Below the pieces are notes generated by a model. It was not told the DNA's origin. It saw nothing but the letters and a program-made list of their open reading frames with translations, and made no database searches. The position numbers were made by a program, and so were the translations under genes. Below are positions 1 to 64,000 of a stretch of DNA of 64,000 nucleotides, piece by piece. The stretch covers positions 23,624,001 through 23,688,000 of the forward strand of contig NC_058368.1 in the NCBI RefSeq assembly GCF_018350175.1, written 5' to 3'. This stretch comes from Felis catus (lineage: Eukaryota). Within the stretch, counting starts at the first letter, position 1, and every line of letters begins with the position of its first letter.

Positions 1-346
1 ATGTGTGAAGTACCTTTGAATTGTATGAAATAGCCATAGGAATAATTAAAAAAATAACCTATATCCTGCCTACCTCTCAAAAAGATGAAACTCCCTTGTT
101 GCTGCCCCCTCGTACCCCAACTAAAGAAAGCATGGTCACACAGGCTTTATTTTGCAGTACTTATCAGTTTTGTATGACTAATAGGAAAGAAGGTCTCTTC
201 ATTAAAAGGAAGCAAGAATTAAAGGAAAATGTAAAAAGAAATGTATTCTTTTTTTGGAGATTTTTAGTTTATATTCCAAGTGTCCAAGCCTAGGGAGTTT
301 GGATTAGGATTTTGGGATAGAAGTCTTAATGCAGAGGAAAAATAAT

Positions 347-1000
347 TGAAAACCCCTCAAATTTTCTCCCAACTCAGAAAAGCTCTCCCCACACAGTCAG
401 GAGAAACAGACAAACAGTTTTGCTATTGAATAAGTATTTAACCAGAACGGGACGCTCATCATATCAATTGCTAAGAAATTGCAAAGAGAGGAATTTCGCC
501 CCCTTATATGGTCAATCAGATTTTAAAGCCAAGAATGTTCCCTACATGTTCTCAAGATAAACAGTAACTAGTCCTCAAGTTAGAGGACTTGAGAGCACAT
601 TTGTCACACATAGTTCATCCTAAATTTACCTGATAATTGGGTTGACCATCTGTGTTAGCTAATTGGCTTCATTTAAAGGAAAACAAACTTCTCATAGCCT
701 TATGATGGGAGGTAGTTTTCCAACTTTGAGCGAGGCACCACTAGTTAGGCTCCTACCTCCCCCTCCCCTCCCACAATAGAGACTGGGAGATTCAAAAGAA
801 TGACTCCCGGGTCCTTGAGAAAGACATTCCTGGGTCATAAACTGGGCAAGGTAGTAAAAAAAAAAAGTCTCAAAAGGGCAGAGAGAATTTACAATTACAT
901 GTTTATTAAAAAAAATACTCTGACAAAAGGTAAGGGGGGTGTCTCTTCCCTTATTTTTAACAGGGAGAATTAAGCCTTTTATTTTCAATTTTTCTATATC
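347..1000 (-). mobile_element. ERV1 (MER4-group, MER34/MER101-like) solo LTR remnant
   Basis: Shares blocks (ccatctgtgtt.gctaa; tgagaaaga..ttcctgg; aatttacaatt) with the LTR at 51432-52300; family from recall. Confidence 0.6.
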
Positions 1001-2017
1001 CTAAAAAGTTGAGAGTTCTGAGTCCTATAATCAGCAACATACAGGACTGAGAAGCATAGGAATTTCTTGAACAGTAACTCCTGCAATTAAGCTAGAAAAA
1101 ATAAACAAAACTAATGTTTTTTCTTTCTTGCCATCATACTCTATTCAGGGATTATGCCATTTTTCATCTACTGCTGAGTTTCTGTTATATTACCAATTAA
1201 TTGTTCTAATTAAGAGAGAAAAAATAAATCATCCCCTTATTTTAAAGACATGTAGCAACCTTGCAACAATTTATCACTGTTTCCTAAAACACACAGTCTT
1301 TTCTGTAAGAGGCAGAAAGTGCTTTCTCTGGGAATCAGAAAGGGTCTTTTCACAATACCCTGGTTTCTAGAGAAAAGTGGGAGGGGGACTGGGCCACCTG
1401 GGCTTTGATTTTTTCTAGAATGGCAGTCCTATACCACTGAAGTGAACTTAATGTTTCCACTAAAGAATGGATAAAAACATCCTCTTTGCCTGGTTTGTGT
1501 TCTCTGCGAATTTAGACTTGAAAATTCTTCAGAAATTCACTACTTATCCCTTGACTGATAAATCTAGCTGTGACCTAAGGTAACTTCTCCCCTTCTTAGT
1601 GAAACTGTTTGGGGGTGAGCCAGTCTCCAGAGATTCTGGATGGTTAGAAAGAACAGAAGGATTCCAGAATGGGGTGGCAAGAAGTAAATTTTGGAGTCAA
1701 ATATTCATTCGGATATTCCCCTAAAGAAACAGACATAAATGCTTTTTGTTTGGCTCTGGGACTGAGCTCATGTGAGGATTTCCAGATTAGTGATGAAGTA
1801 AACCTGGATACTTAGAACTCATCCTGTTAGGACCTGTTTCTGTAGGGTGGTTCCATTTCTAAAACTGGCTTCTTATGGTTCATTTGACCCTGTTACTATT
1901 TCTTAGGCTTGCAGACCAGGCTGCTCAACTTGTGTGAGTTTAAAGTTCTAGAAGTAAAAGCAACTTGAATCGGATATAATCTTTCCACTTTCCATTGCCC
2001 ACCCCCCCCACACATCG

Positions 2018-2024
2018 TAAATAA

Positions 2025-2063
<39 letters not shown>

Positions 2064-2094
2064 ATGTATGTATGTATGTATGTATGTATGTATG
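2018..2094. repeat. Compound (TAAA)n(TGTA)n microsatellite
   Basis: Directly visible. Confidence 0.95.
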
Positions 2095-3343
2095 CATTTA
2101 AAATTATAACTTTGGAAGCATCTGAATTTGGCTCAATCGAGTTGAAAGACCTTTTTCTTTAAAAGCCCAAGGATACCTTTAAAAATAATGTTTCTAATCT
2201 TCCAGCTTTCTACTCTGAGCCTAGAAAATATAAATGTCACCTCTTAGAGGTTAAATAGCAGTTTATATGTTTGGCTACATGCCAAGAACTAACCTTAAAA
2301 TTCTGTCTAGCATATTGAAAAAAGAAGGAGCCTCAAATTTTTACAGTTATTTGACTTTACCTTGGTGAAATTTATAGGACTTTAGCATAACGAATGTATT
2401 TAATCATGTGATGGAAGCACACAATTAGTAGATAAATGGGCTAATTTTATTATCTAGATTTTAATAAAGCACTTGCTACTTTGCCTCATGAAGCCAACTT
2501 GGAAAATTAAGTAACATTAGCTCAGATGTGAATATTGTCACAAGGGCTCAATTTTGGCTGAAATCCCATAAAGAAAGAATAATGATGGTCATCAATGCAT
2601 TAAAATTGCAGGAAGATGCCCAGAGCAGTGCCTCAGGAAATTGGCATGAGACTAGTTTAAGATAATGTGTCCATTAATGATACAAAAGTTAGAGTAGAAG
2701 AGTGGTATGGAGACAGTATCTCAAGGAGTTTGATGAAATACAACTCCTCGTAAGTGAACTCTTTTTCAGTTTTATTTTAGCCATAGTCTGACATCTTGAA
2801 ATAAGGCATAATCAGAAGTGGTCCAGAAAAGTCTTGGTCATTTTAGATACCCTTAGGTCCTTCTTAAAGAAGTAATTTCACATAGAGGTTAAAAATAAGT
2901 TGCATTCACTTTCGAGGTTTGCTTCCTCTAGAACATGGAAACCGGCTTCTGTTAACTATTTTGTACCACCATGTGTTACATTGCATAGCAGGATGAAAAT
3001 AGCTCTTCCAAGATGTGAGAGGGAGTTGCTGCACTGCATTTTGAAGCATTGGCAAAGCACCCGAATTCGTGTTCAGGAGCTCCTTTTTGAGAAGATTGTT
3101 AAGGACTACATTGAACTACTCTGAATATTTGGAAAGGTGTTTGTTTGTTTCTAAACAGTTGTGTTAGTGTTGGTATGGAGGATCCTAGGAATGGAGGGGA
3201 ACTAGAGGGCATGGAAGGATTATAAATAGACAGGGAAGTCGCTCCATGTTCGTGAAATAACCCAGAGAATGTACTGAATTCATCTTCCTTTTTCATAGGT
3301 CCTTTGGGCCTTAAAAAATTATTCACTGTGAAGTGTGGGAGGG

Positions 3344-3530
3344 GGGGTGCCTGGGTGGCCAAGTTGGTTAAGTCTCTGACTTCGGCTCAGGTTATGATCT
3401 CATGGTTTGTGAATTCAAGCCCTGCATCGGCTCTCTGCTGTCAATGCAGAGCCCACTTCAGATCCTCTGTCTCCCTCCCTCTTTGTCCCTTGCACTCTCT
3501 CTCTCAAAAATAAATAAACGTTTAAAAAAA
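3344..3530 (+). mobile_element. Can-SINE
   Basis: ggggtgcctgggtgg head, CT tract, A tail; TSD core ttattcactg at 3319-3328 and 3532-3541. Confidence 0.95.
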
Positions 3531-4018
3531 TTTATTCACTGGAAAATAGAAGCTCAAGAGCTCAGTTTTGTCCTCTTTTCTATGTGGTTAAAACAGATCC
3601 CAAACAATAAAGTACTCTTAACTAGTGGTTGCCCTACTTGGATCTACTCAGTTTGTTTATTTGTTTATTTATTTTTGCATAGCTATCTATATTCTAAGTT
3701 GTTTTTCTTCCTGCATTTCAAATGTTTGGTTTTTGAATCCAGGAGCTCTCATTCAGCATTATGCTGGGCTCTGGGGCACAGGTGAGGGCTTCATCTGTGG
3801 GTGGTGGGATGATATGCTGTGGAGGAGGTATCTACTGGCTTATCATCATTAGAAGAACCTGACTTTGAGTCTAGGATGGCAACACTTGCCACCCTAGAAC
3901 TGACAGAATATTAGGTGAGTCTGATTTGTGGTGGCTGGGGGTTTGTACCCTGGCTATATTGCTGGTTTTAAATAAATGGACCAAAGGCTGACGTTAAATA
4001 TATCAAGAGTATTAGTCT

Positions 4019-4484
4019 CATGGTATGCTAAATAGTGACCTCTCAAGATGTTCATGCCCTACCCCCTGGAAACTGTGAACATGCTAACTCCTAAGGCAGA
4101 AGAGACTTTGCAGATATGAGATTAAAGTTCTTGAGATAGAGGGAGTATTCTGGCTAAAGCAGTGGACCCTAAATATAACTACAAGTATCATGCACAGAGG
4201 GAGCTGTGACTAGCACAGGGAAAGGCGATGTGATCCTATGAACAGAGTGATGCTATTTGATGATAGAGGGAAGGACTACAGGCCAGGAATAAGAGGTAGC
4301 CACTAGGAGTTGAAAAGGCAAGGAGACAGATTGTTCCTTAGAACCTGCAGAAGAAACCAGCCCTCCTGACTCCTTGACTTATGCCCAGACTTATATCTCC
4401 AGAACTGTGAGGGAATGAATGTGTTTTATTTTAAGTGACCAAGTTTGAGGTTATTTATTATTGCACCAATAGAACACACATGCA
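4019..4484 (+). mobile_element. MLT1 (MLT1C/D-like) MaLR LTR
   Basis: Motifs gactttgcagat, aaaaggcaaggagacagatt, tccagaactgtgag, ttttaag..accaagtttg. Confidence 0.8.
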
Positions 4485-4668
4485 GGTATAATGAACAAGG
4501 CACATCAAACTCATGCTCTCAAGACACAAGTGTGAGGATTGGTATTGTTACCTGGAGTGCTATGGATGTAACTGGAAACAGAGTTTCAAGGGCAAAATTT
4601 GGGACAAGAGAATAATGTGCATATGAATATAATTAAAGCTTTTAAGATCCAACAGTAAGACTTAAAAT

Positions 4669-4768
4669 GCATGTTCTCTATATTTGAGTCTGTTTTTTGT
4701 TTTCTTGAGATTTTTGTATACCTGAAACTAATATAACATTGTATGTCAACTATACTTCAGTAATAAAA
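4669..4768 (+). mobile_element. Micro L1 3' end with inverted 5' piece
   Basis: 4715-4768 matches the L1 terminus seen at about 41798-41849; 4672-4706 is reverse-complement L1 3' UTR; degenerate 12-bp TSD. Confidence 0.7.
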
Positions 4769-5938
4769 AACACTTTAAATCACAAGGGAAAAACTGGAAT
4801 AAAAAGGAGTCCATAATGAAAGTTCTGTGTTTGACTAAAGTATTTCCACCTAGACAAACACTATATTGGAAATAATGGCAAAGAACATGGGCTCTTGGGA
4901 CAAGACCCTGAAAAATTCAAGGGATACAAGATTTTCAAAATGGCTTTTAACCAGATTGGTAGCTTCCTCTACTACCTAGTTGCCTGACCTCAGGTTAGCT
5001 TTCCTGGGAACAGACAATTATTTCACGAAATCTACTATAGAACTAAGCCACTTAGATCCTAGTTAAGCTCCATGTCAAGTAGGTGACATGTCCTTGGGGC
5101 TGACAGCAGGATTTCATTTTTGCTTTGTTTTCTAGCAGATTTCACATGATCATAGTTAAAGAGGAGAACAGAGGAAAATAAGAGGTGAGTCCCCAGCATT
5201 TACTGGGCTCAGGACTACTTTTGGCCACATGTTCTTTAAGTTGAAATGGGTAGGTTGTTTTCCTGCTGTTAACAGGCTGAAGTATGTCAAAATTTGAAAC
5301 TGCCCACATTTTTGGAACAAGAGATCACACGAGCATAAGAGGATCTGTAAATAAAGTGCTGGCAATAGATTTTCTCCTGGTGAAACAGGCCTACTGGATT
5401 TCTCAGGAGATGCTTTCAATTCCCAGAGAAAAATATATTCCGGCTCTTGATTGTTATACTATTTGACTCAGGGATTTTTACTCTCTTCTGAGTATTTGCT
5501 TTCCAGAGAAAACAACAAACTATTAATTAGAACTGCTTCAGAGCAGTGAAATAATAGGCCTATACAACTGGTATCAAGTGCTTAGCCTCTGCTGATTACA
5601 GTCATTTTTAATGGATGCATCTTGTAAAAACATAGTATTTTTGCTAAGGACCCCAACTGGAGAAAGAATAAAATACAGAAAACAACAGTATCTCACTTTA
5701 GCATAGAAAATAGATTTTTCCCACAGTTTTAGCTTTAATATAATGATGATTCTCCCTGGAGGGGATTCAGAGCTAAGTCCTACTTTTTCCCCTGGCTTAT
5801 AGGTTTCTGTGTTCTAGGCTCTGAATAAAACATTTTTATTTTAGAGTTTATAGTTTGTGATAGGAGAAATGTCATGCAACCAAGTAGGTAGGACATACTT
5901 ACACCTTTACTTAACAGTAATGATGAGACATGAGACTA

Positions 5939-6157
5939 GAGGCGCATGGGTGGCTCAGTCGGTTGAGCGTCCAACTTCAGCTAAGGTCATGATCTCATAG
6001 TTCGTGAGTTCAAGCCCCATGTCGGGCTCTGTGCTGACAGCTCAGAGCCTGGAGCTTGCATCAGATTCTGGGCCTCCCTCTCTCTCTTCCCCTCCCCTGC
6101 TCATGCTCTGTTTCTCTCTCCCTTACAAATAAATAAACATTAAAAAATTTAAAAAAG
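5939..6157 (+). mobile_element. Can-SINE (felid type)
   Basis: Full head, CT tract, A tail, degenerate TSD. Confidence 0.95.
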
Positions 6158-6269
6158 AGTAACGATGAAACTTGAAAGTAAAATTTGTTCCAAGGAGTTC
6201 CATCACCAACACATCAAGGAGTCAGGAGTTACAACATTAGACATTCTAGTCTTAAAGATGCTCATTTTA

Positions 6270-6459
6270 GAGGCACCTGGGTGGTTCAGTCAGTTGAACA
6301 TCTGACTCTTGATTTTGGCTCAGGTCATGATCCCAGGTTGTGGGATGGAGCCCCCCAGCTTGGGCTCTGTGCTGGGAGTGGAGCCTGCTTAAGATTCTCT
6401 CTCTCCCTCTGCCCCTCTCTGCTCACGCTGTCTAAAATAAAATTAAAAATTAAAAAAAA
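6270..6459 (+). mobile_element. Can-SINE (older carnivore type)
   Basis: cttgattttggctcaggtcatgatc motif; TSD gatg(c/g)tcattttag. Confidence 0.93.
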
Positions 6460-6571
6460 TGATGGTCATTTTAGAAAAGAACTCTCCAACAGTTATTCAC
6501 AGGCATTCCTGTGTTTGTTTACTTACATCATGGTGCATGCACACAGATCTAATCTGAGATCCCTTTATTGG

Positions 6572-7015
6572 CATTCATTCATCACATATTTACCAAACTC
6601 CTGCTGACAGACCCTGTGCTGTGCCAGAGCAGACCTAATGTCTGTCTTTATGGAGCTTATATTCTACTGGGGGAAACAGGGTAACCAAATATCCATGATG
6701 GTGAGCGATATAAATGAGAGGACTTTGTTGTCATTCAGAATATTACAGAAGACTTAGAGTTGAGGAGACAGTCAGGGAAGATTTCTCTGAGGAAGTGACA
6801 ATTGAATTGAGAGCATTAGTAGGACTTGACCAGGCAAAGCAGCAAGGGTGGGGGGGGGGGGGTGAAGGGGAATCCTAGGTAGAGGGAATAGAATGTGCCA
6901 AGACTCTTGTTGAGAAGGAACATGGGACATTAAAAGAACTGAAAGATATTTTGGTGCAGTATGGAGAGTGGATTGCAGAGAGGCAAGGGTAGATGTAAGA
7001 AGCCAGTTTGGAGAA
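6572..7015 (-). mobile_element. L2 3' fragment
   Basis: cattcattca start; atggagcttatattctactgg; ctctgaggaagtgaca. Confidence 0.7.
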
Positions 7016-7231
7016 TACCGTGAGGGTAGATCTTACATTAAGTGTTCTTACCACAGTAAGCAAAACAAACAGGCATTTGCGATAGCGGATTTTCAAAGAT
7101 GCAGCATCGTTTGAGTAAAATCCAATTGCACAAATACTAGATGACCCTTGAATCTACCAATGATGTTAGTTTGTCAATGCCTGTCTGTTCTTGTACAAAA
7201 TGAATTAAAATGACAAGATTCCTTTAGAAAA

Positions 7232-7530
7232 ATGTTGTCTAATCCAGTAGACACTAGTCATAGCTATTGAACACTTGGAATGTGACTCATCCGAATTGAG
7301 ATGTTCTCTGAGTCTAAAATACACACTAGAATTTAAAGACAGTCTGAAAAAAAAGGTAAAACAATTCATTAGTGTCTTAATACTGATTATTGTTCTAATG
7401 ATATTATAGATTTCTTTTTTAAAAATATATTAAAGTTAATTCCATCTATTTCTTTTTAAGCTTTTTAATGGGGCCACTAGAAAATTTAAAATAGCACTGT
7501 GGCTTGCATTGTGTTTCTTTGGGCAGTGAG
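7232..7530. mobile_element. MER33/MER3-like hAT-Charlie MITE
   Basis: gctattgaacacttggaatgtg; ccactagaaaatttaaaat motifs. Confidence 0.75.
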
Positions 7531-7579
7531 TGCTGCCTTTGAGTGTGAGCCAGGTTTGCCTCAGACAGTACAAAAGAAG

Positions 7580-8825
7580 ATAATGGTAGAGCCACTTTGG
7601 AAGATAGTTTGGAGGTCTCTTAAAAAACTAAGCACATTCTCGGGGTGCCTGGGTGGCTCAGTCAGTTAAGCATCCAACTTTGGCTCAGGTCATGATCTCA
7701 TGATTCGTGGGTTTGAGCCCTGTGTCGGGCTCTGTGCTGACAACTCAGAGCCTGGAGCCTGCTTTGGATTCTGTGTCTCCCTCTGTCTCTGCCCCTCCCC
7801 ACTCACTCTCTGACTCTGTCTTCCAAAAATAAATACATGTTAAAAAAAAAAAACAAAACAAAAATCAAACAAACAAAAAAACTAAGCACACTCTTGTTAC
7901 ACAATCCAGCAATCATACTGCTTGGTATTTACCCAAAGGAAGTTGAAAACTTAGATCCACACAAAAACTTGCACGTGGATATTTATGGCACTGTGTTCAT
8001 AACTGCCAAACCTTGGAAGTACCCAATATGTCCTTCAGTAGGTGAATGGATGAATAAACTGTGATAAAAAGGAATGAGTTATGAAGCCATGAAAAGACAC
8101 AGAGGAATCTAAATGCATATTACTTAGTGAAAGAGGACAATCTGAAAAGGCTTCATACTGTATGATTTCAACTACATGACATTCCAGAAAAGGCAAAACT
8201 ACAGAGAGAGTAAAAAGATCTGGTTAAGACTATGGGGGAGGGTGGGGTGAACAGGAAGAGAATGGAAGATTTTTAGGGCAGTGAAAATACTCTGTATGAT
8301 TCTAGAATGGTGGGCTCATGTCATTATGCATTTGGCCAAAACTACAGAATGCACAACACAAGGAGTGAACCCTAACGTACACTTGTGGACCTTGGGTGAT
8401 AATGATGTGCCCATGTAGATTCAGTAAGCCTAACAAATGTACCACTCTGGTGGGGGATGTTGTATTGGTACCGACCTCATTAAATGTATTTAAATAAAAA
8501 AATACATGAACATTGTAAAAACTGGTAATTCAGTAATCATATTTGTTAATATTTTATTGAAGAAGTTTAAAAAAAGTGTTTTGAAGCTTTTCATATTTGC
8601 CGTGTATTTTGTAAAACATTGAAAATGGCTTGAAATAGGAGTACATGACAGCATTTCTTATGACTTGATCTATATTATTTGTCTTCCACATTCTAATAAA
8701 TTGAATAAAATCTATTTGGCTTAGTTCTCCTACATTATTTAAAAAAGCCATGGGTAAAAGAGGGTATATGAGAAATCTACTTTCCACTCCGTTTTGCTAT
8801 GAACCTAAAACTGCTCTAAAAAGGC
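7580..8825 (+). mobile_element. L1MC1-like 3' end, interrupted by a SINE and a non-L1 insert
   Basis: ORF2 C-terminal remnant (PAIILLGIYPKE...CPSVGEW) and 3' UTR ending gaacctaaaactgctctaaaa. Confidence 0.88.
7642..7875 (+). mobile_element. Can-SINE nested in L1
   Basis: TSD aaaaaactaagcaca(t/c)tct. Confidence 0.95.
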
Positions 8826-8969
8826 AGTATATATACACATACCCCAACTTGAGAATTTCTGATGTTAGTCTGACAAATAAGAGATTTTCCAAAGATTTCC
8901 AGCTCACTTGCCACCCTGAAAGAGTCAGTCATCTGGACTCTTCCAGAAGTTACAAAATAAACTACAGAT

Positions 8970-9183
8970 GGGGCGCCTGGGTGGCTCAGCCGGTTGAGCG
9001 TCCAACTTCGGCTCAGGTCATGATCTTGCAGTCTGTGAGTTTGAGCCCCTCGTAAGGCTCTGTGCTGGCAGCTCGGAGCCTGGAGCCTGCTTCTGTGTCT
9101 CCCTCTCTCCCTGCCCCTCCCCCGCTCATGCTCTGTTTCTCTCTCTGTCAAAAATTAATAAACATTAAAAAAAATAAAAAATA
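8970..9183 (+). mobile_element. Can-SINE
   Basis: TSD aaataaactacaga. Confidence 0.95.
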
Positions 9184-10029
9184 AATAAACTACAGAAATG
9201 CTCATCCTCAGCACCCAGCTGAGCTGTAGAGATGGGGCATGTCCCTCAGTCCTGGCCCTGCTATAGGCCCTGAACACACAGATATTCTCACACAGCCCCT
9301 CTCCCTCTCCTCATCAGGAAGACAGGGTATGCAAAGATTTTTCAGGAATCCAGTGGTCATTTGATGAATGATGAGAATTCCTGAATACATTTATGTATCT
9401 CTGGTAACTAGTGCAAACAGAGAAAGGCACTGAACAAACTGTGCTTCTTGTAGTGAACAAAAATTGTAGTAAATTAAGCTAAAAATTGTGGCCCAAGTAC
9501 AGCTACTTACAAAAATCTCTCAGTCATATATAAAACAGATGAAGGGCCAAGTTGAAAATTTATACACACTTTCTAAAATCCACCAGCTCCTTGGAAAGAG
9601 TCTAAATTTTCCACGTGTACACTACATAAATCCCACAAGTGTAAGCAATGCATTTGTCTTCATTCAGCCTTGAACCACTTCATTCCCAAGGGATTGCTTG
9701 GCTATTTAAATACAACTTACTTCTGGGGCTATGTACAGCTTCTCAGCACCGTGTTTAACTCCCCAGAAGCCTTCAGGTTTGAGAGGAAAATCTGGACAGT
9801 GATGGTAGATTGTGGATAAATTGTATTTAGGATCATACAATTTTCACAAAATGTCCTGGAGATACGAATGACCATAAGTAGAAATGACATCCAGGCAGGA
9901 AGGGGCATGGGGAGGCCATTAAGCCCCTTCTCCTGCCTTCATGTGGGATTGCACCATCCACTGGCCTGGGTTATAAGGGGATCAAACTTACAGGAAAGTT
10001 TTGAAGTGGGACACTAAGGGAGAAATTTG

Positions 10030-10560
10030 AGCGCAGGCAGGATGCGGTCAGGATATTGAAACCACTTAGGGACCTTAACAGATAATTTAGTATAGACATT
10101 TGTTAACTAAGTCTCAGAGAACTTCAAAGAAGGGAGAAACTAAGGTCTCACCGAGGAAGTAAAGGCAGCAGCAGCTACCACCCCTGGGATGAGGGAAGTG
10201 GATGGGTTGACCAGGAGGTAAAGAGGAAGAATCCTATGGAACTGGGAGCCATACCTTGGAGGAGGGAGGCTGCTGGCTGGAGCTGGCTTCTCCCAGCGGT
10301 GTAACCAGGCTGCTTCTGAGGGTATGAAAGAAACCGCTGGTGTGAAACCAGCTGCTGTGTGAAGAGCCAATTCTGGAGCGACGTTGACAGCAACAGGAAG
10401 CTGAGTGGGAAGGAATAACTTCCTTCTCCCTTCTTCCTTTTAGTTTCTAGTGAAGAACAACGCAGGGAGTAAAAACAAAGTGTGACTTAGGGGTCTCAGC
10501 GTCATGTAAGGAGGTGGGTTTAGAGTGAGAGCCAGTAGTCCAATAACCGGCATAACAGCC
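10030..10560. mobile_element. Ancient ERVL LTR remnant (LTR41-like)
   Basis: ctggagcgacgttgacagcaacaggaagc...gggaaggaataacttccttctccc resembles the recalled LTR41 consensus. Confidence 0.45.
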
Positions 10561-12579
10561 AAAGTATAAGTTGGTGAGGCTGTATGGCCGGGGCATACAT
10601 TCAAATAACTCTGCGAAAAGAGGGCTGCCTGGGTACAAGACAGCAAGACAGAAGCGAAGCCGAAATGTAAAACTGGATTAGGGTGGTTCGTGGTGGAAAA
10701 TAGACAAATCCGAGCCTTCCGTCTCCACGCAGACATTATCGAAAGGCTCCTTGTAAGATTCCTCTGTGAAACCTCTTAGTACCTTGAAAAGGGGGGAATA
10801 ACTGTAGCAAATAAGTGAGCTCATCTCTCTGTTCCTTCTTTCAAAGGTATCTGCACCTTAAGCCAAAAAATTTTAAAAAGACAGCTTTGTCTCTGTCTCC
10901 TATTAATACAAAGACACTGTTAACGTGCTGAAATTACTGTTTCAGGGTCTGCTGCCATTCTTAGGTGACAGCATCTATTCTTCTGTCTCCGTGATTTTAT
11001 TCTTCCGGTTTTATCAGGAAGACCACTTGGAAGACATTATGAGAAGAAGTTTTGCTTTGGTTTTCCTAAACACAGAACGCTAGACTCAACATGTCTAGGC
11101 AGGAGCACACACTGGAACAATGTGTCCTGTCCCCTACGACCTGGAGTTCCTCATATTTGTACCAGAAAATGAATCACGTATTCCAACACCATCATCGCTG
11201 TGTTTTCCTCCCAGTCATATGCCCATTACTGCTTTAACCCTAGCTCTCCTCCTGAGCTGCAGTGAAAGAGAAGTGAATGAATTCTACACCCCACTGAGAT
11301 TGGACTTTTACAGCTATGTTTAATTGTCAGGCTGTCAGGAAAAAAGTGAGATTTCTGTCCAATCAATATCTATCCCATTTCCCCCCCCACACACACACAC
11401 ACATACATACACCTACACCCACATGCACATGGTAAAACGGTCTTCTGTAAAAAGAAGAGACCTATAAAATATGAATATTGTCAGAAAATATAAAAATGAA
11501 GACATAACAGCATAACAATCAGATGCACACGGAGTGAGCTGTTTATAAATGTTAGAGGAAAAGAGATAAAGTGGAAGTCAGAGCCTGCCTCATCCATTCA
11601 CGTCAGAGTAGAATGAATCATAGCAGCAACTGGGATAGTGACTCAAACAGTAATTTAAAAGGAAATTTGGCAAGGAGAGGATGAAAAGAGGAGCTGGCAA
11701 CTCTGTAACCCTTGAGAGTATCTGTTCATGCAAAACTAATGGACCTTGTGTGGCCAACTGACCTCTAACAACAAACCATTGCAGGTGTCTCTGCAAAGCG
11801 GTATTATGACCTTCCTCCTCATTCTAAAGACGGGTAGGATAAAAGGTCAATGGTGGGTCTCTTCAAGCCACCACTCCCTAAAGGAGATGCCAAGATTTCC
11901 TGATTTGGGATTATCAACCCAGAGACATAGCTGATTAAGAGGGTAGCATCACACTAGAAGGCTGGTTACCTTTTAGTAACAAAAACAGCAGCCACATTTC
12001 AGCACAGCTGGTAGTTTCTGGAAAGAATGTAGGAAACCAGAAAAGAAAAATGCCTTTAAATCACTGAGCTCTCAATACCCAAATCAAAGTGACTCTTCCA
12101 GGCATCTTCACCAAATAGGGGTCCGTGGAGGGATGCTTCAGCCCTTCCAGGACCTAGAGTGTCTGTGGAACAAACCAGGACCATAAATTGCATGTGCACA
12201 GGTGTTTGCCTCCTTCACAAAACCTGGAGGGTCACATCTTGGGGGAACTGGAAGGGCAAGGAGGCCCAGAGAGGCAATGCTTTCAGTTGCTTATGCTTCT
12301 GTCATCAACCACCCTAATCCAATGAGGCTTCCAATGAGACCACAGCTTCTGGTTGTCACTTCTACTTAGTGTTTCACCAGGAAGACCTTTATGAGAAGGA
12401 ATGCTCACCAGCTGGTCCCACAAGAGATACACATGAGCCTCTGGGTGGGAGAAAATTCCTTCAGGAACTGGAGAGGTAACTGATGGCTAGAAGGTGTTTC
12501 ATTTTTACTCTCTGAGCACTGAGGCCTAAAAGAGCATTAGGGCCTTTGGTTCAACTTAGCAACTCCCTAGGGATTCCAG

Positions 12580-13550
12580 GAAAACATTCTTCTCTTGGAT
12601 TTTGTGACATTAACAATTTCCTTCCTATACTACTGCTTCTTCCCAGGGTGCTGCAATCCTCTTCCTCCTCTGGAGATTAAAGATGGGCTACTCTAAAGTT
12701 CCATGGTGGGCCCCTTTCTCATCCTGTCCTTCTACCACAGTGCAGGTGATCTTAACAGTGCAGGCTTTAAATAAGTCCCAGAGGCCAACAATTCCCAGTT
12801 TGCCTGATCTCCCTCCTGGTATCCTGTGTGTGTCCTCAACACCTATTCAACACATCCACTTGAACAGCTAACAGGTATGTCCAATATGTCTACAACAGAA
12901 TTCCTTATTGCTTCCACTCCCTTCCTAATCTGTTTCTAGGGAGTCTTCCCAGTCTCAGTAACCAATCCTACTACTGCTTGAGGTAAAAACCTAGAAGTCA
13001 TCTGTCACTCACACCCTCATCAATCTAGCAGTGAGTCTGGATTGATACAGATACAATACAGATCTCCAATCCACCATTTCTCCCCATCTGCACTGCTCTG
13101 CCTCTGATACCAGTAACACCTCTTCCCTGGATTATGGCCATGATCTTAAAAGGATCTCTCTACTCCCACTCATGAAATCTACAGCCTAATCTCTATACAG
13201 CTCTGCTTACATGATTATTTAAAATGGCATCACTCATGCTTTAAGCTCTCCAGTGACATCTTACCCTAATGGAGATTAGAATTAATGATCCTTGGAGTGT
13301 TTGCCAAACTCTGTGATATCTGTCCCTTCCAGCCTCACCTCACATTTCTTCCTCCTTTGGTATTACAGCACGTCAGTCCCATGGTCCCTTATTTTTCCTC
13401 AAAAACTCCAAGTTCATACTCATCCTAGGACCTCTGCCCTTGAAGTTCTTTTTTCCTAGAACATCTCTTCCCCTCAGATCTTTGCATGCCCATCTTGTTT
13501 GCATGTGTGCCTAGCCTAGAGGTCACCTCTTCAGAGAGGACTTCCCTAAC
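12580..13550 (+). mobile_element. L2 fragment
   Basis: cttcccagtctcagta, aaaacctagaagtcatc, gtcacctcttcagagagg motifs. Confidence 0.75.
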
Positions 13551-14760
13551 AAAACCTCTAAAGTTTTAAAGTTTTAAAACTTTTTAAGGTTTTAATAAAG
13601 CTAAAGAGATCCCATAAATACAATCATTGGGCCTAGAGAAGTTTCTTAACAGCTTGGTCCTGGGGGCAGGGCCTCAGGAGCCTCTGAAAAACCCAGAAGG
13701 TTTGTCACACATATGACTAGAGCTCAGAGGAAATTCCTTCTCTTAGGAGGTCTTCAGAAAGTGTTTCAGAAGTGCCACAATCTCTATAACTATAATTTCT
13801 GGAAAAAAGACCAAGACCCAGGTAAGTGCATACTCATGTTACTAGGAGGCCAGATTCAATGATTTGTATTGTGAAGAAGTCCTGCACAAGGCTGGAATAA
13901 ATATAAAAGATGAAAATACAGAGGCCCAGGATAAAGAGATCATGAAAGGTCTGGCCGTGTTTAGGGCCTGGTGACTAGAGGAAACAAAATGTACCAAAAA
14001 AGGAGAAGGAGAAATTCAGGGTGTTGAAGATGAGAAGCCCTTAAAAAATAGTGGATAATTAGTGTAAACTTTCTTTTCAATCCCTCTTGGAGCTAAAGGT
14101 AAATTAATGACAACTTGACCTCCTCAAGTGAAGCGCTAGCACCTGGAAAGCAAAGAAGAAAACTCAGAGAGGATTTCTCCAAATGGGACCAGCTACTGAG
14201 CAAAAGGCTGTCACATTAAATCAGACTGGGGAATTTATTTACCAGCCAAGTACTATGCTAGAGGCAAAGAAGGAGCTGCTTAAATCAACTAGACTAGGTT
14301 TACCACAGGTAATGGAGCTTAGAGGGTAAATTTTGAAGACCTTCCCACAAGGCACAGTAGAACACACAGGAGAGAGGCTGCCAGGGTATCTGTCACCATC
14401 AAGAGACAATGACTGTGATTCTCTTAAGGGAAGGACAATTGGGTGACGAGTCCTTCTGTTGATATGACATGCTGAGTCCATGTGTAGGTGGGTACAGGCT
14501 GTGGTGTGAGAAGCTGGACATGTCAAAGAGGGTGACTAATTGATTAAAACATGGAATCTGTGAACCTGGCCTCTCCGAGGGTCCATAATGTTGGCCTCAC
14601 TCAAAGTTTCTGGTGTTTAGAATGAAGGGATAGGGATAGGGAGAGAAGAGTTACAGGGCCCAATGTCACGAACGTCCCTAAGGGGTAACTAAAACCACAT
14701 GAGTGAAGCATCTTGGGTTCTCTGCAACTCAACATCTATGCTCTTTACAAGTTCAAGTTC

Positions 14761-14982
14761 TTTTTTTTTTTTTTTTTTTCAACGTTTATTTATTTTTGGG
14801 ACAGAGAGAGACAGAGCATGAACGGGGGAGGGGCAGAGAGAGAGGGAGACACAGAATCGGAAACAGGCTCCAGGCTCTGAGCCATCAGCCCAGAGCCCGA
14901 CGCGGGGCTCGAACTCACGGACCGCGAGATCGTGACCTGGCTGAAGTCGGACGCTTAACCGACTGCGCCACCCAGGCGCCCC
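14761..14982 (-). mobile_element. Young SINEC_Fc
   Basis: CpGs intact, pure poly(T), perfect TSD acaagttcaagttct (14747-14761; 14983-14997). Confidence 0.97.
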
Positions 14983-15168
14983 ACAAGTTCAAGTTCTAAT
15001 TCTGAATAACTCCATGTAAAACTATGTGCATTTTTCTTTCCTTAAAGGGGGAAAAAACCCTACTTTTCCTCATAATAAAACTAACTCCTTGGTTAATACA
15101 GGAGGGTGGGATTAATTTTATGAAATCAGATGCCTTGTGTCAGAAAGTGAATAATTAAAATTGTGAGA

Positions 15169-15414
15169 ATGGGAATAAAATTTCCTGGTTCATGTGTGTG
15201 CACATGGGTTGGCTGTTTGCAGTTTGGCTGGGTTTTTTGCAATACTCTCAGTAAGGATATGCACATTCTCTGTATGTCTAAATGTCGAAAAATTCCATTC
15301 TCTGCACGGACATGACCCCTTTTGCTGGAGATAAAAATCCATCTATGGAAATTTACAACACCGGCATAATCAATATAATGACTATATCCCTTGGTTTGGG
15401 GATTTGCCAAAGCA
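15169..15414 (+). pseudogene. Putative exon 1 (MG-start Cys-rich leader and PH strands 1-2)
   Basis: agaATGg context; donor GCA|GTAAGT at 15415. Reads MGIKFPGSCVC...FSART*PLLLEIK/SIYGNLQHRHNQYNDYIPWFG/ICQS with one stop and two +1 shifts in homopolymer runs. The 5' boundary is uncertain. Confidence 0.5.
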
Positions 15415-15494
15415 GTAAGTGGAGTTTGGAAACTTAAAACTGTTAGTGTAAATTAACACACATACTTTAATCACTAAACTCTTCTGTATTTTAG

Positions 15495-15523
15495 ACTCCG
15501 TATCTGCTGAATTTGAAAAAAAG
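15495..15523 (+). pseudogene. Putative exon 2 (29 nt, NSVSAEFEKK)
   Basis: Follows an 80-nt GTAAGT...ctcttctgtattttAG intron; donor AAG|GTGGGA; phase 1 to 0. Confidence 0.55.
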
Positions 15524-16298
15524 GTGGGAATGTGGTTTTTTAAAAAATACATTTTACATTTTCATTGTGATTTCCTTGATTTGAGGAAAGATTGCTTGTT
15601 AGATTCCTTGGATATCAAGCAAAATTTTCCCCCACTTTTTAAGAAAAGAACTCTTTTTGTGTCAAAAGCAGTCTTTAGTGTCTCGACGGGTTGGTTGGAG
15701 ATTAGACACTGATAAAAAGGGAAAAAAAATGTAATGGCAACATGCCAGAAGTTAGGAGTTGTTTGAAACTTTTTAAGCTTTTTAATAATTTTGGCCAAAA
15801 GCCACTACCTCCTAGCTTGGCAGAACAGGTGGAGGTAATAACTCCACAACCATTTTTTAGTGAAAGCACAGTATGAAGTAATTTTGAAAGGATTATTACA
15901 CATTTTATTTTTAAATAAAAAGTAAAAGGTGATGAAACATATGGTATAATATCTGGGGAGTCTAACATGATGTTTGCAATTGAATCGGGGAGGAATTTGT
16001 CAGTAAATCTGGCCTTTCATCTTTTGAGGTGAAGACGCGTTTTATCTCATTCTTGGTAGAGATACTACCTTAGAATGTAAAATTGTGGGTATGGGCAGGG
16101 CATATTACAACTGATACCCCAAACTATGGCTACTTGTATTCCAGCAAATGGAATTTCCTGTTTTTACATTTCTCTGTGCAAACGGTTGGGGCCCGACCTC
16201 AAACTGTCTAAAAATTCCATGAATATTTTAATATATATAAATATAAAGTGAACATGGAAGTATAACTGAAATGTGCTGTTTATACTTTTCTTTTATAG

Positions 16299-16365
16299 TT
16301 TGATTTTGTGAACCTAGACCACACTGTAGAAGCTCATGAAGAAATTGTCAGATTTAAACTTTCTG
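16299..16365 (+). pseudogene. Putative exon 3 (67 nt, FDFVNLDHTVEAHEEIVRFKLS)
   Basis: Acceptor tttatacttttcttttatAG; donor CTG|GTGAGA; open frame, phase 0 to 1, matching both neighbours. Confidence 0.65.
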
Positions 16366-16599
16366 GTGAGAGTTTTTACATTATAATTGTGTATACATTT
16401 TTTATACTTTTTTTACTTATGTATTCATTTGTACCTTCTAAGAGGCTATAAATATTGACAGATTAAATGTGACCTGAAAACTCTTAATATCCCAGAAACC
16501 TTTTCCACTAATTTAATGGAAGCTTTTTAAATATCCAAAAAAAGCATGGTTTGAATTAGATCTGCTTTGCTCAAGTCTCATTTTTACCCCTTACTTCAG

Positions 16600-16788
16600 C
16601 ACCTGGACTTTCTGAAGAAAGAGTCCTCATTTTATGATTCTGCACCCCCACAGCAGAATGGATAACTACTGTTCACTCAAGGCAAATGGGCAAGAAGACT
16701 ACTCTTACCTGAAAGGTTTATACAAGGATGGAGAAAAGAAAAGGGATGGATTTTTTTAAAATAGTGTAATATTTTAAAAACAAAGGAG
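16600..16788 (+). pseudogene. Putative exon 4 (PH strand 7/Trp helix, linker, start of PTB)
   Basis: Acceptor tctcatttttaccccttacttcAG; reads APGLSEERVLIL*FCTPTAEWITTVHSR (TGA 16635-16637); donor GAG|GTAAAG at 16789. The later part is frameshifted. Confidence 0.55.
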
Positions 16789-17504
16789 GTAAAGTATCAA
16801 CACTGAATCTTTCTGGAATAAAATCAACATCAAAAAGATCAATCGCTTCATGAATGGGTTAATACAAAAATAGATTCTAATGTAAGGGAATCTAGTTGAT
16901 AGTCCCTCACATTCTCCTGCTGTTCCCTGGCAGAAATGTCAGGATTTCTCTTTATTTTTGTGTAGCCAGTATGTGCTCTGATCGTGCCAACATGGAAGAT
17001 CATTTGAATTTCTCACGTTTTGGAGCTTACTCCAAGAGGAAAGAAAGAAGCAACAAACACAGAAATAGAAATCACAACCTCTGCTCTGTTCCCAGGGGTG
17101 TTTCATCTGTGTATCCACCTTTAATCACGTTAATCCCACAGCCCAAAATAGGATGAATTCACAACCTAAATAGATGATAGCAAAAATGTTTAAACATGTT
17201 TAGTGCCAACGTTAAATATTGTAAATGTAAAATATACCAAGTGTAGATACATTTGTGTGTAAATAAGCATGAACACAGAGTTTGGGAACATCTCATACTG
17301 AAAAAGAATTAGAAGCAAAACAAGTACAGGCTTGAGTGAGCTGGCCTGGACCTCAAGAGTAAGCAGCCCTATCTCTAGGCTCAGGCAGGTTGGACATCTG
17401 CTCTGAGGCCCATGGAATTGAGCACAAATCACCTGAGCAAGGACAATAAAATTCACTCCACTGAAGAAGAGAACCAGGCCAAGAAAAGAAGCCCCACCAG
17501 TTGC

Positions 17505-17697
17505 ACCCTATCACTAGGCTCTGTGTTTTTGTACCTACTGCTAATGGAAATACTTACGTGTGTGTGTTTCTGTCCCCCACTCATAGAATGCAAGCTCCAG
17601 GGAGCAGGGCCAACATGTCTCTTCACCACTTGATCTTCAATTCCCAGAACAATGATTAGAACAGAGCAGGTAAGTGCTTGCTGAATTTGTCAATGAG
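17505..17697 (+). mobile_element. L2 3' end
   Basis: tagaatgcaagctccagggagcagg...ttcaccact motif. Confidence 0.7.
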
Positions 17698-17933
17698 TTC
17701 TGGATTCACACAACAAAGGCACTTTATATCACTATAGTAGACATGAAACCCATTTTTCTTAAAGCCTGATTCACATGTGAAATTAAAGTAGAGAAATACT
17801 GTTTGGTGCCCATGTGACAGAACACAACCTGAAGGCTATTTTGCAGTACAGGCAGAATGCGAGGTTTGGATACTATATAAAGTGTGAGCTGTGGGGTGCA
17901 GTGAAGGGAAGAATGAAATGGGAGGATTCAACC

Positions 17934-18182
17934 TTTTTTTTCAAGTATTTTTTTTAAAGTTTATTTATTTTGGGAGAGAGAGGGAGGGAGGGAGGGAGGG
18001 ACTGAGGGAGAAAATGAGCAGGGAAGCAGCAGAGAGAGAGGGAGAGAGAGAATCCCAAGCAGCCTCTGTGCTGTCAGTGCAGAGACCCACGTGGGGCTGG
18101 AATCAAAGAACCATAAGATCATGACCTGAGCAGAAATCAAGAGCAGATGCTTAACCTTAACCAACAGCCTCCCAGGCGCCCC
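17934..18182 (-). mobile_element. Can-SINE
   Basis: TSD tgggaggattcaac (17919-17932; 18184-18197); lies in putative intron 4. Confidence 0.95.
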
Positions 18183-18438
18183 TTGGGAGGATTCAACTTT
18201 GAATAAGAACTTGATTGGCCAATGAGCTGCTACTGTTCCAAGGAGACAAGACTAACCAATAACAATTTCCTGCCTTCCACTGGATGTCCCATATGGTTGA
18301 TATTGTTGGGTTCACTTCAGTTACCCTTTTAAGTCACAGCAAGACATCTATAATTGCTTTTCTGTGTTAATTAGTCAGTTTTGATTGAGATCTCTTTTTC
18401 TACTGGCATTTTCAATGCATACTTACTCTAAAATTTAG

Positions 18439-18661
18439 TGGTGCATTTGTAGGCTTTTAAGCATTTCTGGCCGTGATATTCGAATCCTACTTCCTAGTGG
18501 AAAGTTTAGACAATAAATTGGAATACAAAACAGCTTCTTGCTCTAGCAAACTCTTACATTCTGTGGATTCTGAGAAAAAGAAGATTGAACTCTGGAGTCT
18601 CACTAACCCAGAATGTTCTTGCAGATAAGCCAATTAAACTAGGCTCATTTTCATTCAATGG
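18439..18661 (+). pseudogene. Putative exon 5 (PTB core, several frameshifts)
   Basis: Mosaic of frames: GAFVG/LLSISGRDIRILLPSGKFR/TINWNTKQL.../SVDSEKKKIEL...ECSC/DKPIKLGSFSFNG. Acceptor at 18438 (alternative 18452); weak donor GG|GTATCT. Confidence 0.45.
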
Positions 18662-19371
18662 GTATCTTCTGGTGAATAACAAAATAAAAAAAATAATTAT
18701 AAGGCCACTCATTAAAATCATATTTTCCATGATTATATAAGAAAACTGCCATGATCCAATATATATAATACCATGACATGAGTGTTATAGATGTTTTCTT
18801 TTTATACTTTTATTTTTCAATTTCCCTAAAAAAAAAAAAAAACCATGTTTAGTTTGAAAAAAGAAGATTTGAAAATTTTAGGTTTGTAAAGATCTAGAGC
18901 GATATAAATTCCTGAATGGAAAGTTTTAAGTTTTATAAATTAAAAAACATAATTTTAGAATTGAGGCAAAAGTCAAAAGTGGTCTGATAATTTGCTCTTT
19001 GAAATAATTTTCAACAGTTTGTTGTATTAACTTTTTTACTCAAGTATCTTTTCGCTCTAAGTGTTGGCTGAAGCAATATGAAGGCAAGATGTACAATTCT
19101 TTATGCAGTTCTCATTAGTATTTTCTAATTTCAGCAAATGATTTCTTTTGTTGTTCTTTGCCACTTATCATACACTGTTTACAACCTTATCAACTGTCTG
19201 CAAATAAAATCTATTCCTTTCAAGACAGTGCACTTCTTAAATGCTTTTACTTTTAATTGCAATATTTTTCATGTTGAATTTGCTTAAGCTACATATTCTG
19301 TATTCAAGCAGATGTTCACGAAATAAATATTCATGTTGAGTTTATGTGGCTCATAATCCCATATATTACAG

Positions 19372-19464
19372 ATTTTTTTCAGATGAGTCTACAGACCTCA
19401 TTTTCTTCTCACTTAAAAAATGCACCCAGAATAATATTTAAATTACATTTACACATAAAATAAA
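19372..19464 (+). pseudogene. Putative terminal exon 6 (FFSDESTDLIFFSLKKCTQNNI*) with poly(A) signal
   Basis: Acceptor tattacAG at 19371 joins in frame (phase 2) to exon 5; TAA 19439-19441; AATAAA 19459-19464. Confidence 0.45.
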
Positions 19465-19698
19465 GATATATAGTCATTTTAACTACCTCTGCACTGTCAA
19501 TAATTAACAGGAAAATATAGGCTGACATGCTCTGGATTTATCTCTAATGGGAAATGCATTTGCAAGTGCTGTAATTCTGTATTAGCACAGTCTTTTCCTG
19601 GGATGTTATCTGCCAACAAGTTTTTTTGGTTTTGGTTTTGGTTTTAGTTTTGGTTTTCAGATACTCTCCTGTCCCTTGTAAGGTAAAAACACAGTTCA

Positions 19699-19699
19699 T

Positions 19700-19750
<51 letters not shown>

Positions 19751-19821
19751 TAGATATATACATATAGATATACATATAGATATACATATAGATATATAGA
19801 TATAGATAGATATAGATATAT
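19699..19821. repeat. (TAGA)n and degenerate TA-rich repeat; (TTTTGG)n just upstream at about 19621-19657
   Basis: Directly visible. Confidence 0.95.
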
Positions 19822-20004
19822 CTTTCCTCTTAGTAGTCAGGTGAATGCCTCCATTTGGAGCAGGTAGTTTTAAATCCAAATATGATTATTTGAAAACTTG
19901 TGTTTTGAGTATTATATATTTACAAGATTAAAATTTAATAAGACCAAGGGATCTATTCTTTTATGGGCCAAAATGCAATCTCCTTAGGGACGGCATCATA
20001 TTCA

Positions 20005-21260
20005 TTTTTTAAGTCTTTATTTTTTAGAGTAGTTTTGTATTCACAGCAAAATTGGGAGGAAGATATGGGGGCTTCCCAAAAGTCCCTGCCTCCACACATG
20101 CACAGCTTCTCCATTACCAACATCCCCTTCCCAAGTGGTACATTTGTCACAACTGATTAGCCTACATTTGGCACATCATAATCACACAAAATCCACAGTG
20201 TATGTTAGAATTCACTCTGGGTGCTGTGCATTCTATGGGCTTGTACAATCGTATAATGGCATATATCTATCATAATTTCATAAAGAATATATTTACTGCC
20301 CTACAAACCCTCTGTGCTCCACCTATTCATCTTTTCCTTCCCCATAATCCTTGGTAACCACTGATCTTTTTCCTGTCTTCATAATTTTGTCTTTTTAAGA
20401 ATATCATTATAGTCAGAATCATATAGTATGAAGCTTTTCCAGATTGGCTTTCTCCCTTAATTATATGCATTTAAGTTTCCTCCATGTCTTTTCATGGCTT
20501 GATAGCTCTTTTCTTTTTGTTGCTGAGTAGTATTCCACAGTATGGACGTACCACAGTCTATCCATTCACTTACTGAAGGACATCTTGGATGCTTCCAAGT
20601 TTTGGCAATTATGAATAAAGCTGCTATAAACATAATGTGCTTGTTTTTGTGTAGATATAAGTTTTCAACTCATTTGGGTAAATATCGAGGAGCTTGATTA
20701 CTGGATCATATAGTAAGAATATATTTAGCTTTGTAAGAAGCCACCAAACTATCTTCCAGAGTGGCCTGTACCATTTTGCATTCCCACAGCAGTGAGTGAG
20801 AGATCTTGTAGGTTCACATCCTTTCCAGCATTTGCTGTTACCAGTGTTTTAGATTTTTGTCATCTAAATGGGTGTGTGTTTGTTATCTTATTGCTGTTTT
20901 AATTTGCTTTTTCCTAATGACATATGGTGTTGAGCATCTTTTCATATGCTTATTTCTCATTTGTGTGTCTTCTTTGGTGAGGTATCCATTTACAACTTTT
21001 ATCTATTTTTAAATTGGATTCTTTGTTTTCTTATTACTGAGTTTTAAGAAATCCTTTTCTTTTTTTCAAGTTTTCATTTAAATCCCAGTTAGATAATATA
21101 CAGGGTAATAGTAGGTTCGGGTGTAGAATTTAGTGATTCATCACTTACATACAACACCCAGTGCTCATCACTATTTGAGAATTCTTTATATATTTTGGTT
21201 AATAGTCCTTTATGAACTATGTATTTTGTAAATATTTTCTCTGAGTCTGTGACTTGTTTT
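20005..21260 (-). mobile_element. L1MC1-like 3' part
   Basis: Reverse complement of the 7580-8825 element, extending into ORF2. Confidence 0.88.
21055..21170 (-). mobile_element. Short carnivore L1 3' end nested in older L1
   Basis: tcatcacttacatacaacacccagtgctcatca; degenerate TSD ttt(a/g)agaa(a/t)tc. Confidence 0.8.
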
Positions 21261-21367
21261 CTAATTCTAATTTCTAATTCTGTTTTCTAATTCTAAATAA
21301 TTTTAAAGTACTCTTTAAATATACATACAGTTTTAAGTAGAAAAGAGAATTTTACGTACATTATTTT

Positions 21368-21602
21368 TTTTATTTTTTATTTATTTTTATTTTTTTTAAC
21401 GTTTTTTATTTATTTTTGGGACAGAGAGAGACAGAGCATGAACGGGGGAGGGGCAGAGAGAGAGGGAGACACAGAATGGGAAACAGGCCCCAGGCTCCAA
21501 GCCATCAGCCCAGAGCACGATGCGGGGCTCGAACTCACGGACCACGAGATCGTGACCTGGCTGAAGTCGGACGCTTAACCGACTGCGCCACCCAGGCGCC
21601 CC
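21368..21602 (-). mobile_element. Young SINEC_Fc
   Basis: TSD acgtacattatttt (21354-21367; 21604-21617). Confidence 0.97.
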
Positions 21603-21644
21603 AACGTACATTATTTTAAGTGTGCTCACAATAATCTCAGACCA

Positions 21645-21895
21645 TCAGTTCAGCCTCAGTTTCCTTTCCTTTGAAGTGAGGATAATAATAGTATTTACTC
21701 CCAAATTGTGAGAATTAAATGAGTAAATATATATGTATAGAGTTTAGAACAATGCCTGATACAATAGGAAGCAATCTGAAAGTGTTAGCTGTTATTACAC
21801 TTGCTTTGCAAATGAAGAAGATGTGACTCAGAGAGATCACACAACCGGCGGGAAGCGAAGCTATGGCTTGATCCCAAAGGCTCCAGTTCCAATCC
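21645..21895. mobile_element. Two MIR fragments in opposite orientation
   Basis: gcctcagtttcc...tgttagctgttatt (+), then tttgcaaatgaagaa..tgactcagagag (-). Confidence 0.6.
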
Positions 21896-21902
21896 AATTC
21901 TC

Positions 21903-22112
21903 TTTTTTTTTTAAATGTTTATTTATTTTTGAGACAATGCAAGAGACAGAGTGCAAGCAGTGGAGGGACAGACAGAGGGAGACACTGAATCTAAAGCGGG
22001 CTCTAGGTTCGGAGCTGTCAGCCCAGAGCCCTACACGGGGCTCAAGCTCACAAACCATGAGATCATGACCTGTGAAGTCGGACACCTAACTGACTGAGCC
22101 ACTCAGGTGCCC
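21903..22112 (-). mobile_element. Can-SINE
   Basis: Poly(T), GA tract, head gactgagccactcaggtgccc. Confidence 0.93.
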
Positions 22113-22619
22113 TTGTGATTCTCATTCAACTGCAACACTGAAGACAGAACAGAGGCAGAGGCTAATGAAGTTGCTCTTCTCTTATACCACATGGCTGAGG
22201 GAGGAGCTGCCCTTCCTTGGTGACAAGCTTTTATAATCAATAACTAATTTCTTTGTATTTATAAGGCTTTTTGCCTCTGATCTGAATAGCAGTATTAACC
22301 CATTTTTCATTATTTGCGGAAGGATTGAACTTAAAGATTCAAACTATGGAAGAGCTATTAGAAATCACCTGTTTGAGACTTTTTCATTCGGTGTCTAATA
22401 AACCTCAAATGGGGAAACTAATGAGGCCCAAGAGTTTGAGTGACTTTTCCTGCACCCGGTTCATTCACAGGCAGAAAAATAACTGCAACACAGGTCCCTA
22501 TGTACTTACTGGGTGTTATTTCCACTTCACCATCTGCTTCTTGTGTTTCTAATTCTCCTTCCTCGGTTTCCCTTCCCTCCTCCTCCACCTCTTTTTCTTT
22601 TCATTCTTCACCTCTTATG

Positions 22620-24900
22620 TGTATGAAATATAAGTAACTAAGGTAAAGAAATGTGTTTAATACACACACCAACACACACATGTTCTAAAGAAAATTCCCA
22701 TGAATCACTACCCAGGTCAAGAGATAGAAAAATATACCTGGCCCCTCTTAAGCCACCGTGTATTCTCGATCATAAACCCTTCCCTCCTTCACTACAACCC
22801 CACTCTGCCTCTACTCAAGGTGACCACTTTCCTGACTTGTCAGGATCATCATTGGCCTACTCTTCTTTTTTATTTTATTTTTAATTTTTTATTTATTACC
22901 ATTATTTTTTTTTAGAGAGATAGAAAGGACAAGCTGGGGAGGGGGGCAGAGGAAGAGAGAGAATCCCAAGCAGGCTCCACGCTCAGTACAGAGCCTGCTT
23001 TGGGGTTTTCACCCACAACCCTGGGATCCTAACCTGAGCCAGAGTCAAGAGTCAGCCACTCAACCAACTGAGTCCCATAACTCACTCTTCTTTTAGTTTC
23101 ACTGTCTATGTATGTAATGTATTCATAGTTTTACCATCTATGGGTACTTCTATGTATTCAGCATAATTTAGTTTTGCCTATTTTTTACAGGTGTATTGAG
23201 GTATAACTGACATAAAATAAATTGCACACCAAGTGTATAATCTGATAAATGTTGACATATGTACATACCTTTGAAACCATCCCAATCAACATAATAAAAA
23301 TATCACATATCCATCATCCTATCCATCATCCCAGAATTTGTCTTGTGCCTTTTGTATTTCCTCTTTCAAGTCCCTCTTTGCCCAGCTATCCATCCTCCTC
23401 CCATTTCTTCTCTAGAGGACAAATGTTATGTTTCCTGTTGTTATCAATTCACTAGAATTTTCTAGAATTTTACATATGTGGAATCAATAGACATGTATTC
23501 TTTTTTGGTCTGGCTTCATTTATTCTAGTAGATATGTAGTGATATCTTATTATGATTTTAATTTGCATTTCCTTGATGATTAATATTGTTGAGCATCTTC
23601 TCATGTGTTTGTCTTTTGCACATCTGCTTTAGTGTAGTGTCATAATCTTTCGTATATTTTTATGGAATTGTTTAACTACTTCTTACTGACTCATAGGCAT
23701 TCTTTATATGTTCTAGGTACAAGCCTTAGTCAGATATATATTTTGCAAACATTTTCCCTAAGACTGTGGCTTGCCTTCTCATTTTTGTAAGTATCCTTTG
23801 AAGAGCAAACATTTTACATTTTGATGAAGCCCAATTTCTTGAATTCTCTTGACAGTTCATGTTTCTTGGTATATTATATTTAAGAAATCTTTCCCAAGAC
23901 CAACATTACTAAAATTACTTCTATGTTTTCTTCTAGGAGTTTTCTAGTTTTATCTTTTACATTTAGATTTATACTCCATTTTGAGTTTTCTGTATGTTTT
24001 GTGTATGTGAGCAAGGGCTAAGGTTCATATTTTTTGTCTACAGCTAACAATTGTTAGAGAACCATTTGTTGAGAAGATTTTTCTTCTATTGGACTGCCTC
24101 GGCACCTTTGTCATAGTTAATTTGTCAAATATGTATCTATTTCAACATTTTTTATTCTGTTCCATTTAAATGTATTTTATGGCAATATCACCATGTATTA
24201 CTAACTTGATACCAAGTCTTAAAATCAGGAAATTTGAATCCTCCAACTTTGAACTTCTTTTTCAAAATCCTTCTGGTTATTCTAGCTGACTTGCATCTCT
24301 GCACAGATTTTAAAATTAGTTTTTCAATTTATAAGCAAAACTACTTCGAGATTTTGATTGGGATTACATTGAATCTCTAAGAATCTTTAAGAATTGAATC
24401 TTAAACAACGAGACTTCCAATCCATGAATGTTTTCTCTCTTCCACATATTTAGGTCTTTAAGTTCTCTCAGTAACTGTTTCTGGATTATAATGTTCTCTG
24501 GCACTGTTGATTTTGCTTGAAGTTTTTTCAGCTTGTTGAATCTCTGTGTTTATAGTTTGCATCAAATTTGGAAAACTTTAAACTATTATTTTTTTCAAGG
24601 ATCCCCTCTGCCCCACTTTGTCTTCTTCTGGGACTTCAATTTCAAGTAGATAGATTGTTATCCATAGGTCGGTGGCCTTATGTTCACATTTTATTTTTCT
24701 TTGTTAGCTTAATTTTGAATAGTTTCTACTGCTATGTGTTCAGTTTCTCTGATCTTGTCTTTCACCAGTGTCTAGTTTGTGGTTAGCCTCCTTCTGAGTA
24801 TTTTTCATTCTGATACTGTATATTTTTTTTAATTTCTAGATGTTTCTTTTATTCTTTTATAAAAAAGAAACATTTCTTTCCTCCTCCTTGAATTTCTCTC
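22620..24900 (-). mobile_element. Old L1 fragments (L1ME/L1MD/L1M5-like)
   Basis: tattgaggtataactgacata 3' end at about 23195; antisense ORF2 motifs (ttgagcatcttctcatgtg, ccatttgttgagaaga). Confidence 0.7.
22866..23072 (-). mobile_element. Can-SINE, slightly 5' truncated
   Basis: gaatcccaagcaggctcc; TSD actcttcttt. Confidence 0.9.
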
Positions 24901-25589
24901 ATCATACTTATATTTTTTTCTATGTTCGTGAATTTGATGGACTAAAATTCCATATGGAAAGATTTTTTTCTAAGGTCAGATGCATGCATGTAGTTGTTCC
25001 TGGGGCCATTTGCTGATCTTGCCTAGGTTCATAATGAAGTTCATTGCTGGGAGATCAAAAATCCAAGAGAGCCTATAACCGTCTTGTGAGGATAGGGTGA
25101 AAACATTGAAGAATTAAAGGATTTTATATATATGACCAGTTTCTTTGGGACAGTCATTCTGGGATCACCTTAAGCCAAGGTCAAGGGTACAAGTATCTCT
25201 TGAATGATCCAGGCAAATCAAACCTAGACTTTAATTTTATACAAGGGTTCACTTACTTTTGATTCACTTTTACAATGATCTTTGTAACTTTTAGGCCCAG
25301 TTTATTTCAGGGAAGGTTTCCTGCAGCTTCTATATTTTATGATTGACCTAGACATTGATTTCTCTTCTTTTTACTCTATAATGTCAACAAGATAAAAAAA
25401 TTTTTAGGACAAATCCTTGTTGCAACATCCCCTTTAAATTTTTCAAATTGCTTTTATCTCTCTGGGTTTTCTTCCTGCCTATGGCAGTTATTGATGTGGT
25501 CTCTAAATTTCCAAATACACTTTATTTCCAGCTCTGCAATAATAGAGTTGGAACCTCTATTACAGTAGGGTTGTAAACACTTCTTTGCC

Positions 25590-26000
25590 AAAAGCATGAT
25601 GATGTTAAGCTTTGTCAGTATAGAATACTGGAGAGACATGGGAGGAAGACAGGGTTTCTTTTTTTTTTTTTTTTCTGGTGTGTTTGTCTAAGAAGGCTTC
25701 TTCTGTGTTTATGAAGTACATTTGGCATTGTCAGTGGCACCTACTTTCAGCAGCAACCAGGAGCCAATAGAAATTAGAAGTGTCCCATGGAAGCTTTCTC
25801 TGGCATCCCCCCAGGTATCTTTTCAGAACCCCAGGCATGGATGGTTTTGCCTAATATCTCCTTGGTTAGCTTGGTTAGTTTAGTGGCACCAGCTCATGGG
25901 CATCTAGCTTCCTCAGGCACCCCTGAGAGTAGTTTTCCAATGAATACATGGCACTTTTCTGTGGATGGCTCCCCTCAGAACTCCTCAGGCAGCTGTCTTA
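25590..26000. mobile_element. Possible ERVL LTR remnant (LTR50-like)
   Basis: ttaagctttgtcagtatagaatactggagagac resembles recalled LTR50. Confidence 0.35.
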
Positions 26001-26536
26001 CCTAATCTTGGATGTGTCTAAGACTATGTGATTATATCCAATCTAATTTATTTTCAGCAGAGGTGTTGATCCAAATAATTAAGCCTATGTGTACAAGAGA
26101 CTCAAGACATAATTTTTTTTTTTTCAAAAAGCCAATCAACTGAACTTTAAGAGACGAAGGCACAGGACATAGTTTAGACTCCTGAGATGGAAATCATGCC
26201 ATTCTTCTAATAACTAAAGGCTTTTCTTTTAAATAACTAAAGCCTTTTTGGCTTTCCATTTGTCTCAAAATAAACTCAAGGTTTGTTAGCTGGTTGGCAT
26301 AGATGGGCCATCATGGCTTTTTTGCAATTAACATTCAAGACTCATCTCTTGCAACGTTTCTACACTAACTCTAAGCTCCAGTCACTCTGAGTTCCCTGCA
26401 TTTTCCTTGACGCACCATGGCTTTTGCATATGCTGCTCCATATGCAAGGTATTAATTATGCTAGAATTAATTCTTACACCTCAATCTGTAGTTTGGACAT
26501 GACATCCGAAAACTTCTTCTGGCCATATTTATGTGC

Positions 26537-26773
26537 TTTTTATTTATTTTATTATTATTATTATTTTTAATCTTTATTTATTTTTGAGAGACAGAGAGAG
26601 ACAGAGCAGGAGCAGGGAAGGGGCAGAGAGAGAGGGAGACACAGAATCCGAAGCAAGCTCTAGGCTCCGAGCTGTCAACACAGAGCCCGATGTGGGGCTC
26701 TAACTTACGAAATGTGAGATCATGACCTGAGCCAAAGTCAGCGGCTTAACCGACTGAGCCACTCAGGTTCCCC
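26537..26773 (-). mobile_element. Can-SINE within L2 remnants
   Basis: Full length; TSD core tatgtgct. Confidence 0.95.
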
Positions 26774-28009
26774 TATGTGCTCCTTTTTAGTGCTTCCATG
26801 AGCTACTTCTATTTGTACTTAACACATTTTATTAATCCACTGATTCAAAAGATCATTTATTCATTCAGCAGATATCTGTTTAGCATCTTCCCCCTGCCTC
26901 CTCGCCTCCTCCATCCTGAGGAAATGAAGATATGAAGATGCATAAGACAACCTTTATCCCATCTGTGTATTCTGATTTGTATTTAATAGTCTGTCTTCCT
27001 TAGTCTACTATGAGGTTGTTACCTTTCTAGGACCTGGTAGTACTTGCACATAATAAGTACCAAATAAATGTTCCTTGAACAAATTAATGAGTACTATAGC
27101 AGACAAAAGAGGAATTAGAAAGTTCCAAAAGATGAAACTCGCACCGAGATATGTCAAAATGTAAACAGTGGTTTAGCTATCTCTTTGTAGTGAGTTTTCA
27201 GATAAGCTTTACTTTGTTCTTTATATTCTGTACTGTTTGATGTTTCCATGATGCACATATTTATATATAGAAGAATAAAATAATCAAAGGTTTTCAAAGA
27301 CTTAAAGCAACTCTGCCTCTATTCACTGCAAGCTCAGACAGTTTTGTATTATTCTGGAGCTGCCTGAAATCAACACACCATGCTATTTCCCTCAGTTCTG
27401 CCAAATCAGAGCTTGGAGGGTTCATTGTATTAAAAATAACTTAGGACTTCGGTTAACTACTTCAGAAGCTAAGTACCAATCACTGTCACAGAGGATGTGT
27501 GAAAAGCTGGTCACTTAAAGCGTATCTTTTCTTAGTAATTCCTACAATCCTCTAAACCCAGTTCTCTCTGGCAAAATTCAAATCTGCATTTTTATCGTTT
27601 TCAGAAGTCTGACGTTCCTAACAAATACTTGCAACAGCCCCTTTCAGCATTACCTGAAAACCGGCTGACACTCAGTTGATGACATATTTTTAGAATACCT
27701 GTCTCTTCCCATGGGTTGGTTACATGGCTTTGCTTGTGTGCCTCCTGAAATGTAACCTGGCTGAAAGGCCTATGGTTAGGACACATTGCTGCTACTGTGA
27801 GAAGTCAGTTTTAGAAACTGTCCTGGGCTGTTCAGAGGTGGAAGCTGAGCTAGAAGCCATGATGAGTGATTCATTTTGTCAGACTCTTCATCAACTCTGG
27901 TGGGAAAGGGAAAATTTGAAAACCCAACTCAACGTTAGTTAACATTAGGGAAAGAAATGTTGCGAAATGCAGGTGTGAGTGAATGCTAGCCTGTAAGCAC
28001 ACTGACCTC

Positions 28010-28200
28010 ACAGTAGGGGTATGGGAATCAGAGTTCACACTAAGCCTCTGCCACTGATGGCTTATGTCTTTGTGCAGATTAAGCTCTCAGAATTCAATAC
28101 TCACATCTAAAAAGGGAGAAAATATTAATACTTATTTCAAAGGGATGTCGTCAGGCTCATCCATATCTAGCATATTCACAGAGTACAATAAATGTTAGTT
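28010..28200 (+). mobile_element. MIR
   Basis: ctctgccact...ctcacatctaaaaagggag...caataaatgttag. Confidence 0.6.
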
Positions 28201-29049
28201 TCCCTTTACCAGCCAAGTAAATGAAGAAAAAAAGCCTTCATAAACACATGACTTGGTGATTGCTTAAATTCACTATATTGATTTCCTGTATTTTTAGATT
28301 TTTTTTTGCCATGAGCATGAATTACTTTTATAAATCTTTTAAGTTTCAACAAAACAAGGAACACTGTATTGGAATCTGGAGTAACTATCAGTCTCAAAAA
28401 GATCACCTATTAAAGCCATACATATGTCAAAAACCAGCAATCCAAAACTTTGAAGTTAAAACAACAACATTATAGAGGCTGCTGAAAAGGAAAGACAATG
28501 ACCCAGGAACTATACTCTGAGAGAGGAGAAGCACGCCTCTTTCAATGTGCCTTCTCACTACACATTCTCTCCCCTCCTCTCCCGACTCTTTCCCTGAAAC
28601 TTACCACTCCTTGAGTCCAAGGTGTGGGCAGAGAGATGAAGAAGGTCCTCTACAGAGATTCTGTTTTGCTTTCATCGAGAACAGGAAGTCTGCTAGACCA
28701 CAGAAGAGGGGCCATTCCATGATTATAGTGCAGGGGGTACTTCCAAATGAAAAGACAATTTTATAAAAAGTGAGCGAATATGCGGTGTCTGTACTAGGGA
28801 GGAAACTAGGCAATTCCAACTTCTCCAGCCTCCAAGTTGAAGATCACATACTTTAGATAGAGCTACAGATGCACCTAAATGATGAACTCAATGAAGGCAC
28901 ATGGCTAAGTTCAAGTAGAATCCCTTGGAGGATTTTCAAGACACAAGTAAAATTGTGACATGATGCAATCGAGTGGCCTTAATTGAGTAACAAAGTGTTA
29001 GCCAACATGGCTACCACACTACACTAAGTCTCTGGAGGAGAATTTGGGA

Positions 29050-29235
29050 AATAATAATAGCTAGCACTTTTTAAGATGTGGCAGAAACTATTATAAGTGC
29101 TTTATATATATATATATTATTTAATCATCCTCATGATCTGTGATCTATGTCCAAGGCAAGAATGCAGGCACAGGAAGATAAATAACTTGCTAATTATTGT
29201 GTAGCTAACAAGTGACAGTGCTTGAATTCTGAAGC
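29050..29235 (-). mobile_element. MIR
   Basis: ataataatagctagcact...taagtgctttata...aataacttgc. Confidence 0.65.
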
Positions 29236-30339
29236 ACTATGCTGTGTTCCTTGATATATTTCCATCTAGTAAATGGGCAATCTATATAGAGGATTGGATT
29301 ATCATTATGAGAGTCCTCGGCTATTGAAGAGGGACCTTAAAAGAAGAAGGGAGGTGCTTGTAAACTATTTGTTGTGAAGTGACATTAGCCAATTTGTCAC
29401 ATAGCTGAGGTTCTTTTTGGTAACTAGGTACTGCCCACAATCTTGCTACCTACTGATAACGAAAGTATCTAATCAAGTTCTTCTACACATGGGTACATTT
29501 GCCAGCTATTCATTATCAATGAATGCACAAAAATTTCCTACATCATCTTCTCTAACTTCAGTGAAATTTCAGCTTTCTGCCCTTGTGTGAGAATTTTAGC
29601 AGGCAGACCAACAAAATTTCGGAGGGAGGATTCTGTATCACTAAGTCACAGTGTAACTACATCACAATTCTCCTTAACTGATGGCTGCACACAAAACTGA
29701 TTAGGGCCTAAGCCATAGACTCCATCCACAAAGGTGAGGAATACATGCCAGGGTGGATTTTTATCCAGGGTGGATTTTTCTTACTAGGACAGAGAGCAAT
29801 TTAAGCAATTTTCGCCAACACACATGAGCACTACATCCACACAAGTAGAATACCGTTATTTTCTTCTAAGAACCCATTTCTAATATTCATCATACTTAAT
29901 AATAAGTCACTTGTTCTAGGAATGAAAATCCATTTTGTCTTCTACTATGCTAATTAGCAAACTGTCAATTGTTGATTGAGATACCAATAGCTGAATGACT
30001 TTTAGGAGCTGCCTCTGGAGTATAATGCCAGCCGACTGCCTCTAAAATTAAACTTTAACTGGTGTGAACATAGTGTTACACAGATTATGCTAAAATACTT
30101 CAAAGTAAATCACAGACTTTGTAACAGAACTGCATATTTCTAGTTTGGACATTCTTTGGAGCCCATTTGTTCTTTCTTGGATTCTGCTTCGATTTTTGGA
30201 AAGGTAGTTTTCTTTCCTTGATAGGCTTTTTGGTTTTGCCCATGAAGAACAAATACTGGGATGCTTTTCTTGTAATGTGTATGATATTGTATCTGTAGTT
30301 ATAAAATTCAAATAATTTGAACACTAATTCAAACAGTTT

Positions 30340-30585
30340 GGATACTCTATTAAGTGCTTACAACGATACTGGGGATTTTATCGGGGACTTTACTGGTATT
30401 GTGTGTCTTTTTGATTTAAGCCTCGCAGTGATCCAATGATTAAGATATTTTAGTTTGCAGGAAATAAATGTGAGACTCCAAGAGATTAAATAATTTGGCC
30501 AAGGTCACACAGTAAGTGACAGCAACATTATTTAAATCCTGGTCTGCAACTCCAAGGCTCATGCTCTCAATCAATTCACTACACT
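30340..30585 (-). mobile_element. MIR
   Basis: attaaataatttggccaaggtcacacag core. Confidence 0.7.
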
Positions 30586-30605
30586 ATCTTAATGGGGTTG
30601 TTTTA

Positions 30606-30985
30606 TTTTATTTTTAATGTTTTAAAATTTATATCCAAGTTAGTTAGCATATAGTGCAACAATAATCTCAGGGGTAGATTCCTTAATGCCCCTTACCCAT
30701 TTAGCCCACTCCCCCCCCAACCCCTCCAGCAAGCCTTTGTTTGTTCTCTATATTTAAGAGTCTCTTATGGTTTGTCCCCCTCCCTGTTTTTATATTATTT
30801 TTGCTTCCCTTCCCTTATGTTCATCTCTTTTGTATCTTAAAGTCCTAGTATGAGTCAAGTCATATGATATTTGTCTTTGTCTGACTAATTTCGCTTAGCA
30901 TAATGCCCTCTAGTTCCATCCACATAGTTGCAAATGGCAAAATTTCATTCTTTTTGATTGCCAAGGAATACCCCCTTGTGTGTAT

Positions 30986-31046
<61 letters not shown>

Positions 31047-32447
31047 CACATCTTCTTTAACCATTCATCTGTGGATGGACATTTGGACTCTTTCTGTACT
31101 TTGGCTATTGTCAATAGTGTTGCTATAAACACTGGGGTGCATGTGCCCCTTCAAAACAGCACACCTGTATCCCTTTGGTAAATACCTAGAGTGCAATTGC
31201 TGGGTCATAGGGTAGTTCTATTTTTAATTTTTTGAGGAAACTCCATATGGTTTTCCAGAGTGGCACCAGTATGCATTCCCACCAAAAGTGCAAAAGAGTT
31301 CCTCTTTCTCTGCATCTTCATCAACATCTGTTGTTACTTGAGTTGTTAGCCATTCTGACAAGTATGAGGTCATATCTCATTGTGGCTTTGATTTGTATTT
31401 CCCTGATGATGAGTGATGTTGAGCATTTTTTTCATGTGTTGGTTTGCAATCTGGATGTCTTCCTTGGAGAAGTGTCTATTCATGTCTTTTGACCATTTCT
31501 TCACTGGATTACTTGTTTTTTGGGTGTTGAGTTTGATAAGTTCTTTATAGATTTTGTATACTAACCCTTTATCTGATATGTGGTTTGCAAATATCTTCTC
31601 TCATTCCGTCATTTGCCTTTTAGTGTTACTGATTGTTTCCTTCACTGTGCAGAAGCTTTTTATTTTGATGAGGCCCCAATAGTTCATTTTTGCTTTTGTT
31701 TCCCTTGCCTCTGGTGATATGTTGAGTAAGAAGCTGCTGTGGCCGATTGGGTGCCTGGGTGGCTCAGTCAGTTAAGCGTCCAACCTTGGCTCAGGTCATG
31801 ATCTCACAGTTTGTGAGTTTGAGTCTCATGTCAGGCTCTGTGCTGACAGCTCAGAGCCTGGAGCCTGCTTCAGATTCTGTGTGTGTCTCTCTCTCTTCCC
31901 CTCCCTTGCTCACTTGCATCCTGCAATCTCTCTCTGTCTCAAAAATAAACAAACATTATTAAAAAAAATTTTAAAAATTGCTGTGGCCAAAGTCAAAGAG
32001 GTTTTTGCCTGCTTTCTCCACTAGGATTTTGATGGCTTCCTGTCTTATGTTTAGGTCTTTCATCCATTTTGAGTTTATTGTTGTGTATGGTGTAAGAAAG
32101 AGGTCCAAGTTTCATTTTTCTGCATGTTGCTGTCCAGTTTTCCCAACACCGTTTGAAGAGAGTGTCTTTATTCCATTGGGTATTCTTTCTTGCCTTGTCA
32201 AAGATTAGTTGGTCATACGTTTGTGGGTCCATTTCTGAGTTTTATATTCTGTTCCATTGATCTGAGTGTCTGTATTTGTGCCAGTACCATACTGTCTTGA
32301 TGATTACAGCTTTGTAATACATCTTGAAATCCAGGACTATGATGCCTCCAGGTTTGGTTTTATTTTTCAAGATCGCTTTGGCTATCTGGGGTCTTTTCTG
32401 GTTCCAAACAAATTTTAGGGTTGTTTTAGCTCTGTGAAGAATGCTGG
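30606..32447 (-). mobile_element. 5'-truncated felid L1 with nested SINE and (TA)n
   Basis: ORF2 remnants (YDQLIFDKA, CPSTDEW); TSD tggggtt(g/a)tttta (30593-30605; 32448-32460). Confidence 0.95.
31748..31975 (+). mobile_element. Can-SINE nested in L1
   Basis: TSD core tgctgtggcc. Confidence 0.95.
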
Positions 32448-32745
32448 TGGGGTTATTTTAAAACACATGTTGTTACCTAAAGATAGTACATTGTTTACCC
32501 CTAATGGTTAACATTTTAACAAATGTTTCATAATAACAATAAAAATATGAGGTATTGTGTATCTTTTTGTGGTAACTGTAGATAAGAATGCATGAATACA
32601 GAGAGGTAGATGTGTGTGTGTTTGCTTACACTTACTAACACCAGTTTTTAAGACAATTACAACATATTTAGAACATATTCTGTTACCTAGAGTAAGAATA
32701 GCCCAGGCTACTGGTTTTCCTCTAACAGTCCAGAAATCTTTCTTC

Positions 32746-35543
32746 ATTTTTAATTTATTTATTTAAATTCAAGTTAGTTAACATACAATGTAATACTGGG
32801 CTCAGGGGTAGACCCCAGCAATTCATCACTTACAAATAACATCTAGTGCTCATTCCAGCAAGTGCCATCCTCAATGCCCATCACCCATTTACCTCATCCC
32901 CCCATTCCCTCTCCAACAATCCTCAGTTTATTCTCTGTATGTAAGAGTCTGATTTGCCTCCCTCTCTCTTTTTATTTTTCCTTCCCTTCTCCTATGTTAA
33001 TCTGTTTTGTTTCTTAAATTACACATATGAGTGGGATAATGCAATATTTGTCTTTCTCTGCCTGACTTATTTTGCTTAGCATAATGCACTCTAGTTCCAT
33101 CCACATTGTTGCAAAGGGCAAGATTTCATTCTTTTTGATCTCTGAGTAGTATTCCATTCCGCATCCTCTTTCTCCATTGATCGGTCAATGGACATTTGGG
33201 CTCTCTCCATAGTTTGGCTATTGTTGATAGTGCTGCTATAAACATTGGGGTGCATGTGCCCCTTCAAATCAGCATTTCTGTATCCTTTGGATAAATATGG
33301 ACTATTGTAACTGCTGGGGCATAGAGTTGTTCTATTATTAATTTTTTGAGGAAATTCCATACTGTTTTCCAGAAAAGCTGCACTAGTTTGCATTCCCACC
33401 AATAGCACAAAAGAGTTCCCTTTTCTCTGCATCATCACCAATATCTGTTGTTTCCTGAGGTATTCATTGTACCCATTCTTACAGGCATAAGGTGGTATCT
33501 GTGATTTGTATTTCCCTGATGATGAGTGATGATGAGCATCTTTTCATGTGTCTGCTACCAATCTGGATGTCTTCTTTGTAAAGTGTCTATTGACGTCTTT
33601 TGCCCATTTCTTCACTGGATTATTTGATTTTGGGTGTTGGGTTTGAAAAGTTCTATAGATTTTGGATACTAACCCTTTATTGGGTAAGTCATTTGCAAAT
33701 ATCTTCTCCTATTCCATTGGTTGCTTTTTAGTTTTTTGGTTGTTTCCTTCATGATGCAGAACCTTTTTATCTTGATGGGGTCCTAATGATTCATTTTTGC
33801 TTTTGTTTCGCTTGCCTCCGGAGACATGTCTAGTGAGAAGTTATTGCAGCCAAGGTCAAAGAGGTTGCTGTCTGTTTTCTCCTGTAGGATTGTGATGGTT
33901 TCCTGTCTCATATAGAAGTCTTTCATCCATTTTAAATTTATTTTTGTGTGTGGTGTGAGAAAGTGGTCCAGGTTCATTATTCTGCATGTCACTCTCCAAT
34001 TTTCCCAGCACCATTTGCCGAATAGACTGTCTTTATTCCATTGGATATTCTTCCCTGCTTTGTCAAAGATTAGTTGGCCATACATTTGTGAGTTCATTTC
34101 TGGGTGTTCTCTTCCATTCTATTGATATATGTGTCTTTTTTTTTTTTTTTTTGTGCCAGTAGCATACTGTCTTGATGATTACAGCTTTGTGATATAGCTT
34201 AAAGTCCAGAATTATGATGCCTCCTGCTTTGGATTTATTTTTCAACATTACTTTGGCTATTTGGGGTGTTTTGGCTATTTCAGGATTGTTTGCTCTAGCT
34301 CTGTGAAGAATGCTGGTGTTGTTTTGATAAAGATTGCATCAAATGTGTAGATTGTTTTGGGTAGTATAGACATTTTAACAATATTTGTTCTTCCAATCCA
34401 TGAGCATGGAATATTTTTCCATTTGTGTCTTCTTCCATTGCTTTCATAAGCTTTCTATAGTTTTCAGCGTACACATCTTTTACCTCTTTGGTTAGGTTTA
34501 TTCCTGGGTATCTTATGGTTTTTGGCGCTATTGCAAATAGGATCGATTCCTTGATTTCTCTTTATGCTGCTTCGTTATTGGCATATAGAAATGCAACCAA
34601 TTTCTGTCTTTGGTTTTATATCCTGCAACTTTGCTGAATTCACGTATCAGTTCTAGCAGTTTTTTAGTGGAGTCTTTTGGGTTTTCCATATAGAGTATTG
34701 TGAAAGAGTGAAAGTTCGACTTCTTCTTTGCCTAATATATGCCTTTTATTTCTTTTTGTTGTCTGATTGCTGAGGCTTGGACTTTCAGTACTATGTTGAT
34801 CAGCAGTGCTGAGAGTGGATATCCTTGTCATGTTCCTGACCTTAGGGAGAAAGCTCTCAGTTTTTCTCCACTGAGGATGATATTAGCCCTGGGCCTTTCA
34901 TATATGGCTTTTATGATATTGAGGTATGTTCCTTCTATCCCTACTTTCTTGAGGATTTTATGAAGAAAAGATGCTGTATTTTGTCAAATGCTTTTTCTGC
35001 ATCCATTAAAAGGATCATATGGGGGGCGCCTGGGTGGCGCAGTCGGTTAAGCGTCCGACTTCAGCCAGGTCACGATCTCGCGGTCCGTGAGTTCGAGCCC
35101 CGCGTCAGGCTCTGGGCTGATGGCTCAGAGCCTGGAGCCTGTTTCCGATTCTTTGTCTCCCTCTCTCTCTGCCCCTCCCCCATTCATGCTCTGTCTCTCT
35201 CTGTCCCAAAAATAAATAAACGTTGAAAAAAAAAAAAGGATCATATGGTTCTTATCCTTTCTTTTGTTAATGTGGTGCTTTACACTGATTAATTTGCAAA
35301 TGCTGAATCAACCCTGCAGCCCAGAAATAAATCCCACTTGATCACGGTGAATGATTCTTTTAATGTACTGCTGAATTAGACTTGAATTAGTATCTTGTTG
35401 AGAATTTTTACATCCAGTTTCATCAGGTATACTGGCCTATAATTCTCCTCTTTAGTGGGGTCTTTGTCTAGTTTTGGAATCAAGGTAATGCTGGCTTCAT
35501 AGAATGAGTCTGGAAGCTTTTCTTTCATTTCTATTTTTTGGAA
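32746..35543 (-). mobile_element. 5'-truncated carnivore L1 (RT to 3' end)
   Basis: ORF2 remnants ([15 protein letters not shown]...NYRP; YGQLIFDKAGKNIQW); no clear TSD. Confidence 0.95.
35023..35233 (+). mobile_element. Young SINEC_Fc nested in L1
   Basis: Perfect TSD aaaaggatcatatgg (35008-35022; 35234-35248). Confidence 0.97.
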
Positions 35544-35569
35544 GTTAGTGAAAATTGAGAATATTAGGA

Positions 35570-35705
35570 GGTTTATATGGATGAGGCTTGAAAGTGGAAT
35601 ATAGTTTTTCCATCCACAGTTCACTAAGCACAACTCAGTTGCTTGGCCCTACTTAGGTGCAGGGGAAGTTGAGAAATGTAGCCTCTTTCTGAGCAGAAGC
35701 TTCCA
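35570..35705 (-). mobile_element. MLT1J/K-like fragment
   Basis: tgcaggggaagttgagaaatgtag motif. Confidence 0.4.
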
Positions 35706-38700
35706 AATGAAGTCTCTAAATTAGGTATAAACAGAAGCATTACCTGTAAAGAACATTGGCCCCAGTCTTGTTACATACTTTAACAAATAAGCTGAGAAAA
35801 AGAATCTGCAGAAAAATATTTAAGTCTGCAAGTGGTATAAAATCATTTTGATGTTTTCTTTCTTATTTGTAGAATTAACATGCAGGAAGATATTTTCTGG
35901 AATTGAAGTGCAAGACGACCCATTTGCTTATAAGTTGCACTGAAGATATTGTTAAATAAGCCTATTACAGGAAAAATGATCTAGTACCTTTGGGTAATAT
36001 TATGGTTTAAAATAACTCCATTAAAAGCTGTATTGTATATGAATTAAGAGTATGATCCATGGACTCAGCCAGACCAGGGGAGCTAATGTTTCAATATAGG
36101 AATGTATGAAATGGTTAACTGAAAAAAAAAAATTTCAGTGTCTACTGACATTGTCCACTAAAAGGATAGTGGGCATTAAAGTCAGGAAATTTCCCTTCAG
36201 GAAAGGTCTGGGAGTTACTATTTACTTTTCTAACATCATCAGACCAGTCAGTATCTAGGACAAAAAGCCTCATGATATGCTGAAGATCATTACAAAAAAT
36301 CCTGAACACAAAACATAGAACATTAGTCTTCGACAAACATGACACAAATGACCTTGAATCATCTGGTTCTGCTGCACCTGTTGAAGATAATACCCAAAGC
36401 TGAAGGCATTAAAACCAAATACTTTTGAAAACAGATATGTTAGTAGAAATACAACTTCTAAATTTCCTTATTGTTTCTCTTATTCTATTAAGTGACTCGT
36501 ACATATTTATAGCTCCAAGCTTATGGTGTGTGTGTGTGTGTGTGTGTCTCACATGCACATACAGTCCTCTCAGGCTGTATCTCTGCAGTAGTTTAAGCTG
36601 CTAGACAAAACCATGTTTCTCTAAGTTGACACTTCAGGACTACAGCTGCCAGATGCTCAAAAGAAACATCTGTTCCTGAAGGCCACAGGAGATGGCAATG
36701 AAAGAAAAATAGAATAATTTTACATGACAAAGTAAATCCAACAAATGTGCAAATATAGCTCATCCATTCTATTTCAAAGACACTGGCACATAAGAGGAAA
36801 TAATAAACAGTGACAGTGCCTATTATTCTGTAGGGGCCTATTTCTGTTTTTAGAGGTGTGATATCAAAAACATAATTATTTTTATCCATTTTACTGTGAG
36901 GAGGGGATGATGGTAATAAGGGGAGTGGCAATGAAGATAAATTTCACTTATATCTGTATTTTGCCCCAGATTATCCATACAGGACCACAGAGGTAAAGCC
37001 ATCTCTGTAACGATGGTGGAGTCACTTTCCTCGAAGCCAAATGAAGTCAATGCACAAAAGTATGGCAAAGCAAGCATCATTAAATTAGAAACTCAATTTT
37101 CATGGTAGAATATTGTGTGGTTGGGCTGTTCAGGGGAGAAAGAAAACAGAATGTCAAAAATAAACTAGAAAATGCAAAACCTCCACAAAATAAAAAGCTG
37201 TAAAGTATGGCATTATATGCCTAAAATGTGGGGTTGAAGGAGAGGACAAAAAATGTCATGCTTTTAGAATGGGTTCAAACGTAAGTGACCATCAGCTTAA
37301 TATAGACTGTTATATGCATAAGATGTTATATGTAAACGTAATAGTAGCTGCAAATAAAAAATACTGGTAATAGATTTGGAAAATGTAAAGAGAAATGAAT
37401 TCAAGAAAAGTTGGCAAACCATGAAAGGAGCAAGAGAAGAAAGGAATACAAAAACTACAAAACAACCAGAAAACAACTAATAAAGTGGCAATAAATACAT
37501 TCCTATAAATAATTAGTTTAAATGTAAATGGACTACATGTTCCAATCAAAAGATATAGCGTGATAGAATGGGTAAAAAAGCAGCACCCATCTATATGCTG
37601 CCTACAAGACTCACTTCGGATATAGAGACACAAGCAGATTGAAAGTGAAGGGATGGAAAATCATTTATCATGCAAAAGGAAGTGAAAAGAAAGCTGGTGT
37701 AGCAATATTTATATCAGAAAAAATAGACTTTAAAACAAAGACTGTAACAAGGGACAAAGAAGGGCACTACATAATCATAAAAAGAAAAATCCAACAGAAG
37801 ATATAACAATTGTAAATATTTATGCACTCAACATGGGGGCACCCAACTCCTTAAAGCAGCTAATAATAAACATAAAGGAAGTAATCAATAGGAATACAAT
37901 AGCAGGAGACTTTAACAGCCCGCTTAAGTCAAAGGATAGATTATCCAAACAGCCTATCAAAAAGAAAGCAGTGGTTGTGAATGACACGTTGGATCAGATG
38001 GACCCAAAAATATATGCAGAACATTAAAACGGTAGAATATACATTCATCCTAAAACAGTAGAATAAACATTCTTTTCAAGGGCACATGGAAACTTTTTCA
38101 GGATATACCACATGTTAGATCACAAAACACATCTCAAGAAATCTAAAAAGATTGAAGTCATATCATACATTTTTTTATAAACACGACATTTTGAAACGAG
38201 AAATCAACCACAAGAAAAAAATCTAGAAAAAACACAAACGGAAGTTAAATAACATGCGACTAAACAATGAATGGATCAATCAAGAAATCAAAGGAGGAAA
38301 CCAAAAAATACAAGGAGACAAATGAAAATAAAAATACAATGATCCAAAATATTTGAAACACAGGCCAAAACTGTTTTAGGAGGTAAGTCTATAGCAATAC
38401 AGGCCCACGTTAAGAAGAAAAATCTCAAATACACAACCTAAACTTATACCTAAAGGAGCTAGGAAAAGAACAAAACTCCAACATAATAGAAGGAAGGGAA
38501 ACATAAATATTAGAGCAGAAATAAATGAAATTGAAACTGAAAAAACAGTAACATATCAATAAAACCAGTAGCTGGTTCTTTGGGAAGAACTAAAAAATCA
38601 ATAAACTTTTAGACAGATTCATGAGAGAGAGAGGGGTAGGGAGAGACAGAAAGAGAAGATTTACATAAACAAAATCAGAAATGAAGAGAAATAACAATCA

Positions 38701-39932
38701 AACCAGAGACATACAATTTTAAGAGAAAATTATGAAAAACTACATACCAACAAAGTGAGCAACCTAGAAGAAATTGATAAATTCTTAGAAACATATAACC
38801 TCCCAAAACTTAATTAGAAAGAGAAAATTTGAAGGTCCTAATGATAAGCAATGAAATCAAATCAGCGGTCAAAAAATTCCCAACTAACAAAAGTCCAGGA
38901 CCAGACAGCTTCACAGGTCAATTCAACCAAACATTTAAACAAGAGTTAATATCCTTTGTTGTCAAACTGTTCCAAGAAAGAGAAGAGGAAGAAAAGCTTC
39001 CAATTTATTCTCTGAGTCCAGCATTACCCTGATACTAAAACCAGGTAAAGACACAACAAAAGAGAACTACAGGGCAGTATCTCTGAGGAACATGAATGAA
39101 AAATTCATCAGCAAAATATATCAAACTGAATCTAATGATACATAAAAAAAAATCATTCACCAGGATCAAGTGGGATTTATTCCTAGGATGTAAGGGGTTC
39201 AGTATTCAGAAATCAATCAACATGATACACTACATCAACAAAACATAGGACAAAAATCATATGATCATTTCGATAGGTAAAGAGAGAATTCGACAAAGTA
39301 TAACATGTATTCATCATAAAAACTGTCAGTAAAGTGGGTTTTGAGGGAACACACCCAAACATAACAAAGGTCATATATGAAAACCCCACAGCTTACATCA
39401 CGAAAACCTGAGAGCATATTCCCTAATGTCAAGAACAAGACAGGGATGTCCACTCTCACCACTTTTATTTTACAAAGTACTGGAAGTCCTAGCCAGAGCA
39501 ATCACACAAGAAAAAAAATAAAAGGCATCCAAATTGGTAAGGAAGAAGTAAACTTATACTATTTGCAGATGACAGGATACTATATACAGAAAACACAAAG
39601 ACTCCACCAAAAACTGCTAGAAATGATAAATGAATTCAGTAAAATTGCAGGGTATAAAATCAATACACAAATCTGTTGCATTTCTATATGCTAATAATGA
39701 ATTATCAAAAAGAGAAAGGAAGAAAGCAATCCTATTTGCAATTGCATCAAAAATAATAAAATATCTAGGAAGAAACTTGACCGATGAGGTAAAAGACCTG
39801 TACTTTGAAAATTATAAAACACTGATGAAACAAATTGAAGATGACACAAATGGAAAGATATTGCATGCTCATGGATTGCAAGAACAAATATTAGTAAAAT
39901 ATCTATACTACCCAAAGCAGTCCTTACATTTA

Positions 39933-40151
39933 TTTTTTTTTAATTTTTTTTTAACGTTTATTTATTTTTGAGACAGAGAGACAGAGCATCAATGGGGGAG
40001 GGGCAGAGAGAGGGAGACACAGAACCGGAAGCAGGCTCCAGGCTCTGAGCCATCAGCCCAGAGCCTGACACGGGGCTCGAACTCACGGTCTGTGAGATCG
40101 TGACCGGAGCTGAAGTTGGACACTCAACCGACTGAGCCACCCAGGCGCCCC
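39933..40151 (-). mobile_element. Can-SINE nested in L1
   Basis: TSD gtccttacattta (39920-39932; 40154-40166). Confidence 0.96.
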
Positions 40152-41329
40152 GTGTCCTTACATTTAATGCAATTACTAACAAAATACCAACAGTATTTTT
40201 CACAGAACTAGAACAAATAATATTACATTTGTATGGAACCACAAAAGACCCTGAATAGCCAAAGTAATCTTGAAAAAGAACAAAACTGGAGGTATCACAA
40301 TCCCAGATTTCAAGATATACTACAAGCTGTAGTAATCAGACTGTATGGTGCTAGCACAAAAGCAGACACATAGACTAATGGGTCGAACAGAATGGAGAAC
40401 CCAGAAATAAACCCACACTTATGTGGTCAACTAATCTATGGCAAAGAATTCAAGAATATACAATGAGAAAGAAGTATTTTCAATAAATGGTGTTGGTGTA
40501 ACTGGACAGCTACATGCAAAAGGATAAATGTGGGCCACTTTGTAACACCATATGCAAAAGTAAACCCAAATGGCTTAAGGATGTAAATATGAGACCTGGA
40601 ATCATAAAAATCCTTGAAAAGAACACATACAGTTGTTTCTATGACTTTAGCCATAGCACCATTTTTCTAGATATTTCTCCTCAGGGAAAAGAAACAAAAA
40701 CAAAAATAAACTATTGGGGCTACATCAAAATAAAAACCTTCTGCAGAGCAAGGAAACAACAAAACTAAGACAACCTACTGAATGAGAGAAGATATTTGCA
40801 AATAATATATCCAATAAAGGTTTACTCTCCAAAATATGTAAAGAATTTACACAACTTAACACCAGAAAAACAAGTAACACAATTAAAAATGGGCACAAGA
40901 CATGGATATTTCTCCAAAGACGACATAGAGAAAGCCAAAAGATACATGAAAAGATGCTCAACATCACTCATTATCAGGGAAATACAAAGCAAAACCACAA
41001 TAAGATATCACTTCACACCTGTCAGAATGTCTAAAATAACAAGGAAAAAAAAAAACAAGTGTTGGTGAGGATGTAAAGGAAAAGGAACCCTCATGCACTG
41101 TTGATGGGAATGCTAACTGTTGCAGTCACTGTAGGAAACAGTATGGATGTTCCTCAAATGTTAAAAATAGGATTGCCAAATCACCCAGTAGTTTAACTAC
41201 TGAGTAATTACCCAAAAAATACAGAAACACTAATTTGATTTATGCCTATGTTTACTGCAGCATTATTTACAGTAGCAAAAATATGGAAGCAGCTTGAGTG
41301 TCCATTGATAGATGAATGAATAAAGAGGT

Positions 41330-41418
41330 GATATATATACTATATATATTGTATATATGTATACACATATATAGTATATATATTGTATATATGCATACAC
41401 ATATGTATATATATGTAT

Positions 41419-41480
<62 letters not shown>
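41330..41480. repeat. (TA)n/(CA)n expansion inside L1
   Basis: Directly visible. Confidence 0.95.
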
Positions 41481-41482
<2 letters not shown>

Positions 41483-42038
41483 CGGAACATTATTCAGCCA
41501 TAAAAAATAATAAAAGTTTGCCATTTGCAATAACACAGATGGAGCTAGGGAATATAATGCTACGTGAAAGAAGTCAGAAGAGAAAAATATGATATTATTT
41601 CAATCATGTGGAATTTAGGAAACAAAACAAATTACCAAAGAAAAAAAAGAGGCAAACCAAAAACCAGACTCTTAAATATAGAGAGCAAGTTGGTAGTTAG
41701 CAGAGGGGAGGTGGGTGGGGGGATGGGTGAAATGGGTGAAGAGCACACTCATTATGATGAACACTGAGTAATGTGTAGAATTGTTGAATCACTACACTGT
41801 ATACCTGAAACTAATATAACACTGTACATAGTTACACTGGAATAAAAAACAATAGATAAGATCTTAATCCTGACTTCCAACTATCTACATTCAAGCCTCA
41901 AATCTTTCACAATTTTTTTTTCCCATAGAAATCCATCATACAAGAAAGGATTCCTGGTTGTATGCCTTCTGGCCTGACATCCTAGAATTCTTGTAATGGC
42001 TATGAATATGGAAAACACAACTTTACTCCCTCTTCTAT

Positions 42039-42041
<3 letters not shown>

Positions 42042-42086
<45 letters not shown>
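42042..42086. repeat. (CT)n microsatellite
   Basis: Directly visible. Confidence 0.95.
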
Positions 42087-42088
<2 letters not shown>

Positions 42089-42707
42089 TTCTCCTCTCTC
42101 TCCTCCTCGTACCTCCATATATTAATCAATGGACATTGTAAAAATAACATACCAATGAGAATCTCTTTAGTTTTTTCTTATTCTCTGAAAACTGTATGTT
42201 CCCGTACAAGAAAACATATTAAAGTTATAAAGGACAAGTAGAATCATCTCGCATTCTTTGTAAGATCACCTAAAAAGCAAGGATCACCCTTGATAGGTAA
42301 TACATGGACACATTTTTAAGTGTTTAGACCCAATACATGACATGTATTAATTCCTCTCTTTGAGAGGATAAATTTGTTCCACTGAATGTGTGCTCCAGAT
42401 CTCTGTGCAAAGTTCTGGGACAGCATCTGTGAAGGAAGGGTGGTCCCATTTAGGTAGATGCTGGAATGGATCAGAGAGCCGGGACACTTTGAAAATAGGT
42501 TTATCTCTGTTTGCAGAGCCTTGTGGAGTCCCTTACTAGCACCTTCAATGACTTTTACAGTTTCCATCTGAAGTCATCAAAGGAAAAGAAGAAAAGGAGA
42601 GCTCTCCTCCTCTTGAGGCCCAACATTGTGGTTTTAAGATATGCACTACAAACTCTCAAACACATGCTTTTGGATGAAAGGCCATTGTTGCTTTGCAACC
42701 TGGCCCC

Positions 42708-42988
42708 TGTACAGAGAAAGGAAGGAGAGGCTGAAGAAAGAGACAAGCCTCTCCAGGTTGGTAGGTGGCAGTTTTAATAAGCAAGGGAACTTAAGGGACT
42801 GGCTTCAGTAATATACTGTTCAGATGGGCTCAACAACGTATTGTTATCTCATAGCCACACCCTACTGCAGGAAAGGCAAGTGGAGCATACATTCCAAGGA
42901 CAGAGGAGGGGGTCAGGTGCTTCTGACTGCCTGAGTCCAGCTCGTGGGTCAATCTGTGGTTGTGTCCTCTTGATGACCTTCTCCAACA
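42708..42988 (-). mobile_element. Short solo LTR, family not identified
   Basis: TGT...ACA termini; flanks gcccc/gccac; ATTAAA on - strand at about 42773-42778. Confidence 0.6.
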
Positions 42989-43349
42989 GCCACTACTTCT
43001 GAATTTACAGCTATATCCAGAGCCAATCTGAGAAGCTACACTCCATCCCGTCCCATTCTAGTTCACCAACACTTGAAACCCCCTCGAATATGGTCTGTAG
43101 GCTCTTGGAGAGCACAGAGATCAGCTGACTCTCAAGAGGTTTTAGGGATAACATGACACTGACCAAGATCCCGAGAGCAGGCCATACCCCATCCTAAACC
43201 TGACAGGCATTGTCCTGACCATAGGATTGAGTAGATGGGACCCTGATGTGTTTTGGATATACAGTAATGCGACTAAAGCAGGCATTGTGAAGGTGCTGGA
43301 AATATGAAGATGCATAACAGGGGGCCCCTTCTCTCAAAGGTTGCCTACT

Positions 43350-43505
43350 ACAATGGTTCTCAAACTTTAGCATTCATTAAAATCAAAGGCAAAGTTGTTT
43401 AAAATGTGGGTTATTGCCCTCCATGCCAGGTCGTGGTGGAATTTAGAATTCCACATTTTTAATAAATATTCCTCGGTGATTCCATTCAAGAATCATACTC
43501 TGTGA
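43350..43505. mobile_element. MER5-like hAT MITE
   Basis: caatggttctcaaacttt...ttgtttaaaatg...catttttaataaa. Confidence 0.65.
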
Positions 43506-43535
43506 TGTACAGAGATAATGGGAAGAATGTTAAAA

Positions 43536-43577
43536 AGAGAGAGAGAGAGAAAGAATGAGAGAATGAGAGAATGAGAG

Positions 43578-43628
<51 letters not shown>
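43536..43628. repeat. (GAGAGAAT/GAGAAT)n-(GA)n purine tract
   Basis: Directly visible. Confidence 0.95.
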
Positions 43629-43634
<6 letters not shown>

Positions 43635-44504
43635 TGAAGAACAGGGCAAAAGGAAATATTTTATCACAGAATTGTCAGCAATTACACCTGGCCAGAAAGT
43701 GTTCTTTATTTGCCCTGTGCATGTGACATTTGGTCATCAGCTCATACTCAGAAATGATTAATCACATATACAATTTATTCATTTGTCTTTCATTTGGATC
43801 TGCTGAAGGAATGGCATGCTTGTGCACGCAGCTACTGAGTTCAGTTCAGGGGATTCCTAATTGAAAATGCACACCTCAGAGTAATACACAAGCATGAATA
43901 TGTAGAAAGGGCCACTAGCCAAATTTATTATTTTCTCTTTTAACTATGTTTTTCTACTGGCAGAAAAAGAGGCAGTAACATCTCAGGTATATATGGTTGC
44001 CATAGGGACAGAAGTTGTGATTTGCTGGGGAACATTGCTGTAAATAGCAATAAAATAGCAATTCAGTGGAGGTCAGAAGCACAAAATCACTGAAGCTACA
44101 ATCAAACCAGACAGCTTCTCAATCCATTCAATAGGAATTTTGCAGTTGCCACTGTAAGGTAAGGGGAAGAACGGTGAAATCAAGCCCAATATTTCACTCC
44201 TGTCTCCAAATGCCCTGAAGTCCTTTGGCCCTGAGCTTTCAAGACATTGTGCCAGGAATTCTGGGTAGTAGAGAGGTCAGACAATAAACAACAATGTTAT
44301 TTTTAACCCAGTGACTCAAAAGTAAAAATTCAGAACTTCAGTGAGATTCTTCAATGTGATACTTTATGATCCAACAGAGAGACAAATAAGATTATATATT
44401 GTAAAGAAACCTGGAGTTTGCGGTTCAAGTTGACCTATGAGGCAATCTCTGTCTTCCTAAAAGATACATCTTAAGTATTGTTTAACAGATGGACATCAAA
44501 TGAA

Positions 44505-44551
44505 TATATATATATACACACACACACACACATACACACACACACACACAC
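44505..44551. repeat. (TA)n(CA)n microsatellite
   Basis: Directly visible. Confidence 0.9.
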
Positions 44552-45663
44552 ATGCATACATATGTTAATATGTATGTATATACACACATTAAATGTATCT
44601 AAGCTATAGTTTTTGTTGTTTTAAATGGAGTAGGTTTAGCTAACAATGACCTCTCACTTTTCTGGCCTGTATCTTTCTCTCTGCACACCCCCACTCCCTG
44701 CCTGGAACACAGTGGTTGGAGGATATGGGTCCAGCATGTCTTTCCATGTCTTTTCTCTAATTTTCTAGGGTAGGTGTCTGCATTCCTTACTCTGATGCCT
44801 CTTAGGATTTTCTGTAACAATTTTACTAGGGTTTGGTGACAGGGTGATAGTGGTATTCTGAAATGTGTATTTTAGGCTTTGCCTAAATATTAAATTTTTC
44901 TCTTTAATTATCAAGTAGTTAATAGTAACCTATTTGTTGACTATTCCCAAGTGATGGAACATAATGTATGTTCTCTATGTGAAATAGTGTAGGCAACACA
45001 GGAAAAGATTAAATGCTACATTGCCTTTCATAAATATGCCACTTAGGTATTGGAATGATTCAATTTAAGCTGAGTGCCTTTGAAATGATGTAGCACAATA
45101 TATACCTCTGAATGTTCACTCCTTAAAAGCCCTTGTGTCTAACAGGAGAAAGGAGGGTTCCCAGATGCATACATTCCATCTTTTGATGGTCTGGGTGAGC
45201 CATTAGTTTGTACACATCTGTCTTCTTTTATCAAAGCAGGCAATTATTTTCTCTGGGAACAAGCAAAGAAATAATTTGTATCAATGCTGGAAGAAAAACT
45301 AGCTATTTTGAACATGGTGGGGAGCTGTATGTCAGTCTCCAATGGTTCATGTTCTTAATTAGCATTCTATATTTTTCTTTTTTTTTAAGTATCTTTACAT
45401 TTGTTTTGCTTATTTGTTTTCAATATAGAGGTGAAGAGTTGAGTTAATGAGAGTTTAACATACTATCATTATCGTTCTAGAATTTTTTGTTAATAGCTGT
45501 GTCTAGCCTCTGGTCTCCACTTAATTACCCTCCTTACCCTGTCCCACGGCCCACCCCCTTACATTAGCAGTTACTCTCATGTTTTTAATACGTCCTTTCC
45601 CATGCATTTCATAAACATTTCTGGATAAAATTATATTCTTGAATAACATATAGAGGTTTTGTT

Positions 45664-45666
<3 letters not shown>

Positions 45667-45711
<45 letters not shown>
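45667..45711. repeat. (GT)n microsatellite
   Basis: Directly visible. Confidence 0.95.
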
Positions 45712-45712
<1 letters not shown>

Positions 45713-45714
45713 TG

Positions 45715-45961
45715 TAATAAGTATAGTGATTGAGAGTATGGACCCTGGATCCACCTGCCTAAGTTGATACTCTAACTTCACTACATATGAGGCATGCGTC
45801 CTTGGGATTTGTTATTTAACATGTGTACCTCAGAATCTTCATCTGGACAGTCAGAATAATAGTGTCCATCTCAAAAGGCAGTTGTTTGGATTAAAATGCA
45901 TATAAAGTGCTTAGAACAGTGCCTGGCACACAGTAAACACAACATAGATATTAGCTATTAG
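45715..45961 (+). mobile_element. MIR, near full length
   Basis: taaagtgcttagaacagtgcctggcacacagtaa...attagctatta. Confidence 0.85.
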
Positions 45962-46019
45962 GTATAATTAATTTCACAAATGGTATTGAGAAACAGTTCA
46001 TTTTTTTTCATAAAAGTTT

Positions 46020-47271
46020 GCAATGTATTTGCATGATCTATTCATTTTCTTTATGGGTATTTCTTCAGACTGTTGTATAATATTCCACAGCACGTGTCCT
46101 GTATATTTCACCTATACTCATACTCTCAGATTGCTTCTGTCCTCCTATAATGTAGACAAGGCTATAATGAATATCCTTATGCTCCTTGAAGGATTGTGAG
46201 AAAATTTCTCTGGGTTATGTATCCAGCAGAGAGATTACTGGGACACTAGGTGTACGAATATTTATTTTGCCATTATGTTCTCTACATGGCCCTTATCAAT
46301 AATGCTTGGGATCGTCCCTTTCATTCTCATCAATACATGTTATGATCTGGCTTCTGACTTGCCAGTTTGTCAGTAGGAAAATATTTCATCGATGTTTGAG
46401 TTTTTTACTTCTCTGACAGAGTTATGCGTTTCTTTATATATATATTTAGCCATTTAAATTTTCTCCACACTCTTTGCCTATTTTTCTACTTCAGTTTCTG
46501 TACTTTTCTCACCATTTTATAGGAGTTTCTTGCATATTTTAGAAAGTAATCTCTTGTCAGTTTTAGACAGTACAAATGTCCTCTATCTGTAATTTGTCGG
46601 TTAATTTTGGTAAAGAATGCCCCTTACATTTATCTTTCAGCTAATTTGCATCGTAAAGAGATGTTGACATACCATCAAATGACTTTTCTTCATTTATTAT
46701 GATAGTATGATTTTTCCCTCTTTATTTCATTAATGTGAAGTATATTAAACAATTTTTTGATGTTAATTTTTCTTCTCATTCCTGAGGCAAAACCAACTTG
46801 ATCATGATGCATTTTTAATATAATATTGAAATTGGTTAGTTAAAATTTTATTTAGAATTTTTATGTGCATGGCCGTGAGTGAAGACTTATTCTATTCCTT
46901 TTTTTTCTAGCTTTTTCAATTGAAAGCTTAACATATTTGTTTCCTACCTTTCTTGTGTTTTTTAATAAATGTATTAAAAATTATAAATTTCTAAGCATTT
47001 CTTTAGCTGTGTTCTCCAGAATTTGACACATAATCCTTTATTTAATCCCAATATTCTCTCATATTGCTGTTTATCATACAAAAATTCCATTTAGTGGCAT
47101 ACTTTATAGTTTCCAGTTAAATGTCCTTTTAGTTACATCTTTAGAATTGATTTCCAATTTTGTTGCATAATATACTCTGTACAATAGCATTTCTTTGGCA
47201 GTATTGATACTTTGTCATTAGTATAATTTTTTGACTGTTGTAATGTGAGCATGAAAAAATGTGAATATGAA

Positions 47272-47325
<54 letters not shown>

Positions 47326-47480
47326 TATACACCCCCCCAAAAAAAATACATGCACATTTATCAATATAAACTGATTTTTTCATGTTATTGAGATTTTCAA
47401 TTACTTACTTTTTGGCTACTTGATCTATCAGTTTCTGAGGGGAGTGGTTATAATCTATGACTACAATTTTTGTTATTCAA
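46020..47480 (-). mobile_element. Very old L1 (L1ME-like) fragments with (TA)n at about 47277-47329
   Basis: Degenerate antisense L1 motifs (gctataatgaatatcctt; aaccaacttgatcatg; tgatctatcagtttctgag). Confidence 0.55.
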
Positions 47481-47555
47481 GTTTACAAATATAGCTAAAG
47501 TATCAGAATATTCTCTAAGACAATACATTAAAAAGTCCCCTGCCCCATGTCCCTT

Positions 47556-47776
47556 TTTATTCATTTTTTTTTTTTGCTGAGTTGTAAGAGGTCTTTATTT
47601 TTTTTAATATGAAATTTATTGTCAAATTGGTTTCCATACAACACCCAGTGCCTCATCCCAACAGGTGCCCTCCTCAATACCCATCACCCACCCTCCCCTC
47701 CCTCCCACCCCCATCAACCCTCAGTGTGTTCTCAGTTTTTAAGAGTCTCTTATGCTTTGGCTCTCTCCCTCTCTAA
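47556..47776 (-). mobile_element. Young L1_Fc 3' end with 3' transduction
   Basis: Near-identical to the reverse complement of about 63520-63690; perfect TSD ccccatgtccctt (47543-47555; 47777-47789). Confidence 0.95.
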
Positions 47777-47834
47777 CCCCATGTCCCTTGAACCTCATTT
47801 CCTTCCAAGAAGAAACTCAAACTTTCCTCTCTTT

Positions 47835-48035
47835 TAGTTACCATTTACCTGGAGTATCTTCTCTCCATCCCCTTACTTTCAGCCTGTTTGTGTCCTTAAC
47901 ACTAAGATGAGCCTCTTACAGACAATTGGATCTTGGTGTTTTTGTTTTTGTTTTTAAATGCATTCAGCCACCTCATATGTTTTGATTGAGGTGGTTTAAT
48001 ATATTTACATTGAAAAATTTGTTGATAGGAGAGGC
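47835..48035 (-). mobile_element. Old L1 ORF2 endonuclease fragment
   Basis: ccatccccttactttcagcct...atttacattgaa. Confidence 0.65.
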
Positions 48036-48199
48036 TGTGAGCTAGGCGTTCTCTTCCTCATTGGTTTTGCATTCCCTCAGAGTGCAGTATTCTGTCAATT
48101 AGTTCCGGGTTTCTCCCCAGAGAATTTGTTCATGAAATTATTGGTGGTCCAGGGCTTCCTATTCTGTCAGACAGTTGATGTCATTCCCCCTTCAGAATT

Positions 48200-48383
48200 T
48201 CCATTCTAATCCATTCTCTACAAAGCAGCCAGTCTCACCTTTTCAAATACCTCAGCCAAGCTCAACATGGCTCAGCATGATCATGTTCTTGCCTTTCTCT
48301 CCAATCTAAAGAAATGGTATTCTCTGTCCACCTCTCACTAAATTTCTGTTCATAAAACACACCCCATTCTCAGTAGGCACATG

Positions 48384-48433
<50 letters not shown>

Positions 48434-48995
48434 AGACGGAGAGAGAGAGAGTGAGAGAAAGAGAGAGATGTTGTTTCCCCACTAGTCTTTGCCCATTTTC
48501 AAATGTCAACCTGAATAATACCTCTTTGGAGAAGTTTCTACTGATCATTCACTCTGAAGTGATTCCTCCCCAGCATCCTTTCCCCTAGTGTCACTTTTTA
48601 AAATGTTATTTATTTTTGAGAGAGCAAGAGCAAGAGCGGGGAAGAGACAGAGAGAGAGAGAGGGAGAGAGAGCATCTCAAGCAGGCCCATGCTCAGCATG
48701 GGCTCAGCGGAGCTCTATCTCATGACAATGAGATCATGACCTGAGCCAAAAACAGGAGTCAGATGCTTAACCAACTGAGCCACCCAGGCAACCCTAGTGT
48801 CACTTTCTTTTCCTCTGTATCATTTATCACAGTTGTAATTATGTTGGCATTTTTTTGTTTACTTTGTGTCTATTTCTCCAGGTAGGTTGCAAATGCCACA
48901 GGACAGGTGCCATGTCTGTTTTGCTCACCACTATGTCCCTACCTGATGGTGCCTGGAATATCGTAGGGATATAGTGAAGATGCATAGACTGAATT
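48200..48995 (+). mobile_element. L2 fragments with (TG)n(GA)n and nested SINE
   Basis: atccattctctacaaagcagccag; catgtctgttttgctcaccact. Confidence 0.65.
48599..48794 (-). mobile_element. Can-SINE
   Basis: TSD tagtgtcactttt (48586-48598; 48795-48807). Confidence 0.93.
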
Positions 48996-50712
48996 GCCTG
49001 CTAGGAGAACATTTCTCTGTAGATTTGGCTGAATCAGCTATGGCATGGGCATGTGGGTGTTTTCTGTACCTTTAACGTCAACATTTCATCTCTTGCAACA
49101 GATGGAATTTAGAAAATGAAAAAGAACAAAGGAAAATGGTTTTTAAATGTCCTTATTTGTTATGTATGTGTTGGTGGAGTTTTGTGGGAGAGGAAAAGGG
49201 GGAAATTAGAAGATAGGGTGCTTACATGGTAATAAAATTAATTCCATGTATTTACAGTTTCTTGCAATGTGGGGCAATTTATTCATTCCCTGAAAGCCTA
49301 CTATGCATGAGGCTATGAACTAGATGCTATAGAATATTTAGATCTATAGTCCAATCTCTGAGAATCTGCACTTAAACATGCAATGGCGGGTGTGGAGAAA
49401 GCTATATATAATACAAAGCATAATTGCTTTACGTGTAGTGTATTCCCACAAAGCTTAGGACAGGGAGGGAATCAGGTAAGACCTCAGGACACAGATGGCA
49501 GCATAGCATCAAAGGAAAGGCAGGAGTTTGAGAAGCAGTATTTGGTCTTCCCTGCTTTCCAATAATGAGAGCAATACTGTATAATGGATCAAACTCTACA
49601 GTCACAATTAGTTAATTAGGATGGTCTCCTCATGGATGTTGGCATTAGAAATGAAACTATATGCTGCATAAAAACTGCACACAAGTTAAAATTTTAAGAC
49701 ACTTAAAATGGGAGTCAAAAGAGGTTATTTTATGCCAATTAACTGAATTTTTGTTTTGTGATTAGCCTAAAAGGAACTTAAAACTAACCTGAATCATGAC
49801 TTCTCTTCAGTGAGCCATTATGAATTTGAGAAAAAGGGATTTTCAACACTCTCCATAAAGTTTTAAGCAAATGCAGTCTATGAATTTTTTTAAAGCAGAA
49901 ATCAAGTAATTCATCTACCAAAATATTTTTGTCTATGTGAATATAAACCCACTTCAACTTAGGACATAATTTGATTCGGTTTGAACAAAATTCTATTTTC
50001 CTTTATAACCTTCCTTAGATCATACCATATCCAGCACAGCTAATTGCTTTTCAGCATTTAAATGTGAGAGGGGACTTCACTCTCCTCTCTCAAGGCAATT
50101 TGGTACGTAAATAGCAAGGCAGTGTTCTGACTCATGTAAGTCACACAGTAGTCTGTAAATGTTACAACCTTTCTTTAAAGGTGAAATGATAAATGCAAAG
50201 TGACCCCTAAGGATTTAATAATTCAAGCGGTCTAGTTTTCTGTTACATAATCTCCTTTTCCTTAGAAAACGTTTAGTTATATGCCCTTTACAGTGGTAAA
50301 TTAAACAGGAGGACCTAAGAAAAGGAAACTGCATATGAGATTCTCTGTCTTCCTAGGGCAATAGGGGTCTGCAGTATAGCAGAGGGGCTCATTAAAGAAT
50401 GACCCATTCTATGTAGACTTAGATCAGTACAAGAGAGCCTTCAATTTCACAGTACTTCTATTAGGAAAACTAAACCATAATAAACTGGAAGCTTCAGTAG
50501 AAAAATAAATTTCAATCAAAGATTTGGTTAAAAAATCAAATGGGGAAGTGAGAAAAATCAGGCTCTATGATAAAAAAATTAAAAATTGCATGGTATAAAT
50601 TTTAAAACCGTCAAAGTTACAGTCATTTTGCAAGAATGTGTGGTCACATTTACGTAAAGCAAACCTGCCTATGTTTAGTCTCGGGTCTAACGTATTTTCA
50701 CATTTAAAATAC

Positions 50713-50782
50713 TGAAATGAAATGAAATGAAATGAAATGAAATGAAATGAAATGAAATGAAATGAAATGAAATGAAATGAAA
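50713..50782. repeat. (TGAAA)14 perfect pentanucleotide repeat
   Basis: Directly visible. Confidence 0.97.
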
Positions 50783-51094
50783 TAAGTTGATCCTGCCTGC
50801 TTAGCACTGAAAGGGTCAGGAACTCAGTCTATAGAAAGTTCCCATAAGATACCCAGATCTCAGTCCACCTTCAAGGCTTGTAAAATACATTTAGGAAAGA
50901 GAATTAATGTTTAACCTCTGAGCAACTTCTGGCTCTAAATGACATTATTTATAGTCACACAAGATTCAGGAGATTGAGCTACTTGGTTCAGGCTCTGGAT
51001 TTTCAGTGAAATGTTTGATGGATTCTGCCCCAGTCTCTTCACAGGACCAGGAAGAATCCATTGAAGGTAATATAAGAATTCAACACACAATCGT

Positions 51095-51362
51095 TGTTTT
51101 TTAAATAGCAGTACTTGTTTGAGCAATTTTAGGTTCACAGCAAGAGTGAGAAGAAAATACCAAGTTCTCCTATATTCCCTTTCCCCGCCTTGTGATGCTT
51201 CCTTCTCTATCATCATCCCCCTACCAGAGAAGTACATTTGCTACAATCTGTGAATCTACGTTGGCACATCATTATCTCCAAAAGTCCCTAACTTATATTA
51301 GGGTTCCCTCTTGGTATTGTGCATTCTATGGGTTTTGACAAACGTATGACGACATGCATCCG
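51095..51362 (-). mobile_element. L1MC1-like 3' end
   Basis: gcaattttaggttcacagcaa...tgcattctatgggttttgacaaa. Confidence 0.85.
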
Positions 51363-51431
51363 ATAGTATTTTTTTAGGTTTGATAATGCAGGAAATTAAT
51401 GTGAAACAGATTCACAAATTTGAAATTCTAG

Positions 51432-51777
51432 TGAAAGAAAAATTGTACCAGGTAAGTGAGACAGGCAGGAAGACTTTATTCAAGACTACTGCAATAGGGG
51501 TCAAGACAATTATAGTAGAGGAGAGAGATTAAACTCTGCTCCGCTGAAATAAAAGATAAGAGAGTTTCTAAGTGCTGGAGTGAGATGGTAGAAAAGTACT
51601 GGAGGACGTGGAGGGGGAGTTTTTATTAAGGGAATTAAATTTTAATTAAGGGAGTTCCTTAATGTGATTAAACCATCTGTGTTTGCTAACTGTAAATTAC
51701 CTAAGTTAGGTTCCTACCCTCCCTCAGAGACTGGAAGACAAGGGCCACGAATAACCTTGATGATTACATTTCAACGT

Positions 51778-51828
<51 letters not shown>

Positions 51829-52300
51829 TGGATGGGACAGAGAGAGGCAGAGCATGAACGGGGGAGGGGCAGAGAGAGAGGGAGACACAGAATCGGAAAC
51901 AGGCTCCAGGCTCTGAGCCATCAGCCCAGAGCCCGACGCGGGGCTCGAACCCACGGACTGCGAGATCGTGACCTGGCTGAAGTCGGATGCTTAACCGACT
52001 GTGCCACCCAGGCACCCCTTTTAAATTTTTTTCAACTTTTTTTTTTTATTTTTTTATTTTGATGATTACATTTCTAAGGGATGACTCCCAGCTCCTGAGA
52101 AAGATGTTCCTGGATTGTGAAGCCAGCAAGAGGCTGGGAGAAAATTTACATCTCAAAGAAGCAGAGAAATAATTTACAATTGCAAATTTGCTAAAGGCAC
52201 TGCTCTAAGAAAAAGGAAGTCAGGGACCTCTAGTCAGGAAGGAACCTTTCTGAAGTTCAGACAAACTGAAAGGAACATTAATGGCCTCCTGGTTGGTTCC
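51432..52300 (-). mobile_element. ERV1 MER4-group (MER101-like) solo LTR split by a SINE
   Basis: AATAAA on - strand at about 51475-51480; aatttacaattgcaa..ctctaagaaaa..gtcagg motifs. Confidence 0.7.
51773..52058 (-). mobile_element. SINEC_Fc with atypical ends
   Basis: TSD ttgatgattacatttc (51757-51772; 52059-52074); expanded (TTTA)n; 40 extra nt beyond the head. Confidence 0.95.
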
Positions 52301-53084
52301 ATAGAATAGATTTCAGGTGGTCACCAATGAACTGCTGTCTCAATTCTTTGAAAATAAAATTTCATATATCATGACTAAAACTGACCCCAGTTTCCTAAAT
52401 CAGGACAATTTCCAAAGACTTCACACTTGGTATAGAGACCACGGGATTGAGTGGTGAGTGCAGGAGGCAGCAGAGAAGGAGGAGTGGAGTCGGCACTTCT
52501 GAATAAAAGAGGTCACTGCAGACATGGAATTGTGGGCTTGGCAACAGCACCTTTTCTAATTTTTTCCCTCTTTCTCATAACTCTCAGTGACTTGCTGCTT
52601 TTTTATGTCTCTATTCTCCCTCTGAAACTACCTTGGTTCCACATGTGTGTGCATATTGGAATAAAGCAATGACACAGCGAATACCAGGAACAATGCTGTG
52701 CATAACTAACTCCTTTTTAATTCAGATGCATGGACGTGACCTTCTTTAGGGACAATAGAAGCCTCACTATAGTAGCAACTTTAGATTCAGTGCATCAAGT
52801 AATTAATTGCCTTCTAAGATGAAACTTCAGGCTGTGGTAGTATTGTTTATTAGGGAAAATGTTCTTGGACTCTAACTCTGAGATCATGGTCTTAAAAAGA
52901 AATCAAGGCAGCGGCAATGTGCACACCGGTACTGGAGAATGGGAGCCTAGACTATGACCAGCTGGTTTAGCCAGACTCACCTTCTCAGTTCAACAGCCAA
53001 GCATTGTCGACTGATTGCAGCCGTTTGCACATATGCACATGTTGAACTCCCATTTGCTCACTACTTTCAGGGAATAATTTTCTT

Positions 53085-53316
53085 TCTTTTTGTTTTTTTT
53101 ATGTTTATTTATGTATTTTGAGAGAAAGATAGAAAGAGAGAAAAAGAGAGGGAGGGAGGGACAAAGGGGCAGAGAGAGAGGGAAAGAGAGAATCCCAAGC
53201 AGGCTCCACGTTCAGCACAGAGTCTGACGCAGGGCTTGATCCCACGAACTGTGAAATAGCGACCTGAGCTGAAATCAAGAGTCAGACACTTAACTGATTA
53301 AGGCACCCAGGTGCCT
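53085..53316 (-). mobile_element. Can-SINE
   Basis: TSD gggaa(ta/gc)attttct. Confidence 0.93.
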
Positions 53317-53845
53317 CTCGGGGAAGCATTTTCTAATGATATCCTGAGCTATGACCAGGGGTGGAGCAGAAAGAGAACAAGGGTTGGGAATTATATTCCT
53401 AAGATAATAGGGACCAGGAATGTCTCTACTTACCTAGAGTGGGGTTTCTGAGACCAGAAACTGCCAGAGAAGATGAGAACATAAATTTTTGATTATAGTA
53501 TATTACAGAAGTTAGGGATGGTTCTAATTTGAGAATTGGAATATAAGGATGACCATCCATCTTCCTAATGTACAAGCCAAAGTCTCTCTTCCCCTCAAAA
53601 TTCAGATGCCAAAATATTCTCTTTTACTCTATGGTTTATCTGTCTGTGGTAGGGGAGAGGGGCTAAATTCTGTCTCCAGACTGGAAGCAAAGTCTTGGCT
53701 CTCTTCCCCTTTGAAGGAAGCTGAGTGCACTCCTCTGCCAGGCTCCCCTCACTTCTCTTCCTACTCTACAGTTCTCACTTCAGTGTTAGTCCTGTACCCA
53801 GATAACTGTTCTGGAGAGAAAAGACTTAGAATTTTAGGAATGCTG

Positions 53846-54047
53846 GAGGGTGCCTGGGTGGCTTAGTCAGTTAAGCAGCTGACTTCAGCTCAGGTCATGA
53901 TCTTGCGGTCTGTGAGTTTGAGACCTGCATCAGTCTCTGTGCTGACAGCTTGGAGCCTGGAGCCTGCTTCAGATTCTGTGTCTCCCTCTCTGTTCCTCCC
54001 CCACTCCCACTCTGTCTCTCTCTCAAAAATAAATAAAGATTAAAAAA
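53846..54047 (+). mobile_element. Can-SINE
   Basis: Perfect 18-bp TSD agaattttaggaatgctg (53828-53845; 54048-54065). Confidence 0.96.
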
Positions 54048-57000
54048 AGAATTTTAGGAATGCTGAATATCTTAAGGTCATTAGAGGGACATTGAAAAGG
54101 AGATGAGTAAGGGTCATTTTATCCTCAAATTCTTTTCTTGGAAATATTGCGAAATGCATGTTGAGTTAGAAAAGGATAGATAGGAAACCAGAGGCTGAAT
54201 TTTTGCTCTAGATATCAGCAGGTGCTTCCTCTACTTAATTCCTACATTCAGTTACTCCATCATTTTCCATGTTGACTTCATGGTTGTTCCTTTTCAGTTC
54301 AAGGCTTCAATGCTTTTGCCTTCATTCATGTTCACTCTTATGTGCATGAGAGACACTCTCATGTCTCGTGTCCACCTTGCTGCCTATTCCTCTGGTCTTA
54401 TTAGATGAGCCACTCTTAGAGCCATCTACTCACTCAGAAACACTAAAGGGTGTGGAAATCATGAGCGCTGACTAGTGCAGTCTGGGCAGTGTGTTGTTTC
54501 CATTTGGAGTACTGACTGCTCTGGACATGTTATGTACAAACATGCCTTATCTTTATAAAATCTAAGCTAAATGTTCCAAGAAATGGTTTCAAAAGGCCTC
54601 CAGGGACAATCAGACTTTATCCACTTTGACTTCCACATAAAAGTTCTTATTGTGCAAGCTTGGTCTCTTTTCATTCTCTCTGATCTGTCTCCATCCCTTC
54701 CACTGGCTCAGAGGACAAAGGCCATTTTGTCATACCATTCATAGCATCAGCAGGAAGGTTGGCTGAGGTTTGGGCATGAGAAATCTCTTATTCTGGCTTC
54801 TACTCTCTGATTTCTATTCCTACTGATTTCAACATCTTCTTTAGAGACAGACCCAAAGAGTAGGTAGTAGGCATTTGCACTGCCTCTGTTTCCTTGTGGA
54901 AGGAGACTCTGAATGGCAAGTTTTTCAGAATGAGAGGTCTGCCTGACCCAGGCAACCATCTCTGCACAAGAGGGCCTTTTTCTCCATAGCATTTGGGGTC
55001 TTCCTTGGCCTGGCAATTTATCATTCTTATGCCTACTATGCCCAGGGTCATGACAGTCCAGTCAATCAAGAAATGGACTGGTAAGTCAAGAGACATATTG
55101 TTGGTCACTTGCCAACAGGATTGGACTTCCTTATCTGGGCTAAAGAGATGTGACATGAATAATATGCTTAGTCCAATGATTTAAAATTACATTTTGTATG
55201 ATGATAAAGCTGGTCATCAGAAACATTAGGTTTATCATCTCTTTTGAAATGAAACATCAGAATACAGTTGGAAAAAATGGAAAGGAACAGGGTTTGTTAT
55301 AGTGTGAGAAGTCTTTTAATTGAAAAATAGAAAGTAAACAAAGGGATACAGACCAGTAAGAAATGAATTAAAAGGTCACAAATTACTGGATCACAGTCAC
55401 AAAATCCAAAGAGCAATGTGTCTTCCTGCCCCACGTGAGGGGTGGGGTGGTAACAAGGATCATGGAGATCACGGAGCCTATCATCAGGTTTATTTGACTC
55501 CTACATTGGAGAGGAACACACTTCCTTCTCCCTTGCAGACTAAGTATTACATTGGGTCTAATAAGGTGAAAGTGTAGAATAGTTTGAAGGTTTATAAGGC
55601 TCTTACTTCCTCAATTTACCTTTTTTGCCCACTTCCTAATTCCTGCACCTACTGAAACAAGATGGCATAGCAACTGATAGTCACACTCATGTGAAAATGA
55701 CTGATACCAGATCTGTTCCTGAGAGCATGTTTTGATAAGGGAGAAGGCAGAGGATAGAGAAAGGGCACCAAACTAAAGGAAAAAATAAGCCTGATGTGGC
55801 AGGGTTGACAGAAGGAATCGAATGATCTAGAGTTACCTTAATACTTGTTGGGGAAAAAAGTTTCTAGGTTTCTGTTGAGGCTAAGAATATGAAAATGAGA
55901 AAAGGAGGCATGCTAATGTTACACTGGAAGAAGAGCTTCCAAACAATGTGCCAATTGCTGGGACTTTTAAGAAATGTCAGATTATTCCCATTATGAAGAA
56001 AAAATTGTACGTAGCAAATAAGTCCAAAGCAAATTCAACCTCTCTTCCATGTTAGGTATAAATAATACATATATTTTTATTACTGAAAATATTTTCAATT
56101 GTACTTGACATATTAAAGATAGAAATTATATTAATGCAATATTAAAGTTATTAATATGAGTTTTCAGAGAGATTATTTTTCTGTAAGCCCAAGAGTTCTG
56201 AGAGTATTTTTTTAAACTACAAAGTAGACCAAGAATCTTCCTTTGGGCAAAATAGACTCATTTCTAATTGTTAGATTCATGTGTGTCATTAGCTTTTAGG
56301 CTATAACAATCATTCCATTAACAAAGAGAAAGATGGCTATCAGCTGTCTATATTGATAAACTATGGTTTTGTTTTGGAGTGGCTCAGAAGGAAATAGTTA
56401 AGAGCATAGATAACAAGAGTGATGGACTTCCATTATTCAAGATATTCCTATTTGCTTTCACAAAAAATGGAGGTCAACCAGGGATTTCTCACGTGTGGCA
56501 AGTTTCCAGTCCCGGTTCTTCCACTGATGTAATAGAGGAAGTTTGATGCAGTCATTGAATGATATAGTCCCATAAAGCCACACTTTCCTTATCCACACTG
56601 ACAAAACCATCCTTTTACTCTCAGTTCACCAGTAAACATCTCAGGAGATGTTCCCAGCAAGGAATTTTGCTCACCAAAACAACCTCTGAGCAAAGGAAAT
56701 TTATAGAAACATATTGCTCTTAAATGAATTATTTGGGTCATAGGAAGAAAAGCAAATGCATGGAAACTACATTTCAATTCCCCATTAAGCCACATGAAAG
56801 GTGTACTAGGCTCAAGTACCTAATATAGGCTAGCAATTTAACCAGAGGAACAGCTTGGAGGATATTGAAATAAATCATTTTGGTAATTTCAAAGAGTTTC
56901 TATAGAGATGCGCTGGATTTCTTTTTAATTATTCTACATCTGTTTAGAGATATGCAATTTCCATCTATGTAATTGGATTTTAAGTACTTTTTCATTACTA

Positions 57001-57607
57001 TAAATAAAGTGTTACATGCAATTACAGTGAAAAATCTGCAGTGCAAAAGCAAGCTGCAGCCCACAGGTTATGGCACTTTAGCATATGGAGGATGCTCTTC
57101 TTACAGTATGATGATAGCCAAATTCAAAAGAACACTTTACTCCTGGAGCTACATAATAGGCTGATTATATTGAAAGCATATTCACGTCCCACAATCATCT
57201 GGCAGGAAAGATAGCCCTCTTAAAACTTCATCTACTCCACTGGACAGTATCATGACTGGGAGAAATTATAAGCTGAATAAAGAATAACCCACCCAGGATA
57301 TAGGTCTAGGATGTTAATCAGAGTCTTGAAGAGATCAATCTATTTTTGTCTTGCTTCCAAACCTGAGATTTTTTCCCGAACAAAATCTGTTACTTTCAAG
57401 TCTGTGGGGGTGATTTTGGGTAAAGAAGTAGGAGGTATGTGTCCTTAGTATAGTGTAAATTTAGTGTAAATTTCAGCCTCTGACACCAACTTCCATCATA
57501 GGGGGCCACATTTAACCCCTCCTTTTCCAAGTTTCAGCTGGTAACAAGTTCAGGTTTTTCTTCACAGCTGCTGGATAGGAGAGGCGGATAATCCTAAAGT
57601 CATTTTT

Positions 57608-57615
57608 TCAAGTTT

Positions 57616-57685
<70 letters not shown>

Positions 57686-57806
57686 GACCTAAGCAGGCTC
57701 CACACTGTCAGCATGAAGCCATTGTGGAGCTCAAACCCATGAACTCATGACCTGAGTGGAAATCAAGAGTCCCTCTCTCAACTGACTGAGGCATCCAGGT
57801 GCTCCC
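57608..57806 (-). mobile_element. Can-SINE with expanded (GA)n
   Basis: TSD cctaaagtcattttt. Confidence 0.93.
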
Positions 57807-58149
57807 TAAAGTCATTTTTGAGCAAAGTCTAGATTTAACAAACACTACAATTGACAGGGACATTAGAGATCTCTTAGACACAACAAAAGTAAAAATGAGG
57901 AAGTTCAAGGAATGTTGCTTGAGACAGAGCCAAGTGTCAGAAGACTCACCTTTACACTCATCAACTTGCTCCTTTCTTTCCATCCTCTTCCCTTTTTACT
58001 TACCAAAACAGCCTCTCCATTTTAGCTGTGTGGTATGCCAAGTACGTTACCATTGCTCACACTAATTTCCTACTGCCTCCCGCTTCACCCTACACCATCT
58101 GCTGAACCATCCTCCCATGTCCTTTCTTGCCTTAAGATTTAAATACAGT

Positions 58150-59168
58150 TTTTAAAAAATGGTCAGAAGACATGAATAGACATCTTTTTTTCCAAAGAAG
58201 ACATCCAGATGGCCAAGAGACAGATGCTCAATATCATTCATCATCAGGGAAATACAAAACTACAATGAGATATTACCTCACATCAGCGAGAACGGCAAAA
58301 ACTAGCAACATAGGAAACAACAGGTGTTGGCAACGATGTGGAGAAAGGGAAACCATATTAACTCTGTTAATAGGAATGCAAATTGGAACAGCCACTCTGG
58401 AAAACAGTGTAGAGATTCCTCAAAAAGTTAAAAATAGAACTGCCCTATGATCCAGCAATTGCACTACTAGGTATTTACCCAAAAGGTACAAAAATACTAA
58501 TTTGAAGGGATTTATGTACCCTGATGTTTATAGTAGCATTATCAACAATAGCCAAATTATGGAAAAAGTCCAAATGTCCATTGACTGATGAATGGATAAA
58601 GAAGAGGTGGTGTATATATACAATAGAATATTACTTGGCTGTAAAAAGAATGAAATCTTGCCATTTGCAATGATGTGGATGGAGCTAGAGAGTGTTATGC
58701 TAAGTGAAATAAGTCAGAGAAAGACAACATATGATTTCATTCATATGTAGAATTCAATAAACAAAACAAATGAACAGAGGGGAAGAAAAGAGAGGCAAAC
58801 CAAGAAACTTTTTTTTTTAATTTTAATTTTGAGAGAGAGAGGAAAAGAGAGAGAATCCCAAGTAGGTTCCCTTGAATCCATGAACGGTGAAATCATGACA
58901 TGAGCCAAAGTCAGATGCTTAAATGACTGAGCCACCCAGGTGCCCAGACTCTGAACTATACACAGCAAACTGATGGCTACTAGTTGGGAGGTGGGTGGGT
59001 GTGAGGGGGATGGGTTAGACAAGTGACGGGTATTAAGGATTACACTTGTCATAATGAGCACCGGGTGTTGTATGTAAGTGATGAACCACTGAATTCTACA
59101 CCTGAGACTAATATTGCACCGTACGTTAGCTAGCTGGACTAGTTAAAATAAAAACTTGAGGAAAAAAA
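58150..59168 (+). mobile_element. 5'-truncated carnivore L1
   Basis: ORF2 C-terminal remnant and 3' UTR to the A tail. Confidence 0.93.
58809..58945 (-). mobile_element. Internally deleted Can-SINE without TSD, in L1 3' UTR
   Basis: Poly(T), GA tract and head present; middle segment missing. Confidence 0.9.
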
Positions 59169-60199
59169 TATGTAACTCCAGTGTCATCATCCCCCACCAG
59201 AAAGTTTTAACATATTATCTATTCAAATCTATGCAGCCTCAATGGACATAGTGTATATTCTATACAATAGCTTTGCTTTAGGTGGCTTCCTGTTATTTCC
59301 TTATTGTTTTGGATGTCCATTTTACTTTTACTTTCAATATCCATAGTTTCTTCTTTTGTATTCTCTCTGGATCTGTCTTCTGGTCCCTGCATGCAAGTTT
59401 TTGACAAAATGTGAGACAAAGTTCTTTCAGTCACTGAAATTGTACTTTAGCGGGGGAGAAGGAGCAAAAGCACATTAAATGAAGAAGGTCCAGTTTGTCT
59501 AGTGTGGCCCTGAGTCAATGATAGGTGTTCAGAGAAAGAATGGAACAGAGAAGGTTAGGCTCCTTTTTATCAATCAGTCAGCCTTTGTTGATTGGAATAA
59601 ATGCAACAGAACACTGAGGCCTACCTTACTACAAAAAAAGAAGATATTAATAAAAGCTCCCCATAACTTTGCACTTTGGGATGAAAATATGATAAAAAAC
59701 ACACTGTGAAGATCATTTGTATCACTTAAATATTTGACAATTAGATTTTCTTCAAGCTTTGGAATAATTTGCTATGTGTCTTGAGCCAATACTTTTTTGT
59801 GTGCCATCTTAAACATCTTTCTCATAAGCATTTATGATGGTCCTTTTCTGTCTTTCCCAGAAAGCATGAATCATTATTTATTCCTTTTGGAACAGACATG
59901 GAACCAGACTGGGAATTTTTTTGAGCTGCTTCCTGTTTTAGAAAGAATGGCTAGACGAGTGAGGCGATGAGTTAAAATTCACCAACATGATCACTTATGA
60001 AGTGTTTCTTATGAACTTGTGTATGAGGCATTAGGAAAATTAAATACCCATTTGCATTATACCCTATTACATATTTGCCCTCAGATTAAGCAACCCTCTA
60101 CTGAATTAATTGTATGTTGGGAGCTTTACAAATTGGCACTTTATTTACTTGAACATCAGTGAAAGATAAATCTCATCATGTCCAAATTTTAAATATAAG

Positions 60200-60655
60200 T
60201 TTTTTATCGGAGATATTTTTTTTTGCAAATATTTCTCTAAGCCTGTGGCCTGTGTTGTCAGTCTCTTAACAATGTCTTTGATCAAGCAGAAGTCTTTAAT
60301 CGTAGTGACACTTTTTTTTTCTCACAAATTGTGGTTTTGATGTTGTATCATCAAAAGCCACTGCCAAATCCCATGTTATATAGATTTCTTCCTTTGTTTT
60401 CTTCTAGAAGTTTCACAGTTTTGCATTTTACACTTAGATATATGGTTCATTTTGAGTTAATCTCATGTAAAGTGTAAGGGCTGTGTCTGGGTTTATTTTT
60501 CTGTGTGGGGATGTCTTATTGTTCTGGCACTATCTGTCCTTTCTTCAATGAATTGCCTTTGCTCCATAACAGAAATCAGTTGACTTTAACTGTGTGGGTC
60601 TAGTTATGGGCTCTCCATTCTGATCTACTGATCTATGGGTCTATGCTTTTGCCAT
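60200..60655 (-). mobile_element. Old L1 ORF2 fragment
   Basis: ttttgcaaatattt...cattttgagttaa...attgcctttgctcc. Confidence 0.75.
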
Positions 60656-60657
60656 TT

Positions 60658-60775
60658 TTCCCAATTTTAACAGATTAAGAAACCATCCCAAGGAAGTTAA
60701 CTGGCCATCTCAAAGTCACACAGTTGCTAGGTTGCAGAGTAGGAATTTGAACCTATGTCCTTTGAAGTCTTGTAG
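60658..60775 (-). mobile_element. MIR
   Basis: aagtcacacagttgctag..gcagagtaggaatttgaacc. Confidence 0.65.
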
Positions 60776-62042
60776 AACACCCAGCCCATTAACCTCCAGC
60801 TATCTCTTTTCCAGTGGAGAACAACAACAACAACAAAACGTGTGTGGTCATTCATCATAATGCAATAACCAATCCATTCTTGCATTCTTCTCTTTGGTCC
60901 TAATACCTGCTGCACATTGGCCACATGGGGGCAGAGTTGCCAGAGAGAGTGGCTGCTGGATAGATGACCCGCTGTAACACAGTAAGTCCCATCCCACAGT
61001 AAGTTCTTACAGTCAGAACCTTGGCATTGTTGGATTTGAAGTTGATTGCTTTACTAAAATATGCACAGGTGCAAATTTTCAAAAGTCCCTTCACAATCTA
61101 AGACGGAAGATTTCTGATAACACTGTATGGGCCAGATAACGACGTGAGCTGCTAATGATGCAGCTGCAAAGGGCTTAGTCGCTGCTCCTGGTCCCACTTT
61201 ACATAAAGGAAGTTTATAGAAAGGAGAGAGGGTGCAATCAGTTGAGTTGGGAGAAAATGCTCAGAGCCCTAATTTTGCTACTATACACATTTTTAGAGAA
61301 GGAAAAGTTTAGTTTCAAGATTTCTTTTTGATTTTTTAGAAAGCACAATAATTTAGAATGATGTGAGGGTGGAATTCTGTAAGATCTAGTTATCTTTTTT
61401 TTTTTTTTTAAACTTAAGTAAGATATGGGCTTTAGATGGATGGGCCGTGTATCCTTGCTTTCAGAATGGAAGGACTTTCTGGTCTTTGGCCCACAGAAAA
61501 TTTTTCAACCAACAGTAAAAGGACTTCAAGACTTAAGTCACCTTCTATGGAACTTGGGTGAAACCTAGGGGAGAATTCTGCATAATGAAAGTATTCTAAA
61601 ATTGTAATAATGATCACATAGGATAATTACAAATCTTCCTCATCCTTGCATTTTATGATGGCTAAGTGGGATTATGGCAGGAGGATGAATGATAATCTGG
61701 TTAGGGATCTTTTCATTCTGAGATCCTATAATACAGTATACCTGATAGTGCACCTCAGATACTTTATTATCTGAGATATAAACCTTGTCTCCTAAATATT
61801 TTACGCTTTCAAACTTAAAGGTTAGAGATGATGTAGAAGACATACAGGTTGTAGGATAGGATATCGCAGAATTCCTAAAATGATGTTGGCAAAGTAATTG
61901 TGAGATGTTTGAAATATAAAATCTAGGTTCTTTAGTAATATGTAGTGCAAGATATAATATGTATGACCTTAAGGGGTCAAGATGTTATTAGAAAATAATT
62001 TATATAGATTTATATAGGTAGCAATGTTGAAACAGATATTAT

Positions 62043-62242
62043 TAATTTTTACTAAAATTTAAAAAATGTTCATTAATTTATTTTGAGAGAGAAAAAGGGA
62101 GGGAGAGAGCAAGCGCAGGGTAGGGGTAGAGAGAGAGAGAGAATCTCAGTGCAAACCCAACATGGGGTTCGAACTCACCAACCATGAGATCATGACCAGG
62201 CCCAAAGTATGACACTTAACCAACTAAGCCACACAGGCGCCC
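62043..62242 (-). mobile_element. Can-SINE
   Basis: Degenerate TSD tgaaa..gatatt. Confidence 0.9.
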
Positions 62243-63103
62243 TGAAATGGATATTCTTTAAGATGTTTTATACATTAAAATAGTTAGGACAAAACTCTCT
62301 TACTGAAATGAAATTACTCCCCAAATGCTGTCTTCCAGATTTGCTTTTTGCACAGTGTAATCTTGGCAATTCCTCACATCTCTCAAAAGCAGGGATCTGC
62401 ATTTATACTATCAAAGCATTCAGAACTTCAAACTTCCTCTCTGGCATCAACATGCTTTGCAATATCTATATTGAAAATATGGACTAAATACTTTGTGATA
62501 TATATTCTCTGTGTTAATTTTGAACTTTGAAATATATGGGAGTTAGTAATTTTCTACCAGAACCAACAGCTGCAAAATAAATCGATTTTAAACTTTACAG
62601 AAAAAAAGACCACATTCTGTTGATGTGTGAAGGGCTCTTAAGAGTCCTTAAAGTCCAACTCTCTACTTTTACAAATTAGGAATGGTCAGAGAATGAAATG
62701 CCTGCCTGAGATTCTAGAATGCAATAGTGACACAGCCAGATATCTGGACCCTCTGCACAATTCCGTATTTCCTTTGAGCATGAAAATGAGCCCTCACTGC
62801 TGCGTAACTATTTTATATAAGTGAAAACAATATATGCTTAAAAAAGATATCTTCAGTTTTTCAAGGACAAGTTCTCAGTCGAACTTGTCCAGGACTCATT
62901 TAGAGGATAAAAATGATAGCTGAGTCAGTGTGAGGGTATCAGGTCTTACAAATAAGTACACGTGGATCAAAACTTGTAATTAAAAAAACAAAAACAAAAC
63001 AAAACCTCAGAGGGTAGATCTGTTTCTCCAGAATCAACGTGCTTCTTCTTTTCTGGCAATGAACATACTGTTTCAAATGTAGACTAGAATGGTTTTCCAG
63101 TCC

Positions 63104-63740
63104 AAGCAGTGTGGAGGTTCCTCATAAATTAAAAATAGACCTACCCTATGACCCAGCAATAGCACTGCTAGGAATTTACCCAAGGGATACAGGAGTACTG
63201 ATGCATAGGGGCACTTGTACCCCAATGTTTATAGTAGCACTCTCAACAATAGCCAAATTATGGAAAGAGCCTAAATGTCCATCAACTGATGAATGGATAA
63301 AGAAATTGTGGTTTATATACACAATGGAGTACTACATGGCAATGAGAAAGAACGAAATATGGCCCTTTGTAGCAACGTGGATGGAACTGGAGAGTGTGAT
63401 GCTAAGTGAAATAAGCCATACAGAGAAAGACAGATACCATATGTTTTCACTCTTATGTGGATCCTGAGAAACTTAACAGAAACCCATGGAGGAGGGGAAG
63501 GAAAAAAAAAAAAAGAGGTTAGAGTGGGAGAGAGCCAAAGCATAAGAGACTGTTAAAAACTGAGAACAAACTGAGGGTTGATGGGGGGTGGGAGGGAGGG
63601 GAGGGTGGGTGATGGGTATTGAGGAGGGCACCTTTTGGGATGAGCACTGGGTGTTGTATGGAAACCAATTTGACAATAAATTTCATATATTGAAAAAAAA
63701 AGTAATCAGAATATAAAAATAAAAAAAAATAAAAAAATAA
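63104..63740 (+). mobile_element. Young 5'-truncated L1_Fc
   Basis: Open ORF2 C-terminal frame ([14 protein letters not shown]...CPSTDEWIKK); perfect 18-bp TSD agaatggttttccagtcc (63086-63103; 63741-63758). Confidence 0.97.
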
Positions 63741-63885
63741 AGAATGGTTTTCCAGTCCTTCTCTATAGGAACATTGGGGTTTTCATGTTCTCATTAATCA
63801 GAGATGTACTCCTAGATTCAAAGCAGCAGTACAAATAGGTAAGGATCTAGGACATATTACAGTAACTCGAAGATGCATTAATATC

Positions 63886-64000
63886 AGGGGTTCTCAAAGT
63901 TTAGAGTGTATAAACACCATCTAAGTTTTGTTTAAAATGTGAATTCCTGGGTATTACCCAGATATTTTGATTCAGAGATGTGGGATGGGGTCTAGAAATT
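63886..64000. mobile_element. MER5-like hAT MITE (runs off window)
   Basis: caggggttctcaaagttt...tttaaaatg..attcctggg...tgattcag. Confidence 0.7.

Follow-up and report, generated by a model that had tools for sequence, protein, structure and literature searches.

A possible relic of a pleckstrin homology domain gene in a repeat-rich region of the cat genome

Introduction

Four short pieces of cat DNA, lying on the forward strand between positions 15331 and 16681 of the 64,000-nucleotide stretch that was analysed (the window), can be joined to give a peptide resembling the PH (pleckstrin homology) domain, and the question raised by this locus is whether the pieces descend from a gene or owe their resemblance to the joining itself. 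According to PMC4704004, the PH domain is a sandwich of seven antiparallel strands that a C-terminal helix closes off, its hydrophobic core is the conserved part of the fold, and the Trp of the closing helix is conserved at 98.2%.

The window is repeat-rich mammalian DNA with a G + C content of about 37%; its repeats are presumably carnivore-type SINEs and L1 pieces, and it also holds a (TGAAA) array of 14 perfect copies at 50713–50783. From gene order, the locus is taken by us to be a gene desert between SUCLA2 and HTR2A, and presumably lies outside the neighbourhoods of STAP1 and STAP2. Literature searches returned nothing on the SUCLA2–HTR2A interval together with STAP, pseudogene or unitary pseudogene (supplementary gene-loss tables could list the locus), and nothing in main texts, as distinct from supplementary files, on a pleckstrin homology paralog of STAP1/STAP2.

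The four pieces are tentatively read here as the relic of a dead, unannotated PH-domain gene. Nearly as likely is that they are neutral intergenic DNA, in which GT/AG look-alikes were stitched into a peptide echoing a familiar protein and from which no product is or ever was made. If the relic is real, a vertebrate signalling gene has been missed by annotation and its loss could be dated; if it is not, the case illustrates that a convincing domain is easily put together from look-alike splice sites and a familiar protein. Either way the gene is dead in the cat, so that the locus opens no new mechanism.

Candidate exons and splice sites

Coordinates, splice dinucleotides, stops and frames are given as observed, and the term exon is used for the pieces in a putative sense. 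Candidate exon 1 (15331–15414) follows a weak acceptor (AG 15329–15330) and ends at the donor GTAAGT at 15415; one of its frames, on which the original prediction was built, carries the G-x-L and aromatic cues of a PH domain, and another is open without edits. Candidate exon 2 (15495–15523, 29 nt) is bounded by a present AG (15493–15494) and the GT at 15524, and candidate exon 3 (16299–16365, 67 nt) combines a good acceptor and a good donor with a single open frame, in which a pattern like that of strands 4 to 6 can be recognized. Candidate exon 4 (16600–16681) also has a good acceptor and an undefined 3′ end (GC at 16682 or GT at 16789); it contains a strand-7-like block followed by a Trp codon (TGG 16659–16661), so that the Trp of the PH closing segment is present. 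Behind this Trp, L-L-P is encoded in the +1 frame at 16702–16710, which we take to resemble a motif that follows the PH domain in STAP proteins; it is out of frame and too close by about 11 nt, and is noted as a lead only.

Joined in this way, the pieces are separated by introns of 80, 775 and 234 nt, all of them GT–AG. Splice sites were scored with a simple weight matrix built from consensus frequencies. By this measure, and relative to all sites of their kind in the window, the donors at 15524 and 16366 and the acceptors at 16299 and 16600 rank among the top 1–2%; the donor at 15415 is among the top 4%, and the acceptor at 15495 only among the top 11%. The strongest exon-like pair near the candidate exons was observed at 17587–17669 on the same (+) strand, with an acceptor of 6.3 and the donor CAG|GTAAGT of 8.8; this segment is without an open frame, presumably lies within an L2-type repeat, and is a possible non-coding next exon.

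Lesions and the peptide as first reconstructed

The GGGG run at 15398–15401 and the TGA at 16635–16637, on which the reconstruction had been based, were confirmed, and the peptide was reproduced from 15335–15414, 15495–15523, 16299–16365 and 16600–16683 after removal of one G (86 positions including the stop). An in-frame TAA (15332–15334) directly precedes the first codon of the reconstruction at 15335, and since there is no AG between the two, this version requires a third lesion, which had gone unmentioned. The reading frame of the candidate is broken by the TAA at 15332 and the TGA at 16635, and its first junction has either shifted the frame or lost its acceptor. The TGA lies 35 nt into exon 4, where it is premature for a PH domain and the natural end of an unedited frame of 88 codons discussed below.

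In a comparison made by hand against human STAP1 (STAP-1/BRDG1), for which residues 12–106 as given in Table 1 of PMC12034384 served as reference, the reconstructed peptide matches at G30, L32, Y39 and Y42 and, after a gap of seven residues, at S62, K68, D70, V72 and L74. The gap coincides with strand 3 (STAP1 residues 52–59), so that strand 3 is missing, 74 residues separate Gly from Trp, and the spacing is 7 short of that of STAP1 from the Leu onward. The claimed resemblance to the STAP1 PH domain holds at twilight level, and holds better with the shorter first intron described in the next section than with a peptide from which seven residues and strand 3 are missing. The one-G deletion found no support in the alignment: the five residues that follow it match STAP1 in 0/5 positions, versus 1/5 (L49) plus a D/E pair in the unedited frame.

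A possible alternative first intron of 60 nt

If the first intron is allowed to end at 15474 instead of 15494, that is 20 nt earlier from the same GT donor (15415), with CAC present in place of CAG, no G needs to be removed and the deletion in the GGGG run becomes unnecessary. The segment 15475–15494, assigned to the 3′ end of intron 1 in the original prediction, encodes a strand-3-like block in frame with exon 2 and would be exonic with an ancestral acceptor at 15473–15474 (now AC). With this intron of 60 nt, 13 of 45 residues are identical to STAP1 30–74 in a gapless alignment counted by hand and free of any frameshift, and the identities sit mostly at hydrophobic core positions. The binomial probability of this count is 1.5e-6 at 6% background, without a correction for having selected the protein, the register and the splice sites. 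Given two compensating 3-residue gaps, further matches to STAP1 are obtained at E, F, L, P, E and V. Upstream of the Gly, 0/18 identities to STAP1 12–29 were counted by hand.

Across the three junctions, the aromatic residue, Leu, Phe and Val are observed at +16, +44, +57 and +69 from the Gly, compared with +16 (W46), +44 (L74), +60 (F90) and +69 (V99) in STAP1. The Trp, which stands behind the TGA, follows the first Gly by 81 residues, a whole PH domain having about 100, with strand 3 present and the acceptor assumed. In STAP1, the corresponding Trp is at +82, outside the range of the reference table.

The strand-3 block had been left unused in the first reconstruction and exons 2 and 3 dictate its register, so that its agreement with STAP1 52–59 (4/8 identical) counts against an origin by chance; this level was reached by 2/810 acceptor-like AG sites of the window, the candidate site included. 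The same 20 nt also serve the present AG (15493–15494) as its pyrimidine tract, and such a tract translates to L and F by itself, which speaks against this reading. The assumed old acceptor (CAC 15472–15474) scores –7.0, a level matched by 45% of AG sites. The length of 60 nt also counts against this intron, because canonical introns predominate above 70 nt according to PMC5435141.

The following course of events can be proposed for the locus, in which the fold, the order of the lesions and the former function are conjectural. The ancestral gene would have encoded a PH fold in which seven strands are followed by a Trp-containing closing helix, and this fold was probably part of a signalling adaptor that was brought to membranes or to partner proteins. 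The acceptor of the first intron would then have been lost (CAC 15472–15474) and stops would have arisen at 15332 and 16635, no G having been gained. Present splicing would use AG 15493–15494 and shift exon 1 to another frame, as a result of which no PH domain could be made. On this account, the base that corresponds to 15474 is predicted to be G in other mammals.

Chance controls

Chains of four exons with an open frame and an equal summed splice score were found at 5 loci of this strand and 2 of the other, and equal chains occurred in 30/30 locally shuffled strands, at a mean of 3.3 loci. Six other loci of the window thus do as well as the candidate, in line with an assembly from neutral sequence. 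For the cue test, G-x-L, aromatic, F-x-L and W were sought in 165 shuffled strands, with the deletion of one G/A/C/T from a run and one stop allowed. All four cues are present in the candidate, as the original prediction had stated, but they were met in 129/165 shuffles; as first written, the observation does not exceed chance.

A generic PH-core pattern gave another result. The candidate locus was its sole match in the window and 4/239 shuffled strands matched, which speaks against chance; in a run with a stricter acceptor threshold, 8/328 null strands matched and the candidate itself was missed because its assumed acceptor scores poorly. These patterns were composed after the peptide had been seen, and a rate of about 2% per strand still implies a few chance matches among 88 windows of the cat genome. 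A stricter pattern, found in 0/165 shuffles, was fitted to the peptide and was set aside.

An origin in neutral DNA is further favoured by the three lesions and the very short intron that must otherwise be assumed, by the outcome of the searches reported below, in which every database query with the pieces came back empty, and by the finding of no flanking coding exons among stop-free pieces searched against Pfam. It is countered by the strand-3 block in register, by the generic core pattern, and by an overall spacing equal to that of STAP1 across three junctions. The relic of a PH-domain gene is retained as the preferred reading, tentatively and with chance close behind.

Database searches and predicted structure

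Protein searches and structure predictions for the candidate exons were performed with unjoined pieces or with read-throughs in which the stop was written as X. Pfam gave no match at cut-off (32 and 5 queries with unjoined pieces of 22–37 residues and read-throughs, a weak test), and no unjoined piece matched the PH clan. Six PDB queries with pieces or read-throughs, likewise a weak test with such short queries, had a best E of 0.14 and returned no PH entry. A STAP PH entry exists in the PDB, and none was among the matches at E ≤ 10. Searches of a word-indexed protein set with short pieces gave 4, 2 and 67 candidates, none of them at E ≤ 10; an atlas gave no match for the short pieces or read-throughs, and 591 and 589 pattern matches in metagenome contigs included none that was confirmed. 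A match to a viral locus (48% over 27 residues, partly intron) was taken as chance. Rfam gave 0 matches over 9300–19000.

The little-damaged frames suggest a recent death of the gene, so that intact relatives would be expected in the word searches; none appeared, and no intact ortholog was found by this method, which misses relatives below roughly 70% identity.

For an unjoined read-through, AlphaFold, run on the single sequence, predicted a strand followed by a helix in exon 4 at low confidence (pLDDT about 50). The Foldseek search with this model (pLDDT 44) gave no match at E ≤ 0.001, and the STAP2 SH2 domain that it listed at rank 20 with E 5.5 was disregarded as meaningless for a model of this pLDDT. 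When the 60 nt were retained, the N-terminal half was modelled from the single sequence as three helices, hence all-helical, at pLDDT 66.

Elsewhere in the window, two stop-free stretches without a Pfam match were observed on the reverse strand, one of 85 codons at 30103–30357, Lys-rich and resembling a coding exon, and one of 126 codons at 54800–55180, outside obvious repeats. A third, on the forward strand at 27694–27939 (82 codons, with a good acceptor at about 27604), lies in a segment spanning 27550–28200. Against the full HMMER library it gave 4 matches, a fibronectin from fish and three ORFs without a name. The unnamed ORFs, from apparently mammalian contigs, match 27550–28200 at 34–52%, in more than one frame and beyond where any exon would end, for which reason 27694–27939 was dropped as a downstream exon; from these matches, the segment 27550–28200 looks like orthologous non-coding DNA.

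Present splicing and transcription

The present GT–AG sites might instead be in use, giving a spliced non-coding RNA or an RNA with a short ORF, to which the PH echo would be incidental or a relic. Spliced without edits, the same four pieces carry another open frame, which needs no change over its 88 codons from ATG 15282 to the TGA at 16635–16637 and passes as one frame through both exons 2 and 3; its stop falls in the terminal exon 4 and is followed by AATAAA, the poly(A) signal being at 16817 or 17445, and a pyrimidine tract and a branch-like CTAAAC accompany the present acceptor. Yet open chains of this kind are common by chance, and the encoded product found no counterpart: 0/10 local ORFs were present in a protein collection by exact look-up, no protein of 70–224 aa sharing words with exon 3 scored, and the exon 1 frame was without a match in Pfam, PDB or the atlas. 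The frame (15282–16637, +, spliced) has four in-frame ATGs and is mildly hydrophobic at residues 24–42, a stretch that is weak as such (Kyte–Doolittle 1.44 over 19 residues). Use of the present sites is therefore regarded as unlikely.

Among 24 sequencing runs listed for 15000–17900, 14 RNA or guessed-RNA runs hold 0.34–0.64 of the sampled words. A reading of these shares as transcription was dropped, as four short exons would give 0.05, and as the shares of four gut runs grow from 0.40 to 0.64 while run size goes from 1035 to 1887 million letters, and as genome-sized sets give 1.00. The word shares fit host DNA, from which transcription cannot be separated by the run list. A modest enrichment of CpG (observed/expected 0.51) was observed at 10500–11000, 4–5 kb upstream of the candidate exons, and may mark a promoter or enhancer.

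That the locus beyond SUCLA2 held a third, unannotated STAP-like PH adaptor gene with intron positions of its own, dead in cats and intact but unrecognised in some other vertebrates, is a more specific form of the preferred reading and appears quite unlikely.

Comparison with STAP proteins and the PH superfamily

In PMC9776019, the STAP family is presented as a pair of proteins, namely STAP-1 and STAP-2, adaptors in which an SH2 domain lies C-terminal to the PH domain. STAP1 was lost in squamates according to PMC13005343, which has no bearing on the cat locus. Unlike the STAP proteins, the cat locus shows no remnant of SH2 within the window: Pfam gave no SH2 match in 197 of 203 listed stop-free plus-strand pieces of at least 36 aa from selected non-repeat regions, a search that decayed, shorter or outside-window exons would escape, and 0 of four SH2 motifs were found in six frames of the window. 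Membership in the STAP family is not shown, the SH2 test being negative within the window. The introns of the STAP1 PH domain are presumably all of phase 0 and interrupt other codons than the candidate junctions, of phases 2, 0 and 1, do.

With the 60-nt first intron, the locus is like the STAP1 PH domain in how its core residues are ordered and spaced over STAP1 30–99, and unlike it in its two stops, its lack of a usable acceptor and the absence of similarity to STAP1 12–29. In relation to the PH superfamily as a whole, the differences are the lack of a Pfam PH-clan match for the unjoined pieces and the modelling of the N-terminal half as helices, whereas the hydrophobic pattern is compatible with seven strands and the Trp is placed in the last segment, for which a low-confidence model gives a helix. 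At best, as far as its sequence suggests, the product of the cat locus would have worked like a STAP-type PH domain.
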